From NCBI GenBank assembly GCA_031404695.1, contig JANNIB010000346.1, forward strand, positions 155 to 64,154: a stretch of 64,000 bases of DNA, read 5' to 3'. Position 1 is the stretch's first letter; every line of letters starts with the position of its first letter. The translations under genes and the position numbers were made by a program. The notes beneath the pieces are model-generated. The model saw only the letters and a program-made list of their open reading frames with translations. It did not search any database and was not told where the DNA came from. Positions 1-64,000 of this stretch are shown in pieces. Source of the DNA: Acidobacteriota bacterium (lineage in GTDB: Bacteria > Acidobacteriota > Vicinamibacteria > Vicinamibacterales > UBA2999).

Positions 1-2
1 CG

Positions 3-95
3 TCGATGCGTCAGGTGCATCGCGCCGGCGAGAAGCTCTTTGTCGATTTCTCGGGCACGCGGCCGTCGCTCTTGGACGCCACGACCGGCGAGGTG
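3..95 (+). mobile_element. IS21-family transposase (IstA-like) internal fragment, truncated on its 3' side; 5' part lies outside the window
   Basis: Frame +3 reads SMRQVHRAGEKLFVDFSGTRPSLLDATTGEV. This is the HRAGEK-FVD-G...D..TGE block I associate with IS21/IstA catalytic cores. The similarity stops abruptly near nt 95, where the hicB 3' end begins. Confidence 0.45.
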
Positions 96-105
96 GCATG
101 CCATG

Positions 106-318
106 TTAGGCGTCGATGTTCACAAGCTGACTCGTGGAGTTTGGCTCTGGCACTGGCTGCCCCTCGCCCCGCAGCCCCTCGACGTGAAACGCGATCGCCT
201 CGCGAATCAGCGTCTCGACCTCTGGCAGAGACTCGCCGACGGCAACGCACCCCGGTAGGTCGGGCACATAGGCCCCAAAACTCGTCAGGCCACGTTGAAT
301 TACGACGAGGTATTGCAT
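106..318 (-). CDS. hicB: HicB-family antitoxin (type II toxin-antitoxin)
   Basis: 70-aa ORF MQYLVVIQRGLTSFGAYVPDLPGCVAVGESLPEVETLIREAIAFHVEG. This carries the typical HicB N-terminal signature (FGAYVPDLPGC..G.T.EE....I.EAI.FH). A GAGGTG RBS sits 5 nt upstream. The region has visibly lower GC than the rest of the window. Confidence 0.85.
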   Translation of the reverse strand: MQYLVVIQRGLTSFGAYVPDLPGCVAVGESLPEVETLIREAIAFHVEGLRGEGQPVPEPNSTSQLVNIDA

Positions 319-327
319 GAGTCCACC

Positions 328-450
328 TCACTTCTTCAACCCAGCGTGCTTCAGAATGCTGTTCAGCGGTTCCCGGCGGTACTTCTACGCTCGATTTCCC
401 AGCAACGGTCACGGTTCCCGGTTTCGTCGGCTGATGGAAGAACGGGACGA
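328..450 (-). pseudogene. hicA: HicA-like toxin remnant, frameshifted near its C-terminus; N-terminal half not recognisable
   Basis: The minus strand reads FHQPTKPGTVTVAGKSSVEVPPGT and then goes out of frame. Removing one base near nt 367 restores LNSILKHAGLKK-stop (TGA at 330-328), the canonical HicA C-terminus, 9 nt before the hicB ATG. Confidence 0.5.
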
Positions 451-591
451 ACGGCGCGAAGAGTGGCAAGTACGCTAGGCCGACCACGCGCTGCGGTTGT
501 ACTTCGTAAACTTTCTGCAACCGCGGACTGGAGTCGCGACGCCGGGAGCTCGGCCGTCGATGCCGACGGCAATGTGAATCCACTTACGGCG

Positions 592-1424
592 ATGGATCAC
601 ATGCGCCGTCGGCTCCGGAGCCGGCACTACGCCTACCGCACGGAGGGCAGCTACGTCGACTGGGCCCGGCGCTTCCTCGCCTATGTGTCCGAACGGCAGG
701 GGCAGCCGGAACCGCGAGTCTACACGCCCGGCGTCCAGGACTTCCTCACCCATCTTGCCGTGAAGCGCCGCGTGTCGTCGAGTTCGCAGAACCAGGCGCT
801 CTCGGCCCTGCTGTTTCTGTGCCGCGAGGTGCTCGGCCTGGAACTTCGCGACCTCTCGCAGGTGGCTCGCGCCAGGCGAGGCAGGCGCCTCCCGGTCGTG
901 CTGAGCGTGCCCGAAACCGTGGCGCTCCTCGGCGCGCTGCGCGGACGGGCCTGGCTCAGGCGGCGCTCATCTACGGTGGCGGCCTTCGCGTGTCCGAGTG
1001 CTGCGAGCTTCGGGTCAAGGATGTGGACTTCGATCAGGGGCTGCTGTTCGTGCGACAGGGGAAGGGCGACAAGGACCGCGCCACGCTGCTCGGCGACGCC
1101 GCCCGCGATCCGCTGCGAGCGCATCTGCGCACGTCCGAGGAATGCTTCGCGACCGACCGCAAAGCGGGTGTCGCCGGCATCAGCGATTCGGTCATTCAGA
1201 AGGCCGTGAAGCTGGCCGCCGCAAAAGCCGGCATTCTGAAGCCCGTGTCAGTGCACACGCTGCGCCACAGCTTCGCCACCCACCTGCTGTTGAACGGCGT
1301 CGACATCCGCCAGATTCAGGACTACCTCGGCCACGCACAGGTCGAAACGACGATGGTCTACACCCACGTCGTGAAGGAGCTGCGCACGCCGGCGCGAAGT
1401 CCGCTCGATGTGCTGTCGGCAGTG
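592..1424 (+). pseudogene. intI: Integron-type tyrosine recombinase (IntI-like), disrupted by a frameshift, an internal deletion and loss of its stop
   Basis: The N-terminal part (frame of ORF 295..1209) reads RRLRSRHYAYRTEGSYVDWARRFLAYV...FLTHLAVKRRVSSSSQNQALSALLFLCREVL. The C-terminal part (frame of ORF 819..1595) reads ALIYGGGLRVSECCELRVKDVDFDQGLLFVRQGKGDKDRAT...HTLRHSFATHLL..G.DIRQIQDYLGHAQVETTMVYTHV...SPLDVL. The frame switches near 945-950. The R, H-x-x-R-H and Y catalytic blocks are present. Confidence 0.7.
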
Positions 1425-1443
1425 CGCCCGCCCGCACGAGCGT

Positions 1444-2141
1444 GGCGCTGCCGGTGGCCGGATCCTCCAAGGTGCCAACCAGCGGCGCGAACATCCGCGC
1501 GGCCAGGGTCGCCGTCCCCGTGCGCGCATACAGGTACAGCGAGAAGCGGCCGTCGAGCCCGGGCGTGGCGTCGAGCATACGGCGGAAGTGGGTGAGGTCC
1601 GGCACCGCGGCATCGAGGCGCGCCGGATCCACTTCGGCGATGACATAGGTGTTGCCAACCGTGGCCGGCGTCGGTGGATGCGCGTGGACCAGCACGTCGT
1701 GTGCGCCCAGGCCGACGCAGGCGGCGATGTCGGCGGCGGCGAGCGTCACGCCGAGCGTGAGGGACTGCGGCGCGTCGATTTCGGCGCCTTGCACCGCGCC
1801 GCCGGCGTACGACAGCCGTACGGTGACGACGCCGGCCGGCACTTCGAGCTGGAAGCGGTCGTGCCGCTCGGCGCTGCCCTCGCCAGCACGAATGCCGTGC
1901 CTACGGTGGGATGCCCGGCAAAGGGCATCTCGTGACTGCGATTGAAGATGCGCACCCGCGCCGTGTGTCCGGGCTGCTCCGGCGGCAGCACGAAGGTGGT
2001 CTCGCTCAGGTTGAACTCGGTCGCCAGCTGATGCATCTGACGGTCTGTGAGGCCAGACGCCTCGGGGAAGACCGCCAGGGGATTGCCGCCGAAGCGCTCC
2101 GATGTGAAGACGTCGAGGGTCTCGAAGTGGTAGGTCGGCAT
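1444..2141 (-). pseudogene. PhzF-family isomerase, frameshifted and truncated at the 3' end
   Basis: The N-terminus [54 protein letters not shown]...[13 protein letters not shown] lies in one frame. [26 protein letters not shown]...RMFAPLVGTLEDPATGSA lies in another (shift near nt 1880). The homology ends at about 1444, and the last roughly 70 aa typical of the family are missing. Confidence 0.7.
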
Positions 2142-2152
2142 GCCGGAGGAAA

Positions 2153-2692
2153 CTAGGTGCAATGCTTGGCGGCCAGTTTGCCGGCCGAGACCATCGACCG
2201 CATCGTCGCGGACTGGCCAATGGCGCGTTCGAACTTGACGAGCGTCAGCTTCGACTCGCCCTGCGAGGTGGTCGACAGCCAGTAGACCTCGCGGCCGCGG
2301 GACGCGAAACGATCGATGTCCGACTGCAGCGCCGCAAGCCCCTTGCGGCCGGCGGCGTCGAGCGAGCCATGCAGAAAGGCCACGATGTGAGCGCCCCCCG
2401 CCTTCGTCACCTCCGCCTCGGTGAACGCCCGATGCGCCGCCGCCGCGACCTCGGCGGTCGTGCGAATCATCGCCGGCACGTCGTAGCCGAGCGCCTTCCG
2501 CAGGTGTGCTTCGACCTTCTGCTCGACGGCGGCCGCATCTTTCGCGTTGGTCGAGAAGATCACGTTGCCGCTGGCGATGAACGTCTCCACCTCCGAGAGG
2601 CCGACCTCAGCGAAGAGGCCGCGCAGCTCGTCCATCTTCACGATGCGGCCGCCGACGTTCACGGCGCGCAGGAACGCGACGTAGCGGGCCAT
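2153..2692 (-). CDS. DUF1697 domain protein
   Basis: 179-aa [39 protein letters not shown] is the DUF1697 N-terminal signature. Confidence 0.85.
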
Positions 2693-2695
2693 CCC

Positions 2696-3829
2696 TCAGA
2701 CGCTCCAGATGTCGCGCAACACGCGATGGAAGTTGCCGCCGAGGATCCTCTCGATCGTCGCCACCGGGTGTCCGCGCCGGGCCAGCAGCTCGGCCACGCC
2801 TTCGAGGCGCCGTGGGTGATTCAAGGCCGGCAGGAACAGCGGCCGGTCTTCGTCTGGGGCGGCGCTCTTGCGCGCGGCACGGCCCTCGGCGAAGGTGCGT
2901 TCCACCTTCAGATACTCCGGCGTCTCCTCGATCGGCGTGATGCTCAGATCGCTGCCGATGCCCACGTGGTCGACGCCGCAGACCTTGAGCGCGTGCTCGA
3001 TGTGCCGCGCCAGCGCCTCTTCGTTGGTGGCCTGCTTCGGGCCGGCGAATCCCCCCAGAAACGGCATGAGATACACGCCGAGCACGCCGCCCTTGGCGGC
3101 CATGGCCTTGAGCTCGCGGTCTTCCTTGTTGCGCGGATGGCGGTAGAGCTCGCGGCAGCCCGAGTGCGTGATGAGCGGTGGCTTCGCCGACGCCGCGATA
3201 CCGGTGGCGGTAGTGCGGGTGCCGCAGTGGCTGAGGTCGACGGCGATGCCCAGCGTGTTCATGCGCTCGACGGCTTCGAGGCCCAGCGTGCTGAGGCCGG
3301 CGTCGCCCGGCTCGAGGCAGCCGTCGCCGATGAGATTTCGCACGTTGTAGGTGAGCTGGATGATGAGCACGCCCAGGCGCCGGAACATTTCCAGGCGCGA
3401 CAGATCGCGTTCGAGCATCTCGGTGTCCTGGAAACCGAGGATGAGGCCCAGCTGTCCGGTCTGCTTCGCACGGGCCAGATCGTCGTGCCGCCTGATGATC
3501 GTGAGCAGCGACGGGTAGCGCGTGGCCTCGCCGGTCCAGAGCGCGATGTTGGCCACGGTGGGCTCAACACGATCGGCGCTGACGGTGGCGTTGATGGCGG
3601 TGATGCCGCACTTCGCGATGTTCGCCCGCTGCGCCTCGGTCAGCGGCCCGCGCGGCGGCCACGGCACGTTCATCGCACCCGGACTGGCCAGCCCGTCGAT
3701 GCAGATGGATCGCGCGTAGATGGAGCGCGCCGCCTCGGCAGTGACCCCCGCCTGCATCGCCCGCCCTCGCGCGCCGAAGGCCGGCACGGCGGTGGCCATC
3801 GTGATCCCGAACTCGCGTCGATTCAGCAC
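2696..3829 (-). CDS. Peptidase M19 (renal/membrane dipeptidase) family protein, apparently with a non-canonical metal site
   Basis: 377-aa ORF with a Tat-like RREF N-terminus. M19 blocks are present: GIAVDLSHCG, PLITHSGCRELYRHPRNKEDRELK and VDHVGIGSDL. The N-terminal IDGHND block reads IDGLAS (see findings). Confidence 0.8.
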   Translation of the reverse strand: MLNRREFGITMATAVPAFGARGRAMQAGVTAEAARSIYARSICIDGLASPGAMNVPWPPRGPLTEAQRANIAKCGITAINATVSADRVEPTVANIALWTGEATRYPSLLTIIRRHDDLARAKQTGQLGLILGFQDTEMLERDLSRLEMFRRLGVLIIQLTYNVRNLIGDGCLEPGDAGLSTLGLEAVERMNTLGIAVDLSHCGTRTTATGIAASAKPPLITHSGCRELYRHPRNKEDRELKAMAAKGGVLGVYLMPFLGGFAGPKQATNEEALARHIEHALKVCGVDHVGIGSDLSITPIEETPEYLKVERTFAEGRAARKSAAPDEDRPLFLPALNHPRRLEGVAELLARRGHPVATIERILGGNFHRVLRDIWSV

Positions 3830-3915
3830 GGCTGGCAGTCTCCTGCGGCATGAGTATACCGGCCGCGGCGAGCGGTTCCGGAGGGACGAGTAGAATGACG
3901 GCGTCTGGAGATTCC

Positions 3916-5082
3916 ATGCTGCGTCTCACCTTCGTCGTTGCCACGGCTCTCGCCCTCCTGCCCGTTCTCCCTGCTGCCGCGCAGCCTGCCGGGCCGGCGT
4001 CCACACCGCGGTCGCCGTGGCGGGCCGCCGACGGCGTGACGGTGGATGAGGCCGGCGATCCGCAGTACTCGACTTTCTCGCTGTGCGCCATCGATCCGGC
4101 GACCGGGCAGTCGGGCGCGGCGGTGACGACGCGGGTGCCATTCGTGGGCCGCGCGGTGCCGTGGGTGCGCGCCGGCATCGGCGCCGTCTGCACGCAGGCC
4201 TCGACGATGGTGGAATACGGCGTGCGCGGCCTCGACCTCATGGCCAAAGGCGTCGAGCCGCAGGCGGCGATCACGCAGTTGCTCGCCGACGACGCCGGCC
4301 GCGAATCGCGCCAGCTCGGCATGATCGACATGCAGGGCCGCGCCGCCGCGCACACCGGCAAGAGCAACAGCTTCTGGGCCGGCAGCCGTCAGGGGAAGAA
4401 CTACACCGTGCAGGCCAACATCATGGTCGGCCCCGAGGTGATCGAGGCCGTGGCCACCGTGTTCGAAGTCACCGAGGGCAGCAGCATGCCGCTGGCCGAG
4501 CGCATGATTCTCGCCCTCGAGGCCGGACAGGCCAAAGGCGGCGACAGCCGCTGGGGCAACCTGCAGTCGGCGGCGATCCGCGTTGCCGATCCGAACGATC
4601 CGGGCCGCGGCAACGACTTCATCGCGCTGGCCATCGAGGTGGGCGAGCATGCCGAGCCGGTCGGCGAGATGAAACGCATCTACTACACGACGCAGCGCCG
4701 TCTTGGCTACCGCACGTTCTCGCAGGTGGAAGGCCCGGATGTGGTCGAGCTGAAGCGCATGCTGCACGCGGTGGGCGTGTGGCGGCCGTCGCTTGCGGCG
4801 TTCCCCGAATCTCCAAAGGCGCCGAACGCGCGTGAAGTGCAGGAGCTGCGCCGGTCCAACCCAACGCAGGCCGACGCGATGCAGGCCAGCGCGCGCCGCG
4901 CCGCCGCCGACTACGCCCGCGACTACGCGCAGTTCGATGCCGAGACCATCGCCGCGGTGGACATTTTCCGGCTCGCGCACAAGCTCAACTACTCCGGGAA
5001 CCCGCCGGGACTGGTGGACGAGCGGCTCGTGGCGGCGCTGCGGGCGGCGTACCGGGACCGGCAGAAGACGTCACCGCGGTAA
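3916..5082 (+). CDS. DUF1028 (Ntn-hydrolase-like) secreted protein with a C-terminal peptidoglycan-binding-like domain
   Basis: Signal peptide MLRLTFVVATALALLPVLPAAAQ. Family blocks STFSLCAIDPATGQSGAAVTTR..VPWVRAGIGAVCTQA and GGDSRWGNLQSAAIRV are present. A GGAGA RBS precedes the ATG at 3916. The ORF track starts earlier, at 3850. Confidence 0.8.
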   Translation: MLRLTFVVATALALLPVLPAAAQPAGPASTPRSPWRAADGVTVDEAGDPQYSTFSLCAIDPATGQSGAAVTTRVPFVGRAVPWVRAGIGAVCTQASTMVEYGVRGLDLMAKGVEPQAAITQLLADDAGRESRQLGMIDMQGRAAAHTGKSNSFWAGSRQGKNYTVQANIMVGPEVIEAVATVFEVTEGSSMPLAERMILALEAGQAKGGDSRWGNLQSAAIRVADPNDPGRGNDFIALAIEVGEHAEPVGEMKRIYYTTQRRLGYRTFSQVEGPDVVELKRMLHAVGVWRPSLAAFPESPKAPNAREVQELRRSNPTQADAMQASARRAAADYARDYAQFDAETIAAVDIFRLAHKLNYSGNPPGLVDERLVAALRAAYRDRQKTSPR

Positions 5083-5123
5083 AGCGGAGGGCGCGTTGAG
5101 GCCACCCGAGCCTCGGAGCCCGG

Positions 5124-6158
5124 CTACTTGAAGAGGCTCTTCGGCACCTTCACGTGCACGCCCATGGTGGGCCGGTCCACCAGCTGCGTCACGGCCACGT
5201 GCCCGGCGACGCTCACGAGCTGGTAGGCCTGGTGTTTCGTGAGTCCGCGCGTGCGGGCCAGGTAGTCGACCATTTCCTGGACGGCGATGCGCGTGGCGAT
5301 CGTCAGGTCCGGATCGGCGCCCATGCTGATGTAGTCGGTGGGCGTCTCGGCCCGCGGCCAGTTGAGTGACTCGCCCCTGCGCACGGTGAGCCTGAGACGG
5401 CCCCGCAGTGAGGTCTCGATGCCCGTCTGACTCACTTCCCCGTCGCCCTGCGCCGCGTGTCCGTCGCCAACGGCAAAGAGCGCCCCGGGCACGAACACCG
5501 GGATGTAGAGCGTGGATCCGGCGGTGAGCTCACGGTTGTCCATGTTGCCGGCAAAGCGGCTCGGGGGATTGCTGCTGACGCGGCCGACCGCCGCCGGCGG
5601 CGCCACGCCCATGCTGCCGAAGAACGGGCGGAGCGGCACCATGACGCCGGGGAAGAACTCGGCCGTCATCGCCGCGCGGTCGAGCGGCACGATCTTGATG
5701 GGCACGCTTTTGTCGCAGTTCTCGGGCAGGAAGCCGCTGCAGCCGTTGTAGCCGTAGTCGAGCGCCAGGTCGATTGCGAGCACCTGCACTTCGAGGACAT
5801 CGCCGGGCAGCGCGCCCTCGACGTAGACCGGTCCGGTGAGGATGTGCCCGCCGGGTCCGCGTCGATCGCCGGTCACCTCGCTGACGATGCGGCGCAGCGA
5901 CGCCTGCACCTTGTCGGGCGCCACACCGGCCCGTTCGAGTCCGGCCGGAGTGTTCGTGAGCAGCGTGTCGACGTCGAGGACATCGCCCGACGCGATGCGC
6001 AGCGCCGGCGCCGCGTCCGCCCAGTAGTAGCCGTAGGCCACGGTGGACGGCGTGGCTTCGAGACGGTGCGTGCGTGGTGTCTGTGCGAGAAGCGAGGGCG
6101 CAGCCAGCGCCGCGGCCAGCGCCAGGGCGGCGAGCGCCCGCGACCGCGCAGGTCTCAT
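5124..6158 (-). CDS. Acetamidase/formamidase family amidohydrolase, secreted
   Basis: Signal peptide MRPARSRALAALALAAALAAPSLLAQ. FmdA/AmdA-like blocks GPVYVEGALPGDVLEV, GNMDNRELTAGSTLYIPV and GDGHAAQGDGEV are present. The start overlaps the upstream stop (ATGA at 6155-6158). Confidence 0.85.
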   Translation of the reverse strand: MRPARSRALAALALAAALAAPSLLAQTPRTHRLEATPSTVAYGYYWADAAPALRIASGDVLDVDTLLTNTPAGLERAGVAPDKVQASLRRIVSEVTGDRRGPGGHILTGPVYVEGALPGDVLEVQVLAIDLALDYGYNGCSGFLPENCDKSVPIKIVPLDRAAMTAEFFPGVMVPLRPFFGSMGVAPPAAVGRVSSNPPSRFAGNMDNRELTAGSTLYIPVFVPGALFAVGDGHAAQGDGEVSQTGIETSLRGRLRLTVRRGESLNWPRAETPTDYISMGADPDLTIATRIAVQEMVDYLARTRGLTKHQAYQLVSVAGHVAVTQLVDRPTMGVHVKVPKSLFK

Positions 6159-7825
6159 CGCGCGTCCGGACGCTCGGCCGTCGTCTCGGCGGTGGCCGGC
6201 TTGACGAAGCGCTTGAAGAAGCTGGCCTCTTTCCACTGCGGACGGGCGTCACGGTTCGCCACCCGCACGCACAGGTCGCCGATCATCTGCGTGAAGTCGG
6301 CGGCGGCGCTGCGATCGATCGGCTGGTCGAGATCGTCGGCCGGGCCGTGGTAGCGCTGGCGGGTCCAGTCGGCGGCGACCTTCGCCTCCGGTGATCCCTC
6401 GTCGTAGCCGACCTTCATCGCCAGCGCCGGCACGCCTTCGCGGATGAAGCTGTACTGGTCGCTGCGGATGAAGCGGTTGCGCTGCGGTTCCGGATCCGCC
6501 TGCACGCCGATGTGCATGGCCGTCGCCACCGCCCGCACGTCGTCGCCCAGGTCCGACTCGTCGAGCCCGAGCACCATCAGCGACTTCATCGGGAAGAGCG
6601 GCAGGAACATGTCCATGTTGATGTTGGCCACGATGCCGCCCTTCGGCACGGTCGGGTTGAGCGCGTAGTAGCGCGATCCGAGCAGGCCCTTCTCTTCCGC
6701 CGTGACCGCGACGAACACCACTGACCGCTTCGGCCGGGCCGCCACCACCGCCTTGGCCGACTCGAGCAGCGTGGCGATGCCAGACGCGTTGTCCATGGCG
6801 CCGTTGTAGATGGCGTCGCCCTCGCTCGAGGCGCCGATACCCACGTGGTCGAGATGCGCGGTCAAGACGACGAACTCATCGGCCAGATCGGGATCGGCCC
6901 CACGGACGATGCCGGCGACGTTCTGCGATTCCACCATCTGGCTGTCGACGACCACCGTCGCCTTCACCGAGGTGGGCAGCACGAAGTGCGGCAGCGCCTT
7001 GCCTTCGTCGGCGATCTTCAGGATCTCGGCAAACGTGTGTCCCGAGCCCTCGAACAGGCGCTCGGCCCTGGCGGGATTGAAGGCCACCGAGATCTGCTGA
7101 CCGGCGGTCTCGTCGAGCGAGGCGTCCGCAAGGGCCATGGCGGGGTTCAGGCGGTTGGGCGCCGAGCGCTCCCACGGCACGTCCATCGACTTCGGGTTGG
7201 CCACCGCGATGGTGCCCACCGCGCCCAGGCGGCGCAGCGTGGCCCAGCGTTCGCCGGCCGACTGGTAGTGCGCGCTGAGCGCACCCGGCACGTGGCGGGG
7301 GCTGCCGGAGAGATAGACGACCACCTTGCCCTTTACGTCGAGGCCGGCGAAGTCGTCGTGCTCCACTTCGGGGATGACCAGGCCGTGGCCGGCGAAGACC
7401 AGCGGCGCGTCCACCAAGGGCGCCGGGTCGATGCGCATGCCGAAGGTGGCGTCGTCGCCGAGCACGAGGTCGGCTTCCTTGCCGCGGCGCACCAGCGTCA
7501 GGCTCGACTTCGACTCGTCGATCTTGCGCGAGCGGAAGGTCACCGGCTGCATGAAGCCGTTGCTGCCGGCCGGCTGCACGCCGGCCCGAGCCAGTTGATC
7601 GGCCACGTAGTTGGCGGCCTTGCGATGCTCGGGACTGCCGGTTTCACGGCCGCGCATCTCGTCGGTGGCGAGAAACGACACGTGCGCCCACCAGGCGGCA
7701 GCCTCTTCGGGGGGCGCGGCCGCGCCGGTGGCGGCGGCGCCGGTGCCGGCGGGTGCCGGCGGCGGAGGTGCGCAGGCCGTGCACGACGCGGCCACGAGCA
7801 AAATGAGCAACAGACGAACCGTCAT
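6155..7825 (-). CDS. Peptidase M28 family aminopeptidase with PA domain, signal/lipoprotein-like N-terminus
   Basis: N-terminus MTVRLLLILLVAASCTAC. M28 blocks VVLTAHLDHVG, NGAMDNASGIATLLE and FVAVTAEEKGLLGSRYY are present. Confidence 0.85.
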   Translation of the reverse strand: MTVRLLLILLVAASCTACAPPPPAPAGTGAAATGAAAPPEEAAAWWAHVSFLATDEMRGRETGSPEHRKAANYVADQLARAGVQPAGSNGFMQPVTFRSRKIDESKSSLTLVRRGKEADLVLGDDATFGMRIDPAPLVDAPLVFAGHGLVIPEVEHDDFAGLDVKGKVVVYLSGSPRHVPGALSAHYQSAGERWATLRRLGAVGTIAVANPKSMDVPWERSAPNRLNPAMALADASLDETAGQQISVAFNPARAERLFEGSGHTFAEILKIADEGKALPHFVLPTSVKATVVVDSQMVESQNVAGIVRGADPDLADEFVVLTAHLDHVGIGASSEGDAIYNGAMDNASGIATLLESAKAVVAARPKRSVVFVAVTAEEKGLLGSRYYALNPTVPKGGIVANINMDMFLPLFPMKSLMVLGLDESDLGDDVRAVATAMHIGVQADPEPQRNRFIRSDQYSFIREGVPALAMKVGYDEGSPEAKVAADWTRQRYHGPADDLDQPIDRSAAADFTQMIGDLCVRVANRDARPQWKEASFFKRFVKPATAETTAERPDAR

Positions 7826-7874
7826 ACGTGGCTCCCCGAATCTGGTGTCCGCGCGTTGGACCGGCGTCGCCGGT

Positions 7875-8930
7875 TTATCGCCCGTGGTCGGCGGCCACGT
7901 GCTCCCTGAGCACGTCGCGTCCGAAATCGCCCTGGAAATCGCGCCACACGGCGTGAATGTGATTGCCGTCGTTCTGCGAGTTGTCGTACTCGATGAGGAA
8001 CGTCGGGCCCTGCAACCGATAGTAGTGCTTCGCGCCCCGCGCCGTCGGTCCGGCCCACGCAAACGTCACGGCGTCGAGCCCGGCGGCGGTCAGGCGGCTC
8101 ATCCGCTCGGCCGCCAGGTCTGGCGCCATCATCGACGTATAGGCGTCGAGCAGGCGCATCACCGCCTCGCGCTGGGGCGCGGTGAGGCGCGCCAGGGGAA
8201 TGCCGGGCGGGGTGAGCGGCGCGATGTCGCGCTTGTTGGCCGAGACGATGTCGTTGGGCGCGGTGCCGGCCAGCACGGCCGTGCCCCGCTGGGCGTCGCT
8301 CAGCGATTCGACCACCGCGCGCCCGGCGTCTTCGAGCGGCGCCAGCACCCGCAGGCCCTTGCGCGGACCGTCTTTGACTTCGGAGGGATTGGCGCCCGTG
8401 AAGAGCGGCGAGGTCGACACCACACGGCCTTCGCTGATCGCGAAGTGCAGCGACAGGTGGTGGCCCTCGACGCGCCAGCCCCACAGGCCGCGCGGCCCCG
8501 GCGTGCCGAACACGCTGAACTGATAGTCGAGCGGCGAGCGCGCAAAGCGCGGGCTGCTCTCGATGGCGCGAAGCACGTCTTCGAGCCCGATGATGGAGGT
8601 GGCCGTGAGATAGCCCTTCTGGCTGAGCCCGGTCTTGAGAAGGGCGTGGGCTTTGTCCTTCTGCGCCGCCGACATCGCGCGAAACGCCAGCCCCTTGCGC
8701 GGGAACATCTCATTGGGGATGAAGTGCCACTGCAGGCGCTCCTCCGACGCGAAGGCGAAAACGGCCTGCGCGCGCTCCTCGGGTGACAGCGCGGCGACCA
8801 GGTCGGTGGCGGCCGCGGCCATGCGGGACGCCGACTGTTCGGTGGCCACGACGCTGGCCCACGCGGCGCTCATGGCGATGGCCACCGCCACCCCCGCGCG
8901 AATCATGACGCTGTTGCGCATAGGTCTCAC
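7875..8930 (-). CDS. DUF3500 domain protein, secreted
   Basis: The C-terminal block HYYRLQGPTFLIEYDNSQNDGNHIHAVWRDFQGDFGRDVL is the DUF3500 hallmark. An N-terminal signal peptide is present. Confidence 0.8.
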   Translation of the reverse strand: MRPMRNSVMIRAGVAVAIAMSAAWASVVATEQSASRMAAAATDLVAALSPEERAQAVFAFASEERLQWHFIPNEMFPRKGLAFRAMSAAQKDKAHALLKTGLSQKGYLTATSIIGLEDVLRAIESSPRFARSPLDYQFSVFGTPGPRGLWGWRVEGHHLSLHFAISEGRVVSTSPLFTGANPSEVKDGPRKGLRVLAPLEDAGRAVVESLSDAQRGTAVLAGTAPNDIVSANKRDIAPLTPPGIPLARLTAPQREAVMRLLDAYTSMMAPDLAAERMSRLTAAGLDAVTFAWAGPTARGAKHYYRLQGPTFLIEYDNSQNDGNHIHAVWRDFQGDFGRDVLREHVAADHGR

Positions 8931-8954
8931 CGCTCCGTTGGGATGACGTGCGCC

Positions 8955-10334
8955 CTATCCAAGGGCGATCGACACGTATTTGAGGTCGAGATATTCCTCG
9001 ATGCCCCACTTGCCGCCTTCGCGGCCAAGGCCCGACGCCTTGACCCCGCCAAACGGCGCCTGCGGCGTGGAGGGCACGCCGTCGTTCACGCCGACGATTC
9101 CGAAGTCGAGCGCCTCGGAGACGCGGAAGGCGCGCGACAGGTCGCGCGTCCAGAGATACGCCGCCAGCCCGAAGGGCGTGCCGTTGGCGGCGGCCACGGC
9201 CTCGGCCTCGCGTTCGAAGCGCACCAGCGGCGCCACCGGACCGAAGGTCTCTTCCACCAGGATGCGCATCCCGGGGACGACGCCGGTGAGCACGGTGGGC
9301 TCGAAATAGAGGCCCTCGCGCGCCTGACCGCCGACCAGGGCACGCGCCCCTTTGGCCAGCGCGTCGGCGACGTGCGCGGCCACCTTGTCGTGGCCCTGCC
9401 GGTCCACGAGTGGACCGACGTTGGTGGAGGCATCGAGCGGGTCGCCCATCCGCAGGCCCTTCACCGCCTCGGTCAGCCTGGCGGCGAACGCGTCGTGGAT
9501 GCCCGCCTGCACGTAGATGCGGTTGGCGCAGACACAGGTCTGGCCGGTATTGCGGAACTTCGAGGCCACCACCTCGCGCACGGCGAGGTCGAGATCGGCG
9601 TCGTCGAAGACGAGAAACGGCGCGTGGCCGCCCAGTTCGAGCGACACCCGCTTGACGGTTCTGGCGGCCTGCGCCGCCAGCAGCACGCCCACTTCGGTGC
9701 TGCCGGTGAAGGTGAGCTTGCGGATGGCCGGGTCGTCGAAGAACACCGACGACACCAGCGCCGGCTGCGAGGTCGTCAGCACCTGGAACACGTCCGCGGG
9801 CCCGCCGGCGTCGCGCCACAGTTCCTCGAGGCGGATGGCGGTGAGCGGCGACTGCTCGGCCGGCTTCAGCACCACCGTGCAGCCGGCGGCCAGAGCCGGG
9901 GCCGCCTTCCTCGTCACCATCGCGGCCGGGAAGTTCCACGGCGTGACGGCGTAGACCGGGCCCACGGCCTGCGGCCGCACCAGCAGCCGTTTGTGCGTGA
10001 ACTGGCTGGGGACCGTCTCGCCGTAGACGCGCTTGGCCTCTTCGGCGTACCACTCGACAAACGCCGCGGCGTATTTCACCTCGCCGCGCGACTCGGTGAT
10101 CGGTTTGCCCATCTCTTCGGTCATCAGCCGGGCGAGCCGGTCTTCGTCCTGGAGGATGAGGTTGAACCAGCGACGCAGGATGGCCGAGCGTTCGTAGGCG
10201 CTGCGATCGCGCCAGGCCGGGAAGGCCTCGATGGCGCTCGTCGCGGCGACACGCGATTCCGCCAGGCCGGCGTCGGGCACGCTGCGCACGCGCTGGCCGG
10301 TGGCCGGATTCTGGACGTCGAAGGTCGCGCTCAT
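8955..10334 (-). CDS. gabD: NAD(P)-dependent succinate-semialdehyde dehydrogenase (aldehyde dehydrogenase family)
   Basis: MSATFDVQNPATGQ...; the ALDH blocks VTPWNFPAAM, FTGSTEVG, ELGGHAP and FRNTGQTCVCANR are present. The ATG at 10334 overlaps the gabT stop (ATGA). The upstream part of ORF 8955..10856 is an extension artefact. Confidence 0.85.
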   Translation of the reverse strand: MSATFDVQNPATGQRVRSVPDAGLAESRVAATSAIEAFPAWRDRSAYERSAILRRWFNLILQDEDRLARLMTEEMGKPITESRGEVKYAAAFVEWYAEEAKRVYGETVPSQFTHKRLLVRPQAVGPVYAVTPWNFPAAMVTRKAAPALAAGCTVVLKPAEQSPLTAIRLEELWRDAGGPADVFQVLTTSQPALVSSVFFDDPAIRKLTFTGSTEVGVLLAAQAARTVKRVSLELGGHAPFLVFDDADLDLAVREVVASKFRNTGQTCVCANRIYVQAGIHDAFAARLTEAVKGLRMGDPLDASTNVGPLVDRQGHDKVAAHVADALAKGARALVGGQAREGLYFEPTVLTGVVPGMRILVEETFGPVAPLVRFEREAEAVAAANGTPFGLAAYLWTRDLSRAFRVSEALDFGIVGVNDGVPSTPQAPFGGVKASGLGREGGKWGIEEYLDLKYVSIALG

Positions 10335-11623
10335 GCGAACACCTCGCGGCACGCGCCCGCGAGGATGTCGAGGCCGCGGGCCAGTTCGTCGGGCGGCGTG
10401 GTGAGTGGCGGCAGCAGCCGGATGACGTTCTTGGCCGTGCCCGACTTCAGCAGCAGCAGGCCGCGCGCGCGCGACAGCTCCACGATCTTCTGCGCCGAGG
10501 CGGAATCGGGGGCTTGGTCGGCCGGCGCCACGATCTCGATCGCCTGCATCGCGCCGAGGCCGCGCACGTCGCCGATCTGCGGATGCGCCGCCTGCATCGC
10601 CGCCAGCGCGGCGGAGGTCTGCGCCGCCTGACGCGCCGCCTGAGCGAGCACCTGCTCGTCGGCGAACACGTCGAGCACGGCGAGCGCCGCCGCGCAGGAC
10701 ACCGGGTTGCCGGCGTAGGTGCCGCCGAGTCCGCCCACGGCCGGGCCGTCCATGATCGCGGCTTTGCCGACCACCGCCGAGAGCGGCAGTCCGCCGCCGA
10801 GGCTCTTGGCCATGGTCACGAGATCCGGCTCGATGTCGTAGTGCTCGTAGGCCCACATCTTCGCGGTGCGCCCGAAGCCGGTCTGGATCTCGTCGACGAT
10901 GAGCACGATGCCGTGTGCCGTGCAGAGGCGCCGCAGCTCACGCATGAACGCCACCGGCGCCGGCACGAAGCCGCCTTCGCCCAGTTGCGGCTCGATGATG
11001 ATAGCGGCCACCTGCGACGGCATGACCCGCGAGTCGAAGAGGTACTGCAGCGCCTTCAGCGCGTCGGCCGACGACACACCGCGGTACTCGTAGGGAAACG
11101 GCGTGTGGTAGACCTCCGACGCGAACGGCCCGAAGTTCTGCTTGTAGCCGGTGCTCGAAGCCGTCATCGACAGGCCCAGCAGCGTACGCCCGTGGAACGC
11201 GCCGTTGAAGGCGATGATGGCCGGACGGTTGGTGTAGCCGCGCGCGATCTTGACGGCGTTTTCGGTGGCCTCGACGCCGGTCGTGAGCAGCAGCGTCTTG
11301 TTGGGACCACCGGCCACGAGCCCGTTCAGCCGCGCCGCCAGTTCCACGTAGACGTCGTAGCTGGCCACCTGGAAGCAGGTGTGCATGAGGCTGTCGAGCT
11401 GCCGCTTCACCGCCTCGACCACCTTCGGGTGCCGGTGTCCGGTGTTGAGCACGCCGATGCCGCCGATGAAGTCGAGGTACTCGCGGCCCTCGGTATCCCA
11501 GACGCGCGTGCCTTCGGCGCGGGCCACGAAGAAGGGGTGCGTCTCGGCCACCCCGCGCGCGACGTGTTCGGCACGGGCGGCGGCGGTGGCAAACGGGGTG
11601 GCGGCGGCAGGACTCGTGCTCAT
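10331..11623 (-). CDS. gabT: 4-aminobutyrate / omega-amino acid aminotransferase (class III PLP)
   Basis: 430-aa ORF with class III blocks DFIGGIGVLNTGHRHPKV, LIVDEIQTGFGRTAKMWA and TMAKSLGGGLP. It overlaps the neighbouring genes by 4 nt on both sides. Confidence 0.85.
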   Translation of the reverse strand: MSTSPAAATPFATAAARAEHVARGVAETHPFFVARAEGTRVWDTEGREYLDFIGGIGVLNTGHRHPKVVEAVKRQLDSLMHTCFQVASYDVYVELAARLNGLVAGGPNKTLLLTTGVEATENAVKIARGYTNRPAIIAFNGAFHGRTLLGLSMTASSTGYKQNFGPFASEVYHTPFPYEYRGVSSADALKALQYLFDSRVMPSQVAAIIIEPQLGEGGFVPAPVAFMRELRRLCTAHGIVLIVDEIQTGFGRTAKMWAYEHYDIEPDLVTMAKSLGGGLPLSAVVGKAAIMDGPAVGGLGGTYAGNPVSCAAALAVLDVFADEQVLAQAARQAAQTSAALAAMQAAHPQIGDVRGLGAMQAIEIVAPADQAPDSASAQKIVELSRARGLLLLKSGTAKNVIRLLPPLTTPPDELARGLDILAGACREVFA

Positions 11624-13032
11624 CGTGTGACCTCGTGCTGCATGACGGCCCAGAGGCGCTCGACATCGGCGCGCTCGGTCTGTTCCGACCCGATCGACAC
11701 GCGCACCATCCAGCGCCCGTCGAGCGTGGCCGGGGTCAGGTAGGCCTGGCCCGACCGGTTGATGCGATCACACCATGCCTGCGTGTGCCTGTCCATCGCT
11801 TCGGGCGTGAGACCCGGGGGTTCGTGCCGCACGCAAACCGTCTGCAGCGGCACCGGCGCCAGCACTGTCCACCCCTGGGCCGAGGCCACCTGGGCGGCCA
11901 GCCAGCGCGCATTCTCGAGGTCGCGGCGCAGCCGCGCCTGCAGGCCGCTCACGCCCTGCTCGCGGATGAGGAACCACAGCTTCAGGGCGCGGAAGCGCCG
12001 CCCGAGCGGGATGCCCCAGTCGCGGTAGTTCTTCACCCGGCCGTCGGCCGACGACTGCAGGTAGCTCGGGTTGGTGGACATGACCCGCACGAGGTGTTCG
12101 GGGTCGCGTACGTAGTAGACCGTGCAGTCGAACGCCGCGCCGAGCCACTTGTGCGGGTTGACGACGAGTGAATCGGCCGCCTCGACCCCGTCCCACATCC
12201 AACGGCACTCGGGGAGCACCATCGCCGAACCCGCCATGGCGGCATCGACGTGCAGCCAGATGCCGGTGCCGGCGACGACCTCGGCAATCGCCCGCACCGG
12301 GTCCAGCGCGGTTGTGGTGGTGGTGCCGGTCGTGGCCACGACCGCGCAGGGCATACGGCCGGCGGCGCGGTCTTCGGCGATGGCGGCCGCCAGCGCGTCG
12401 GGCCGCATGGCAAGGGCCGCGTCGCAGGCGACGTGGCGGATGTTGTCCTTGCCGAACCCGGCCAGCAACGCTGCCTTGTCCACGGAACTGTGGCTGTAGG
12501 CAGAGGCGTAGATGACCAGCGCGTGCGGTTCGCCCTGCAGGCCGCCGCGCGCCAGGGCGTAGCTCGTGACGCGCTCACGCGCGCAGATGAGGGCGAGCAA
12601 CGTCGAGGTGGACGCGGTGTCTTCGATGACGCCCTGCCAGGCTTCCGAGAGGCCGAGCATCTGGCGCAGCCAGTCGGTGGCGACCTCCTCCACCTCGGTC
12701 AGCGCCGGACTCGACTGCCACGCCAGCCCCAGCACGCCGAGGCCGGTGGAGACGTAGTCGCCAAGCACGCTGGCGAGGGTGCCGTTGCAGGGGAAGTAGC
12801 CGAAGAAGGCCGGCGACTGCCAGTGCGACAACCCCGGCATGACGATCGTGTCGAGGTCGGCGAGCAGCGCTTCGAACGGCTCGGGCTGGTCGGGCGGCGA
12901 CTGCGGCAGCCGCGCCTTGACGTCGCCGGGCGCGGTCTGGGCCATGACCGGCCGCGCGATGACCTTGGCGCGATAGTCGGCGATCCAGTCCACCACCGCG
13001 TGGCCGTGCCTGCGGAACTCCTCGGGTGTCAT
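11620..13032 (-). CDS. PLP-dependent group II decarboxylase (aromatic-L-amino-acid/DOPA decarboxylase-like)
   Basis: MTPEEFRRHGHAVVDWIADY..; the blocks HWQSPAFFGYFP and SLVVNPHKWLGAAFDC (PLP lysine) are present, followed by a DDC-like C-terminal domain. Confidence 0.85.
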   Translation of the reverse strand: MTPEEFRRHGHAVVDWIADYRAKVIARPVMAQTAPGDVKARLPQSPPDQPEPFEALLADLDTIVMPGLSHWQSPAFFGYFPCNGTLASVLGDYVSTGLGVLGLAWQSSPALTEVEEVATDWLRQMLGLSEAWQGVIEDTASTSTLLALICARERVTSYALARGGLQGEPHALVIYASAYSHSSVDKAALLAGFGKDNIRHVACDAALAMRPDALAAAIAEDRAAGRMPCAVVATTGTTTTTALDPVRAIAEVVAGTGIWLHVDAAMAGSAMVLPECRWMWDGVEAADSLVVNPHKWLGAAFDCTVYYVRDPEHLVRVMSTNPSYLQSSADGRVKNYRDWGIPLGRRFRALKLWFLIREQGVSGLQARLRRDLENARWLAAQVASAQGWTVLAPVPLQTVCVRHEPPGLTPEAMDRHTQAWCDRINRSGQAYLTPATLDGRWMVRVSIGSEQTERADVERLWAVMQHEVTR

Positions 13033-13036
13033 CGGT

Positions 13037-13816
13037 CTAGCGGTCCCACACGTTACGGATCCAGGGCGTGGCGGCTTCGAGCGCATCGACGAAGCCGGGC
13101 ACCAGATGGTGGGGCACGTCGTCGATGAACGCAGTGGTGATGTCGGCGCCGCGGCCCTTGAGTGTCTGCACCGCCTTCTCGAGCGGCTCGATCGGCACGG
13201 TCTCATCGGCGCGGCTGTGGATGACGTAGAGCGGCACGCGCAGGAGCGGCGTGGCCCAGTCGGTGCCGGCATCGAGCGACTTGCGCGCGGCCTGCGCCTC
13301 GGCGCGGGTACGCACCGGGGTGGTCACCGGCAGCGCCGCCATCGGAATCGACGCGCGGAACAGTTCCGGATGCGTCGCTCCGAGATACCACGCCCCCGAC
13401 CCGCCCATGCTGAAGCCCGTCACGAGCGAGCGCCTGGGGTCGATCTTGTGGTCTTTCTTCACCTGCGCGACGACGGCGAGCACGGCAGCTTCGCTACCTG
13501 GATGGGCCCAGCTGAATTCGGGCGCATCAGGCGCGACGATGACGGCGCCCAGCGCTTCGAGGGCGGGAAACACGAGCTGCCCCACGTAACCGAGGCCGAA
13601 GTACGGCGACAGGCCCGGCTCCTGCGTGGTGCCGTAGTGCAGGCCGACCACGATCGGGTAGCCGCCGTCGGGCGGCGGGGACTTCGGCACCAGGGTGCCA
13701 TACGTCAGCGACCGGTCGCCGACCTTCAGCTCGCGCTGGTCCATCGTGACCGACATCTGGTCCAGCCGCTGCTCGAGAGAACGTCGCATGGGCGGGATCG
13801 TAGCGGATTGCCTCAC
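13037..13816 (-). CDS. Alpha/beta-hydrolase (esterase/dienelactone-hydrolase-like)
   Basis: The nucleophile elbow GFSMGG and the later blocks IHSRADETVP and VPHH are consistent with a Ser-Asp-His triad. No clear signal peptide. The start is uncertain. Confidence 0.7.
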   Translation of the reverse strand: MRQSATIPPMRRSLEQRLDQMSVTMDQRELKVGDRSLTYGTLVPKSPPPDGGYPIVVGLHYGTTQEPGLSPYFGLGYVGQLVFPALEALGAVIVAPDAPEFSWAHPGSEAAVLAVVAQVKKDHKIDPRRSLVTGFSMGGSGAWYLGATHPELFRASIPMAALPVTTPVRTRAEAQAARKSLDAGTDWATPLLRVPLYVIHSRADETVPIEPLEKAVQTLKGRGADITTAFIDDVPHHLVPGFVDALEAATPWIRNVWDR

Positions 13817-13834
13817 CGGGCGGCTAGCGGCCGG

Positions 13835-14227
13835 CTAGGCGCGGCGCTTGACGGCGGCGACGGCCCCGCCAACGAGATAGCAGACCGACATCGCGACCGC
13901 GAGCACGGCGGAGGCGACCATCGGCTGGTAACGTCCGTCGTAGAGGCCGACCGCCGCCCACACGGTGAACCAGAGCCACGGACGGGCAAACTGCAGGGCG
14001 CCGCCGACGGGCCCGGCCAGTCCGCGCGCCACAGTGAAGAACCCGAACGCGCCCGAGCCCAGCCCTGCGGCCACCACCGTGCCCTGCGCCGTCGTCCGGG
14101 CACCGAGGAACACGGCCGTGACGATGACGGTGAGCGCCACGGTGGCGAAGGCGGCATAGATGCCGGGCAGGATTCGGGACGACGCACGCAGCACGAGACT
14201 GCCGTCGAGTATACCGGCGCAACTCAC
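13835..14227 (-). CDS. Small integral membrane protein (about 130 aa, about 4 TM segments), unknown family
   Basis: Hydrophobic segments PGIYAAFATVALTVIVTAVFLG, VVAAGLGSGAFGFFTVA, WLWFTVWAAVGLY and MVASAVLAVAMSVCYLVGGAVAA. I infer a GTG start at 14227 that overlaps the radical-SAM stop (GTGA). The longer ORF 13835..14434 would overlap the radical-SAM gene by 210 nt. Confidence 0.55.
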   Translation of the reverse strand: MSCAGILDGSLVLRASSRILPGIYAAFATVALTVIVTAVFLGARTTAQGTVVAAGLGSGAFGFFTVARGLAGPVGGALQFARPWLWFTVWAAVGLYDGRYQPMVASAVLAVAMSVCYLVGGAVAAVKRRA

Positions 14228-15345
14228 CAGCCTTCCTGCCGCGACTCTCCCGGCAATGCCGTGAACGGCCGGAGGTACGGTGCGAGGTAGCGCAGTTGCG
14301 TGGGGTCGCGGCGCGATCGGCCCCAGGTGTGGGCGAAGTCGAACCAGATGGGCACGCCGAGCGTGTGTGCCATGTCGATCGCCTGCCGGAACTGCTCGTC
14401 GCGATCGTTCCACGCGAAGACGACGTACTGCCACACCACCTGCACGGAGGTTCCGCGCGCCAGGCCCGCCGCGTGCGACAGATGCTTCCAGCCCCGGGCG
14501 AAGGTGCCGCCGATGCGGTAGCGCTGGTAGCTGGCCTCGTCGCAGCCATCGAGCGAGAACACCAGGCAGTCCACGAGGCGCTCGTTCACGATGGCCGCTG
14601 CCGTCGCCTCGCGCACGTGCTGCCCATCGGTGGATACCGCAACGACCGCCGCCGGCATGACGTGGCGGACGTGGCGGAGCGCCTCGACGAGTCGTGGGTA
14701 GAGGAACGGCTCGCCGTAGTTGAAGAGGTCCACGCGCTCGACGCCTGGCCCGGCTTCAGACACCACGCGCTTCAGGACGTCGATCGGCAGGGTGCCCCGT
14801 CGTGACGCCGGTATCCGGCCACGCAGCAGCAGCGCCGCCGCGCGTGACCGCTGCGGCACCGGCGGAATCCACGAGGCTGGCACCAGTTTCTGGATTCCGT
14901 CGGCGAGGTGCTGCTTGGCCCGGCGCAGGCCGTCCCACGCGAGGAAGCGCGCTCCGCCGTCGCGATAGGCATCCCGCCAGGTGGTATCACCGGCGATGTC
15001 GCGCACCGGGCACGACAGGCAGCGCAGGTCGCAGGTCGTCGTGGGTTCGATAGCGAGGAACCGCAAGGCGGTCGCAATCGACTCCCCGGGTGGCGCCGGC
15101 AGGGTCTTGAGCGCGCATGTCTTTCCGACCGCGCGGCAGTATTGATCGGGCGTGGACAGCACCAGTGCACGCAGTTCGCGGGCGCGCGGACCGTCGAGGA
15201 TCGCGGGCAACGACGTGGCGTGCACGTTCCCGAGAACGAACTCGCCGCGCCCATCGATGATGCTGCAGACGACATCGCCGTTGGCATGCACCGACGCCGC
15301 CTCGAAGGCGTGCCGACACCGACGTCCGACGGTGCCGGCAGTCAC
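14224..15345 (-). CDS. Radical SAM protein with an N-terminal SPASM/twitch-like Cys domain (unusual domain order)
   Basis: CxxxCxxC at aa 105-112 (IEPTTTCDLRCLSCP) and NYGEPFLYP at aa 209-217. The N-terminal 80 aa, C-RHAFEAASVHANGDVVC-SIIDGRGEFVLGNVHATSLPAILDGPRARELR...QYCRAVGKTC, resemble a SPASM domain. Confidence 0.75.
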   Translation of the reverse strand: MTAGTVGRRCRHAFEAASVHANGDVVCSIIDGRGEFVLGNVHATSLPAILDGPRARELRALVLSTPDQYCRAVGKTCALKTLPAPPGESIATALRFLAIEPTTTCDLRCLSCPVRDIAGDTTWRDAYRDGGARFLAWDGLRRAKQHLADGIQKLVPASWIPPVPQRSRAAALLLRGRIPASRRGTLPIDVLKRVVSEAGPGVERVDLFNYGEPFLYPRLVEALRHVRHVMPAAVVAVSTDGQHVREATAAAIVNERLVDCLVFSLDGCDEASYQRYRIGGTFARGWKHLSHAAGLARGTSVQVVWQYVVFAWNDRDEQFRQAIDMAHTLGVPIWFDFAHTWGRSRRDPTQLRYLAPYLRPFTALPGESRQEGW

Positions 15346-15366
15346 CGGCGCCTGCCCGCGCGCATG

Positions 15367-16464
15367 TCAGTACTCCGCGAACATGCGCCGCAGTTCTGCC
15401 AGGTCGCGCGTCTTCGTGAGGCCGAGCATCAGCAGGATGCGCGCCTTCTGCGGCGTGAGGTTGTCGCCGGGAATCATCCCGAGGGCGTCGTAGTCGGCGA
15501 GCGCGACGACGCGGCCGTTCCCAGTGCGGTTCGAACGCACGAGCACAGGCCGGGTGGCGGCGGGCGCCTCGATGAGCGGCTTGAGCGACGCGCGCTCGGC
15601 CGTGGAGATGAGTCCGGCGCCGGTGCCGGCAAATACGATCCCCTGCACGCCCGCGGCGGCCAGTGCCGAGGCGAGCACGGTCGTGGGCTGCACGTACGAG
15701 TAGAGAATCTCGACCGCCGGCAGGCTGGTGCGCCCGCGGACGTCGAACTCCGAGCGCGCCGTGTGGCGCTTGGTGGACGCGCGATAGAACGCAACCTGGT
15801 CGGCGTCCACGTAGCCGAGCAGGCCGAGTTCCGGCGCGCGGAACGTCTCGACACGGTAGGTGTTGGTCTTGGTGACGTCGCGCGCGCCGTTCACCTCTTC
15901 GTTCAGCACGACCAGCGCACCCTTCCCCACCGCCTCCTTCGACACCGCGGTGCGCACCGCGTTCAGCAGGTTCAGTGGACCGTCGGCGCTCATCGCCGAG
16001 GCCGGACGCATCGAGCCCACCAGCACCACCGGCTTGTCGTGCCTGACGGTCAGGTTGAGGAAGTAGGCCGTCTCCTCGATGGTGTTGGTGCCGTGAGTGA
16101 TGACCACGCCCGAGACGCGGGAGTCAGTGTCGAAGAGCTGATTGATGCGGTTGGCGAGGGTGAGCCAGTGCGCGACGGTGATGTCGGTGCTGCTGACGTT
16201 CGCAATCTGCTCGACGCGCACTTCCGCCACGTCTTTGATCTCGGGCACGGCCGCGACGAGTTCTTCGCCAAGGAGTGCGCCCGACTTGTATTCGGCCAGG
16301 CTCGTGGAGGTCGCCCCCTTTCCCGAGATCGTGCCGCCGGTCGAGAGCACCCACACGAGTGGACGTGCGGCCGGCGGCGCCTGCGCGCGCGGCGCGGCGA
16401 TGGAAGCCACGGCGACCAGGGCGGCAGGCAGAAGCGTGAACGGACGGAGCGCGGCAGGGGTCAT
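15367..16464 (-). CDS. Type II (periplasmic) L-asparaginase/glutaminase
   Basis: Signal peptide MTPAALRPFTLLPAALVAVASIAAPRAQA. Asparaginase blocks VLSTGGTISG, VITHGTNTIEETAYFL and VLVGSMRPASA are present. Confidence 0.9.
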   Translation of the reverse strand: MTPAALRPFTLLPAALVAVASIAAPRAQAPPAARPLVWVLSTGGTISGKGATSTSLAEYKSGALLGEELVAAVPEIKDVAEVRVEQIANVSSTDITVAHWLTLANRINQLFDTDSRVSGVVITHGTNTIEETAYFLNLTVRHDKPVVLVGSMRPASAMSADGPLNLLNAVRTAVSKEAVGKGALVVLNEEVNGARDVTKTNTYRVETFRAPELGLLGYVDADQVAFYRASTKRHTARSEFDVRGRTSLPAVEILYSYVQPTTVLASALAAAGVQGIVFAGTGAGLISTAERASLKPLIEAPAATRPVLVRSNRTGNGRVVALADYDALGMIPGDNLTPQKARILLMLGLTKTRDLAELRRMFAEY

Positions 16465-16489
16465 CGTTCCGGCAGTATAGCCGTCGCAA

Positions 16490-17251
16490 TTACACCTCCG
16501 TCTCGAGGGCGTCGTCGTGCATGAGCAGCTGGGCCGTGAGGGTGGCGCCAAGGCGCGACCCGGCGCCGATCCGGCAGATGGAGCCGAAGCCGGACGGGAT
16601 GCCGAAGGCGCCAGTGGCGCCGTCGGCCAGCACGACCTCGAACTCGCCGACCAGGCGCCTGCTGCGGCCGACCAGCGCCACGTCGTCGCCGACACGGACT
16701 TCCAGCGGCGACGGGAAGATGGCGTGGGTGAGCCCCGAGGCGACGTAGATCGGATCGCGGCGGCGGAACACCTCGGTGATCTCGTCGCGCAGGTCCGTGG
16801 GCCAGCGGACCGCGATGCCCTCGCCGAGTGGCATCGCGGCCAACGGCCCGATCGCCATGACCAGCTGGCCGCCCCTCAGCACCGACACGCCGAGGTCGCC
16901 GTTGTCGGTGCACAGCAGGTGCAGCACGTCACCGGGCGCCAGCTGCTCGATCACCGTGGACTCGACATGGAAGGTCGCGGTGCGCACGCCGGCACCGTCC
17001 ATCCTGCGGGCGCTCATCACGAACGCGTGACGCCGTAGCTTGGCACGTGCGCCATCGCCAGAGCTCACGCCGGCCTCACGCACGGTGAGCAGTGGCGACC
17101 GGCCGACGAGGCGCACGACGTTGCCGCTCAGCATCGGCAGGCGCGACGCCGGCAGGTCCCGGCTCGTCAGGGCGCACTCGAATCCGCCGTTTGCGGCCAG
17201 CACCGGCACGATGCCGACGTAGTCGTAGGTCTCGTTCGAATGAAAAGCCAT
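16490..17251 (-). CDS. Hypothetical cytoplasmic protein, no family recognised
   Basis: 253-aa ORF MAFHSNETYDYVGIVPVLAANGGFECALTS..., co-directional with and 25 nt upstream of the asparaginase gene. Its composition looks coding rather than antisense-like. I can name no motif. Confidence 0.55.
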   Translation of the reverse strand: MAFHSNETYDYVGIVPVLAANGGFECALTSRDLPASRLPMLSGNVVRLVGRSPLLTVREAGVSSGDGARAKLRRHAFVMSARRMDGAGVRTATFHVESTVIEQLAPGDVLHLLCTDNGDLGVSVLRGGQLVMAIGPLAAMPLGEGIAVRWPTDLRDEITEVFRRRDPIYVASGLTHAIFPSPLEVRVGDDVALVGRSRRLVGEFEVVLADGATGAFGIPSGFGSICRIGAGSRLGATLTAQLLMHDDALETEV

Positions 17252-17312
17252 CAGGGCGCTGGTTGGCCGGACCGGCCGGTAGCGCCCATTCTCGCATCCG
17301 CGGCGCGCCCCG

Positions 17313-18008
17313 TCAGCGGGTCAGAATCTCGGCGAAGAAGGCCAGCGCGCGCGGGTCTTTCGACTGCCCCAGCCAGAAGAATGCCTGCTTGCGCAGCTGC
17401 GTGGACGCACTGCTGCGCGCCAGGGCGATCAGGTGACCGAGCGCCGCCGGCGCCGCATGGGCCGAAAGCGCCATCACGGCATCGTCGGCCAGGCGGCGCG
17501 AGCCGGAGGCGGCCTGTGTGTGCAGCCAGGTCACGCTGGCGTCGGCGGTGACCGTCGACAACCAGATCACCGTGCGGCCGCCGGCGTCGAGCGTGCACGA
17601 CGGCGAATACACGCGGATGCGGTCGATGGCGCCGGCGGCCACGCGCACGAGCACCACGGCGCGATCGGCCACGGGCTCGAGCGGCGCCGGTCTGTCCGTC
17701 GCGCCGCTGGCCGGCAGGGGCATCGCGGTGCCGCCGCCTTGCTCCAGGCGGCAGCCCCAGCAGCACGCGCCGGCATCGCCGCTGTCTTTCCAGCAGCAGC
17801 GATTCGCGCGGCCCTCGGCCGGCACGGCGTAGCCCACCCAGGCGACGTCGGTGGGTCCCTGCGCCACGGCGCGGGTGGCGGCGGCCAGGTCGCCCCCGGC
17901 GCGCGCCTCCACCCGGCCGTTCAGCACCTGGGGGGCGCCAGCGGGCTGGGCCGCTGCGGCCGAGGCACACACCAGGAGCAGGGCGAGGACGAGAGTCGCG
18001 AGAGTCAT
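17313..18008 (-). CDS. Secreted Cys-rich protein with a C-terminal HEAT-like repeat
   Basis: Signal peptide MTLATLVLALLLVCASAAAAQ. The motif RCCWKDSGDAGACCWGCRLEQ is present. The C-terminus RKQAFFWLGQSKDPRALAFFAEIL is HEAT-like. The gene lies 8 nt downstream of the HEAT-repeat gene. Confidence 0.7.
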   Translation of the reverse strand: MTLATLVLALLLVCASAAAAQPAGAPQVLNGRVEARAGGDLAAATRAVAQGPTDVAWVGYAVPAEGRANRCCWKDSGDAGACCWGCRLEQGGGTAMPLPASGATDRPAPLEPVADRAVVLVRVAAGAIDRIRVYSPSCTLDAGGRTVIWLSTVTADASVTWLHTQAASGSRRLADDAVMALSAHAAPAALGHLIALARSSASTQLRKQAFFWLGQSKDPRALAFFAEILTR

Positions 18009-18016
18009 GGTGCCCC

Positions 18017-19399
18017 CTATTTGCCGAGCAGTTCGACGAGGTAGTCGAGGGCGACCTTGGACTTCATGACGCTGAGCCGCTGCACGAGCGCCCGCTTCAT
18101 GGCCGGATCGCCTTCCTTGCGCGCGAGGCTCACGAGCGCCTCGGCGTTGTTCTGCACGAACAGCCCCTCGATGGCCGCCTGACGCACGGCCGGTTCCTTC
18201 TGGACGACGTAGATCTCGACAATCGCCGGGCCGGTGGCGCTGGCGCGCATCAGTCCGAGGTTGCGCACCGCCACGCGGCGCAGTTCGACGTTGGGCTCTG
18301 ACTTGGCCAGCTCGATGAGCCGCGCCGAGTTGCCGCCGACGAACATCGCCTGCAGGATCTCGCGCTTCACATCGGCCGTGCTCTCGCGCTGATAGAGCTG
18401 GTAGAGCTCGTCGTGCGCGCCCATCACGCCGAGCTGACGCACCGCTTCGGTGCGCACCTCGGCCTGGGTTTCAGTGGTCGCGGCCGCGAGCACTCGGGCG
18501 CGATCGCCGGCCACCATGTAGGCGCGCAGGATGCGGCGCTTCACGTCCGGCTCGGCCGACGGGTAGAGTTCCGCCAGCAGCGCGCGGTTCTCGCTCGAGC
18601 CGTGCACGCCGAGGTAGTCGATGGCCTTGCGCTGCAGGTCGGGATTGCCCTGGCGGGCGACCTCGGCGAGCGCCTTCCGCGCCTCGGGCGAGCCGCTCTG
18701 CGCCAGCACGAACAGCGCCCGCTCGCGCAGCTTGATCGACTGCGCGCTCTTGAGGAGCTGCTCGAGCATCGGCAGCGCCTGCTCGGGCGACGAGAACTGG
18801 AGGGCGTTGAGCGCCAGCAGCTTCAGCTCTTCGTCGCCGGCGGCATCGAGCGCCACCGGCTGGCCGACCCGCTGGCGCACCTGCACTTCGAGCGCGCGGG
18901 CATCGCCGAGCCAGCGGCTCAACGGATGCGCCTTGCCGAGTTCGGCAATCACGGTGAGCGCATCGGCCCGACGGCCCAGGCGATCCAGCGCATACGCCTT
19001 CCAGTAGAGGGCCGCATCGACACGCACGCCGGCCGCCGCCACCACCTCCTGCAGGCGGTCGAGCGCTTGCGCCCACTGGCCCTCGTCGATGGCGCGGCGG
19101 GCGCGGTCGTAGTCGCGCTGTTCGCTGGCGCGTGCGCGCGCCAGTTCCGCGGTGGCCCGCGCCTGTTCCACGCTGACGCGCGCGTCCTCGGCCACGCGCC
19201 GTTCGACCTCCCGCACCTGGCGCTCGGCTTCGCGTGCCTGGCGTTCGGCCTCGCGGGCGCGCGCCTCTTCGTCGAGCGCACGGCGCGAGTCGTCGAGCTG
19301 GTGGCTGGCGGTCAGGGCCGGCGGCAGCGGCGCGTCGGGCACGTCACGGGGCAGCAGCGCCGTGGCGGCGGTTATGAGAATCGTTCCCCACACGGTCAT
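18017..19399 (-). CDS. HEAT-repeat protein with an N-terminal anchor and a charged coiled-coil segment
   Basis: MTVWGTILITAATALL (TM/anchor) is followed by REAERQAREAERQVREVERR, a TPR-like stretch and multiple HEAT-like repeats (RERALFVLAQSGSPEARKAL, RKAIDYLG, RRVAVRNLG, VRQAAIEGL). The ATG at 19399 overlaps the anti-sigma stop (ATGA). Confidence 0.8.
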   Translation of the reverse strand: MTVWGTILITAATALLPRDVPDAPLPPALTASHQLDDSRRALDEEARAREAERQAREAERQVREVERRVAEDARVSVEQARATAELARARASEQRDYDRARRAIDEGQWAQALDRLQEVVAAAGVRVDAALYWKAYALDRLGRRADALTVIAELGKAHPLSRWLGDARALEVQVRQRVGQPVALDAAGDEELKLLALNALQFSSPEQALPMLEQLLKSAQSIKLRERALFVLAQSGSPEARKALAEVARQGNPDLQRKAIDYLGVHGSSENRALLAELYPSAEPDVKRRILRAYMVAGDRARVLAAATTETQAEVRTEAVRQLGVMGAHDELYQLYQRESTADVKREILQAMFVGGNSARLIELAKSEPNVELRRVAVRNLGLMRASATGPAIVEIYVVQKEPAVRQAAIEGLFVQNNAEALVSLARKEGDPAMKRALVQRLSVMKSKVALDYLVELLGK

Positions 19400-20187
19400 G
19401 ATGTCGGTCCCTTTCGAAGGTTCGTCTCGGGCCGTTGCCGCGCGCGCAGCTCGTCGGTGAGCACGCGGACACGGAACAGCAGGCTCTGAGTCTCGATGCG
19501 CGCCTTGAGCGCCGTCCAGTCGTCGGCGGTCGCGTCGTCTGGCGCGTTGGCGATCTCGACCAGCACGCGCTCCAGGTCGTCGAGCACGACGTCGAGTGAG
19601 TCGTCGCCGGCCAGCGCCGCCGTCTGGCGGACCAGCCGATTGGTCGCCACCAGGTCGGTGGCCCGCTGACGCTCGGACGCGAGCGCGGCGCCGGCGTCGT
19701 CGGAGGCGCCGTTGGCGACCTCCGTGAGCACGAGCTGGGCGCGCACCAGGTGATCGCCGACCGCCAGATCGAGCAGCCGCGCGCGCGCCGGCGCCTCGGC
19801 CGCGGCCGCGGCCGTCGAGATCGACGTCGCGACCGCAGGCGTCGGCTCGACGACATCGCGGCCCTGGCGTCCGGCATAGAAGGCGATGGCCACGACACCC
19901 GCCATCGCTGCGGCCACGGCCCACCGGGCGGCACCGCCCTGCCACAGCCGCTGCCACCACGGCGCCGGCGTCAGGAGCTGGTTCTGCAGCCGCGCCCACA
20001 TGGTGGCCTCGTAGCCGGCGCCGGGTTCGCCTTCGCCACTGGCCTCGACCAGTGCCAGTGCCTGCTGCAGCCGCTGCAGCGCGCCGCGGCACTCGGCGCA
20101 GGACGCCAGGTGCAGATCGAGCCGTGCGGTGTCGTCGCCAGACTCGCCGTAGTAGTGCAGCACGAGGTGGTCGTGTGTCGGGTGCAT
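19396..20187 (-). CDS. Anti-sigma factor (zf-HC2-like N-terminus, single TM)
   Basis: HLVLHYYGE...LDLHLASCAECRGAL matches the H-x3-C-x2-C pattern. The TM segment is WAVAAAMAGVVAIAFYA. The gene lies 10 nt downstream of the ECF sigma gene. Confidence 0.75.
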   Translation of the reverse strand: MHPTHDHLVLHYYGESGDDTARLDLHLASCAECRGALQRLQQALALVEASGEGEPGAGYEATMWARLQNQLLTPAPWWQRLWQGGAARWAVAAAMAGVVAIAFYAGRQGRDVVEPTPAVATSISTAAAAAEAPARARLLDLAVGDHLVRAQLVLTEVANGASDDAGAALASERQRATDLVATNRLVRQTAALAGDDSLDVVLDDLERVLVEIANAPDDATADDWTALKARIETQSLLFRVRVLTDELRARQRPETNLRKGPTS

Positions 20188-20197
20188 GCGTCCGGTC

Positions 20198-20779
20198 CTA
20201 CTCTCCGTGTCGCGCGTCCACGAGCGGCTCGAGCACGAGCCGCATCTTCCTTACGGCGCGGAACACGCTGTGTTTCGCGGCTTCGGTCTTGAGTCCGAGC
20301 GAGGTGCCGATTTCGTCAATCGAGCGCCCTTCAAGGTGGCGCAGCATGAACGCCGCGCGTTCGAGCGGCGTGAGCCGGCCCAGGCCGGCCGTCACACGCT
20401 CGCCGATCTCGGTGCTGAGCATCTGCCGGTCGGGCAACGGCGGCTGGCTCACCGCCGTGTCGCCGCTGGCCACGGTGTCGAGGTCGTCGATCGACTGCGC
20501 ACCGGCGCGGTGACGCCGCCCGCGGATGAGATCGATGGCGCAGTTGACCGCGATTTTGTGGAGCCAGGTCCGGAAGTCCGCCCGCGCTTCGAAGCGCCCC
20601 AGCTGCCGGTAGGCCTTCAGGAACGCCTCCTGCACCACGTCTTCGGCGTCCGAGTGGTTCCCCGTCATCCGATAGGCCACGCGATGCACGTAGCGGCTGT
20701 GGCGATCGACCAGCACGCGAAAGGCGTGCGGGTCGCCGCCACTGACGGCCGCCACGGCGGCCCGGTCGGTCTCGTGCAT
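20198..20779 (-). CDS. ECF-type RNA polymerase sigma factor (sigma-70 family, regions 2 and 4)
   Basis: FRVLVDRHSRYVHRVAYRMTGNHSDAEDVVQEAFLKAY (region 2) and LTPLERAAFMLRHLEGRSIDEIGTSLGLKTEAAKHSVFRAVRKMR (region 4). Confidence 0.9.
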   Translation of the reverse strand: MHETDRAAVAAVSGGDPHAFRVLVDRHSRYVHRVAYRMTGNHSDAEDVVQEAFLKAYRQLGRFEARADFRTWLHKIAVNCAIDLIRGRRHRAGAQSIDDLDTVASGDTAVSQPPLPDRQMLSTEIGERVTAGLGRLTPLERAAFMLRHLEGRSIDEIGTSLGLKTEAAKHSVFRAVRKMRLVLEPLVDARHGE

Positions 20780-20865
20780 CGGTGGATTGGACGGTGGGGC
20801 CGGGAAATCGTTGGCCGGCGGTGCGAAACGGCTCGAGGGCGGCGTTCCGGCGCCAGCTCGGCCGT

Positions 20866-21303
20866 TCAGGACGGCGCCAATCGGGCCTTTCCGAAGGTCT
20901 TCTGCAGATGCGCGATCGACGCCTTCACCAGCTTCTTCAGCGTCGGCAGATGGAGGTCGCTCAGCCGCTTGACGTAGATGCAGGAGACGCCGTGCGAGAC
21001 CGGTCCGAGCGCTGTGATGAGGTCGTCGTAGCCCTTGAAACCCGGCATCACGTAGACGACGAGGTTCTTCACCCGCGGTGAGAAGGCCACGAGCGGCCAG
21101 TCGCGTTCACGTCCGGCCGCATATTGATAACGATACGCGCCGAAGCCGACGATGCTCGTGCCCCACAGCACGGCGGGCGCTTTGGTGACAGCCGTCAGGA
21201 TTCCGACGAGCGCGGTGCAGTCGTCGCGCAGAAGCGGATCTTTGACCTTCGCGATGAAGGCGGCCACCGAGGCGGTCGTCGGTCGCGTCTTGGGCTCGGC
21301 CAC
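20866..21303 (-). CDS. DUF1801 (YdhG-like) domain protein
   Basis: VAEPKTRPTTASVAAFIAKVKDPLLRDDCTALVGIL...LWGTSIVGFGAYRYQYAAGRERDWPLVAFSPRVKNLVVYV. A GTG at 21303 is preceded by GGAGGA. The longer ORF reaching 21480 is an extension. Confidence 0.7.
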   Translation of the reverse strand: MAEPKTRPTTASVAAFIAKVKDPLLRDDCTALVGILTAVTKAPAVLWGTSIVGFGAYRYQYAAGRERDWPLVAFSPRVKNLVVYVMPGFKGYDDLITALGPVSHGVSCIYVKRLSDLHLPTLKKLVKASIAHLQKTFGKARLAPS

Positions 21304-21325
21304 AGCGGTCCTCCGCGTGGATGGG

Positions 21326-22303
21326 TTACTGCGCCAGCGCCTTCGGATCGATGCCCGTGCCCAGCGTGAACGACGACCCGACCGCGCCGACCAGAGCGGC
21401 CTTGCGTGCCAGCCCGAGCGCCTGACGGATGCGGAACACGGCTTCGATGCCGGTGCAGTGCGCGCCGAGGAAATACGCAAGGCGCGCCTCCTTCAACTTC
21501 GACGCCGTCCACGCCAGCGTGTCGTCGGAGGCCGCAAACAAATGGAAGCCACCAATCGCCGCATGCACCTGGGTGTTCTGGACGGCCTTCTGCGCGTATT
21601 CGAGCGTGTTGACGATGCCGGCATGGCCGCAGCCGCTCACGACCACCAACCCCTGCGCCGTCTGCACCACGACCGACGAGTCTTCCGGCACGTTGTCCTC
21701 GACCGGCCCGTTCGCCGTCTGGAGCCGGGTGTTCACGCTCCAGTTCTTCTCGGGATAGGTGCGCGGCACCGGGCCGGTCATCCACACGCCGGGCGCCAGC
21801 CGCGTCGGCTTGTCGTACTCGACGAAGGTGCCGCCGAGCTTCTCGTATTCGGCTTTGATCGGCAGCAGACCGCCGCCCTCGCGGCCCTGCCGATCGAGCC
21901 GGCTGGTGAAGATCCCCTTCGCGACGTGCGCGCGGCTGAGCGCCGCCGGATTCTTCTTCGCCATCTCGCGGCGCAGTGTCAGCAGGCCGCCGGTGTGGTC
22001 GTCGTGGTTGTGCGTGATGACGAGGTCGGTGATGGTGGACAGATCCACCTTGAGTTCGGCGGCGTTCTTCAGCACCGTCTCGGCGCGCGCTCCGGTGTCG
22101 ATGAGCCAGCGCTTGCCGTCCACCTCGAGCACGGCGGCAAAGCCCCATTCGCCCACGCCTTCACGGGCGTTGCCGACCAGCATCGTCGACAGCACCGTGA
22201 CTTTCATCGTCTTCACGGGCGGGTCGGACGACTGGGCCACGGCCGGCCCGGCGAGAGCCACGAGCGCCGTGACGGCGAACAACAGCTGAGCGGCCTGCAT
22301 TTG
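21326..22303 (-). CDS. MBL-fold metallo-hydrolase, secreted
   Basis: Signal peptide MQAAQLLFAVTALVALAGPAVAQ. The motif ITHNHDDHTGG (HxHxDH) and a later SGCGHAG block are present. Confidence 0.85.
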   Translation of the reverse strand, partial: QMQAAQLLFAVTALVALAGPAVAQSSDPPVKTMKVTVLSTMLVGNAREGVGEWGFAAVLEVDGKRWLIDTGARAETVLKNAAELKVDLSTITDLVITHNHDDHTGGLLTLRREMAKKNPAALSRAHVAKGIFTSRLDRQGREGGGLLPIKAEYEKLGGTFVEYDKPTRLAPGVWMTGPVPRTYPEKNWSVNTRLQTANGPVEDNVPEDSSVVVQTAQGLVVVSGCGHAGIVNTLEYAQKAVQNTQVHAAIGGFHLFAASDDTLAWTASKLKEARLAYFLGAHCTGIEAVFRIRQALGLARKAALVGAVGSSFTLGTGIDPKALAQ

Positions 22304-22380
22304 CGGATCCTCCAGCGCCGGACGTCGTGCCGCCGGCAGGCGCCGATTGTGGCACAAGGGCCCTCCGATAGAATGCGGCG

Positions 22381-23523
22381 ATGCTGCCGTGCCAGAAGTC
22401 GCGCTTCTCGCTGCCGGATGACGAGCACTATCTGAACTGCGCCTACATGTCGCCGATCTCGGTCGCGGTCGAGACCGCCGGCATGACCGGCGTGGCCAGG
22501 AAACGCGTGCCGTCGCGGATCGCCGCCGCGGACTTCTTCAACGAGTCCGACCGGGCGCGGGCGCTCTTCGCCCGGCTGGTGAACGCGCCGGACCCCTCGC
22601 GTGTGGCGATCGTACCGTCGGCCTCGTACGGTCTGGCGATTGCGGCCCGCAACTTACCGGTCGCCGCCGGTCAGCACATCGTCGTGACGCACGAGCAGTT
22701 CCCGGCCAACGTGCATGCGTGGCGACGCCTGGCCCGTGACCAGGGCGTCGAGGTGCGTGCGGTGGCGCCGCCGGAGGTGGTCAACGGCCGCGGCCAGGGC
22801 TGGAACACCCGGCTGCTCGAGGCGATTGGCACCGACACGGCGATCGTGGCGCTCGGGCACGTCCACTGGACCGACGGCACGAAGTTCGATCTCGAGGCCA
22901 TCGGCCGGCGCGCGCGCGAGGTGGGTGCGGCGCTGGTCATCGACGGCACGCAGTCGGTGGGGGCGATGCCGTTCGATGTGCAGGCCATCCAGCCCGATGC
23001 GCTCGTGTGCGCCACCTACAAGTGGCTGATGGGGCCGTATTCGATGGGGTTTGCGTATTTGGCACCGCGCTTCGACGCCGGCACGCCGCTCGAGGAGACG
23101 TGGATCGGCCGCGCCGGCAGCGAGAACTTCAAGGAACTCGTGAACTACCGCGACGACTACCAGCCGGGCGCGGTCCGTTACGACGTCGGCGAACGCAGCA
23201 ACTTCGCGCTCATGCCGATGGCGACGGCGGCACTCGAACAGGTGCTCGACTGGCAGCCGGCGCGCGTGCAGGAGTACTGCACCGCGCTGACCGCCGACCT
23301 CTTCGAGCGCGTGCGGGCGCGCGGCTACACGGTGGAGGCGCCGGAGTTCCGCGGCGCGCACCTCTTCGGCCTGCGCGCGCCGGCCGGCACCGACATCACG
23401 GCCGTGGGCGAGCGACTGCGCGAACGCAGGGTGTTCGTGTCGCTGCGGGGCTCGGCGCTGCGCGTGGCGCCGCACGTCTACAACGACGGGCGGGACATCG
23501 AGGCCTTGCTCGACGCGCTGTGA
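22381..23523 (+). CDS. Aminotransferase class V-fold PLP enzyme (cysteine desulfurase/epimerase-like)
   Basis: 380-aa ORF with LNCAYMSPIS and ATYKWLMGPYSMGFAY (PLP-lysine block), consistent with the class V fold. Confidence 0.75.
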   Translation: MLPCQKSRFSLPDDEHYLNCAYMSPISVAVETAGMTGVARKRVPSRIAAADFFNESDRARALFARLVNAPDPSRVAIVPSASYGLAIAARNLPVAAGQHIVVTHEQFPANVHAWRRLARDQGVEVRAVAPPEVVNGRGQGWNTRLLEAIGTDTAIVALGHVHWTDGTKFDLEAIGRRAREVGAALVIDGTQSVGAMPFDVQAIQPDALVCATYKWLMGPYSMGFAYLAPRFDAGTPLEETWIGRAGSENFKELVNYRDDYQPGAVRYDVGERSNFALMPMATAALEQVLDWQPARVQEYCTALTADLFERVRARGYTVEAPEFRGAHLFGLRAPAGTDITAVGERLRERRVFVSLRGSALRVAPHVYNDGRDIEALLDAL

Positions 23524-23524
23524 A

Positions 23525-23570
23525 GGGACTGTCCCTGTTTCCAGCTCGGCCCAGAATGGGGACTGTCCCT
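23525..23570. repeat. Two direct copies of the 12-mer GGGACTGTCCCT (each an internal palindrome GGGAC-T-GTCCC), 34 bp apart
   Basis: Copies at 23525-23536 and 23559-23570, in the 69-nt spacer between convergent genes. Confidence 0.9.
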
Positions 23571-23590
23571 AGTCTGGACGGGGCCAGACT
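23571..23590. terminator. Short hairpin AGTCTGG-ACGGGG-CCAGACT between convergent genes
   Basis: A 7-bp stem followed by TTGTT on the plus strand. Confidence 0.4.
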
Positions 23591-23592
23591 TG

Positions 23593-24615
23593 TTACGGCT
23601 CCCGCGACGCGGTGTACGCAGCGATCGCCACCATGTCGTCGAGTGTCAGTTTCTGCACCGCCGCCTGCATGAGCGGCGCCCACGGTCCGCGGCGGGTGCC
23701 GTGCTGCAGGTCGAAGAGCTGGCGCACGGTGTAGCTGGGCGAGCGTCCGGCCAGCGGCGGCACAGCGCCGAGGCCCTTGAGGTCCGCGCCGTGGCAGACC
23801 CCGCAGGCGATGGTGCGACTACCACCGCCGGTCGTCACGAGCACTTCGCCGCGAGCGATGCTGCCCGGCGGCACGTAGGCGATGAAGCCCGACCCCGAGT
23901 CGCGCACCTCGGCGCGGGCCACGTCTTCCGGCGTCTCGATGATGCGTCCCGCGATCGGCTCGGTGCCGGAGCCCTCGCCGACGATTGGCACGAACACGCC
24001 GCCGGCGATCTTCATCTTCGCGACCGTGGGCGTCTCGACGACGCGGATCCACGGCCGGTACGGGAACGACGCGAAGTAGGCGGCGGCCGCGCGATCCTCG
24101 TCCACCGTGCTGGCCTTCGCGATCGCCAGCATCGCAGCGGGCGGACGCATGTTCGGGTCGGCGCTGCGGCGCAGGCCGGCGCGCATGTCGGCCATCTGCT
24201 GCACGACGTAGGCCGCCGGCAGGCCGGCCAGCGACGAGTTCTCCGGCCGGCCCTGGCCGTTCGGATAGTGGCAGTAGCCGCAGGCGCGGACGTCGGGCTT
24301 GCGGCCGTGGGCCACCACCTCGGGCGGCGCCGGATGGGTGTCGGGCCGCCAGTCGGGCGGATTGAACAGGTCGCCCAGTTGCGCGCGCGTCAGCCGCACC
24401 GGGCTCCCGGGAACCGACAGCGGCGCACCCGCGTCAGCGGGGGCGGCGGCCCCGCCGGGCGGCGTGGGACTGTTGATCGTGTAGACCCAGGGCGGCGGCA
24501 CAGCGCCGGCCGGCGCGTCGGCCCGCAGCGCGGACGGGGTCTGGGCGGAAGGCGCGGCGGCGACCGCCAGGCCGGCGACAGCTGCGGCGGCGAAGAGGCG
24601 AAGGGGTGGGGACAT
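23593..24615 (-). CDS. Dihaem c-type cytochrome, secreted
   Basis: Signal peptide MSPPLRLFAAAAVAGLAVAAAPSAQ. Two CxxCH motifs are present (CGYCH and CGVCH). Confidence 0.85.
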   Translation of the reverse strand: MSPPLRLFAAAAVAGLAVAAAPSAQTPSALRADAPAGAVPPPWVYTINSPTPPGGAAAPADAGAPLSVPGSPVRLTRAQLGDLFNPPDWRPDTHPAPPEVVAHGRKPDVRACGYCHYPNGQGRPENSSLAGLPAAYVVQQMADMRAGLRRSADPNMRPPAAMLAIAKASTVDEDRAAAAYFASFPYRPWIRVVETPTVAKMKIAGGVFVPIVGEGSGTEPIAGRIIETPEDVARAEVRDSGSGFIAYVPPGSIARGEVLVTTGGGSRTIACGVCHGADLKGLGAVPPLAGRSPSYTVRQLFDLQHGTRRGPWAPLMQAAVQKLTLDDMVAIAAYTASREP

Positions 24616-24719
24616 GGCGCCGCCAGTGTAGTGTCCCGTCGCCCCGACGGCGCGCCGGGCCGTTACGGTATCGCCCGGAGACATTTCGTTGCATACTCCT
24701 CGGCGGAGGATTCCCAACG

Positions 24720-25103
24720 ATGCAGGCACAGATGGCACGGCGGCAGTTCGTGGTCGTAATCGCGGCACTCGTGATGACGGCCGCGGCCGCGCAGGCCCAG
24801 AAAGTGGACGTCACCGGCGACTGGGCGTTCAACGTCGAGACCGGCATGGGGTCGGGCACCCCTGCTATCACCTTCAAGCAGGACGGCGAGAAGCTCACCG
24901 GCACCTACAGCGGCCAGCTCGGGAACACGGCGTTCACGGGCACGGTGAAGGGCACCGCCATCGAGTTCTCGTTCACGACCGAAGCGCAGGGCCAGTCGAT
25001 CGACGTCGTCTACAAGGGCACCGTGGACGGCACGACGATGAAGGGCGCGGTCGCCATGGCTGGCGGCCAGCTCTCCGGCACCTTCTCGGGCACGAAGAAG
25101 TAG
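24720..25103 (+). CDS. Small secreted beta-rich protein, unknown function
   Basis: Signal peptide MQAQMARRQFVVVIAALVMTAAAAQAQ, then repeated G-T/x-G-T strands (VDVTGDWAFNVE, LTGTYSG, FTGTVKGTAIEFSF, YKGTVDGTTMKG). A GGAGGA RBS is present. Confidence 0.65.
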   Translation: MQAQMARRQFVVVIAALVMTAAAAQAQKVDVTGDWAFNVETGMGSGTPAITFKQDGEKLTGTYSGQLGNTAFTGTVKGTAIEFSFTTEAQGQSIDVVYKGTVDGTTMKGAVAMAGGQLSGTFSGTKK

Positions 25104-25106
25104 CGC

Positions 25107-25727
25107 TCAGAAGGACGTGATCGCGACCCCCTGGCGGCAGAGCGGACACTCCGCCGCCGGGTGGTTCTCGGGGGCCGGATAGTCCACCAGCGCCACGTTG
25201 GGCACGCCGAGTGTGACCACGGCCTCGCCGCGGTCCACGATCTGCGCCGTGCACACGACCGTGCCCCCGGCGGCCGCGATGAGATCGGCGCACTGCTTGA
25301 ATGTCTGCCCGGTGTTGCGGACATCGTCCACGAGCAGCACCTTGGTGCCCTTCACGACCCCGGCATAGAACGGCGACAGCACTTCGGCGCCGTCAGGGCC
25401 GTGATGCAACGGCGCAAACGAGTAGGGCTCGCGCGTGAGCGGACGACGCCCGTCGATCAGCCCGGCGATGGTGTGCGCGAGCAGCGCGCCACCGGTGGCC
25501 GGACCCGCGACGACACTCACCGCGTCGGTCACGCCCGCCGGCAGCACGTCGATGAGATCCTGCGCCACGCGCCAGATCGTCGAGGGATAGCGCAGCAACT
25601 GGTGCGGGTTCAGGTACAGCCGCCCGTGATAGCCGTTGGCATAGTCGAAGTGGCCCTCCATGACCACTTCGAAGCGCCGCAGATCCTGGAGGGCGCGCCT
25701 CCTGATGTCGTCGTGCCGCGTCTCCAT
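25107..25727 (-). CDS. Phosphoribosyltransferase, orotate-PRTase-like (possible pyrE equivalent)
   Basis: PRPP loop VLLVDDVRNTGQT, N-terminal EGHFDYANGYHGRLYLN and a C-terminal ECPLC. It directly follows pyrC (stop/start overlap TGATG; an alternative GTG lies at 25730). Confidence 0.7.
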   Translation of the reverse strand: METRHDDIRRRALQDLRRFEVVMEGHFDYANGYHGRLYLNPHQLLRYPSTIWRVAQDLIDVLPAGVTDAVSVVAGPATGGALLAHTIAGLIDGRRPLTREPYSFAPLHHGPDGAEVLSPFYAGVVKGTKVLLVDDVRNTGQTFKQCADLIAAAGGTVVCTAQIVDRGEAVVTLGVPNVALVDYPAPENHPAAECPLCRQGVAITSF

Positions 25728-27058
25728 CACTGTCTTTCCGCCGTCAGGCTGAGCCCCGCGCCGTCGTTCACGTACACCACACGCCCGCCCACGATCGTCA
25801 CCGCGGCGGCGCCGCGGAACGTCCAGCCGTGGTACGGCGTGTTCTTCGACTTGCTGACAAGGCGCGTGCGGTCGATGGTGACGCTCTGTTCGGGCGCCAG
25901 GATGGTGATGTCGGCGACCTGGCCTTCGGCCAGGCTGCCACCGGCCACTTTCAGGATCCGCGCCGGGTTGACCGACATCAGCTCCACCAGGCGCGGCAGG
26001 CGGATCACGCCGCCGTGCACCAGCTTGTCGAGCGCGATCGGGATCGCGGTTTCGAGGCCGACGATGCCGAAGGGCGCGCGGTCGTACTCGACGTGCTTCT
26101 CGTCGGCATGGTGCGGCGCGTGGTCGGTGGCGATGACGTCGACGCTGCCATCGGCGATGCCGGCGAGCATGGCGTCGCGGTCCCTGGCCTCGCGCAGCGG
26201 CGGATTCATCTTGGTGTTGGTGTCGTAGGCCACCGGCGCGGCGATGAGGTCGTCGGTGAGCGTGAAGTGATGCGGCGCCACCTCACAGGTGACCGCGACG
26301 CCGCGGCTCTTGCCCTGGCGCACGGCCTCGAGCGTCGTCCAGGCGCTCATGTGGGCCACGTGCACGTGCCCGCCGACCATCTCGGCGATGAGGATGTCGC
26401 GGCCGGCGGTAATCGCCTCGGCGATGCCGGGAATACCCTTCAGGCCGAGCGAGGCCGCAATCGGCCCCTCGTGCGCCACGCCCTCGCCCTTGAGCGACGG
26501 GTCTTCGCAGTGTTCGATGAGCGGCATGCCGAACATGCCGGCGTATTCCATGGCGCGGCGCGCCAGCAGCGCCGTGGACACGGGATGGCCGTCGTCGCTG
26601 ATGGCGACGCAGCCGGCCGCCTTGAGCTCGGCGATGTCGGCGAGTTGCTCGCCCTGCTGCCCGCGCGAGACGGCGCCGATCGGGTAGACCCGCGCCAGGT
26701 TGGCATCCGCCGCCTTCTTGAGGATGAGCTCGGTGACGCCGGCGTTGTCGTTCACGGGCCTGGTGTTCGGCATGCAGGCGACAGCGGTGAAGCCGCCGGC
26801 CACCGCCGAGGCGACCCCGGTCGCCACCGTTTCCTTGTGCTCCTGCCCCGGCTCGCGCAGGTGCACGTGCATGTCGATGAACCCTGGACAGACCACGAAC
26901 GCCGGCGACAGCGCGATCACCTGGCCGCCGTCGGCCAGACTCACCGGCAGGTCGCGCCCGACCTTGGCGATGACGCCGCCGTCGACGAGCACGTCGTAGG
27001 CGCCGTCGATCCCATTTGCGGGGTCGACGACCCGCCCGCCCTTAAGCAACCACTTCAT
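25727..27058 (-). CDS. pyrC: Dihydroorotase
   Basis: 443-aa ORF with [14 protein letters not shown], a later DHAPH block and an amidohydrolase fold. It sits in a pyr gene context. Confidence 0.9.
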
Positions 27059-28019
27059 CTTGAGCTCCGCCTCCGGCGAGGAGATACAACACCGCCATCC
27101 GCGCGGCCACGCCGTTGGCCACCTGATCCAGGATCACGGAATAGGGCCCATCGGCAACTTCGCTCGAGATCTCGACGCCGCGGTTGATGGGGCCAGGGTG
27201 CATCACGATGACGTCGGGCTTGGCCCGCGCCAGTCGTGCTTCGGTCATGCCGAACACGGTGAAGTACTCGCGCAGCGACGGGAAGAAACCGCCTTCCATG
27301 CGTTCGAGCTGGATGCGCAGCATCATCACGACGTCGGCGCCTTCGACGGCCGCCTCGACCGACGAGGTGGTCGTCACGCCCATCGCCGCCAGCCCCATCG
27401 GGATGAGCGTGGGTGGCCCGCACACCCACACCTCGGCGCCGAGTTTCGTGAGCAGCAAGACGTTGCTGCGCAGCACGCGGCTGTGCAGCAGGTCGCCGAC
27501 GATGGCCACCTTCAGGCCCGCGATCCGGCCCTTGCGCTCACGGATCGTGAAGGCGTCGAGCAGGGCCTGGGTCGGATGTTCGTGCAGCCCGTCGCCGGCG
27601 TTGATGATCGGCGACTTGCAGATGCGCGCCAGCAGGTGCGGCGCGCCCGACGAGGCGTGCCGGATCACGATCATGCTGGGCCCCATCGCCTCGATGTTCC
27701 GGGCCGTGTCCACCAGCGTCTCGCCCTTGACCACGCTGGAACTGGCGACCGCCACGCCGAGCGTGTCGGCGCTCAGGCGTTTCTCGGCAATCTCGAACGA
27801 CGTGCGCGTGCGCGTGGACGGCTCGAAGAACAGGTTCACGACGGTGCGGCCGCGCAGCGCCGGCACCTTCTTGATCTGGCGCTGCGAGATCTCCTTCATC
27901 GCCTCGGTGGTGTCGAGGATGAGCAGGATCTCCTCGGGCGTCAGCTCGGCGATGCCGAGCAGATCTTTGCCGCGCAGCGCCGTCGCCGGCTGTGCCACTT
28001 CCACGGTGGGCGCCGTCAT
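27042..28019 (-). CDS. pyrB: Aspartate carbamoyltransferase catalytic subunit
   Basis: The blocks [23 protein letters not shown] and [11 protein letters not shown] are present. It overlaps pyrC by 17 nt. Confidence 0.95.
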
Positions 28020-28558
28020 GCTCCCGGCTCGCTTTCCACCGATACCTCATCGGTGCCGTCGGTGTCGCTGAGCCGCACGTGCACGTTCTCGCGTCGTGAG
28101 GTCGGGATGTTCTTGCCGACGTAGTCGGCCTTGATCGGCAGCTCGCGATGCCCGCGGTCCACCAGCACGACCAGCTGGATGGCCTTCGGGCGGCCGAAGT
28201 CGATGAGCGCGTCGAGCGCCGCCCGGGTGGTGCGGCCGGTGTAGAGCACATCGTCCACCAGCACGATCACCCGGTCGTCGAGCGAGAACGGAATCTCGGT
28301 TCGGCGCACCAGCGGCTGCGGCCCGACGGTCTGCCGCATCAAATCGTCGCGGTAGAGCGTGATGTCGAGCGCGCCGACCGGCACGTCGTCGCCGGAAATC
28401 GACTTGAGCGCCGCGGCAATGCGGCGGGCCAGCGGCACGCCGCGCGAGCGGACGCCGATGATGGCCAGGTTCTCGACCCCGCGATTGCGCTCGACGATCT
28501 CGTGCGCGATGCGCACGAGCGCGCGGCTGATGCGGTCGGCATCCATTACGACGGGCAT
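28016..28558 (-). CDS. pyrR: Bifunctional pyrimidine operon regulator / uracil phosphoribosyltransferase PyrR
   Basis: [25 protein letters not shown]...[39 protein letters not shown]. The ATG lies at 28558. Confidence 0.9.
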
Positions 28559-28745
28559 GCGGCCACCTTTCGCCCGGCCGCCGGCATGCGGGGCTCGGGG
28601 CTCGGGACTCGGGGCCCGGGGACATACGCAGCGGGAAGGGTGGAGCGGGCGCAGGACGCGCCTGGGGCGGACGTACGGACCGGCATGGACACCTCTTGGC
28701 GGGCTCGCAGGCCCGCGGTTAAAGAGGGCACCAGTATAGAGCACC
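28559..28745 (-). promoter_or_regulatory. pyrR 5' leader with a candidate promoter (-10 TATACT at 28738-28733) and a candidate PyrR-binding-type hairpin
   Basis: The minus-strand RNA reads GCCCUCUUUAACCGCGGGCCUGCGAGCCCGCCAAGAGGUG. It has a lower stem CCUCUU/AAGAGG, a UAAC bulge and an upper stem CGCGGGC/GCCCGC. The UUUAA...AGAGG layout is reminiscent of PyrR binding loops. CCACCCUUC could pair with the RBS GAAAGGUGG. Confidence 0.35.
28589..28620. repeat. Tandem heptamer G-run repeat (GGGGCTC GGGGCTC GGGACTC GGGGCCC GGGG) in the pyrR leader
   Basis: Read directly from the sequence. Five G-runs are separated by 3-4 nt. The pyrR transcript would carry the C-rich complement. Confidence 0.9.
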
Positions 28746-28761
28746 CGGCGCCCTCGTGTCC

Positions 28762-28913
28762 GGGCTAGGGGCTAGGGGCTAGGGGCTGGGGCTGGGGCGG
28801 GCAATCGTCACGCGGCGAAGTGAAGCACGACAAGCAGGGCTTGTGCATCGCCGCGATGCGGCGATGCGAACTCGTGACGCGGCACACCCCAGCCCCTAGC
28901 CCCCAGCCCCCAG
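28762..28913. repeat. G-run/C-run inverted-repeat element, copy A
   Basis: Left arm GGGCTAGGGGCTAGGGGCTAGGGGCTGGGGCTGGGG (28762-28797). Right arm CCCCAGCCCCTAGCCCCCAGCCCCCAG (28887-28913). The spacer is 89 nt. By hand alignment the arms pair at about 24/26 positions with one bulge. Confidence 0.9.
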
Positions 28914-28916
28914 TTC

Positions 28917-30713
28917 TCAGCGTCCGTACCCGGGAATGAACGTGACCGGCCGGGTCGCCGTGAACGTCGGCGTGAAGAAGTCGGTGCGGGCGCGGCCGTC
29001 CATATCGCGGCCGATCGGGAGGCCGAGGAAATACAGCAGTGTCGGCGCGATATCGGCGATCGACCCGCGCTCCAGGCGGCCCGGCTGCACGGCGGGTCCG
29101 ATCGCCAGGACGAAGCCGTCGGGGGCGCGTTCGTGCGTGCCGCTCAACTGCACGTCGCCGACCAGACGTTCGAGGATGCGCTTCGCGGGCGTCAGCGGCT
29201 CGATGCCGTGACCCGACACCACCAGCACGAGGTCGTCGGGACCGAGCGTGTCGTGGAGGCGACCCACGACTGCATCGAGCACGCCGTAGTAGTCGTCGAG
29301 CACGCTGCCGAAGGTCTCTCGCTCCGCTTCGGAGACGTCGCCGAACTCCTCCGGGGAGGCATAGCGCAGGAAGTAGTGCGCGACGGCGTCGAGCCCCGGC
29401 AGGCGCAGCGCCACGAAGCGCGAGGGACGCGAGGCCTCAATCATCTCGAGCAGCCGCAGATGGAGGCTGTCCGCCTGCACTGGCGCCGGATCGACACGGC
29501 CATCGGCATCGGCGCCGCGCGGCAGGCGTCCGGCGCGGGCGAGCACCTCGTGTGGGTCGGGCGAGAGCGGCATGGACGGGGCCGCCGTGACCGCGGTCCA
29601 GAGCGAGGGTGGCGACACCGCGGCGGCACCGTCGAGCGCGAACCTCGCATCATCGACGCGGTGCAGCACGTCGCTGACGACGTATCCGCGCAGCAGCGGC
29701 GCCGGATGCGTGAGCGGCCAGCCGACCACGCCGACCCGCACGCCTCGGTCGCTGAGAATGCGCCACAGCGGCAACGACGCCATCGATTCCGGCGTGTGCG
29801 GCTCGGCGCGCAGGAAGCCGTAGCGCACCAGCGCCTGCGAGAAGATGTAGTCGGGCAGCACGTCCACGCGCGGTCCGCCTTCGCTGGCGAGGTAGCGCGC
29901 GGCCGACCGGACACCGCTGGTCTGCGGCATGCGCCCGGTGGCCACCGTCGTCCAGATCGGCTCGGCCTGCGTCGGACGCAGCGTGGCCAGATAGGCCGAG
30001 GCGCCGGCGTCGAGCACGCGGCCGAAGTTCGGCAGGCGCCCTTCGGCCACCGCCAGCGTGATGTGGTCGAGCGACGCGCCGTCCACCGCCAGCAACACGA
30101 CGCGGCCTCCGGGCACGTCGGTGGCCGCAACCGGGCGCGCGGAGACCGGCGGCGGCGCGACCGGTCCTGGCGGAGACGAGCCGCGCAGCGTGAGCGGCAC
30201 CACCACCGACAGCGCCATCGTGGTCACCAGCAGCACGCCGCTCGGCGCCGTGCCGCGCCGACCGATGTGCGCCAGCGCCACGATCAGGAAGACGCCGCCG
30301 CAGATGGCCACCGCGACGGCGGCCAGCGTCATCCGCCGCGCCGTGTCGGGATCGAGGAACGGCGCGAAGTCGGCGGCGTTCAGCCACAGCACCGTGGCGC
30401 CGACGGCGGCCGAGATCGTGCACATCCAGGCGAGCACACGGACGCTCAGCCAGCCCGGCGACAGCACCTGCACGGCGGCCACCTGACGCAGCACCACCAG
30501 CGCGTAGAAGACGAGGATCGCGTTGGCGCCGTAGGCGAGACCGAACGCCGCAGCGAGCGGCCCGGCCGCCGACAGCGGGTAGGCCGGGTTCAGGTGCAGC
30601 GTCGCGATAGTGAGATACGCCGACAGCAGCGCGCTCGCAATCGCCGAGTTCGTCAGGACGCGCAGATACCGCACGTCCCGATTAGAACCCGAAACGCCGC
30701 GGCAACGAGTCAC
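28917..30713 (-). CDS. Membrane-anchored alkaline-phosphatase-superfamily protein (type I phosphodiesterase/nucleotide pyrophosphatase-like)
   Basis: About 5 N-terminal TM segments are followed by VVLLAVDGASLDHI, TLRPTQAEPIWTTVATG and LVLVVSGHG. The start is uncertain (ATG at 30713 or GTG at 30674). Confidence 0.7.
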   Translation of the reverse strand: MTRCRGVSGSNRDVRYLRVLTNSAIASALLSAYLTIATLHLNPAYPLSAAGPLAAAFGLAYGANAILVFYALVVLRQVAAVQVLSPGWLSVRVLAWMCTISAAVGATVLWLNAADFAPFLDPDTARRMTLAAVAVAICGGVFLIVALAHIGRRGTAPSGVLLVTTMALSVVVPLTLRGSSPPGPVAPPPVSARPVAATDVPGGRVVLLAVDGASLDHITLAVAEGRLPNFGRVLDAGASAYLATLRPTQAEPIWTTVATGRMPQTSGVRSAARYLASEGGPRVDVLPDYIFSQALVRYGFLRAEPHTPESMASLPLWRILSDRGVRVGVVGWPLTHPAPLLRGYVVSDVLHRVDDARFALDGAAAVSPPSLWTAVTAAPSMPLSPDPHEVLARAGRLPRGADADGRVDPAPVQADSLHLRLLEMIEASRPSRFVALRLPGLDAVAHYFLRYASPEEFGDVSEAERETFGSVLDDYYGVLDAVVGRLHDTLGPDDLVLVVSGHGIEPLTPAKRILERLVGDVQLSGTHERAPDGFVLAIGPAVQPGRLERGSIADIAPTLLYFLGLPIGRDMDGRARTDFFTPTFTATRPVTFIPGYGR

Positions 30714-30745
30714 GGACCGACGACCCGGAGGTCAATCGGTCCGTG
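30711..30745 (-). terminator. 10-bp GC-rich hairpin downstream of the DUF4394 gene (no U tract)
   Basis: CACGGACCGA (30711-30720) and TCGGTCCGTG (30736-30745) with a 15-nt loop. Confidence 0.3.
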
Positions 30746-30758
30746 CATCCCCCGCGTG

Positions 30759-31910
30759 CTACGGCTCGGTGACGGCTACCACCGTCCACGTCACCGTGCG
30801 CTGCACCAGCGTGCCGTCGTTCACATTCAAACGAACGACGAACGTGTGCGTTCCGGGGCCGGTGACCCGGCCACCGATATTCGGGCAGCGCAGCGAGGTC
30901 ACGCCATTGGCGGCGGTGCCGACGACGACGCACGACGCGATCACACTGGTGACGTCCAGGCCGTTGAACGTGATGGTGCCTGCCGCCAGGCCGCGCCCCT
31001 GGAGGTCGGCCAGCAGGACGATGTCGAAGTTCTGGCGGCTGGTGTAGGTGCCGGTCGGCGGCGAGACCAACAGCGCCGGGTCAACGATGGCGATGTCGTC
31101 CAGCGCCAGCGAACCATCGCCCACCGTGCCCGCCGAGGTCGCCGCACCGGTGCTCAGATTGACCGTGTAGAGCGTCAGCAGCCCTCCTGCCGGGCGCAGC
31201 ACCGCGTATGCCGCGTTGTTGCTGGCGATGTCGAATGCGGTGGTGCCTCCGGCGAAGGTGATGCCGAGAGGGCCGACGTCGGTGACGAGGCCGCCGTTGG
31301 GGCTTGGCGTGCCGTTGACGCCCCCAATCGTCGAGAGGCTGTTGGTGGTCTGGTTCAGCGCATACAAGGTGGTCGTGGTGGCGCCGGCGAAGGGATTGGT
31401 GTAAGCCGCGGCGTCAACGGTGACGGTGGCGGGATTGAGGTCGGTGTCGTTGGCAGCCAGCGAGCCGAAGTCAGGGTGGAGCCGGAGGTTCTCGTCCTGG
31501 TCGTTCACGACGCGGATGCGGTCCACGGTCGGGTTGAAATTGAGATCCCACGTGATGGCCGGCACCGGCACAGTCACCTGCGCCCCGACCAGCGACGCCG
31601 CGCCGGTCGTCGCATTGATGGTGTAGGTGCGCACCGCGGCGTTGCTCACGTCGGTGGCGATACCGTACAAGGCCCCGGTGGCCGGCCGGTAGTCGATCGC
31701 CTTCAGCGTGTCGCCGGCCGTCAGCCCGGTGACTGCCACGGGAGTGCCGACCGCACCGGGCGCGGCTGTGCTGAACCGGACCAGGCTATTGGTCCCCTGT
31801 ACGAGCCCGAGGACCTGCTGACCAACCCCCTGGCTGCTCGCGACTGAGGCGAAAACTGCCACACCTAGGAATGCCAGGGTGCCAGCAAGTGGAAAACGTG
31901 TCTCTCTCAT
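30759..31910 (-). CDS. DUF4394 domain protein, secreted
   Basis: Signal peptide MRETRFPLAGTLAFLGVAVFASVASS. The block LKAIDYRPATGALYGI and repeated beta-propeller-like segments are present. The longer ORF reaching 32018 is an extension. Confidence 0.8.
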   Translation of the reverse strand: MRETRFPLAGTLAFLGVAVFASVASSQGVGQQVLGLVQGTNSLVRFSTAAPGAVGTPVAVTGLTAGDTLKAIDYRPATGALYGIATDVSNAAVRTYTINATTGAASLVGAQVTVPVPAITWDLNFNPTVDRIRVVNDQDENLRLHPDFGSLAANDTDLNPATVTVDAAAYTNPFAGATTTTLYALNQTTNSLSTIGGVNGTPSPNGGLVTDVGPLGITFAGGTTAFDIASNNAAYAVLRPAGGLLTLYTVNLSTGAATSAGTVGDGSLALDDIAIVDPALLVSPPTGTYTSRQNFDIVLLADLQGRGLAAGTITFNGLDVTSVIASCVVVGTAANGVTSLRCPNIGGRVTGPGTHTFVVRLNVNDGTLVQRTVTWTVVAVTEP

Positions 31911-31998
31911 CGTGATTGCTCCAATCTGCCATGTCGTGGCTGCAAGAGCGCAGCCACGTGCCACCACGGGGGATCGTGGCGGAACCGCTAGCGGAACA

Positions 31999-34503
31999 CT
32001 AGAACCTGAACCGCACACCCAGCGTCGGCAGGCGCGGGATCGCTTGATCGCGCTTCTCGGCGATCGCCGGACGGTCCGACGTCGCGTCGTAGATCAACTC
32101 GGGGTCGAAGGCGCCGGCATTCTCGCGGTCGAGCAGGTTGATGACTTCGGCGTAGAGCTCCCAGCGTCCGGCGGCGCCGCGCGGCCGCCACGTGAGGCGG
32201 GCATCGACGCGCGCGAAGAGCGGCAGACGGGAGCCGTTGAGGTTGCCGACGCCGCCGAAGTCCACCGCGTACTCCAGCAGGCCGCGGGCATCCCGGGCCG
32301 GCAGGATCTCGTCGGTGATGCCGTCGGCATCGAGGTCGCGCGTGTCTTCGCGGCCGGCGACGCGCACGCCGAGTGGGGCCGTGCGCGGGAAGCCGGAGGC
32401 GAGCCGCGTGGTGGCCGCCAGCTCCCACCGCTGCGTGAAGGCATACGACGAGACCAGCGTGAAGGCGTGCCGACGGTCGTATTCGAACGGGTAGATACGG
32501 CCGTAGGCCTCGCGCTCGGCCTTGCCCCAGGTGTAGCTGGTCCAGCCGGTCAGCTTGCCGCCGCCCCGGCGGTTCACGAAGACGTCGAACCCGTACGAAC
32601 GTCCTTGCCCCTCGTTGGTCGGGATGGTCGTGATGAGCGGCGACCTCGGCAGGCTGCCCTGCAGCGGTGCCGGGAAGTCGTAGCGGGCCAGCCGCGCCAG
32701 CCGCTCGCTGTCGGGTTCGAGGCGGCCGATGAGCACGTCCGTGAAGCGCTTGAAGTAGCCCTCGACCTTGAGGGTCACCCCCGCCCCGAGCTCACGCTCC
32801 ACGCCAAGCGAGGTCTGCCACGCCCGCTCGCTCCTGAGCGAGCGCACCTCGGGACTCGTGAAGTCGAGCACGTAGTCGCTCTGCGCGAGCTTCTCGTAGC
32901 CGGGGCTCTGCGTGTAGAGGCCGGCCGCCCCGATGACGCGGGTCGACGCGTCGGGCGCGAGCGTCGCCGACAGGCGCGGCGACAGCAACGTCTCGCCGGT
33001 GATGCCGGCGCGGTCGGCCCTGAGTCCTGCCTGGAGCGACAGCCGCGAGGCGGCCTGCCAGGTGTCCTGCAGCCAGGCGCCGCCGCGGGTCGCGGTCGTC
33101 GACGACGCCAGCAGGTCGGGCAGGCCGGCGCCGCCCTGCACGCTCGAGCCGTTGGCGGCGACGGGATTGCGGTCGCCGAGGATCTCGAAGCGCTGCGAGG
33201 TCGAGAGCCGGTGCGCCTCCATTCCCGTTTCGATCATGTGGGAGCCGAGCGCCCACGCCAGTTCCTGGCGCAGCGACAGGTCCTTCACGCCGAGGCCGCG
33301 TTCGAAGATCACATTGGCCGTGCTGATGCTGTCGTCATCGGGCGCATTCGATCGCTGGCTGGTGTTCTCGAACGACGCATCGACGCCGAAGGTGGAGCGG
33401 GTGTCGGAGAACCCGAAAATCGTGTGCGACTGGCCGCGCGTGCCGAGCGTGGCATCGACGCGCAGCCACGCCAGATCGTTGTCGGTGTCGTCCTGGAACT
33501 CGCCGCGGGCGTCGTCTTGGTCGATCTCGAGCGCCGCGGCCTGCCGGCTGGTGAGGCTGAACGTCGTCACGCGGGTGCCGGCTGACGGCGCCCACGAGCC
33601 CCGGGCCTGCAGATCCTGGAACGCCGGAAAGTCCTGGTCGGTGATGCGCTCGGCGATGAGGTCGTAGTAGGTGCGGCGGCCGGTCACGAGCCACGAGCCC
33701 TTCGCGCCCTTCGGCAGGCCGCCTTCCAGCACCACGTTGGCGTCGGTGATGCTGAGCGACGCCGAGCCGTTCATCATGCCCTGGCCGCTGCGTCCGTCGC
33801 GGTTCTCGACCACCAGCAACGACGACAGCCGGTCCCCGTACTTGGCGCTGAAGCCGCCGGTCGCCAGTTCGAACCGCTGGATGATCTCGGGATTGAAGGC
33901 GCTCGTGAGACCGAACAGGCGATACGGGTCGTGCACCTCGACGCCGTCCATCATCGTGAGGTTCTGATCGGGCGAGCCGCCGCGCACGGAAAGACGGCTG
34001 CTGAATTCCTGGGTCGCGGCCACGCCGGGCAACGTCTGCAGCGTGCGGAAGACATTGTCGAGCGCGCCGGGCGTGCGCAGCACCTGCACCGGCGCCACCG
34101 TTTCAGCCGCCGGCGCCGCCGTGGGCGCCGATCCGACCACGGCGACGCTGGTCGCAAACCCCGCGTCACGCGCGAGTGACAGTTCAGCCGCCGTCACATC
34201 CGCCGCGGCGACGTCGAGTGTCGTCGCGAGCGGGAAGAATCCGGTGGCGACTACGACCACCTCGGCCGCGCCTGCGGGCACCCGCAAGGCGAAGCGCCCG
34301 GCCGGGTCGGTGACGGCCCGGGCCGCGCCCGACGTGACTTCGGCGCCGGAGATCGGCGCCTGGGAATCGGCCTCGACGACCACACCGGAAATGGTGCGCT
34401 CGGACGCCGGCGCTTGCGCCAGACCCACAGCGGCCAGGGGACCGGCACACAGAACGAGCGCGGCCAGAACACGAACGGAGAGCAGCGACAGCAGACTGGT
34501 CAT
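31999..34503 (-). CDS. TonB-dependent receptor with an N-terminal carboxypeptidase-regulatory-like domain
   Basis: MTSLLSLLSVRVLAALVLCAGPLAAVGLAQA is followed by ISGVVVEADSQAPISGAEVT (CarboxypepD_reg), a plug domain (RGGSPDQNLTMMDGVEV) and a C-terminal beta-barrel ending LPTLGVRFRF. ORF 31999..35373 upstream of 34503 is an extension. Confidence 0.9.
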   Translation of the reverse strand: MTSLLSLLSVRVLAALVLCAGPLAAVGLAQAPASERTISGVVVEADSQAPISGAEVTSGAARAVTDPAGRFALRVPAGAAEVVVVATGFFPLATTLDVAAADVTAAELSLARDAGFATSVAVVGSAPTAAPAAETVAPVQVLRTPGALDNVFRTLQTLPGVAATQEFSSRLSVRGGSPDQNLTMMDGVEVHDPYRLFGLTSAFNPEIIQRFELATGGFSAKYGDRLSSLLVVENRDGRSGQGMMNGSASLSITDANVVLEGGLPKGAKGSWLVTGRRTYYDLIAERITDQDFPAFQDLQARGSWAPSAGTRVTTFSLTSRQAAALEIDQDDARGEFQDDTDNDLAWLRVDATLGTRGQSHTIFGFSDTRSTFGVDASFENTSQRSNAPDDDSISTANVIFERGLGVKDLSLRQELAWALGSHMIETGMEAHRLSTSQRFEILGDRNPVAANGSSVQGGAGLPDLLASSTTATRGGAWLQDTWQAASRLSLQAGLRADRAGITGETLLSPRLSATLAPDASTRVIGAAGLYTQSPGYEKLAQSDYVLDFTSPEVRSLRSERAWQTSLGVERELGAGVTLKVEGYFKRFTDVLIGRLEPDSERLARLARYDFPAPLQGSLPRSPLITTIPTNEGQGRSYGFDVFVNRRGGGKLTGWTSYTWGKAEREAYGRIYPFEYDRRHAFTLVSSYAFTQRWELAATTRLASGFPRTAPLGVRVAGREDTRDLDADGITDEILPARDARGLLEYAVDFGGVGNLNGSRLPLFARVDARLTWRPRGAAGRWELYAEVINLLDRENAGAFDPELIYDATSDRPAIAEKRDQAIPRLPTLGVRFRF

Positions 34504-34593
34504 TCCGAAAACACCACAGGCAGGCACCCTCAGTATGACGCGGCCCGGTGTGGCGAGGTTCTGCCGGGCCCCGGGCGCACCCGCACTGTCACG

Positions 34594-34620
34594 CCCCAGC
34601 CCCCAGCCTCCAGCCCCCAG
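34594..34620. repeat. Solo C-run arm (CCCCAGCCCCCAGCCTCCAGCCCCCAG) just upstream of pyrK
   Basis: Same phased repeat family as 28887-28913 and 42359-42382. I see no complementary G arm within the 135-nt intergenic region. A TATACT hexamer follows at 34626-34631. Confidence 0.85.
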
Positions 34621-34638
34621 GGCGATATACTTTCCCCC

Positions 34639-35451
34639 GTGCCTCCCGTCGACGTACGCGCCTCCGTGATCTCGAACGTCCGGCTGTCGCGCGACTACAA
34701 CGTCCTCACCATTGCCGCGCCGGAAGTGGGCGCCCTCACCGAACCTGGTCAGTTCGTGATGCTGAAGACCACCGACGCCTCTGACCCGATGCTGCGGCGG
34801 CCGTTTTCGGTGTTCGAGGTGCTGCGCGACGACCTCGGCACAGTGCGCGCCATCAGCATCCTGAACAAACGCGCGGGCCGCACCACCGGACTCATCTACG
34901 GCCTCGAAGCCGGCGATCCGGTGTGGTGCCTCGGGCCGCTGGGCCTCCCCTTCAACCCGCCGACGAGCGGCGAAGCATGGATGGTGGCCGGCGGTGTCGG
35001 CCTGGCGCCGTTTGCCACGCTGGCCGAGGCGCTGATCGCGCTGAGCGTGCCGACCGCGCTCTTCTACGGCGCCCGCACGGCCGAGGAGCTCTACTACCTC
35101 GAGTTCTTCGACCGCCTGGGCGTGAAGCTCGTGCTCACCACCGAAGACGGCGCGCTCGGCGTGCAGGGGCGCGTGACCGGCCCGCTCGAAGAGTCGCTCA
35201 AGGGCCTCGACGGACCGAACCTGGTCACGATCTACGCCTGCGGCCCCGAGCCGATGCTGGCGGCCGTGGCGCGGCTGGCGCAACGTCACGGCCAGCCGAG
35301 CGAGGTGTCGATGGAACGCACGATGGGCTGCGGCCTGGGCGGCTGCTACAGCTGCGTGGTGCCGGTGACACATGCCGACGGGCAGACGCGCTACGTGCGC
35401 TCGTGCATCGGCGGGCCGGTGTTCGATGGCGCCACGGTGGTGTGGGAATGA
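34639..35451 (+). CDS. pyrK: Dihydroorotate dehydrogenase (class 1B) electron-transfer subunit
   Basis: FAD/NAD-binding blocks RRPFSVF and MVAGGVGLAP, and a C-terminal 2Fe-2S motif MGCGLGGCYSC. I infer a GTG start at 34639. The ORF track begins at 34414 inside the intergenic region. Confidence 0.85.
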   Translation: MPPVDVRASVISNVRLSRDYNVLTIAAPEVGALTEPGQFVMLKTTDASDPMLRRPFSVFEVLRDDLGTVRAISILNKRAGRTTGLIYGLEAGDPVWCLGPLGLPFNPPTSGEAWMVAGGVGLAPFATLAEALIALSVPTALFYGARTAEELYYLEFFDRLGVKLVLTTEDGALGVQGRVTGPLEESLKGLDGPNLVTIYACGPEPMLAAVARLAQRHGQPSEVSMERTMGCGLGGCYSCVVPVTHADGQTRYVRSCIGGPVFDGATVVWE

Positions 35452-36389
35452 GCGCGCTCGACCTGTCGGTCAGCATCGGCTCGCTGACGATGCCCAACCC
35501 GCTCATCGCCGCCAGCGGCTGCTTTGGCTACGGGCTCGAGTACGCAGACCTCGTCGATCTGTCGACCCTCGGCGGCGTCGCCAGCAAGGGCCTGTTCCTG
35601 GCCGAGCGCACCGGCCACAAGCCCGAACGTATCGCCGAGACACCGTCGGGGATGCTCAACGCCATCGGCCTGCAGGGGATCGGCGTGCATCGCTTCATCA
35701 GTGAGAAGCTGCCGGAGCTGCGCGCCCGCCGGGCCCGCAACATCGTCAACATCTGCGGCACGACGCTCGATGAGTATGTCGAGGTGGCGCGCATCCTCTC
35801 GGACGCCGAAGGCGTCGATGCCATCGAGATCAACATCTCGTGCCCGAACATCAAGGAAGGCGGCATCCAGTTCGGCTGCAGCCTCGACGGCACCTTCAGC
35901 GTGGTGAGCGCGGTGCGCAAGGTGACGCGCCTGCCGATCATCCCGAAGCTGACGCCCAATGTGACCTCGCCGGCGTCTTTTGCGCGGGCCGCGGAGGACG
36001 CCGGCGCGGACGCGATCTCGCTCGTCAACACCTTCCTCGCTATGGCCATCGACGTCGAGCAGCGCAAGCCGAAGCTCTCGAACGTGGTCGGCGGCCTGAG
36101 CGGCCCGGCCATTCGCCCGATTGCCGTGCGCATGGTGTGGGAATGCCGGCAGGAAGTGCAGATTCCCATCATCGGCATGGGCGGCATCATGGAGGCGCGC
36201 GATGTGCTCGAGTTCATGATCGCCGGCGCCAACGCCGTGCAGGTGGGCACCGCCAACTTCGTCGATCCGTTCATCTGGACCAAACTGCTCGACGGGCTCG
36301 CCGACTACATGCGGCGCCACCAGATCACGCGGCTGGCCGACATCGTCGGCGCGCTCGACACGACCTCCCCCGCCAAAGCCCACGCATGA
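35448..36389 (+). CDS. pyrD: Dihydroorotate dehydrogenase catalytic subunit (class 1B)
   Basis: [41 protein letters not shown] and [12 protein letters not shown]. The start overlaps the pyrK stop (ATGA). Confidence 0.95.
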
Positions 36390-37090
36390 ACCCGATTCTC
36401 GTCGCCCTCGATGTGGACGCGGCCGCCCGGGCCCTGGCGCTGGCCGACCAGCTGCGGGGCTCCGTCGGCGGCTACAAGATCGGCAAGCAGCTCTTCACCG
36501 CCGAAGGTCCGGCCATCGTGCGCACGCTCACCGAGCGCGGCGACCGCGTCTTCCTCGACCTCAAGTTCCACGACATCCCGAACACGGTGGCTGGCGCGGT
36601 CGCCTCGGCGGTGGCGACCGGCGCGTGGATGGTCAATGTGCACTGCTCAGGCGGCAGCCGGATGATGACGGCCGCCGCGGAGGCCGCCGCGTCCACCGCC
36701 GCCAAGCTCGGCCGCGAGCGTCCGCTGGTCATCGGCGTGACGGTGCTGACGAGCATGGACCAGGCAGCACTCGCCGAAGTCGGCGTGACGTGGCCGGTGC
36801 TGGATCAGGTGGTGCGCCTGGCCAGGCTCGCCAAAGACGCCGGGCTCGACGGCGTGGTCGCTTCGCCGCTCGAGACCGCGGCCATTCGGGCGGCGTGCGG
36901 CCCCGACTTCGCCATCGTCACCCCCGGCATCCGCGCCGCGGCCGAGGTCGGCAAAGACGATCAGGCCCGCACCATGAGCGCGGCCGAAGCCGTCGGGGCC
37001 GGGGCCACGTATCTGGTGATCGGACGTCCGATTACCGGCGCCGCCGATCCGCGGGCGGCTGCCCTGCAGATCGCCGCGCAGCTCGGCTGA
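36386..37090 (+). CDS. pyrF: Orotidine-5'-phosphate decarboxylase
   Basis: [10 protein letters not shown]...[14 protein letters not shown]...LVIGRPI. The start overlaps the pyrD stop (ATGA). Confidence 0.95.
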
Positions 37091-37115
37091 GCGCCGACGG
37101 TCCTGAAACGACAAC

Positions 37116-37139
37116 GGGCCGGCCCCGAAAGGCCGGCCC
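37116..37139. terminator. Bidirectional GC hairpin between convergent pyrF and the OmpA-family gene
   Basis: GGGCCGGCC-CCGAAA-GGCCGGCCC forms a 9-bp stem. On the minus strand it is followed by GTTGTCGTTTC. Confidence 0.7.
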
Positions 37140-37163
37140 GCGCCATCTACCGATGAACCGCGT

Positions 37164-37751
37164 TTACTTCGCGGTGATGACGAAGTGGCCGCGGCGGTTC
37201 TGCTGCCAGCACGCTTCGTTGCTCTCAGAGCAGAAGGGCGTTTCCTTGCCCTTGCTGATGACCGTGATGCTGCTCTCGGGCACGCCGAGGCTGACCAGGT
37301 AGCCCTTCACCGAGTTCGAGCGGCGCTCGCCCAGGCTGAGGTTGTATTCCGCCGTGCCGCGTTCGTCGCAGTGGCCTTCCACCGTGATGCGCAGCGACGG
37401 CCACTTCTTGAGGTAGTCGGCGTTGGCCTGCAGCGGACCGCGGGCATCTTCACGCACGCCGTACATGTCGAGGTCGAAGTAGACGTCGGCGAGCACGCCC
37501 TTGGCATTCAGCCCGGCGACCGACTCCTGCGCCCAGAGTTCGGCTTCCGTCGGCACGCGCGGCGGCGCGGGAGCAGGCGGAGGCGGCGGGGGTGGCGGCG
37601 GTGGGGGTGGCGGCGGCGCGGGCGCTACCGGGGGAGGTGGCGGCGGCGGTGCGGGCGGCGGTACTTTCTTGGCGCACGCCTCAGCGAAGATCACCAGCGC
37701 GAAGCTGCAGATAATCGCAATCGCCGCGTGACGGGATGGCAAACGCATCAT
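37164..37751 (-). CDS. OmpA-family peptidoglycan-binding protein (Pal-like) with a proline-rich linker
   Basis: MMRLPSRHAAIAIICSFALVIFAEAC is followed by about 35 aa of Pro/Ala and an OmpA_C block ITVEGHCDERGTAEYNLSLGERRSNSVKGYL. An AGGAG RBS precedes the ATG at 37751. Confidence 0.85.
   Translation of the reverse strand: MMRLPSRHAAIAIICSFALVIFAEACAKKVPPPAPPPPPPPVAPAPPPPPPPPPPPPPPAPAPPRVPTEAELWAQESVAGLNAKGVLADVYFDLDMYGVREDARGPLQANADYLKKWPSLRITVEGHCDERGTAEYNLSLGERRSNSVKGYLVSLGVPESSITVISKGKETPFCSESNEACWQQNRRGHFVITAK
37557..37661 (-). repeat. Low-complexity CCN/GGN tract encoding a poly-Pro/Ala linker
   Basis: It encodes PPPAPPPPPPPVAPAPPPPPPPPPPPPPPAPAPP. The plus strand shows GGCGG/GGTGG reiterations. 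Confidence 0.9.
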
Positions 37752-37837
37752 GTGTCTCCTGCGGGCTCTGTAACTAATCGGTCGCATCGCCTGAGCGGCT
37801 CGACGTCTCGGAGAGTAAGCCGCGGCCTCGGCGGCTG

Positions 37838-40249
37838 TCAACGAAGAACCGACGGATTTTGGCCTGAAATCGGCTCGGCCGTACGTACGCGCACGCCCGG
37901 CACGAGGTCTACGGCGAACAGCCGCAAGCCAAGCCGCCGCCGATCGGCCGAACCGTCGCGCTCAGCCGGCGCGAAGGTCTGTGTGGTCGTCAACACCAGC
38001 CGTCCGCCGGCCGCTTCAATCGTGGACCCGAGCACGCCGACGCGGACGGTGAAGTCGGCGCTGAGCTCGACGCGGCCGAGCAGATGCTCCCCGGCGCGTA
38101 CTTCGAATATCGACCGCTGCGGAAAATACGTGAGGGGTGACTCGCCGCGCAGTTCCACGGTGAGGTCACCGGAGGTCTGTGGCACTTCGATCACCGCCCG
38201 CTCGCTCATCCAACGCCAGGAGCGACCGCGCGCACTGTCGAGTTCAGGCTCGTGGAAGCCGTCGCCGTAGGCCCACATCAGCACGCCGGGCGACTGCACG
38301 TCGAACTGCTCGACCGAGGTGGCCACCACCGCGCTGCCCGATACCGGCGCCGAGCGCACGCTGAGCGTGGCCCATACGCCCTCGCCGGCGAGGGCGCCGG
38401 GGGGAAGCGCTATCCGCCGCACGAAAAAGCCGGGATCGGGCGCCACCTCCCACGACTCGAGGTCGCGCCCGTCGAGGGCCAGGGTGAAGCGCACCGCGGG
38501 ATCGCCGGCGGCCCCGAGATTGCGCCCGCCGATGACGACCAGTGCCGCCTCGCGGCGGCGCCTCACGCTGGCGCTGACCGGCTCGAGGTGCGGACCGCGG
38601 CCCATCAGCCGTGCCATCCCCGCCGTTTCCGGCGTCAGGCTCCAGCCTTCCCCGGCGAACCATCCCGGCTGCGGCATCCGGATGAGCGAGACGTCTTCGG
38701 GACGCATGCCGCCGAACATCGACAGGCTGGGGACGTTCCAGGCGAAGTCTTCACGGGCGAGCCGGGCCTGCGGATCGATGAGCGCCAGGTCGGTGCGCCG
38801 TGGATCGGCCAGGAACCACACCGGACCGGCGGCGCCGGTGCGCCAGTGCCGCGCCAGTTCGAGCCATTCGCGGCGTGGCGGAGACGGCAGGCGCGGGCCG
38901 ACCTCGCGCGTCTCGGCTTCGAGCGGACGCTGCAGCGCCTGGTGCATCGCCAGGGTCGGCGCGGCGCCGGCGGCGACGTCGGCGGCGACGCGGTCGAAGA
39001 GGCGCGCCGTCGGGCTGCCCTGCGCGGTGTAGGCGCGCTGCTGCGGCACGGCGATGCTGAGGCTCCACGCGGCCAGCGCCACGGCCGCCAACGCGCCGGC
39101 GCGGCCGGCGGCATCGAAGGCCACGGCGGCGAGAAACGCCACCGGCAGCACCAGCGGCAGCGCGTAGCGCGAGAACACCGTGTCCTGGAAGGCGAGGTGA
39201 AACGCCAGGTACGGCAGGGTGATGGCGGCCACGGCCAGCGCCGTGCGAAGTTCGCGGGCCAGCAGCACGACCGCGCCGAGGGCCGCCATGACCAGCACCA
39301 CGCTGGCCAGCGGCACGCTGTCCCACGGCCACACGAAGGTCCGCATCAGCGCGAAGGCCGCCAGACGGGGCGTCGGGTTGAGATAGAGCATCTCCACGCC
39401 GGCGAAGTCTTCGCCCGCCTGCGAGCCGAGCGCCGCAAGATAGGCGTCCAGCCCGCCGCTGGCGACCAGTAGCGGGATACCCCAGGCGAGCGCGCCGACG
39501 GTAAAGGCGATGGCCGAGCCGAGCAGCGCGCCGGCCAGGCCGCGGCCCGCGCGGTCGGCCAGCACCAGGACCAGCAGCGGCGCCGTGAGCCAGAGCGTCT
39601 GCGTGCGGAAGCCCACGGCGAAGCCGGCCAGCAGCGCGCCGAGCACGATCATGCGGCCCGACGCCGCCATCTCGGGCGCGGTCAGGCGCCGCGAGCCGTC
39701 GTCGGCCGGATGCTGACGCCACCACGCGAGGCCGATGCAGGCCAGGGCCGCACAGGCGGCGGCCAGCCCCGGCACGTCGCTCATCGGACGGGCCGCCAGG
39801 TACCACGTGAGCGGGCAGGCCGCGACGAGCAGCGCCGTCAGTGCCGAGCGCTTGGTGAGCCACGGCTGGGCGGTGCGTTCGGCGCCGCCGGGGGAGAAGG
39901 TGGCGCTGACCCGCGCCGTCAGCCACACGAGCGCCAGCGCGCCGGCCAGCGACAGTGCGGCCAGCGCTCGCGCCTCCACGCGATCGGGGCGCCCCTCGGG
40001 CCAGGCCGCGCGCGTGACGGCGGTCGCGGCCTTGCCGAGCGCGATGTAGACGGGATATCCGGGCGGGTGCGGCCGATGCTGGCCCGGATCGAAATCGCGC
40101 ACGCCGAGCGCGAAGTTCACCGAATCGATGTCTTCGAGCGTGCTCGGCAGTGAGCCGAGATGACCGACGGCGACGCCGGCCGCCACCAGCAGCACGGCGA
40201 CGAGCGCCGCGCGGAGGCGACCGGGCGGCGCCGGCTGGTCGCCGGTCAC
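37838..40249 (-). CDS. GT-C fold membrane glycosyltransferase-like protein (GT39/DUF2723-like) with a C-terminal domain of about 320 aa
   Basis: EDIDSVNFALGVRDFDPGQHRPHPPGYPVYIALG is the DUF2723/PMT-like first-loop signature, followed by more than 10 TM segments. I infer a GTG start at 40249 that overlaps the larE-like stop (GTGA). The ORF track extension to 40546 overlaps the larE-like gene. Confidence 0.75.
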   Translation of the reverse strand: MTGDQPAPPGRLRAALVAVLLVAAGVAVGHLGSLPSTLEDIDSVNFALGVRDFDPGQHRPHPPGYPVYIALGKAATAVTRAAWPEGRPDRVEARALAALSLAGALALVWLTARVSATFSPGGAERTAQPWLTKRSALTALLVAACPLTWYLAARPMSDVPGLAAACAALACIGLAWWRQHPADDGSRRLTAPEMAASGRMIVLGALLAGFAVGFRTQTLWLTAPLLVLVLADRAGRGLAGALLGSAIAFTVGALAWGIPLLVASGGLDAYLAALGSQAGEDFAGVEMLYLNPTPRLAAFALMRTFVWPWDSVPLASVVLVMAALGAVVLLARELRTALAVAAITLPYLAFHLAFQDTVFSRYALPLVLPVAFLAAVAFDAAGRAGALAAVALAAWSLSIAVPQQRAYTAQGSPTARLFDRVAADVAAGAAPTLAMHQALQRPLEAETREVGPRLPSPPRREWLELARHWRTGAAGPVWFLADPRRTDLALIDPQARLAREDFAWNVPSLSMFGGMRPEDVSLIRMPQPGWFAGEGWSLTPETAGMARLMGRGPHLEPVSASVRRRREAALVVIGGRNLGAAGDPAVRFTLALDGRDLESWEVAPDPGFFVRRIALPPGALAGEGVWATLSVRSAPVSGSAVVATSVEQFDVQSPGVLMWAYGDGFHEPELDSARGRSWRWMSERAVIEVPQTSGDLTVELRGESPLTYFPQRSIFEVRAGEHLLGRVELSADFTVRVGVLGSTIEAAGGRLVLTTTQTFAPAERDGSADRRRLGLRLFAVDLVPGVRVRTAEPISGQNPSVLR

Positions 40250-41097
40250 GAGATCGGCCTGAGGAGCAGGGGCTCGTTCAGGCTGCCCTGCCGGTAGCCG
40301 CGCGGATCGACGTCCACCTCGGCGTAGCCGGCCGCTTTCACGCTGTCGACGATGCGGGCGGTCTCCGCCGGCTCGAGCGCGCGCGCCATTTCGTCTTTCC
40401 CGAACTCGAGGCGCGCGAGGTGTTCGAAGTGGCGCACCCGGAAGACGCGGAAGCCAAGCGCGCGGACCGCCTCCTCCGCGCGTTCGATCTGCTTGAGTTT
40501 GGGGGCGGTGACCTCGGTGTGGTGCGGGATGCGCGAGGACAGGCACGCCGACGCCGGAGCGTCCCAGATGGCCATGCCGAGGCCACGGGCGAGCGCCCGG
40601 ATCTCATCTTTGCCGAGGTCGACCTCGTCGAGCGGACTGATGACGCCGTGATCGCGGGCCGCCTGGCGGCCGGGCCGGTAGTCGCCGCGGTCATCGGCAT
40701 TGCTGCCATCGGCCACGGCAGCGAATCCGCGCGCCCGGGCGAGCGCCGCGAGTGTGCCGTAGAGCTCGGTCTTGCAATGGAAGCAGCGGTCGCCGGCGTT
40801 GGCGCGGTAGCCCTCGCGTTCGAGCTCCCACGTGGGGACCATCTCGTGCGTCAGCGCGAAATCGCGCGCCACGCCCAGGGCCTGCTGGCGGTGGTGCTCC
40901 GGGTAGGAGGCGCTGTCGCCGGTCACGGCGATGGCGCGCGGCCCGAGCACCCGGGCGGCGACGACGGCGAGGAACGCGCTGTCGATGCCGCCGCTGAAGG
41001 CGACCACGACCGAGCCGAGGGCCGCGAGACGGGCGTCGAGGCGCTCGGCCTTGGCGCGCGCCACGTCCGGATCCACGAGCACGGACGCGTCACTCAT
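40246..41097 (-). CDS. larE: LarE-family PP-loop ATP pyrophosphatase (ATP-dependent sacrificial sulfur transferase-like, TIGR00268-type)
   Basis: PP-loop VVAFSGGIDSAFLA, then DGSNADDRGDYRPGRQA and ASACLSSRIP (equivalent to the LarE sacrificial-Cys block), and a C-terminal RVRHFEHLARLE. Confidence 0.8.
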   Translation of the reverse strand: MSDASVLVDPDVARAKAERLDARLAALGSVVVAFSGGIDSAFLAVVAARVLGPRAIAVTGDSASYPEHHRQQALGVARDFALTHEMVPTWELEREGYRANAGDRCFHCKTELYGTLAALARARGFAAVADGSNADDRGDYRPGRQAARDHGVISPLDEVDLGKDEIRALARGLGMAIWDAPASACLSSRIPHHTEVTAPKLKQIERAEEAVRALGFRVFRVRHFEHLARLEFGKDEMARALEPAETARIVDSVKAAGYAEVDVDPRGYRQGSLNEPLLLRPIS

Positions 41098-41109
41098 CGC
41101 GGGCTCCGA

Positions 41110-41364
41110 TCAGTCTTCGTCTTCCTTCTCGTCCTCGTCGTCGTCGTCGACGTCGTCTTCCTCTTCCTTCTCTTTTTCGTCGTCATCGTCATCATCGTCG
41201 TCGTCGTCGAGATCGTCGTCATCGGCGAACTCGAGTTCGAGCGGCGAGTCATTCGAGACACGCAACAGCGAGCCGCACTCCGAGCAGCTCAACTCGTCGC
41301 CGATCTCGGCGTCGGCGCTGTCGATGTCGATCTCGGCGTCGCACTCGGGGCAATACGCGGACAT
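41110..41364 (-). CDS. LysW-like Zn-ribbon protein with a poly-Asp/Glu tail of about 38 residues
   Basis: MSAYCPECDAEIDIDSADAEIGDELSCSECGSLLRVSNDSPLELEFADDDDLDDDDDDDDDDEKEKEEEDDVDDDDEDEKEDED. It has two CxxC pairs in the LysW arrangement. An AGGAG sits 8 nt upstream of the ATG at 41364. The gene lies 12 nt upstream of the larE-like gene. Confidence 0.7.
   Translation of the reverse strand: MSAYCPECDAEIDIDSADAEIGDELSCSECGSLLRVSNDSPLELEFADDDDLDDDDDDDDDDEKEKEEEDDVDDDDEDEKEDED
41113..41226 (-). repeat. GAY/GAR trinucleotide low-complexity tract (acidic tail coding)
   Basis: The plus strand reads gtcttcgtcttccttctcgtcctcgtcgtcgtcgtcgacgtcgtc...cgtcatcgtcatcatcgtcgtcgtcgtcgag. Confidence 0.9.
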
Positions 41365-41509
41365 GCGGACCACTCCTGGGAAAACAACTTCGACACAGGG
41401 TTGCGCCCCGTCGCACGGGACGGCGCGCAGAGGCGCGAAGAAGTGATCGAATTATATGGGGAACCTGAGCTATTCTGCAACGAACTCGGAACCGAACAAC
41501 CACACAAGT

Positions 41510-42253
41510 ATGTCCACGAATCCGACGACTGCGAAATGCGTGGTCATCGCCGACGACAGCGCGTCGGTGCGCGATCGGTTCCGCACGGCGGTCGAGGGCG
41601 CCGGGCACCGGGCCATCACCGTCAAGAGCGCGGCGGAACTGTTCGCCCGCGTGCGCGCCGATCTGGAGCGCCTCGACCTGCTGGTCATCGACCTGCGGCT
41701 GCCCCACTGCTCGGGTGCCGAGCTCATCGGCACGGTGCGCAAGCTCGACGAAGGGCGGCTGCCGATCCTGGCCTTCAGCGGCACGGTGTCGAGCGCCGAC
41801 GAGGTGCGACAGCTGGCGGCCCTGGGCGTGGCCGGCTACGTGAACGAATACAGCGCCGTGCAGCACATCCTGCCGTCGCTGGCGCCGCACCTCTTCCCCG
41901 ACAACTTCAACCGCCGCGACAGCCCGCGCGTGGTGCTCGGCATTCCAGCGGCGTACCACGTGGGCGCCACCATCGCCGCCGCCTTGTCGCTCAATATCTC
42001 GCGCGGCGGCATCGCCATCCGCACGACCAGTCCGCTCGAGCCGATGACGAAGGTGCGGGTGCGCTTCCGCCTGCCGGGCTCGAAGAAGGACTTCGACATC
42101 GACGCTCACGTGCGCTGGAGCGACCCGCGCGCCGGCATGGGCCTGCAGTTCGATCGCGTCGACCCCGCCGACCAGGCCGCCATCGACGAGTTCGTCGACA
42201 GCCACTTCTTCCAGCCGCGCAAGCGCGAAGAAGTCGCGCCGACGGAATCCTGA
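41510..42253 (+). CDS. Response-regulator receiver domain fused to a PilZ (c-di-GMP-binding) domain
   Basis: REC blocks VVIADDS, LLVIDLRLP and ILAFSG. PilZ motifs RRDSPR (RxxxR) and NISRGG (D/NxSxxG). The start is uncertain (41456 or 41510). TTATAT at about 41451-41456 could be a -10 box. Confidence 0.8.
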   Translation: MSTNPTTAKCVVIADDSASVRDRFRTAVEGAGHRAITVKSAAELFARVRADLERLDLLVIDLRLPHCSGAELIGTVRKLDEGRLPILAFSGTVSSADEVRQLAALGVAGYVNEYSAVQHILPSLAPHLFPDNFNRRDSPRVVLGIPAAYHVGATIAAALSLNISRGGIAIRTTSPLEPMTKVRVRFRLPGSKKDFDIDAHVRWSDPRAGMGLQFDRVDPADQAAIDEFVDSHFFQPRKREEVAPTES

Positions 42254-42258
42254 TCGGT

Positions 42259-42382
42259 GCTGGGGACTAGGGGCTGGGGGCTGGGGCGTGCTCCTGTCGC
42301 GCCGGCAAGAAACACGTCTTGCAGGGAGGCGTTCCGGACCGCACGTCTGGCGTGGATGCCCCAGCCCCCAGCACCCAGCCCC
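42259..42382. repeat. G-run/C-run inverted-repeat element, copy B, between convergent genes
   Basis: Left arm GCTGGGGACTAGGGGCTGGGGGCTGGGG (42259-42286). Right arm CCCCAGCCCCCAGCACCCAGCCCC (42359-42382). The spacer is 72 nt. By hand alignment the arms are complementary at 21/24 positions. Confidence 0.9.
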
Positions 42383-42385
42383 GGT

Positions 42386-44524
42386 CTACTGGTGACGCAG
42401 CAGCCGCATCGCGTTGGCGACGACCAGCACCGACGCGCCGGTGTCGGCGACCACGGCCATCCACAGCGTCGACATGCCGAAGACCGCGAGCACCAGCACC
42501 CCCACCTTCAGGCCCAGTGAGATGGCGATGTTCACCCGCACGTTTGCCAGCGTGGCGCGGCTCAGGCGGATGGCGTAGGGCAGCTTCTGCAGTTCGTCGG
42601 ACATGAGGGCGACGTCGGCGGCTTCGAGTGCGGCCGCCGATCCCACGGCGCCCATCGCCACACCGACATCGGCCGCGGCGAGTGCCGGTGCGTCGTTGAC
42701 GCCGTCGCCGACCATCGCCACCGGGCCGTAGGCGGCGCGCAGCGCCTTCACGGCGGCCAGCTTCTCCCCGGGCAGCAGTCCGGCTCGCACGTCGGTCACG
42801 CCGGTGATCGCGGCCAAAGCGACGGCCGAAGCGGCGGTGTCGCCGGTGAGCAGCGCCACGTGCGAGATGCCCTGGCCCTTCAGCAGCCGCACGACATCGG
42901 CGGCAACCGCGCGCGGGCGATCGGCTACGCCGATGGCCAGCTGCACCACGCCGTCGATGGCCACGAACACCGCCGTCTCACCGCGGGCGCCGAAGTCACT
43001 GGCAATCGCTGTCGTATCGGTCGTGACGTCGCGTTCACGCAGCAGGGCGGGATTCCCCACGAGCACGTGGCGGCCGCGCCAGCGGCCCTCGGCGCCGCGG
43101 CCCGGCAGGTCGCGCACATCCTCGGCGCCCTGCAGGGCCAGCGTCCGCGCCCGCGCCGCCTCCACGATCGCGTCGGCGATCGGATGCGCCGAGCGCTGCT
43201 CGATGGCGGCGGCCGCGGTCAGCGCCTCGGCCTGGTCGGCCCCGCCCATCGCCAGAATCGAGACCACCTGCGGCTCACCGGTGGTGAGCGTGCCGGTCTT
43301 GTCGAACGCCACGACCTTCACGCCGGCGAGGCGCTCGAGATGGGCGCCGCCCTTGATGAGCACGCCGCGTTTGGCCGCCGTGGCCAGCGCTGCCACGATG
43401 GAGACCGGCGTCGAGATGACCAGCGCACACGGGCACGCCACGACCAGCAGCACCAGGGCGCGGTAGGCCCACTCGGCCGCGCTGCCACCGAGCGCTACCA
43501 CCGGCACGAGGAACACGGCCAGCGCACCGGCGACCACGGCGGGCGTGTACCAGCGCGCGAACCGATCGATGAACTGCTGCGCCGGCGCCCGTTCGGCCTG
43601 GGCGGCTTCGACCAGATGCACGATGCGGGCGAGCGTCGTATCCCGCACCGCCCTCGTCACGCGCACGTCGAGCGCGCCCTGTCCGTTGATGGTGCCGGCG
43701 AACACCTCGTCGCCGACGCCGCGCGCCACCGGCAGCGACTCGCCGGTGATGGGCGCCTGATTGAGGTCCGACACGCCGGCCACGACGACCCCGTCGAGCG
43801 GCACTTTCTGTCCGGGCGCCACGATGATGATGGCGCCGGGCAGCACCAGATCGACGGCGGTGTCGTGTTCGTGATCGCCGTGCCTGACGCGGGCTTCGGT
43901 GGGCGCCAGCGTCATGACGCCGCGAATCGCGCGGCGCGCCCGCTCCATCGTGCGTACCTCGAGCCACTGCGACACGGCGAACAGCCAGATGACGGTCGCC
44001 GCCTCCGCCCAGTCACCGAGCACGAGCGCGCCGGTCACGGCGATGAGCATCAGCACGTGGATGTCGAGGACGCGGCGGCCGAGCGAGGCCAGGCCCTTCC
44101 TTGCCGGCTGTCGGCCGGCGAGGAGCACGGCCGCCGCGAAGAGCGGCCAGCCCCAGCGCGGATCTGCCGCCACGAACTGCACGGCTAGACCGCCCGCCAC
44201 CGCCACGCCGGCCGCGGCGAGCGGCCAGGTGGACGCGTCGGAGGACGGCGTCTCGATCGGCCGTTCGTGTTCCAGCCACGCCTTCATGCCGGTTTCGGCC
44301 ACCGCGTCGGCAATCGCCGCCGCCGTCACCACCGCCGCGTCATACGAGACGCGCATCTTCTGCCCCATCACGTCGACGTTCAGGGCTTCGACCCCGGCCA
44401 GCGGCGTGAGACGGCGCTCGAGAATCAGCGCTTCCTCGGCGCAGTCCATACCGGCGACGCGGAACACCGACTCTGCGTGCAGTGCGCACTTCGAGCAGAC
44501 GGGAGCAGCCACGGCCGTGGTCAC
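42386..44524 (-). CDS. Heavy-metal translocating P1B-type ATPase (Zn/Cd/Co-type)
   Basis: HMA-like FRVAGMDCAEEALILERRL, the TM CPC motif VVACPCALVISTP, DKTGTLT, SAHPIA and GDGVNDAPAL. I infer a GTG start at 44524 that overlaps the ArsR stop (GTGA). The ORF extension to 44887 overlaps the arsR-family gene. Confidence 0.9.
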   Translation of the reverse strand: MTTAVAAPVCSKCALHAESVFRVAGMDCAEEALILERRLTPLAGVEALNVDVMGQKMRVSYDAAVVTAAAIADAVAETGMKAWLEHERPIETPSSDASTWPLAAAGVAVAGGLAVQFVAADPRWGWPLFAAAVLLAGRQPARKGLASLGRRVLDIHVLMLIAVTGALVLGDWAEAATVIWLFAVSQWLEVRTMERARRAIRGVMTLAPTEARVRHGDHEHDTAVDLVLPGAIIIVAPGQKVPLDGVVVAGVSDLNQAPITGESLPVARGVGDEVFAGTINGQGALDVRVTRAVRDTTLARIVHLVEAAQAERAPAQQFIDRFARWYTPAVVAGALAVFLVPVVALGGSAAEWAYRALVLLVVACPCALVISTPVSIVAALATAAKRGVLIKGGAHLERLAGVKVVAFDKTGTLTTGEPQVVSILAMGGADQAEALTAAAAIEQRSAHPIADAIVEAARARTLALQGAEDVRDLPGRGAEGRWRGRHVLVGNPALLRERDVTTDTTAIASDFGARGETAVFVAIDGVVQLAIGVADRPRAVAADVVRLLKGQGISHVALLTGDTAASAVALAAITGVTDVRAGLLPGEKLAAVKALRAAYGPVAMVGDGVNDAPALAAADVGVAMGAVGSAAALEAADVALMSDELQKLPYAIRLSRATLANVRVNIAISLGLKVGVLVLAVFGMSTLWMAVVADTGASVLVVANAMRLLRHQ

Positions 44525-44970
44525 GCCAGGCGCCTGCGCGGCTTCACGGCCGCTTCCTCGACGTGGCGCAGGCCCTGACGGAACAGTGTGACGATGTGCC
44601 GATCGTCGAGCGTGTAGAACACCATGCGACCGGCCCGCCGGCTGCGCACGAGACGCAGCGCCCGCAGCAACCGCAGTTGATGCGAGGTGGCCGACTGGCT
44701 GAGGTGGACCAGTTGCGCGAGATCGCAGACGCACAGCTCGCCGTGCGAGAGCGCGTCGAGCACGCGCACACGAGTCGGATCGCCGAGCGCCTTGAACGTC
44801 TCTGCCAACGCCTCCACCGACGAGGACGCGATGAGGGCCTGGCGCAGGCGCGCCACGCGCGCCGGGTCGATATGGAAGACGTCGCACGCTTCGGCGACCG
44901 GGCCGGCCGCGGCTGAGGCGACGGCGCCGGAACGCGAGGGGCGCGGCCTGATATCTGAGCGAGTGCTCAT
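44521..44970 (-). CDS. ArsR/SmtB-family metalloregulatory repressor
   Basis: LGDPTRVRVLDALSHGELCVCDLAQLVHLSQSATSHQLRLLR is a winged-HTH with the ELCVCDL metal-site motif. Confidence 0.9.
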   Translation of the reverse strand: MSTRSDIRPRPSRSGAVASAAAGPVAEACDVFHIDPARVARLRQALIASSSVEALAETFKALGDPTRVRVLDALSHGELCVCDLAQLVHLSQSATSHQLRLLRALRLVRSRRAGRMVFYTLDDRHIVTLFRQGLRHVEEAAVKPRRRLA

Positions 44971-45004
44971 ACGTTCAGGATAGCAGAAGGACAGGCCCCT
45001 GCCC

Positions 45005-47491
45005 TCAAGGCGTGAGCAACTGGCGGCTCGTCGCGGCGCCGTTCACGGCGGCGCGCGAGTAGACGAGCGAGCGGTATTCTCCCTGACGCCACAGGTCGTT
45101 CTGGTCGAAGTAGTGCGGGCTCATCGGGTGGCCCGACTGGCCGGCCGGCAGCACCACCTTCGACGTGTCCCAGCTGCCCACGTCGAGCACCTGCCGCCAC
45201 GACGGGTGTTCCCACGCGGCAAAGCCCTCGAGCCGGCGGTGGCTGATGCGCATCACCGTCGTGCCATCGCCGGAGACCGGCACCGGACCACGGCTGAAGA
45301 ACCAGTTGAACAGGCGACCGCCGTCGGCGAGCGGATGGCGGAAGCGCGCGCCATGCACCTGGTCCCACCCGCGCGCGCCACTGGCCCACTGCTCGACGTC
45401 GGCCGCCGCGTCTGTGGCCGCCAGCAGGAAGATGTCGTCGCGTGACTCGCGGCGATCGACGGTGCCGATGTCGTCCCACCAGCGCGCGGTGGCGTCATCG
45501 AGCATGGAATAGAGGCCGGCGGCGCGTTCGGCGCCCGCCCACTGGTAGTAGCGGCGGAAGAGGTCGGCGGGCAGTTCGTCGGCGAAGGCGCGGTGCCACA
45601 GGCGGTTCTCGAACGCGGCGAAGAGGGCCGGCACCTCGCCGTCATCGACCACGAAGTTCCAGCCGCGGAGCCGTTCGAGCAGCGCCGCGCCGCGGGGTTC
45701 TGCGCTGGTCTGCTTCGCGCGTGCCAGCGCGCCTTCGAGGCCCTGGAGCACATCGCGGGCCGCGCCGCTCTCGCGATCGAGCTGCAGGGTCGTCGAGGCC
45801 GTCACGTCGAGCTTCTCGGCGGCAGTCAACACGTCGGTGACCCGGGCGGCCCGGTGCGCGCCCATCCAGTCGCGCGTGATGAAGGGACTGTCGCCGCGCA
45901 CCACGGGGTTGTTGGTCGTCGCGAGAAAGCCGCGCGCCGGGTTGAAGAGCCGCGGCAAGGCGCCGGCGCCGCCAATTGGCGAGCCACGGCCCGACGCGCC
46001 CACCGGGACCGGACGGGCGCCGTCGCTGCCGGCGCGCGCCGGCAACTGTCCCGTCATCAGGTAGCCGATGTTGCCGTCGATGTCGGCATAGAGGGTATTG
46101 AGCGAGATCGCCGACAAGCCGTCGAACGCCGCCTGGAAGTCGCTCCAGTTCCCGGCCCTGTTGACCGCTTCGAAGCCGTCGCCGTAGCCGCCATCGAAGC
46201 CTTCCCAGCGCAGCACGAGCGCCCGCTGCTGCCCGGTGCGCGGCACGTCCGCGGTGAGCCACGAGGGCGCCGATTCCCACTCGAGCGACTCGTCGGCGTA
46301 GACCACGCCTTGTGGCGTCTTCCACACCTCGAACGGCACCGGCGTCGATCGCCCCTTCACGGGAATCGGCTGCGTCTCCACGGTCACCGGCTCCCAGCCC
46401 TGCGGGCCCTGCACGCGCTGGCCGGCCAGATCGAAGGTCTGCACGACGAAGTCCTGCACGTCGGCGCCGGTGTTGGTGATGCCCCAGGCGATGCGGGCGT
46501 TGTGGCCGATGGCGACAAACGGCGTGCCCGGCACGGTCACGCCCTGCACGTCGAGTCCGGCGGCCACCAGGTGCAGCTCGTACCACACCGCCGGCATCTC
46601 GATGATGAGATGGGGGTCGTTGGCGAGGATGGGCCGGCCGGTGGCGGTGCGCGATCCGGCGACCACCCAGGCATTGCTGTTCCCGCGCGGCGCGGCAGGG
46701 TCGAGCCAGGCGAGCGCGGGCGGATAGGGTGAGGCGGACCGGGCCAGGAGTGACGGCGACGGCACGGCCGGCGGCGGAATCGGTGCGGGCGGCGGCGGCG
46801 CTGCCGGCGGCGGCGCCGGAGGCGGCTGGGTCTCGGCCAACTCGCCGAGCACCGTCGGCGCGGCGGCGGGATAGCGGCCGGTCAGGTCGTCGGCCGCCGT
46901 TTGCCCGAGCGCGCGCGTAAGGGCATGACGGACCAGCTCGGCCCCCTGGTTCTCGGCCAGGCGGAAAGCCAGCAGGCGCCCGATGGCCAGCGAGTCTTCC
47001 GGAGTCCACGGCGCCGGCGCCACGCCCAGCAACTGGAACTCGAGCGGCCGCTGGCGGCCCGGCCGGGTCGCGGCGGCGGCATTCACGCCTTCGGCATAGC
47101 GCGTCAGCGCAGTGCGCGCGGCGGGGCCGAGCCGGGCCAGTTCCGCCTGAGCCGCAGCACGGATGCCGAGCGTGAGCATCCGGCGATCGATGGCCAGGGT
47201 GGCCTCGCCGAATACTTCCGACAGCCGGCCGGAGGCCGCCCGCCGGTACAACTCCATCTGCCAGAAACGGTCGCGGGCGTGCAGGGCGCCGGCCACGAAC
47301 CAGGCATCGCCGGTGTCACGCGCGTAGACGTGCGGCACGCCGAAGCCGTCGTGCAGCACTTCCACCGGACCACCCAGACCAGACAGGCGCCACTCGCCGT
47401 CCAAGGGGGGAATGGACTGCCGGGCCCACCACCAGGCGCCCCCGCCGGCCACGATGACGAGCAGGAATATCGCGATGAAAAGCCGCTTCAC
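45005..47491 (-). CDS. Penicillin/AHL-acylase family Ntn-hydrolase (peptidase S45)
   Basis: (V)KRLFIAIFLLVIVAGGG; DRFWQMELYRR; the catalytic N-terminal nucleophile context GNSNAWVVAG follows a Pro-rich spacer. The start is a GTG at 47491. Confidence 0.9.
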   Translation of the reverse strand: MKRLFIAIFLLVIVAGGGAWWWARQSIPPLDGEWRLSGLGGPVEVLHDGFGVPHVYARDTGDAWFVAGALHARDRFWQMELYRRAASGRLSEVFGEATLAIDRRMLTLGIRAAAQAELARLGPAARTALTRYAEGVNAAAATRPGRQRPLEFQLLGVAPAPWTPEDSLAIGRLLAFRLAENQGAELVRHALTRALGQTAADDLTGRYPAAAPTVLGELAETQPPPAPPPAAPPPPAPIPPPAVPSPSLLARSASPYPPALAWLDPAAPRGNSNAWVVAGSRTATGRPILANDPHLIIEMPAVWYELHLVAAGLDVQGVTVPGTPFVAIGHNARIAWGITNTGADVQDFVVQTFDLAGQRVQGPQGWEPVTVETQPIPVKGRSTPVPFEVWKTPQGVVYADESLEWESAPSWLTADVPRTGQQRALVLRWEGFDGGYGDGFEAVNRAGNWSDFQAAFDGLSAISLNTLYADIDGNIGYLMTGQLPARAGSDGARPVPVGASGRGSPIGGAGALPRLFNPARGFLATTNNPVVRGDSPFITRDWMGAHRAARVTDVLTAAEKLDVTASTTLQLDRESGAARDVLQGLEGALARAKQTSAEPRGAALLERLRGWNFVVDDGEVPALFAAFENRLWHRAFADELPADLFRRYYQWAGAERAAGLYSMLDDATARWWDDIGTVDRRESRDDIFLLAATDAAADVEQWASGARGWDQVHGARFRHPLADGGRLFNWFFSRGPVPVSGDGTTVMRISHRRLEGFAAWEHPSWRQVLDVGSWDTSKVVLPAGQSGHPMSPHYFDQNDLWRQGEYRSLVYSRAAVNGAATSRQLLTP

Positions 47492-47638
47492 AGACCTCCT
47501 CGGCGATGCGCCCGACGCTTGCCCGGCATGGTCGGTTCGACTAAGATCAAGGGCTGTCAGAGCTCAGCTTTGACCCGTCTAGAGCTTACAGGTTAGACGA
47601 GAACGACTTCAAAGACACTCAGCCGGAGGAGAAACACC

Positions 47639-48622
47639 GTGATCGAGGTGCAGCACCTCAGCAAGCGCTACGGTCCGTTCACGGCCGTCGACGACGTCAG
47701 CTTCAGCGTCGGGGTCGGTGAAATTCTGGGCTTTCTCGGTCCAAACGGCGCCGGCAAGACGACGACGATGCGGATCATCACCGGCTACATGCCTGCCTCG
47801 GAAGGCACGGTGACGGTAGCCGGCCACGACGTCTTCAGCGATTCCATCGCCGCCAAGAAGCGTACCGGCTACCTGCCCGAGACGCCGCCGCTCTATCCGG
47901 ACATGACGGTCCGCGACTACGTGACGTTCGTCGCCCGCATCAAGGGCGTGCCGTCGCGCGAAGTCCGCGCCCGCGTCGACGACGTCATGAAGAAGACGCA
48001 CATCGACGACATGGCGTCGCGGCACTGCGGCAAGCTCTCGAAAGGCTACAAGCAGCGCGTCGGCCTGGCCCAGGCGCTCATCCACAATCCCGACGTGCTG
48101 GTGCTCGACGAGCCCACCGCCGGCCTCGATCCGAAGCAGATCATCGAGGCGCGGCAGCTCATCACCGAACTGGGCGGCAACCACACGGTGGTGCTCAGCA
48201 CGCACATCCTTCCCGAGGTCTCGCAGACCTGCAACCGGGTCGTGATCATCGCCCGCGGCAAGGTGGTGGCGGTGGACACGCCGGCCAACCTCACCGCCCG
48301 CCTGCGCGGCAGCGAGACGATGTTCCTCCAGGTGGTCGCGCCCGGATCCGACGTCGCTCCGGTGCTGTCGGCGATTGCCGGCGTCACCCGCGTCAAGGCC
48401 GACGTGGCCGAGGGCGGGCTCACCTCGATCGAGATCGACAGCGAGCAGGGGCGCGACGTGCGTCGCGAGCTCGCCGCCGCGGTCGTCAGTCACGGCTGGG
48501 GTCTGCTCGAACTGCGGCCGATGCGCATGAGCCTCGAGGACATCTTCCTCAGCCTCACCACCGAAGATACCGGCGCGGCGCCCGCGGTGGCCGCGCCCGA
48601 AACGGAGGTGGCCAGTGCGTAA
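47639..48622 (+). CDS. ABC transporter ATP-binding protein (ABC-2/GldA-like)
   Basis: Walker A GPNGAGKTT, signature LSKGYKQR, Walker B VLVLDEP. The GTG start is preceded by GGAGGAG. Confidence 0.9.
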   Translation: MIEVQHLSKRYGPFTAVDDVSFSVGVGEILGFLGPNGAGKTTTMRIITGYMPASEGTVTVAGHDVFSDSIAAKKRTGYLPETPPLYPDMTVRDYVTFVARIKGVPSREVRARVDDVMKKTHIDDMASRHCGKLSKGYKQRVGLAQALIHNPDVLVLDEPTAGLDPKQIIEARQLITELGGNHTVVLSTHILPEVSQTCNRVVIIARGKVVAVDTPANLTARLRGSETMFLQVVAPGSDVAPVLSAIAGVTRVKADVAEGGLTSIEIDSEQGRDVRRELAAAVVSHGWGLLELRPMRMSLEDIFLSLTTEDTGAAPAVAAPETEVASA

Positions 48623-49379
48623 CGTCGTCACCATCGCCCGCAAGGAACTGCAGGGCTACTTCGCGTCGCCGATTGCGTATGTCGTCATCGGCTTCTTCGC
48701 GCTGCTGTTCGGCTACTTCTTCTACACGTTCCTCTACTTCTTCGAGCGCCAGAGCATGCAGATGGCGCCGGGAGCCGGCGGCGCGCTCAACGTCAACCAG
48801 GCGCTCATCGGCCCGGCGTTCATGAACGTCAGCGTCATCGTGCTGTTCGTGATGCCGATGATCACGATGCGCAGCTACGCGGAAGAGAAGCGCTCCGGCA
48901 CGATGGAGCTGCTGCTCACCTCACCCCTCACCGACGTGCAGATCATCCTCGGCAAGTTCTTCGGTGCCCTGGCCCTGTATGCGGTGATGCTCGGCGTGAC
49001 CATCATCCACATCGCGGTGCTCTTCGCTTACGGCAGTCCCGAGTGGAAGCCGGTGGCGACCGGCTATCTCGGGCTGCTGCTCATGGGCTCGTGTTTCATC
49101 TCGGCGGGCCTGTTCATCTCGAGCCTGACGAAGAACCAGATCGTGGCCGGCATGGTGTCGTTTGCGGTCTTCCTCATGCTGTGGGTCATCAACTGGCTCG
49201 GGCAGTCGATGGGGCCAACCGGCCAGGCGATCGTCACGCACCTGTCGATCACCGACCATCTCGACGACTTCGCCCGCGGCATCATCGACACGAAACATCT
49301 GGTCTACTACGTGAGTTTCATCGTGTTCGGACTCTTCCTCACGGCCAAGTCCGTGGACAGCGAACGGTGGCGGGGCTGA
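48615..49379 (+). CDS. ABC-2 type transporter permease (GldF-like)
   Basis: RKELQGYFASPIAYVVIGFFALLFGYFF and six hydrophobic segments. It overlaps the ATPase gene by 8 nt. Confidence 0.85.
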   Translation: MRNVVTIARKELQGYFASPIAYVVIGFFALLFGYFFYTFLYFFERQSMQMAPGAGGALNVNQALIGPAFMNVSVIVLFVMPMITMRSYAEEKRSGTMELLLTSPLTDVQIILGKFFGALALYAVMLGVTIIHIAVLFAYGSPEWKPVATGYLGLLLMGSCFISAGLFISSLTKNQIVAGMVSFAVFLMLWVINWLGQSMGPTGQAIVTHLSITDHLDDFARGIIDTKHLVYYVSFIVFGLFLTAKSVDSERWRG

Positions 49380-49381
49380 TC

Positions 49382-50962
49382 ATGGCGAAGATTGCGGCAA
49401 TCATCGGCTGGGTCGGCACGGCCCTCGTGGTCGTGGCTCTCGGGCTCCGCTTCCTCAAGCCGGAACTCGATGTCTATCGCACCTATACGGCGTGGGCCGG
49501 ACTGGCGTGCATCCTCGTCTACCTGCTGGCCCAGTGGCGCGAGTCGTCCACCGGCGCCAGCGCCCGCTCGACGAAGATGGGCACCATGTCGGTGGTCAGC
49601 ATCCTCGCGATGCTGGCGATTCTGGTCGCCGTCAACTACCTCGGCGTGCGGCAGAACAGGCGCTGGGATCTCACGGCCAACCAGGCCTTCAGCCTCTCGG
49701 AGCAGACGCTGAAGGTGCTGCAGGGCCTCGATGCACCGGCGAAGATCACCGTCTACGACCTCACCACCGGCTTCGACCGCATCAAGGACCGGCTCGAGGA
49801 GTACGCCTACCAGAGCAAGCAGCTCACCGTCGACTACGTGGACATGGACCGCGAGCCCGCCAAGACCAAGGCGGCCAACGTCACCACGCCCGGCACGCTG
49901 GTGCTCGAATACAAGGGCCGTGTCGAGCGCATCACGCAGATCGAAGAGCAGGACATCGCCAACGCCTTCATCAAGGCGACCACCGGCCAGGAGCGGAAGG
50001 TCTACTTCACGCAGGGCCACGGCGAGAAGGACCCGGCCAGCAGCGAGCGCACCGGCTACAACGCGGTCGCCGATTCGCTCAAGGGCGACAACTACGGCTT
50101 CGAAAAGCTGGTGATCGCGCAGACCTCCGCGGTGCCCGACGGCGCGACGGCGGTCATCATCGCCGGCCCGGTGACCGACTTCTTCCCGGGCGAAATCGAC
50201 GCCCTCAAGAAGTACCTGGCGAAGGGCGGCACGCTGTTCGCAATGCTCGATCCGGCGGAAAAGTCCGGCGACGGCACGCTGCCGAACCTCACCGGCCTGC
50301 TCAAGGAATGGGGCATCGAGGTCGGCAACGACGTCGTCGTCGACGCCTCCGGCGTCGGACAGATGTTCGGGGCGGGCCCGACCGTGCCGGTGGCCGCCAG
50401 CTACCCGGCGCATCCGATCACCGACCGCTTCAACCTGATGACGGCCTATCCGCTGGCCCGCTCGCTCACCGTCGCGACGGTCGAGGGCCGGTCGCCGCAG
50501 TCGATCATCGAGACCAGCGATCGCAGCTGGGCCGAGAAGGACATCGACGGCCTGGTGGCCGGCACCGAGGTGTCGCTCGACGCGACGTCTGGCGACCGTC
50601 AGGGCCCGATCTCGCTCGCGGTGGCGGTGTCTGGCGCCGCCACGGACGCGCCGGCCGCACCGGCACCGGCCGCCGGCACCGAAGCGCCACCCAAGGCCGA
50701 GACCCGCATCGTGGTGATGGGCGATTCGGACTTCGCCGCCAATGCCGGCCTTGGCATTCAGGGCAACCGTGACCTCTTCATGAACACCCTCGGGTGGCTC
50801 TCGCAGCAGGAAGGCCTCATCGCCGTGCGTCCCAAGGCGCCCGAAGACCGGCGCCTCACGATGACGGCCGACCAGGTCTATCAGGTCATGCTCCTCTCGA
50901 TCTTCCTCATCCCCGCGGCGATCTTCGGCCTCGGGATCTACACCTGGTGGCGGAGGCGGTAG
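49382..50962 (+). CDS. GldG-like ABC transporter accessory protein
   Basis: MAKIAAIIGWVGTALVVVALG.., WDLTANQAFSLSEQT, YFTQGHGE, a large periplasmic domain and a C-terminal TM segment. It starts 3 nt after the permease stop. Confidence 0.8.
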   Translation: MAKIAAIIGWVGTALVVVALGLRFLKPELDVYRTYTAWAGLACILVYLLAQWRESSTGASARSTKMGTMSVVSILAMLAILVAVNYLGVRQNRRWDLTANQAFSLSEQTLKVLQGLDAPAKITVYDLTTGFDRIKDRLEEYAYQSKQLTVDYVDMDREPAKTKAANVTTPGTLVLEYKGRVERITQIEEQDIANAFIKATTGQERKVYFTQGHGEKDPASSERTGYNAVADSLKGDNYGFEKLVIAQTSAVPDGATAVIIAGPVTDFFPGEIDALKKYLAKGGTLFAMLDPAEKSGDGTLPNLTGLLKEWGIEVGNDVVVDASGVGQMFGAGPTVPVAASYPAHPITDRFNLMTAYPLARSLTVATVEGRSPQSIIETSDRSWAEKDIDGLVAGTEVSLDATSGDRQGPISLAVAVSGAATDAPAAPAPAAGTEAPPKAETRIVVMGDSDFAANAGLGIQGNRDLFMNTLGWLSQQEGLIAVRPKAPEDRRLTMTADQVYQVMLLSIFLIPAAIFGLGIYTWWRRR

Positions 50963-52345
50963 ATGAAAGGGCTGTGGTCGACGCTGGCGCTCGTGGTCGT
51001 GGCCTCGGGGCTCGGCGCATACATCTACTTCGTCGATGCGGAGCGGCCCGAGACCGAACTGAAGGCGAAGGTCTTCAGCGTGGCCGCCGACGACATCGAG
51101 GAACTGCGCGTCACCGCCAAGGGTGACACCTCGGTGCTGAAGAAGACCGACGGCAAATGGATGCTGGTCGAGCCGGTCGCCACCGACGCCGACCAGAATG
51201 AGGTCACCGCGCTCGTCGGCGGCCTGACCTCGCTCGAGATCACCCGCGAGGTCGATCCGAAGGCCGCCAACCTCGCGGAATACGGGTTGACGGCGCCCAA
51301 GTCCGACATCTCCTTCACGGCGAAAGGCGGCGTGACGGGCCGCGTGCGCCTCGGCGATCAGACGCCGGCCGGCAGCGACCTCTACGCGGTGCAGGGCGAC
51401 GACGGGCGCGTGTTCCTGGTCGCGACCTTCGTCGAGACGAGCCTCGCGCGCTCGGCCTTCGAGCTGCGCGACAAGCGGGTGCTGCGCTTCGAGCGCGATA
51501 AGGCCGACGGCCTCGAGATCACGGCCGACGGCCGCGTGCCGGTGACCTTCACGCGGGCGAACTCCGACTGGCGGGTGACGGCGCCGGTGAACGCCCGTGG
51601 CGACTACGGCGCCATCGAGGGTCTGCTCACGCGCCTGTCGACCACGATGATGTCGGGCATCGAGACCACCGACCTGACCGACCTGAAGAAGTACGGCCTC
51701 GACCAGCCGTCGTCGTCGATCGTCATCAAGGCCGGCTCGACCACCGCCACGCTCGCCGTGGGCACCTCGGTCGAGGGCAAGGCCTACGCGCGTGACATGG
51801 CGCGGCCGATGGTCTTCACGGTCGATCCGGCGTTTGCCACCGAGCTGCTCAAGGATGCCGGCGAATACCGGAAGAAGGAGCTGTTCGAGTTCCGCGCCTT
51901 CTCAGCCAAGTCGCTCGTCATCAACCGCGGCGCCGATACGGTCACCTTCACGAAAGTGGCCGGCAGCGGCGACAACCCGACCGACAAGTGGACCATCGCC
52001 ACCGGCGGCGCGACGCGCGATGCCGACGCGGCCAAGATGGACGACCTGCTCGCCAAGCTCTCGAACCTGCGCGCCGACATCTTCGTGGCGGCGGCGCCGG
52101 CGGCGGCGGCGACGCCGGCGGTGAAGATCACGGCGGCGTTCGACGAGAACAAGAAGGAAGACGCCAGCATCGGACGCGATGGCGCCGACGCCTACGGCAC
52201 GAGGCCCGACGAAGCCGGCGCGATGAAACTCACCGGCAGCGCCGTGGACGAAGCATTGAAGGCCCTGGATGAGGTGCTCGCGCCGCCGGCGCCGGCCACC
52301 ACGGCTGCTCCGCCTGCGGGCACGCCGCCCGAGAAGAAACAATGA
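50963..52345 (+). CDS. DUF4340-like protein (N-terminal anchor, commonly follows gldG-like genes)
   Basis: MKGLWSTLALVVVASGLGAYIYF, then repeated modules. It starts immediately after the gldG-like stop. The family assignment is from memory of this gene neighbourhood. Confidence 0.6.
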   Translation: MKGLWSTLALVVVASGLGAYIYFVDAERPETELKAKVFSVAADDIEELRVTAKGDTSVLKKTDGKWMLVEPVATDADQNEVTALVGGLTSLEITREVDPKAANLAEYGLTAPKSDISFTAKGGVTGRVRLGDQTPAGSDLYAVQGDDGRVFLVATFVETSLARSAFELRDKRVLRFERDKADGLEITADGRVPVTFTRANSDWRVTAPVNARGDYGAIEGLLTRLSTTMMSGIETTDLTDLKKYGLDQPSSSIVIKAGSTTATLAVGTSVEGKAYARDMARPMVFTVDPAFATELLKDAGEYRKKELFEFRAFSAKSLVINRGADTVTFTKVAGSGDNPTDKWTIATGGATRDADAAKMDDLLAKLSNLRADIFVAAAPAAAATPAVKITAAFDENKKEDASIGRDGADAYGTRPDEAGAMKLTGSAVDEALKALDEVLAPPAPATTAAPPAGTPPEKKQ

Positions 52346-53901
52346 CGGCCGGCCGGCTCCGCGCCTTCGCGCTCGGAGCCGTGTTTTTCGCCGCCGGCTG
52401 CGCGGCGAAACCGGCTGCCACGTCCGCCACGCCGCCACGGCCCACGGCCGTTGACACGCCACCCGCGGCCATCGCGCCCGCTCCCGCGGCCACGCCGGCC
52501 ACCCGCATCGAGTCGCTGGCCGGGTTCGTGGACGGCGTGCTCGCCTCGTCCACCTTCGATCACGCGACCGTCGCCTTCGTTGCGCGCTCGCTCGCCACAG
52601 GGGAAACGCTCTACAGCCGCAACGGGCGCAGCTGGCTCGTGCCGGCGTCGACAATGAAGGTGCTCACGGCGGTAGCGGCGGCCGAGCGGCTCGGCTGGGG
52701 CTTTCGCTTCGAGACGCGGCTGCTGGCCACCGGGCCGATCGTGAAGGGCGTGCTCGATGGCGACCTGCTGGTCGTGGGCACAGGCGATCCCACCATCAAC
52801 CGCCGCCATCCGAGCCGCGCCGACGCCTTCGACCAGTGGGCCCGCGCCCTCAAAGCCCGCGGCCTCCGGCGGATCAACGGCCATGTCATCGGCGATGACA
52901 GCCTGGTCGAAGCCCCGGGCTGGGGCATCGGCTGGGCCTGGGACGATCTGGTCGAAGAATACGGCGCGGCCGTCACGGCCCTGCAGTACAACGAGAACGT
53001 CGTCACCGTGACGCTGGGGCCGGGCCTCACCCCCGGCGCCCCGCCGGTGGTCTACGTGTCGCCGTCGAACCACGGCCTGCTCCTCGACGTCCAGGCCGTG
53101 ACCTCGGCCCAGGACACGACACCGGCACTGGTGGTCGCGCGGGAACCGGGGACCCGCTTCCTCGAGGTGCGCGGACGGGCGCCCTGGGGCGGCGAGCCGA
53201 TCAGCACCACGGTCGCCGTCGCCAACCCGACGCTGTTCTTCGCCGGCGAGCTGCGGCAGGCGCTCATCCGCCAGGGCATCGCCGTGGACGGCACCGGCGT
53301 GGACATCGACGAGGAGTCCGATCGCGCCCGCGCCTCAGAGGCCACGACGCTGCTGGTCGATCAGTCAGCGCCGCTCAGCGAAATCGCCTCCGAGATGCTG
53401 GCCTGGAGCATCAACCTCTACGCCGAGTCGCTGGTGGTGGCACTCGACCAGACCCCGCCGGCCAGCACCGCTGACGGCGTTACGGCGCTCAAGGCGACGC
53501 TCGACTCGCTCGGCGTGCCGGCCGACGGCTACCTGACGCGCGATGGCTCCGGCCTGTCGAGAAACGACTACCTCTCCGCCGACACGCTGGTCGCGACGCT
53601 CGACGGCGCGTGGCGGCGGCCGGGCCTGCGCGAGGGCCTGCGCGCCGTGCTGCCCGTGACCGGCGGCCCCGGCATGCTCGAGCGGCGCCTCACCGGCACG
53701 CCGGCAGCCGGGCGCGTGCACGCCAAATCGGGCTCGATGTCGAACGTCCGCTCGCTGGCGGGGTTTGTCGAGACCACGGCCGGCGAGCCGCTCGCCTTCG
53801 CGTTCCTGTCGAACGGCTTCCATGTGCGCGGGACCGAGATCGACGAGCGCGTGGACGCGCTGCTGCTGGCGCTGGTTGCGTTGCCCCTCACGCCCCGATG
53901 A
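52342..53901 (+). CDS. dacB: D-alanyl-D-alanine carboxypeptidase/endopeptidase (PBP4, peptidase S13), lipoprotein-like
   Basis: MTAGRLRAFALGAVFFAAGC; the active-site block PASTMKVLT and SGS/KSG-type motifs (GSGLSRND, HAKSGSM) are present. The start overlaps the upstream stop (ATGA). Confidence 0.85.
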   Translation: MTAGRLRAFALGAVFFAAGCAAKPAATSATPPRPTAVDTPPAAIAPAPAATPATRIESLAGFVDGVLASSTFDHATVAFVARSLATGETLYSRNGRSWLVPASTMKVLTAVAAAERLGWGFRFETRLLATGPIVKGVLDGDLLVVGTGDPTINRRHPSRADAFDQWARALKARGLRRINGHVIGDDSLVEAPGWGIGWAWDDLVEEYGAAVTALQYNENVVTVTLGPGLTPGAPPVVYVSPSNHGLLLDVQAVTSAQDTTPALVVAREPGTRFLEVRGRAPWGGEPISTTVAVANPTLFFAGELRQALIRQGIAVDGTGVDIDEESDRARASEATTLLVDQSAPLSEIASEMLAWSINLYAESLVVALDQTPPASTADGVTALKATLDSLGVPADGYLTRDGSGLSRNDYLSADTLVATLDGAWRRPGLREGLRAVLPVTGGPGMLERRLTGTPAAGRVHAKSGSMSNVRSLAGFVETTAGEPLAFAFLSNGFHVRGTEIDERVDALLLALVALPLTPR

Positions 53902-53906
53902 AAAGA

Positions 53907-53935
53907 GGGCCGCCCGTCCACTTGACGGGCGGCCC
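53907..53935 (-). terminator. Rho-independent-type terminator for the minus-strand BNR gene (also a hairpin for dacB)
   Basis: GGGCCGCCCGT-CCACTTG-ACGGGCGGCCC forms an 11-bp stem. On the minus strand it is followed by TCTTTTC. Confidence 0.75.
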
Positions 53936-53960
53936 CGTGATGCCTCGCGCGCCGGCCTGC

Positions 53961-56861
53961 TCAGTGTACCTTGAGCCGCCAGACTCCCTGCCCGTGCGTG
54001 CCGGCATACAGCACCCCGCGCTCGGGCACGTAGACGAGATCCGATACCGTCACGTTGGGCAGGCCCGCCGCCGTACTGTGCCAGACCTGCGAACTCTTCT
54101 GCTTCTGCACGACGCCGAAGTCGTTGCCGACGTAGAGCGTGCCCTTCGGGCTGACGATCACCGATGTGGCCGGAATGTCGCCGAACCCGTTGATCTTGTG
54201 TCCGTCCAGGTTCGTGAAGGTCACCGCGCCAGTGGCCGGGACGTAGCGCACCTCGAAGACGTGGCCCGGCGTGGCCGGCGTCTTCACGTTGAAGCCGCTG
54301 TAGGTGATCCACGCATGGTTCGCGTCCTCCGGATCCACGAAGATCGAGGTCGGATAGCGCGGCGGGTCGTTGGCGGCGCGGCTGTCGAGGCGCGTGAACG
54401 CGACGCTCGCCGGCACCAGCGCGTCGGCGTTCTTCGACACGAACACGCGTCCGAGGCTGGTCGCGACCCACAGGGTGGATGAGTCGCTCTTCGCGCGTTC
54501 CACCACCGACACGCTGCCGCCGGCGCGATCGCCCCACACGGGCGCGCTCAGGCGGCCGTTCGCGCCGGGATCGCCCAGTGGCTTGAAGTCGTCGCAGATA
54601 TCGGTTGCCGGTTCGTAGATGCCGTTGCCGTCGATGTCACCAGAGCCCGTCCACACGTTGCAGGCTGCCAGCACATCAGCCCTCGGAAACAGGGGATTGA
54701 GGCCGTGGTTGCCAGCGCGGAAGACGTGCTCGCGTCCGTGCCAGAGCTGTCCGGGCACGACCGGATCGGTGATCGCGTTGCCGATGAACGGTACGAGTTC
54801 GTTGCCGTAGAAGACGAACATGGTGTCCGACACCCACGTGACGTCGGTCTGGTTCTGCGGGGTGAAGCTCACTTCCAGCTGGCCCTGCTGCCAGGCGGTC
54901 ATGCGGAACGCCGGGTTCCCGCCGAGGGCGTCGTAGGCGTTGTGGCCGCCGTCGGCGATGTTGGTGTTGAGCCACGTGTCGCCGCCCACCGTCTCCCAGG
55001 ACCCGTTGTCCTGCGTGCCACCGGTGATGATGTCGGGATTCGCCTTGTTGTATTCGATCTGGTAGAAGTGCAGCGTCCGAAGGCCCTTGTTGATGGGTTC
55101 GAGCCGCTCGGGGATGCGCGCGAGCACCAGGCGGCAGAACGCCAGCCGCGCCGCATTGGTGATGCCCTTGACCGCGTCGCAATCGCCGGAATCGTCGACG
55201 AAGTTCCCGTTCGAGCGGATGATGCCGCCGTCGCCCAGGTCGAAGAACTGCTGCCAGTTGCCGGGGTTGGTCACGAGGGCGTGGTGATCGGGATGCGCCT
55301 GCACCGGATACACGTTGTCCGATGCGTCCTCGGTCATGTCCGTGAAGTGCACGCCGGCGTTGGTGGACAGAAGGATGCCCCGGCCGTTCGATCGCCCCGA
55401 GACGTTGTTGTTCTCGTTGTATTCGTAGTCGCCAAGCAGGTAGACCGTGTCGGGGCCCGCGCCGGGAGGCACGTAGACATCGTTGTCGTAGCTGCACTGG
55501 CCGTCACAGTAACCGAAGCTGGAATAGCCAGCGGGGTTCGTCGACACATTGGAGCTGGTCAAGTCGATCCAGCCGGCCAGCGCCGTCGCGGCCGAAGTCA
55601 GGCGCACCGCGTCGTTGCGACGGAAGCGCGCGAAGAGACCGCCGCCCCCCACACCCACGTACATACGCGTTTCGGTGCCGAGCTGCACCACGTCGAACTC
55701 CGCACGCTCGGCCGTGCCCGATCCCAGGAGGGGCATGATCCGCTCCCAGGTGTTGCCGAGATCGCGCGAGCGCCAGATGCCGCGCGACAGGAACGAGACG
55801 TAGACCGTGTTCGGGTCCACGGGATCGAACATCACGCGACGGGCGCCGCGCGGCGCGCACGGGGTCAGATTCAGCGCCACTTGGTCCGGCGTCGACGCCG
55901 TGCACAGCGCCGGCGCGCCCTGGGTGACCAGCTGCCAGTTGCTGCCGCCATCGACCGAGCGATACAAGCCGAAGTGTGGGGCGCCAGGAATCAGCGCATC
56001 GACGCCGCCGCAGCACGTGTTCGAGACACCCAGGACACCGCGGCCCGAGGCCGCGAAGACGACATCGGGATTGCCCGGTTGCACCGCAATCGAGCCCACG
56101 GCCCGACCGGCAAACTGCGCGCTGCCGATGGGACCCTTCCACGACTTGCCGCCGTTGTTGCTCTTGTAGAGACCAACACCCGCCGTGCATCCGCTGCCGC
56201 ACGCGTTCGGTTCGCCCGTGCCGGCCCACAATGTGTCGGCGGACGGGTCGTTCGGGTCGAGGATGATCTCGGCCACGTTGTTGTGTTCGAAGGTGTGGGA
56301 CTGGAACTCCCAGGCCGGCTCGGCGGCCAGCGCATCGCGCGTCATCCACACCCCGCCGTTGGCGTTGGCCAGCCACAGACGGCAGTTGCCGACGACGCAG
56401 TTGGGATCGATGGCGGCCGCAATGGAGCGGCCGCTGAAGTTGTCGGTTCCCGCGTTGTAGACCGTGCGATCTCTGAACGGATTGTCGGCGCCCTTTCCGT
56501 AGACCGGGCCAAGGGGCGTCCACGCGCCGCCGCCAACGGCCGGCCGCGCCTTCAGTCCGAGCCAGGCGCCGCGCGCCCCGGCGAAGGCAGCGTACGGGAT
56601 GTCGGTGCCCGGCGTGGCGTGCTCGAGCCAGTCTTGCGCGCCCGTGCCGCCCGCAGCCTCTTCGAGCAGCGTGGCCGCACCCGGCGAGAACGTGGCCATG
56701 GCCGCGAACTTCGTGGCCAGGCCGACTGGAAGTTTCTTCAGTCGTCCGGTCTCGGGTGCCTGGACGGAAGACTCAATGGGCCCGGGACGAGAAGTGGCGA
56801 GTGGCGAGATCAACGCCGCCACGGCGAGAGTCAGGGCGCCGAGGTACAACCGTTTTCTCAT
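53961..56861 (-). CDS. Large secreted BNR/Asp-box repeat protein (sialidase/xyloglucanase/Vps10-like beta-propellers)
   Basis: Signal peptide MRKRLYLGALTLAVAALISPLA. Asp-box-like motifs are present: YKSNNGGKSWKG, YRSVDGGSNWQL, WRSRDLGNTWERI and LSTNAGVHF. Confidence 0.8.
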   Translation of the reverse strand: MRKRLYLGALTLAVAALISPLATSRPGPIESSVQAPETGRLKKLPVGLATKFAAMATFSPGAATLLEEAAGGTGAQDWLEHATPGTDIPYAAFAGARGAWLGLKARPAVGGGAWTPLGPVYGKGADNPFRDRTVYNAGTDNFSGRSIAAAIDPNCVVGNCRLWLANANGGVWMTRDALAAEPAWEFQSHTFEHNNVAEIILDPNDPSADTLWAGTGEPNACGSGCTAGVGLYKSNNGGKSWKGPIGSAQFAGRAVGSIAVQPGNPDVVFAASGRGVLGVSNTCCGGVDALIPGAPHFGLYRSVDGGSNWQLVTQGAPALCTASTPDQVALNLTPCAPRGARRVMFDPVDPNTVYVSFLSRGIWRSRDLGNTWERIMPLLGSGTAERAEFDVVQLGTETRMYVGVGGGGLFARFRRNDAVRLTSAATALAGWIDLTSSNVSTNPAGYSSFGYCDGQCSYDNDVYVPPGAGPDTVYLLGDYEYNENNNVSGRSNGRGILLSTNAGVHFTDMTEDASDNVYPVQAHPDHHALVTNPGNWQQFFDLGDGGIIRSNGNFVDDSGDCDAVKGITNAARLAFCRLVLARIPERLEPINKGLRTLHFYQIEYNKANPDIITGGTQDNGSWETVGGDTWLNTNIADGGHNAYDALGGNPAFRMTAWQQGQLEVSFTPQNQTDVTWVSDTMFVFYGNELVPFIGNAITDPVVPGQLWHGREHVFRAGNHGLNPLFPRADVLAACNVWTGSGDIDGNGIYEPATDICDDFKPLGDPGANGRLSAPVWGDRAGGSVSVVERAKSDSSTLWVATSLGRVFVSKNADALVPASVAFTRLDSRAANDPPRYPTSIFVDPEDANHAWITYSGFNVKTPATPGHVFEVRYVPATGAVTFTNLDGHKINGFGDIPATSVIVSPKGTLYVGNDFGVVQKQKSSQVWHSTAAGLPNVTVSDLVYVPERGVLYAGTHGQGVWRLKVH

Positions 56862-56994
56862 AGGTACACCCCAATCAAGGTCTTGACCGCGTCGATCCGG
56901 TTGAATCGACTCTCGGGACGGCACGGGCCGCCGCCGGGCGGGTATTCTTGGGCGGCCGAGTGAGTCCAGTCAAGGTCGATCTTCGAAATCGGAA

Positions 56995-58110
56995 TCAGAT
57001 CGTCACGTAGCGCCCGAACAGCAGCGCCATCACGAAGCCCGCGCCGCCGACGACCAGCGCGCCGGCCATGCCGACGACAAACGGCTTGAGGCCCACGCCC
57101 TTGAACACGGCAAACCGCGTGTTGAGACCCACCGCGGCCATCGCCGTGCCGAGCAGCCACTGTGCGCCCACGGTGTCGCCAATGAACGCCGTCATCGCCC
57201 TCCAGCCGTCCGCGTCCCACACGCCGAAGGCGAGCGCGCCGCGGCCGAGCATGGCATCGGCGATCGAGCGCACGACGGCCATCCCGACGAAACCCAACAC
57301 GAACGACGGCACCAGCGTGCGCCAGTTCGTGGCCCGGGTCCTGCCGCCAGCGGCACCCTCGCGCGCGTGCATCCACGTGAGCAGCGGTATCACGACCGCC
57401 AGGAACAGGTTGCGGGTGAGCTTGGTCACCGTGGCCACGCGCAGCACGGCGTCGTCGGCGTAGATCTGACGGTAGGTGAGCGCGGCGCCGACCACCTGCG
57501 AGGTGTCGTGCACCGCGGTGCCGAGGAAGAGGCCGATGGCGGCCGAGCCCGGCAGCAGCGCATGCGCAAGATACGGATAGACCAGCATCCCGAACAGCCC
57601 GAACGCCACCACGTTCGCCACGGCGTACGCCACCTCGCGCTCGTCGGCGTCAATCGCCGGCGCCGTCGAGACGATCGCCGTCACGCCGCAGATGCTGGTA
57701 CCGGCGGCGATGAGGGTCCCGAGCCGCGGCGGCAAGCCCAGCTTGCGGTTGAACCAGGTCACAAACAGCAAGCCGGTCGCGATGGCCACCATCACCACCG
57801 GCACCCCGGCAATGCCGAGACGCGCCATCTCGACCACGCTGAGCTTGATGCCGACCAGCACGATGCCCAGACGCAGCAGCGTCGTCGTGCAGAACTTGAG
57901 GCCGGGTCCGAGCGCCTCCGGAAGCGTCAGCAGATTGCGCAGCAGCAGACCGAGCACGATCGCCACCGGCACGCCGGAGATCGGACTGGCACCCGACAGG
58001 CCCCGCGCCGCCAGCATCTGCCGGCCGACGACGTCGGCGAGCGAGAAGCCCGCGAACATCACGAGCACGGCCGCCGCCAGCCCCGGCAGCACCGGCATCA
58101 CGGAAAGCAC
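56995..58110 (-). CDS. YeiH/UPF0324 family integral membrane protein (putative sulfate exporter family)
   Basis: 371 aa with about 10 TM segments. The blocks GVPVAIVLGLLLRN and ICGVTAIVSTAP are typical of TIGR00698-type proteins. The start is a GTG. Confidence 0.7.
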   Translation of the reverse strand: MLSVMPVLPGLAAAVLVMFAGFSLADVVGRQMLAARGLSGASPISGVPVAIVLGLLLRNLLTLPEALGPGLKFCTTTLLRLGIVLVGIKLSVVEMARLGIAGVPVVMVAIATGLLFVTWFNRKLGLPPRLGTLIAAGTSICGVTAIVSTAPAIDADEREVAYAVANVVAFGLFGMLVYPYLAHALLPGSAAIGLFLGTAVHDTSQVVGAALTYRQIYADDAVLRVATVTKLTRNLFLAVVIPLLTWMHAREGAAGGRTRATNWRTLVPSFVLGFVGMAVVRSIADAMLGRGALAFGVWDADGWRAMTAFIGDTVGAQWLLGTAMAAVGLNTRFAVFKGVGLKPFVVGMAGALVVGGAGFVMALLFGRYVTI

Positions 58111-58231
58111 CCGGCAATTCTATCCCCCACCCGGACCGGGCTCTCGCCAGGGGGGCCAGGTCGTGGCCGGACTGGTATCCTGACGAGTCCGGCGCCCGCG
58201 GGTGGGCGCAGGAGACACGGAGTCACGAGCG

Positions 58232-58999
58232 ATGCGTATCGAAGGAAAGACGTTCATCACCACCGGCGGCGCGTCGGGCCTGGGCCGGGCCGCGGCCGAA
58301 GCGATCGTGGCGGCCGGCGGGCACGCGATCCTCGTGGACGTGAACGCCGAAGTCGGTGCGGCGACCGAAGCGGCGCTGGGTACGCGGGCAAAATTCGTGC
58401 GGGCCGATGTGACGAGCGAGGCCGAGATCCAGGCCGCGGTGCAGATGGCGGTCTCGCACTTCGGTGGCCTGCACGGCGTGGTCAACGCCGCCGGCATCTG
58501 TCCGGCGGCCAAGGTGCTCGGCAGAAACGGCCCGCACGCGCTGGACCTGTTCGAGAAGACCATTCGCGTCAACGTCGGCGGCACCTTCAACGTCATCCGC
58601 CTGGCCGCCGCGGTGATGGCCACCAACACGCCCGAAGCCAGCGGCGAGCGCGGCGTCATCGTGAACACTGCCTCGATTGCGGCCTTCGAGGGCCAGATCG
58701 GTCAGGCCGCCTATGCCGCCTCCAAGGGCGGCGTGGTCGGGCTCACGCTACCGGTCGCGCGCGAGTTCGCGCCGCTCGGCATCCGCTGCGTCACGATTGC
58801 TCCGGGCATCTTCGACACGCCGCTGCTGGCGGCGCTGCCGGAAGCGGCGCGGGTGTCGCTGGGCCAGCAGGTGCCGTTCCCCTCGCGGCTCGGCCGTCCC
58901 GACGAATACGGCGCGCTGGTCCGCCATGTCGTGGAGAACGAGATGCTGAACGGCGAAGTGATCCGCCTCGACGGCGCCCTGCGCATGGCGCCCAAATAG
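58232..58999 (+). CDS. Short-chain dehydrogenase/reductase, 3-hydroxyacyl-CoA dehydrogenase type-2-like
   Basis: [26 protein letters not shown] and the C-terminal [17 protein letters not shown] lies 9 nt upstream of the ATG. Confidence 0.85.
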
Positions 59000-59002
59000 G
59001 CG

Positions 59003-59032
59003 GGCCTCGGGGCTCGGGGCTTGGGGTTTGGA
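59003..59032. repeat. G-run tract GGGCCTCGGGGCTCGGGGCTTGGGGTTTGG immediately after the SDR stop
   Basis: Four G-runs of 3-4 nt separated by 3-4 nt, with the same GGGGCT phasing as the other intergenic repeats. Confidence 0.85.
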
Positions 59033-59066
59033 ACCCTGCGCTCGAGGGAACTGACGTCGAGCAGCG

Positions 59067-60254
59067 CTACGACGACAGCGCGATGCGGGCGGCTTCGACG
59101 ATCTCGCCGATGTCTCCGGCGAGTCCTCCGCCCTGCGCGAGGTCGGACTTGCCGCCGCCCTTGCCGCCGAAACGCGCGATGAGGGCCTTCAGCACCGCCC
59201 CGGCATCGAGCGCGACTTCAGGGGCGCGCGCAATGACGGCCAGCACCGGCGGCGCGGTGGAGAACACCGCCGCGCAGCCACCGGGGGTCGCCGCGATCGC
59301 CGCCGCGATCGCCTTGAGACCGCCCGCTTCCCAGCCATCGAGCGCCTGGGCCACGACGACGCGGCCGTTGACCGTGACGCTCATGCTGACGAGGTCGGCG
59401 GCCATCTGTCCTGCCAGCTGCTCCTGCAGCCCGCGCACCGTGCGGCCGAGCGTCTTGTTCTCGGCCTGCAGGCGCTCGATGGCCGGCCCGAGCTCGATCG
59501 GCGATACCGACAGCACGCGGTTGGCCGCCTGCAGGGCGTCGCGCCATTCGCGCAGCTGTTGCAGGGCCCGGCCGCCGCAGCGGAACTCGACGCGGGTGCC
59601 GCCCTTGAACCTCTCCCACCCGGTGACGCTGATGAGGCCGATGCCGCCGGTGCGCGCCACGTGCGTGCCGCCGCAGGCCGACAGATCGTAGTCGGTCACG
59701 TCGACGAGGCGGAGCGTGCCGGCGCGTCCCGATTCCTTGCGCAGCGGCAGCGCCGCGGCCTCCTCCGCCGACACGAAACGCACGCGCACGTCGCGGTCCT
59801 GCCAGACCACGCGGTTGGCGTCGTCTTCGGCAGCGGCGATGTCCTGCGGCGAGACCATCCGGCCGAGGTCGATGGTGGCGCTCGTGGCGCCGAGATGGAA
59901 GCTCTCGGTGCGGGCTTTGCAGGTTGTCTCGAACGCCGCCGACAGCACGTGCTGACCGGTGTGCTGCTGCATGTGATCGAAGCGGCGCGCCCAGTCGATC
60001 GCGCCGTGCACGCCCGCGCCGACGTCGAGCGGTCCGTCCACCACGTGCACCAGCCGCCCTTTGTCGTCGTCCACGACGTCCACGACTGCGCGTCCGCCGA
60101 GCCGGCCCAGATCGTGCGGCTGCCCGCCCGACGTCGGATAGAACGCCGTGGCCGACAGCGTGACCGCGAAGCGGTCACCATCCGGGACGCAGGCGGTGAC
60201 GTCGGCGTCGAACTCGGCGAGGTAAGCGTCTGTGTAGTAGAGGCGATCGGTCAT
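59067..60254 (-). CDS. AlaX-L type alanyl-tRNA editing protein (tRNA_SAD plus DHHA1 domains)
   Basis: MTDRLYYTDAYL, HTGQHVL (HxxxH), CGGTHV (CxxxH) and a C-terminal GGKGGGKSDLAQGG. Confidence 0.85.
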   Translation of the reverse strand: MTDRLYYTDAYLAEFDADVTACVPDGDRFAVTLSATAFYPTSGGQPHDLGRLGGRAVVDVVDDDKGRLVHVVDGPLDVGAGVHGAIDWARRFDHMQQHTGQHVLSAAFETTCKARTESFHLGATSATIDLGRMVSPQDIAAAEDDANRVVWQDRDVRVRFVSAEEAAALPLRKESGRAGTLRLVDVTDYDLSACGGTHVARTGGIGLISVTGWERFKGGTRVEFRCGGRALQQLREWRDALQAANRVLSVSPIELGPAIERLQAENKTLGRTVRGLQEQLAGQMAADLVSMSVTVNGRVVVAQALDGWEAGGLKAIAAAIAATPGGCAAVFSTAPPVLAVIARAPEVALDAGAVLKALIARFGGKGGGKSDLAQGGGLAGDIGEIVEAARIALSS

Positions 60255-60259
60255 TGGGG

Positions 60260-60937
60260 TCAGGCGCGGGCAACGAGGGGATCGACGGCGCCAGCGTCGG
60301 CGAAGCCGGCGGCGCGCAACAGACAACTGTCGCAATGGCCGCACGGACGGCCATCGGCGGGCGGGTCGTAGCAACTATGTGTGAGGCCGTAGTCGAGGCC
60401 GAGCGACAAGCCCAGGCGCACGATTTCGGCCTTCGACAGCGCGATGAGCGGGGTGTGCACCCGGAAGGCCGCGCCTTCGACGCCGGCCTTCGTACCCAGA
60501 CCCGCCAGCGTCTCGAAGGCGCGGATGAACTCGGGCCGGCAGTCGGGATAGCCCGAGTAGTCGAGCGCGTTCACGCCGATGACGAGGTCGGTGGCGCCGA
60601 CGACTTCGGCCCAGCCGAGCGCCAGCGACAGGAACACCGTGTTGCGGGCCGGTACGTAGGTGACGGGAATCACGGCCGGATCGATCGGCTGATCCTTGGG
60701 TACGGCGATGTCGTCGGTCAGCGCCGAGCCACCCATCCGCGACAACTCGACATCGATCTCGAGGTGCCGGGCGACACCGAGTGCGGCCGCCACGCGGCGC
60801 GCGGCGTCGAGCTCGGTCACGTGCCGCTGGCCGTAGCGCACGCTGAGCGCGTAGAGGTCGAAGCCGTCGCGTCGGGCCACGGCGGCGGCGGTATAGGAAT
60901 CCAGGCCTCCGCTGAGGAGGACGACGGCGGCGGGCAT
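60260..60937 (-). CDS. queC: 7-cyano-7-deazaguanine synthase
   Basis: [18 protein letters not shown] and [14 protein letters not shown], plus a C-terminal Zn motif [20 protein letters not shown]. Confidence 0.9.
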
Positions 60938-61041
60938 CGGCCTATCTTCCCACGCCGCTGGAAGCGCTACTGATACCCTGACCCGGCGCAGCGTCCGGCG
61001 CCGCCACGTCCCTCCAGCCCGAATCTGGTACAACCCGGAGT

Positions 61042-61455
61042 GTGCGGCTCCTGACACCCGTGGTCGTCATCCTTCTCGCGTGCGCCTGCGGCGGTACCGC
61101 TCCGGCGCCAGGCTCGACCGACACCACCGCCGGACCACTGGCGATCGTGACCCTCGCGACCCCGGAGCCCGGCGCCGCCTCCGCCCCCGCGCCGCCCGTC
61201 ACCGTGGCGAAACAGACCGCCCAGGTGCAGATCCGGGTCACCGGGTTCGATCGCCCCGCCGACGAGCTCACGGCGGAGCTCGAATCCGTCGCCACCGGCG
61301 AGATCCGCCGCTGGCCGGTGGACGCCGAACCCGGTGGCGCCATGACGGTCACGGTGCCGGCCTACGCCGTGGGCGCCGGCGCGCACGTGCTCAGCATCTG
61401 GGCGGGCGACGCCGACCTGCTGCGGCGCTACGCCTTCCAGGTCGTGGTGCGATGA
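61042..61455 (+). CDS. Small lipoprotein, unknown function
   Basis: (V)[17 protein letters not shown] contains a lipobox LLAC. The mature part of about 115 aa is beta-rich. Confidence 0.6.
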
Positions 61456-61522
61456 GGCCGCGCGGCCCCGCCGCGGTCCTTGCGCCCGGCCCCGGGGCCA
61501 GAGGAGACTCTGGAGGGCCGTC

Positions 61523-62452
<930 letters not shown>

Positions 62453-62469
62453 CCGGCTCCGGCCGGGTG

Positions 62470-63111
62470 CTAGACGCCGCGCACGTCAGCGCCCCAGATG
62501 TACTTGTGCACCTGGAGCTGCACGCGCACCGGCAACCGATCCTCGAGCACCCACTCGGCCAGCGACTTCGCATCGAGGCGGCCGTGCACGGGCGAGACGT
62601 GCACCGCCGCGACCTTCGACGTCAGGTGCTCGCGGGCGATGATCGCGCGGGCGTAGTCGTAGTCGGCGCGATCGGCGATGACGAACTTGACTTCGTCGTG
62701 CGGCCGCAGCCGCGCGAAGTTCTCGATGTCGTGCTTCGCCGCTTCGCCGCTGCCCGGGCACTTGACGTCCATCACCACCGTGGCCCACGCCGGCACCGGC
62801 GCGATGCTGCGATGCCCGCCGGTCTCGATGAGCACCTGGTGGCCGGCCGCGTGCAGACGCTCCATCAGCGGATACAGGCTTTTCTGCAGCAGCGGCTCGC
62901 CGCCGGTCATCTCGACCAGCGGACAGCCGAAGCGCGTCACCTCGGCCACCACGTCATCCACTGACATCTTGCGGCCTTCGTGGAACGCGTATGGACTGTC
63001 GCACCACACGCAGCGCAGGTCGCACGCCGTGAGGCGCACGAACACGCACGGCCGCCCCGCGTAGGACGACTCGCCCTGGATGGAATGGAAGATCTCGTTG
63101 ACGGTCAGCAT
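62470..63111 (-). CDS. queE: 7-carboxy-7-deazaguanine synthase (radical SAM)
   Basis: MLTVNEIFHSIQGESSYAGRPCVFVRLTACDLRCVWCDSPY and EMTGGEPLL. Confidence 0.9.
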   Translation of the reverse strand: MLTVNEIFHSIQGESSYAGRPCVFVRLTACDLRCVWCDSPYAFHEGRKMSVDDVVAEVTRFGCPLVEMTGGEPLLQKSLYPLMERLHAAGHQVLIETGGHRSIAPVPAWATVVMDVKCPGSGEAAKHDIENFARLRPHDEVKFVIADRADYDYARAIIAREHLTSKVAAVHVSPVHGRLDAKSLAEWVLEDRLPVRVQLQVHKYIWGADVRGV

Positions 63112-63151
63112 GGCCGCGGCGACGCTTGCCGCAATCGATTATTGTAGTCCG

Positions 63152-63487
63152 ATGCCAACCGCCACGTTCTACACCAAGCCCACTTGAACCACCTGCAGGA
63201 ACGCCAGGAGTTTCCTGGCCGATCGCGGCGTGAACGTCGAGGAACGCGACATCAACAAGGCGCCGCCGTCCCGGGCGTTCCTGGAACAGCACATCGATGC
63301 AAGCGACTTCCTGCGCTTCGTGAGCACGCGCAGCCCGGTCTTCAAGACCCGGGCCCTGCCCGCCTCGAAGAAGGAAGCCATCGATCTCATGATGGAACAG
63401 CCCAACCTCATCAGGCGCCCGATCCTCGTGCGGGGCGCGACGGTGACGTTCGGGTTCGACAAAGAGGCGTACGCCAAAGCGAAATGA
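63152..63487 (+). CDS. ArsC/Spx/YffB-family thioredoxin-fold protein with an in-frame TGA at the active-site Cys position (candidate selenoprotein, UxxC); alternatively a nonsense pseudogene
   Basis: ATG at 63152. The translation is MPTATFYTKPT-[TGA 63185-63187]-TTCRNARSFLADRGVNVEERDINKAPP...IRRPILV...FGFD. The family consensus is Y..p.C.(T/S)CRKA. The track ORF 63230..63487 is the same frame downstream of the TGA. Confidence 0.6.
63203..63219 (+). promoter_or_regulatory. SECIS-like stem-loop 15 nt downstream of the in-frame UGA
   Basis: G-CCAGGA-GUU-UCCUGG-C forms a 7-bp stem with a 3-nt apical loop that starts with G, 25 nt from the U of the UGA. Confidence 0.4.
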
Positions 63488-64000
63488 GCGTGAGGATCGG
63501 CACCTCGGGGTGGAGCTACCCCGGCGGCCGAGGCACCTGGAACGGCGTGTTCTACCCGGCGAAGGAGGCCCGTCCCCGCGGCTTCGATGAGCTCGAGTTC
63601 TACGCCCGCTGGTTCGACACGGTCGAAGTGAACTCGACCTTCTACGGGCAGCCACGCGCCAGGGTCACGCAGGCATGGGCCGATCGCACACCGGCGACCT
63701 TCGAATTCGCGGTCAAGCTGTTCCAGAAGTTCACGCACCCGTCGATGTTCCTGGAGGCCGTCGCGGCCGGCGCCCCCGGCGCGTCCGATGCCGCACTCGC
63801 CGCCGCCGGTGACGTGCGGCAGGCCGACGTCGACGAGTTCAAAGCCGGCGTCGAGCCGCTGGCGCTGGCGGGCAAACTCGGTCCGCTGCTGGTGCAGTTC
63901 CCGCCGAGCTTCATCGCCAGCGCCGCCGGCGTCGACTATCTCGGCTGGCTGCTGCGGACCTTCGCCGACTACGCCGTGGCGGTCGAGCTGCGCCACAAGT
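63484..64000 (+). CDS. DUF72 domain protein (partial, runs off the window)
   Basis: MSVRIGTSGWSYPGGRGTWNGVFYP...LEFYARWFDTVEVNSTFYG is the DUF72 signature. The start overlaps the upstream stop (ATGA). It is not in the ORF track because it has no stop in the window. Confidence 0.8.
   Translation, partial: MSVRIGTSGWSYPGGRGTWNGVFYPAKEARPRGFDELEFYARWFDTVEVNSTFYGQPRARVTQAWADRTPATFEFAVKLFQKFTHPSMFLEAVAAGAPGASDAALAAAGDVRQADVDEFKAGVEPLALAGKLGPLLVQFPPSFIASAAGVDYLGWLLRTFADYAVAVELRHK

Follow-up and report, generated by a model that had tools for sequence, protein, structure and literature searches.

Among the features of bacterial intergenic DNA that still lack an explanation, tandem-heptamer repeats are some of the most abundant. 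One conspicuous case lies upstream of pyrR in the window, by which we mean the whole 64-kb stretch of Acidobacteriota DNA analysed here: a G-run array and a complementary C-run array face each other across a spacer (element A), and a further array stands closer to the gene. What are these tracts, how did they arise, and do they have any special tie to pyrimidine metabolism?

The pyrR gene (28016-28558, minus strand, PF00156) is preceded on the same strand by a type I phosphodiesterase gene (585-598 aa, PF01663), whose stop codon occupies 28917-28919. The 358 nt between this stop codon and the pyrR start at 28558 form one of the larger intergenic gaps of the window. Tandem Repeats Finder detects three period-7 arrays in the gap, namely CGGGGCT in 4.7 copies at 28589-28621, the G-run array of element A in 5.6 copies at 28762-28798, and its C-run array, CCCCAGC in 3.9 copies, at 28887-28913. 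These are the three tracts that an earlier note, made from the letters alone, had picked out at the same positions, and its figures of 358 nt for the gap and 89 nt for the spacer hold by coordinates. Read on the plus strand, element A spans 152 nt and consists of the arm (GGGGCTA)3(GGGGCT)2GGGG at 28762-28797, which includes two hexamer units, the 89-nt spacer at 28798-28886, and the arm CCCCAGCCCCTAGCCCCCAGCCCCCAG at 28887-28913. In the transcript of the upstream gene, 28887-28913 is the 5', G-rich arm, beginning 3 nt past the stop codon, and 28762-28797 is the 3', C-rich arm. The order in the direction of the genes is stop codon, 3 nt, G arm (27 nt), spacer (89 nt), C arm (36 nt), 23 nt, TATACT, a conserved leader, (CCCCGAG)x4.7, 30 nt with the ribosome-binding site, and pyrR.

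The long hairpin that had been proposed from the pairing of the two arms is borne out by folding. RNA of 28740-28925 is predicted to fold at -120 kcal/mol with an outer stem of 16+12 pairs and one bulge (~28 bp), against a mean of -86.6 for shuffled sequences (z = -7.8; 0 of 200 shuffles fold as well). Within the spacer, an inner stem pairs ~28806-28817 with 28871-28883 and lengthens the palindrome, and two small hairpins form at 28830-28844 and 28845-28867 (GCATCGCCGC-GAT-GCGGCGATGC). Element A and a second hairpin, element B, rank as the two best inverted repeats of the whole window, and neither spacer (89 nt in A, 72 nt in B) contains an open reading frame. No T run follows hairpin A or B in the sequence, so both lack the U tract of a canonical intrinsic terminator, and a consensus terminator scan found no terminator-like site over 28000-29300. 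Rfam matches to the long hairpins (mir-636, VA RNA) were set aside as chance only.

The element had also been described as adjoining the presumed pyrR promoter, and a promoter scan agrees, placing CGGACA-18-TATACT beside element A. The -10 box TATACT (28733-28738, minus strand) and a conserved leader hairpin (28692-28726, minus strand) both lie outside the repeat, and the region that they make up (28692-28738) is kept in seven relatives, with one covarying pair (GC/CG/AU/GU). The GGGGCTC array does not belong to the promoter. Since pyrR runs from 28016 to 28558, and the ATG at 28625 is in a different frame and is not its start, this solo array (about 28589-28623, minus strand, (CCCCGAG)x4.7 on the sense strand) must lie in the pyrR 5' leader, where it ends 30 nt upstream of the ATG. 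Its G-rich strand is the non-coding strand, and the RNA reads CCCCGAG. A metatranscriptome contig from a relative ~91% identical spans 28402-28726, up to the predicted start site; the two metatranscriptomes hold only relatives' fragments, whose contigs cover the pyrR leader and none of which reaches element A. The Rfam PyrR family, which describes the PyrR-binding attenuator, gave no match at E<=1 over 27900-29300 or at E<=10 over 28530-28760. For pyr regulation the leader hairpin is a better candidate than the repeat, and the large gap before pyrR is best annotated as a dispensable repeat plus a conserved leader hairpin.

Element A is one of several related sites. With at most one mismatch, GGGGCTNGGGGCT occurs 17 times in the 64-kb window, where dinucleotide-preserving shuffles (n=100) give 0.60 and none attained 17, and 16 of the 17 occurrences fall at five intergenic sites: 28589-28621, 28762-28913, 34594-34620, 42259-42382 and 59001-59031. 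Because ~87-91% of the window is coding, an intergenic position for all five has p ~1e-4 to 1e-5. All seven arrays at these sites have period 7 and 3.4-5.6 copies in Tandem Repeats Finder; they comprise 3-6 units of 7 (sometimes 6) nt and lie 2-30 nt from a gene end. The solo array at 34594-34620 (CCCCAGC-type, x3.9, plus-strand reading) stands 18 nt upstream of the GTG of a pyrK-like gene (34639) and adjoins a TATACT box at 34626-34631. Element B (42259-42382), with a G-run arm at 42259-42286, the 72-nt spacer and a C-run arm at 42359-42382, occupies the convergent gap between the stop of a REC-PilZ gene (42253) and that of a P1B-ATPase gene (42386), and its RNA fold reaches -89.3 kcal/mol (z -4.6). 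The solo GGGGCTC-type array at 59001-59031 (plus strand) begins 2 nt past the stop of an SDR gene, with its G-rich strand on the coding strand. A strand rule holds at all five sites, the G-rich strand being directed away from the nearest gene: it is non-coding in the arrays upstream of genes (30 and 18 nt away) and coding in those after stops (3, 6, 3 and 2 nt away). The earlier note had set two outcomes against its own proposal, equal density of such tracts in coding DNA and a lack of other copies. The tracts prove confined to intergenic DNA in the window and the family has further copies, so neither outcome was found. Extended to a whole genome, this density of five sites in 64 kb would amount to some hundreds.

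Could such tracts merely reflect a G+C content of 70%, or faulty assembly? The genome was assembled from a metagenome, and Logan contigs end at the arms of element A. The shuffles and independent assemblies nevertheless already refute this explanation, to which we give next to no credence: the excess of matches and their intergenic position argue against composition, comparable elements occur in a relative with a long contig, and contigs of independent samples support the assembly exactly or nearly so. The spacer of element B is found, single-copy, at 100% identity in three metagenomes, and a contig of a fourth sample spans 28788-29192 (the spacer, C arm and flank of A) at ~97% identity.

The remark that nothing in standard annotation explains the element is true of annotation pipelines, but the class to which it belongs has already been published (PMC4692102, PMC2700814). 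Rehm et al. 2015 described G-rich heptamers, GGGAATC in Xanthomonas and GGGGA(C/T)T in Nostoc, that are spread genome-wide, over-represented in non-coding DNA and present preferably in ~4 units (PMC4692102). Their G-rich strand is non-coding just upstream of genes and coding just after stops, some form inverted pairs able to make stem-loops, and they are transcribed; G-quadruplexes (G4) and i-motifs form in vitro (PMC4692102). Heptamer length and sequence differ between close relatives, and no functional class of neighbouring genes is prominent; flanking regions are more stable, and positions are mostly common to two species (PMC4692102). The same paper cites three tandemly repeated heptanucleotides in Calothrix PCC7601 (PMC4692102). 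Elements A and B and the three solo arrays are further members of this intergenic tandem-heptamer class, with the unit GGGGCTN. They share its 7-nt unit with a G3-4 run, the ~4 units, the non-coding bias, the strand rule, the inverted pairs, the variation among close relatives and the lack of a prominent functional class among neighbouring genes; they differ in the unit GGGGCTN, in their occurrence in Acidobacteriota, and in that six of six sites differ at ~95% identity.

Heterocystous cyanobacteria also carry short tandemly repeated repetitive (STRR) heptanucleotides. These resemble the window arrays as intergenic tandem heptamers, often based on G runs (CCCCAGT-like), and differ from them in phylum and unit; to our knowledge, hairpin pairing and turnover have never been characterised for STRR sequences. 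A closer likeness is found in Geobacter metallireducens, whose 'putative global regulator binding sites' are paired tandem repeats of 7-9 nt on opposite strands, with 3-5 tandem units per site and GGGACCG x4 at 49 places (PMC2700814). Those sites, too, are mostly inverted pairs at variable distance and number tens of copies per genome, but they were interpreted as sites for protein binding, and some of the copies are intragenic. We know of no protein partner for either the Geobacter sites or the GGGGCTN arrays. REP, BIME and REPIN sequences are abundant intergenic palindromes after genes that can stabilise or end transcripts and are associated with RAYT transposases. Each REP family has one conserved palindrome and a RAYT gene, whereas the window arms are tandem repeats whose units differ between sites and between relatives.

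A scan of genome contigs for GGGGCTNGGGGCTNGGGG returned at least 119 loci from many phyla. Among the matches listed, GGGGCTN arrays or hairpins occur in Vicinamibacterales, including loci with CCCCGAG/GGGGCTC arrays like those of the window, and in other Acidobacteriota, Gemmatimonadota, Planctomycetota and Xanthomonadaceae, and the matches listed include cyanobacterial loci too. Hairpin pairs, again among the matches listed, are present in Thermoanaerobaculia, Gemmatimonadota, Pirellulales, Pseudoxanthomonas, Roseiflexaceae and others. The loci retrieved contain 21 inverted heptamer pairs whose gap is 400 nt or less, and in every one of them the G-richer arm comes first, whichever strand is read. 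Because the search pattern treated both strands alike, the bias is no sampling effect. This G-first rule, which the present locus study adds, is the strand rule of the literature as it appears in pairs.

How stable are these elements over time? The closest relative, reached via an identical PyrR protein, is represented by a 740-kb contig (ena:ERZ25039524:contig_714), whose loci L240 and L242-L244 align to 19284-59803 of the window (~40 kb) at 94-98% identity, with a drop to ~90-91% in about the final 5.5 kb. Six sites can be compared between the window and this 94-98% identical relative, and none of them is the same. In the pyrR leader, CCCCGAG x4.7 is replaced by TCCCTGR x4.5 of equal length; at element A, the 152-nt hairpin with GGGGCTN arms corresponds to a hairpin with GGCGGCT-type arms and an unrelated 46-nt spacer; and at pyrK, the solo array of the window has as its counterpart a hairpin made of a G arm and a C arm with an 18-nt gap. 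The site of element B is a 42-nt gap with four G runs in the relative; the 21 nt after a penicillin-amidase gene in the window correspond to a full hairpin with an 88-nt spacer; and the array at 59001 has no counterpart in the relative, whose two genes lie almost end to end there.

The junction between the phosphodiesterase stop codon and TATACT was followed further in phosphodiesterase orthologues at graded distance (98-86% protein identity; about seven further distances). The 152-nt hairpin of the window gives way to a hairpin of about 100 nt in the 98% relative, to about 40 nt with (GGGGCT)2-3 on one side and CCAGCC on the other at 92%, to 24 nt with a 5-bp hairpin at 91%, to a solo (GGGAACA)2-3 at 89%, to 49 G+C-rich nt at 87%, and to a 14-nt perfect palindrome at 86%. 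At one junction we thus have a natural series whose ends are a 14-nt palindrome and a 152-nt hairpin, among relatives at 86-98% flanking-protein identity, from which it follows that the large element is recent and dispensable. Small palindromes or G-run seeds are common behind the stop at this junction, and a conserved role there is not supported, since the content ranges over this whole series. The same arrays also follow REC-PilZ, P1B-ATPase and SDR genes, so that a special tie to pyrR is not supported either. Most relatives do without the large hairpin, so it is not needed at the pyrR junction, and an element that close relatives gain, resize and lose is no dedicated pyrR regulator. Element A is not a pyrimidine-specific control element.

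The leader array behaves in a similar manner. Its two allele types, CCCCGAG with a AAAGGTGG-type ribosome-binding site (CAGGAGG in the CCCCGAG-type allele of the 92% relative) and TCCCTGR with a GAGGAGG site, vary in unit number (4.7, 4.7 and 2 for the former; 4.5 and 3.5 for the latter), with 2 units in the relative at 91%. The relatives at 87% and 86% have no leader array. Because the distribution of the two alleles is out of step with relatedness, unit number varies and two relatives lack the array, slippage plus recombination is indicated. An in-place concerted change from CCCCGAG to TCCCTGR was considered and rejected, given that the two alleles extend into the ribosome-binding region and are distributed without regard to relatedness.

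The arms might instead matter as DNA or RNA switches. All arms contain 3-4 or more G or C runs and fit the G3+N1-7 x4 pattern, as the earlier note had pointed out, and predicted G4Hunter scores reach |2.2-2.5| for the arms of A and B (2.33 for 28762-28797 and -2.52 for 28887-28913) and 1.6-1.7 for the two GGGGCTC arrays. Quadruplexes or i-motifs could then act on the pyrR and pyrK promoters or leaders, for example by CTP-dependent pausing in the C-run leader or structure-dependent promoter activity. The in vitro behaviour of the related heptamers (Rehm 2015, PMC4692102), the C-run array on the sense strand beside a TATACT box in both pyr operons, and the C3-4 runs kept every 7 nt in both leader allele types are all in keeping with such a role. 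We nonetheless hold it to be highly doubtful. The same arrays follow unrelated genes, and sense-strand C runs upstream of genes are a class-wide rule rather than a pyr-specific one (PMC4692102); moreover, promoter, leader hairpin and pyrR are all kept in the relatives whose leader array is absent or reduced to 2 units. The closest relative separates the two properties at the A site. Its arms there (GGCGGCT/AGCCGCC) have two G3+ tracts, no C3+ tract and G4Hunter values of 1.06 and -0.40, yet they still pair into a hairpin whose outer stem has 16 bp (-66 kcal/mol, z -3.1). The quadruplex and i-motif part of the original proposal therefore stands as a pattern in the window arms, but the potential is lost in the closest relative, and what recurs at this site is pairing, not G4 or i-motif potential. 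With G runs lost and pairing kept, this is one case in which the hairpin and quadruplex hypotheses come apart.

The reading that we prefer, with a probability of roughly 0.6, is that these are fast-turnover hairpins built by slippage, seeded on small palindromes after stop codons, whose RNA stems act as 3'-end or processing signals. Growth would start from small palindromes or G-run seeds right after stop codons, and slipped-strand mispairing in a 7-nt register would lengthen the arms one unit at a time. The two arms would remain complementary because only paired arms give a stable structure. Whole elements may also be lost, or exchanged by recombination, and with turnover this rapid, genomes ~95% identical would share no site in the same state. 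Once transcribed 3' of the upstream gene, the G arm would emerge first and then pair with the C arm into a stem of ~25-28 bp that could take many registers. A structure of this kind would block 3' exonucleases or insulate the next promoter, and it would be long enough to be a putative substrate of RNase III, by analogy with the heptamer-bearing stems of 23S rRNA intervening sequences (IVSs). Several observations count against this mechanism. The missing U tract after the hairpins, the empty terminator scan and metatranscriptome contigs that stop short of element A weaken it; the G-first bias (21/21) goes beyond simple slippage and hairpin stability and is not explained by it; and a multi-copy core within element A fits copying or mobility better than purely local growth.

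Each metagenome contains 3-4 further contigs with a copy of that core (28828-28883) at ~93% identity; the flanks of these copies differ, and they again lie between G-run and C-run arrays. At the arms of A, the summed depth of Logan contigs is 10-50 times that of the flanks. Element A may accordingly have been inserted rather than grown in place, as one of a set of non-autonomous mobile or copied elements, either MITE- or REPIN-like or gene-less derivatives of a gene-bearing cassette. Presence/absence differences at three sites between genomes ~95% identical point the same way, as does a gene-bearing locus in a Ramlibacter MAG (L069), in which (TAGGGGC)5 and (CCCTAGC)3-4 arms exactly bracket a 125-aa PF05635 gene (E = 5.5e-38). 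We still regard this account as unlikely. No target-site duplication is present at any filled/empty pair and no direct repeats surround B or the relative's penicillin-amidase element; clean empty sites are lacking as well, the 'empty' counterparts holding G runs or mini-palindromes of their own and no clean joints. In addition, no homology links the spacers of the 16 hairpins compared, namely A, B, those of the relative and 12 from other taxa, and a regular-expression search for an IVS-protein-like open reading frame (NIAEG-type motif) found none in the window or in the relative's loci. Set against the multi-copy core of A, the single-copy spacer of B and these unrelated spacers indicate that copying of some elements is likely but is not the general rule. 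A scan of metagenome contigs for GCATCGCCGC-N3-4-GCGGCGATGC was dropped as a tracer of the spacer, the pattern being generic (coding sequence, unrelated REP-like hairpins); one locus alone (L138) seems related.

The PF05635 gene of the Ramlibacter locus is of the four-helix-bundle type (23S rRNA IVS/S23p, Avd-like), and the form with full arms and such a gene was found there only. In the 23S rRNA IVS of Coxiella burnetii, which carries an S23p (PF05635) gene, tandem heptamers that vary in number between strains lie in a terminal stem of 28 bp; this IVS is excised, its stem being cut by RNase III (PMC4990558). The likeness lies in the long heptamer-bearing stem and in the GGGGCTA-type arms around a PF05635 gene in Ramlibacter; element A differs in being gene-less and outside rRNA, and its cleavage by RNase III would follow by analogy. 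As A has no gene and the motif search gave no candidate, the link to IVSs is one of analogy, not membership. A bolder version, in which hairpins like A are the gene-less form of a selfish intervening-sequence cassette whose arms are built or copied by a dedicated process with a 7-nt register, seems to us quite unlikely. The Ramlibacter arms, the heptamers of the Coxiella IVS and the G-first order in 21 of 21 pairs are its pointers. The element would be tolerated anywhere in a transcript because RNase III removes the RNA copy, and if true, this version would supply the mechanism that these repeats have lacked since 1990.

As to provenance, the host is probably a member of the Vicinamibacterales (Acidobacteriota) from sediment: the window matches freshwater-sediment metagenomes, and phosphodiesterase homologues at 74-86% identity are, by their source names, Acidobacteria or Vicinamibacterales MAG proteins.

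For pyr regulation, a conserved hairpin in the pyrR leader is a better candidate than the heptamer repeats, the intergenic tandem GGGGCTN-type arrays of the window. This hairpin lies on the minus strand at 28692-28726, just downstream of a TATACT motif (28733-28738), and reads CUCUUUAA-N-CGCGGGC-CUGCGA-GCCCGC-C-AAGAG. All seven relatives examined carry it, with covariation at one stem pair (GC/CG/AU/GU) and a hexaloop of the form C-N-G-Y-G-A, and it resembles the PyrR binding loop. The Rfam PyrR model gave no match in the leader region, either at E<=1 over 27900-29300 or at E<=10 over 28530-28760. The true PyrR frame is 28016-28558 (minus strand); a 192-aa ATG-initiated open reading frame overlapping it (28047-28625, minus strand) was rejected, being in the wrong frame and having no Pfam hit.

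The 3' part of the leader occurs as two allele types, as seen at 28559-28640 and in the equivalent stretch of the comparison loci L240, L245, L246 and L249. One type combines CCCCGAG units with a AAAGGTGG-type ribosome-binding site, which reads CAGGAGG in L249, a relative with 92% flanking-protein identity, and in the other the units are TCCCTGR and the site is GAGGAGG. Because the distribution of these types among relatives is out of step with flanking-gene identity, it suggests that recombination within the population lies behind them.

In all inverted tandem-heptamer pairs (21/21), drawn from loci L010-L116, L242 and the window and covering several phyla, the G-richer arm is 5' on both strands. 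The same order holds for units without G runs, such as AAAGTGA, CAGAGTT and ATTGGTG. In a Ramlibacter sp. metagenome-assembled genome (L069, 2953-3380), (TAGGGGC)5 and (CCCTAGC)3-4 arms exactly flank a gene for a 125-aa 23S rRNA intervening-sequence protein (PF05635, E = 5.5e-38), and the stem formed by the arms reaches 9 bp into the ends of this gene. In element A, the heptamer hairpin upstream of pyrR (28762-28913), the centre of the 89-nt spacer is itself a hairpin, GCATCGCCGC-N3-4-GCGGCGATGC. Soil metagenomes contain at least two further families of intergenic multi-hairpin repeats with this hairpin as their core (L131, L136, L180, L226 and L235; L139, L159, L160 and L170).

Elsewhere in the window, a G-rich period-15 repeat (GGCGGCGGGGGTGGC) lies at 37559-37661, and only this repeat and the heptamer arms reach a G4Hunter score of at least 1.8. 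Where the peptidase S13 gene region ends, about 420 nt in the window (53888-54308) correspond to 38 nt in a related genome (L244, 15274-15311).

Follow-up and report, generated by a model that had tools for sequence, protein, structure and literature searches.

A likely ArsC/Spx-family selenoprotein with a very small SECIS-type hairpin in soil Vicinamibacterales

Selenoproteins related to arsenate reductase have been described before. "ArsC-like" selenoproteins were listed in 2006 (Zhang et al., PMC1794560), "Arsenate reductase 2" (cd03032, UxxC) was listed in 2008 (Zhang and Gladyshev, PMC2398784), and a review from 2022 includes an "arsenate reductase-like protein" (COG1393, UxxC; PMC9312934). 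Here we describe a gene whose product, judged by those descriptions and not by sequences, is of the same kind: it has an ArsC/Spx fold, selenocysteine (Sec) would be the first residue of a UxxC motif, there are homologues with cysteine, and a SECIS-type hairpin lies right past the UGA. The published examples are from Deltaproteobacteria and marine metagenomes, whereas ours are from soil Vicinamibacterales, in which the Sec form is the majority. Some Acidobacteriota are known users of Sec (PMC1794560 Table 2; PMC12013277 Table 2; PMC13582414). A literature search found no link between Vicinamibacter or Vicinamibacterales and selenium. So, this kind of selenoprotein was already known, and the clade in Vicinamibacterales is apparently unannotated. 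The NCBIfam model NF041106 for the "ArsC family (seleno)protein" (ArsC_rel_Se_1), which allows for Sec, matches residues 7-107 of our protein, but with a score of 31.1 bits against a cutoff of 85, which indicates a different subfamily. None of the NCBIfam selenoprotein models reaches its cutoff on this protein.

The gene lies near the end of a 64-kb stretch of DNA, the whole of which we analyzed and which we call the window. Its features are as follows.

63152..63487, + strand: coding sequence of the predicted selenoprotein (111 codons plus stop; ArsC/Spx fold; U12-T-T-C15 motif)
63185..63187, + strand: in-frame UGA, codon 12, the putative Sec codon, located where CxxC would have its first Cys
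63194..63196, + strand: TGC for Cys15, the presumed resolving Cys of UxxC, conserved in alignments
63203..63219, + strand: SECIS-type hairpin, G-CCAGGA-GUU-UCCUGG-C (7 bp and a 3-nt loop; conserved core at 63204-63218; loop at 63210-63212)

From the ATG at 63152, the frame reads MPTATFYTKPT, then the TGA (63185-63187), then TTCRNARSFLADRGVNV in the window translation. The same frame beyond the TGA, TTCRNARSFLADRGVNVEERDINK, stays open until the TGA stop at 63485-63487. (A mechanical list of open reading frames has only an 85-aa ORF at 63230-63487 and a 35-aa ORF that terminates at the TGA.) There are no further stops or frameshifts on either side of the TGA, so the gene is intact. An initial annotation of this DNA had pointed out the frame, the TGA, the hairpin, and an overlap with the next gene, and all of those coordinates are correct to the base. 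Our preferred reading, to which we give a probability of about 90%, is that this is one intact gene for a 111-residue protein of the ArsC/Spx/YffB family, in which the UGA at codon 12 is decoded as Sec under the direction of the SECIS hairpin.

We first consider whether the UGA is conserved. In a scan of GTDB with one genome per species, the codon is TGA in 76 of 80 loci and TGC in the other 4. (Nearly all of these loci are from metagenome-assembled genomes of Vicinamibacterales or other Acidobacteriota.) Among 80 loci from JGI metagenomes, 64 have TGA and 16 have TGC, even though the query proteins were of the Cys type. Thus, relatives alternate between Cys and TGA at exactly codon 12, as the initial annotation had hoped to see in orthologues. 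In alignments to full-length homologues, the TGA falls on the first Cys of CTTC, which is invariant. This agrees with that annotation's view that the TGA sits where the redox-active first Cys belongs. The second Cys of the motif is retained as well: Cys15 is invariant in alignments A3 and A6. In A4, a gap-free alignment of 80 distinct TGA-type sequences whose columns are numbered from the T of the TGA, its codon shows no variation in columns 10-11 and conservation of at least 90% in column 12. Genes of the Sec and Cys types share one locus, between a queE-like gene and a DUF72 gene, so we consider them to be orthologues. A rough tree suggests about 7 transitions between Sec and Cys within the family.

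Protein databases give a different impression. A search of 5.8 billion proteins found over 3,400 relatives, but no full-length entry of the Sec type; the full-length matches are all at most 76% identical, and nearly all of them have Cys at this position. The four closest relatives in the database (91-94% identity over the shared part) are all called as ORFs of 83-85 aa that start past the TGA. We examined twelve contigs, from independent samples, that encode these four relatives. All twelve have the TGA and the hairpin, and all have the 11 upstream codons except for L012, which ends too early upstream. One locus has an unexpected label: L080 (VFZL01000046.1, 4783-5112) is assigned to Acidimicrobiia (Actinomycetota), yet it holds a Sec form that is 77% identical to ours, with the hairpin in its G-C variant. 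L080 could be either a mis-binned acidobacterial contig or a case of horizontal transfer.

Could the TGA be a sequencing error, or a TGC-to-TGA mutation in a decaying gene? TGC and TGA are one base apart, and gene callers do shorten the ORF. But 152 independent loci of many species, from both genome and metagenome data, share this TGA, and the hairpin is conserved along with it. Also, purifying selection acts on both sides of the TGA, where the frame is unbroken, with no other stops or frameshifts. We see only a minute chance of a pseudogene or an error. In particular, the conservation of the TGA and the protein-level selection on the 11 upstream codons exclude the single nonsense mutation that the initial annotation had offered as its alternative.

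That selection is apparent from 121 distinct N-terminal segments of the Sec type. The ATG is exactly 11 codons ahead of the TGA in 112 of them. Lys9 and Pro10 never change, and Thr11 is found in 119, with synonymous sites varying freely. Across the 11 upstream codons, the entropy at the three codon positions is 0.64, 0.53, and 1.17. These codons evolve as protein-coding sequence, which is the signature of translation. On the 3' side of the TGA, the sequence (TTCRNARSFLA...) is also conserved as protein, and it is homologous to the Cys forms. The UGA is therefore read through.

A different way to account for coding on both sides would be two products: a leader peptide of 11 residues, terminated by the UGA, and an N-terminally truncated protein with a later start (for example, the GTG at 63230), with the hairpin acting in regulation or re-initiation. 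That GTG does open the 85-aa ORF, and the hairpin does lie between the two. However, no start codon is conserved 3' of the UGA. The best position (+15, where the GTG lies) has a start codon in just 36% of the Sec forms. Furthermore, the stretch from the UGA to the GTG encodes conserved protein sequence that is homologous to the Cys forms, and a truncated protein would lose strand beta1, the redox motif, and helix alpha1. We consider two products to be highly improbable.

TGA could also be an ordinary sense codon for Trp or Gly (as in genetic codes 4 or 25). Five JGI proteins (P0006, P0007, P0031, P0047, and P0098) do have a Trp at this position. In the DNA that encodes P0006, though, the codon (L173:539-541) is TGA, and the hairpin follows, so the Trp arose because the gene was called with a code that treats TGA as sense. 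(Such a Trp conceals Sec forms in protein databases.) Moreover, the homologous residue is Cys and never Trp or Gly. In the window, TGA is the true stop of 24 of the 40 predicted genes, including this one, and it is the most common stop. This implies that the code is standard and TGA is not reassigned. A scan for in-frame TGAs with a coding signal on both sides turned up one other in the window, at 2698, which is the normal stop codon separating two neighboring genes. We give a reassigned code almost no credence. (The same scan found no convincing candidates for other selenoproteins in the window or in the flanking sequence.)

If the UGA is decoded as Sec, a SECIS element is expected just downstream. 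Bacterial SECIS elements generally have a stem of 6-8 bp and a conserved G in the loop about 20 nt past the UGA (PMC4605307). In our window, the hairpin starts 15 nt past the TGA, and a distance of 25 nt separates the U of the UGA from the first base of the loop, G63210. This geometry fits the general bacterial pattern, so the spacing is suitable, as the initial annotation had argued. Compared to canonical elements (the type in E. coli fdhF, or the bSECISearch model), the hairpin is very small, with a universal core of 5 bp and a loop of 3-5 nt. It also differs in that we detected no bulged U or conserved lower stem, and there is no Rfam family for it. RNAalifold recovered the 5-bp core but no conserved lower stem beyond it, and the longer fold that is predicted from the window sequence alone is not conserved.

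In isolation, the hairpin has a folding energy of -10.7 kcal/mol (z = -4.4), and 0 of 200 shuffled sequences fold as well. Within a context of 66 nt, the z score is -2.1. The pattern was not found elsewhere in the 64-kb window.

The 80 sequences in A4 support the hairpin as a structure. Four of the core pairs (columns 20-34, 21-33, 22-32, and 23-31) never vary. The fifth, 24-30 (63208 and 63214 in the window), is A-U in 58 sequences, G-C in 22, and unpaired in none. The first base of the loop, G26 (G63210), is invariant. Within the hairpin, 88% of the cells in A4 are paired, versus 26-54% when the 3' partner is slid along. The covariation was matched by 0 of 500 shuffles, with the caveat that this signal comes from one base pair, as the other four core pairs never vary and are neutral as evidence of covariation. 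The compensatory switches at the fifth pair are made by synonymous changes, between AGG and AGA (Arg) on one side and between TTC and TTT or TAC and TAT (Phe or Tyr) on the other. On a rough neighbor-joining tree of 254 nt, we counted at least seven inferred switches between A-U and G-C, with one G-U intermediate. The sole Sec-type sequence with G-U at this pair is L136, which is plausibly an intermediate between the A-U and G-C states.

Some of the sites in the invariant pairs are synonymous. The Arg codon in the Sec forms is always AGR, in a genome with 70% G+C. In the Cys forms, the same site may be CGG, CGC, CGA, AAG, AAA, or AGR, and the Ala and Leu codons vary too. More broadly, the 5-bp core is intact in all 129 distinct Sec forms (mean of -7.7 kcal/mol), versus 3 of 18 Cys forms (mean of -3.2 kcal/mol). 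Thus the hairpin is tied to the UGA: with its compensatory pair, it is kept in every TGA form and is absent from most of the Cys forms, which was the check that the initial annotation had suggested. Overall, the UGA aligns with Cys in homologues, the frame is under selection on both sides, and a stem-loop with a conserved G goes with the UGA. These properties are those of a bacterial selenoprotein, and they support the interpretation in the initial annotation.

The three Cys forms with the full 5-bp core are L046 (10034-10099), L077 (10034-10099), and L094 (the Cys codon and the next ~60 nt); all three have TGC. They look like recent conversions from Sec to Cys with a remnant SECIS. Remnant SECIS elements in Cys forms are known from other families (PMC1794560, Fig 4 legend).

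Although the hairpin may well promote recoding, the residue that is inserted might not be Sec. The alternatives are Cys, delivered by a tRNA(Sec)-like tRNA(Cys)(UCA) and a paralogue of SelB, or Trp or Cys from near-cognate read-through. Such a tRNA(Cys)(UCA), known as selC*, has been described along with its SelB* (PMC5389517). However, selC* was reported from anaerobic Firmicutes, Thermodesulfobacteria, Nitrospirae, and Proteobacteria, and not from Acidobacteria, and it was always found alongside a complete Sec system (PMC5389517). In addition, repeated alternation between Sec and Cys, together with the remnant hairpins in L046, L077, and L094, is the classic pattern of a selenoprotein (PMC1794560). 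And if the product had Cys, there would be nothing to maintain a costly UGA and hairpin in most of the species. We therefore view insertion of another residue as very unlikely, and predict from the sequences that SelB delivers Sec at this codon.

The machinery for Sec did not turn up near the gene. Within the 64-kb window and about 1.9 Mb of flanking sequence, we found no selA, selB, selD, or tRNA-Sec, but these need not adjoin a selenoprotein gene, so this is uninformative. Specifically, ARAGORN reported no tRNA-Sec in the window or in loci L001-L092; a search of the window against Rfam at gathering thresholds had no hits; tblastn with approximate E. coli sequences of SelA, SelB, and SelD as probes found no match in the window or the loci; and Pfam found no SelA, SelB, or SelD domains among the 40 predicted genes of the window. 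(ARAGORN did report an 88-nt tRNA-Gly(gcc) at 26114-26201 on the + strand. It is antisense, inside an ORF for a dihydroorotase-like amidohydrolase at 25730-27133 on the - strand, and Rfam confirms no tRNA there, so it is most likely a false positive.)

The fold of the protein is that of ArsC and Spx. When the stop is replaced by Cys, the resulting protein of 111 residues matches Pfam's ArsC family (PF03960, E = 6e-15, 55.7 bits versus a cutoff of 24) and also Glutaredoxin. It passes the cutoff for NCBIfam's TIGR01617 (arsC_related, Spx/MgsR) marginally, with 78.1 bits versus 75.05. In the AlphaFold model of a Cys orthologue that is 76% identical (pLDDT of 92.6), residue 12 is just ahead of the helix at 13-24. 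In the thioredoxin fold, the N-terminus of a helix is the usual place for CxxC. By sequence, the nearest matches in PDB are Spx (E of about 5e-11), followed by uncharacterized ArsC-family proteins and YffB. By structure (Foldseek), Spx is at the top by E-value, and YffB and 3GKX are at the top by TM-score (0.80-0.83).

Spx is a redox regulator from Firmicutes that binds the alpha-CTD of RNA polymerase, and its structures (PDB:1Z3E, 3GFK, 7F75, and 3L78) are the best PDB matches to our protein, at roughly 32-34% identity. The Sec aligns with Cys10 of the C10-x-x-C13 switch of Spx, and the STRS and RRP motifs are common to both proteins. There are also clear differences. Spx has 131-132 residues, while our protein has 111; it stops some 20 residues sooner, without the C-terminal tail. 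In the alignment, D51-G52 of Spx faces a gap in our protein, and we take Gly52 to be needed for binding the alpha-CTD. Also, our gene is from a Gram-negative phylum and adjoins DUF72 in an operon.

We tried two specific assignments and rejected both. The protein is not an orthologue of Spx: besides the gap at Gly52 and the missing tail, it is far below the cutoffs for the Spx models (51.7 versus 123 for NF002459, 30.2 versus 159 for NF009210, and 27.5 versus 152 for NF009885). Nor is it a glutaredoxin-dependent arsenate reductase (41.5 versus 106.05 for TIGR00014, and 23.1 versus 242 for NF007456). Compared to ArsC from plasmid R773 or E. coli (PDB:1I9D), the fold is the same (TM of about 0.75) and the Sec aligns with the catalytic Cys12, but the motif is UxxC instead of CxxS, and as we read the alignment, the arsenate-binding triad has no evident third Arg. 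Our Pfam scans of the window genes showed no ars genes near the selenoprotein gene.

It seems unlikely that the protein is a genuine redox-sensing regulator of the Spx type, with Sec as its sensing residue instead of Cys and with a leaderless mRNA, as the standard form across this abundant order. If this were true, it would be the first selenoprotein transcription factor, and the supply of selenium would tune a stress regulon in aerobic soil bacteria.

The genomic context is as follows.

63484..64000, + strand: DUF72 (YecE-like) gene, cut by the end of the window (PF01904, E = 4e-34); ATGA overlap with the stop of the selenoprotein gene
62470..63111, - strand: radical-SAM gene, queE-like (ORF with a Radical_SAM domain), divergent from the selenoprotein gene
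63140..63145, + strand: TATTGT, similar to a -10 box, at -12..-7 relative to the A of the ATG, from the upstream consensus

A DUF72 gene follows directly, in the same orientation, in 117 of 135 Sec-type loci and in 14 of 14 Cys-type loci. The initial annotation saw the ATGA overlap with DUF72 as a sign that the upstream frame is translated to its end. The overlap is real in the window, but only 45 of the 117 syntenic loci of the Sec type show it. As a conserved neighbor whose gene often overlaps, the DUF72 protein is the obvious candidate for a partner. A literature search found no function for DUF72 or YecE.

On the other side, a divergent radical-SAM gene is present upstream in 111 of 128 Sec-type loci and in 13 of 14 Cys-type loci. 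Profile tools gave only a Radical_SAM domain for the gene at 62470..63111, and we read it as queE-like from its sequence. The order-wide arrangement of queE, selenoprotein, and DUF72 hints at a link to 7-deazaguanine metabolism. Further upstream are queC (60263-61066, - strand) and a diguanylate cyclase with cNMP-binding and GGDEF domains (61346-62449, + strand). Elsewhere in the window, five ORFs have a strong coding signature (GC3 of 0.80-0.88): 53964-56969 (-), 14227-15366 (-), 18302-19486 (+), 19399-20250 (-), and 20869-21492 (-). One of these is about 1000 aa, and none has a match in Pfam at E <= 1e-6.

Across 146 distinct upstream regions (L001-L172 and the window), positions -12..-7 have the consensus T(95) A(108) n A(97) A(96) T(94), and roughly two-thirds of the regions have a TAnAAT-like box. 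Upstream of the ATG, no Shine-Dalgarno-like spacing is evident, and a consensus scan found no full sigma-70 promoter. Because of the box at -12..-7 and the lack of Shine-Dalgarno-like spacing, the selenoprotein's mRNA is probably leaderless, which would put the UGA just 11 codons from the 5' end.

Taken as a selenoprotein, the system might work like this. UGA codon 12 would be recoded to Sec, giving a U-T-T-C motif at the N-terminus of helix alpha1. Recoding would be directed by the in-frame SECIS 15 nt downstream (a stem of 5-7 bp and a loop of 3-5 nt, whose first base is a G 22 nt past the UGA): SelB, carrying Sec-tRNA(Sec), would bind the hairpin as the ribosome reaches the UGA. The protein would most likely cycle between a selenol/thiol and a selenenylsulfide, as a redox sensor or a small reductase. 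It would be co-expressed with the downstream DUF72 protein, and the two may be functionally linked.

These results leave the known workings of selenoproteins unchanged. They do correct a systematic error in annotation: in every source that we examined, the Sec forms appear as ORFs of 83-85 aa or with a Trp. They also provide a natural series for studying how small a SECIS can be, with over 130 distinct minimal hairpins (a 5-bp core and a loop that begins with G) and Cys forms with or without remnants. Finally, they predict that most Vicinamibacterales, which are a dominant group in soil, have a working Sec system.
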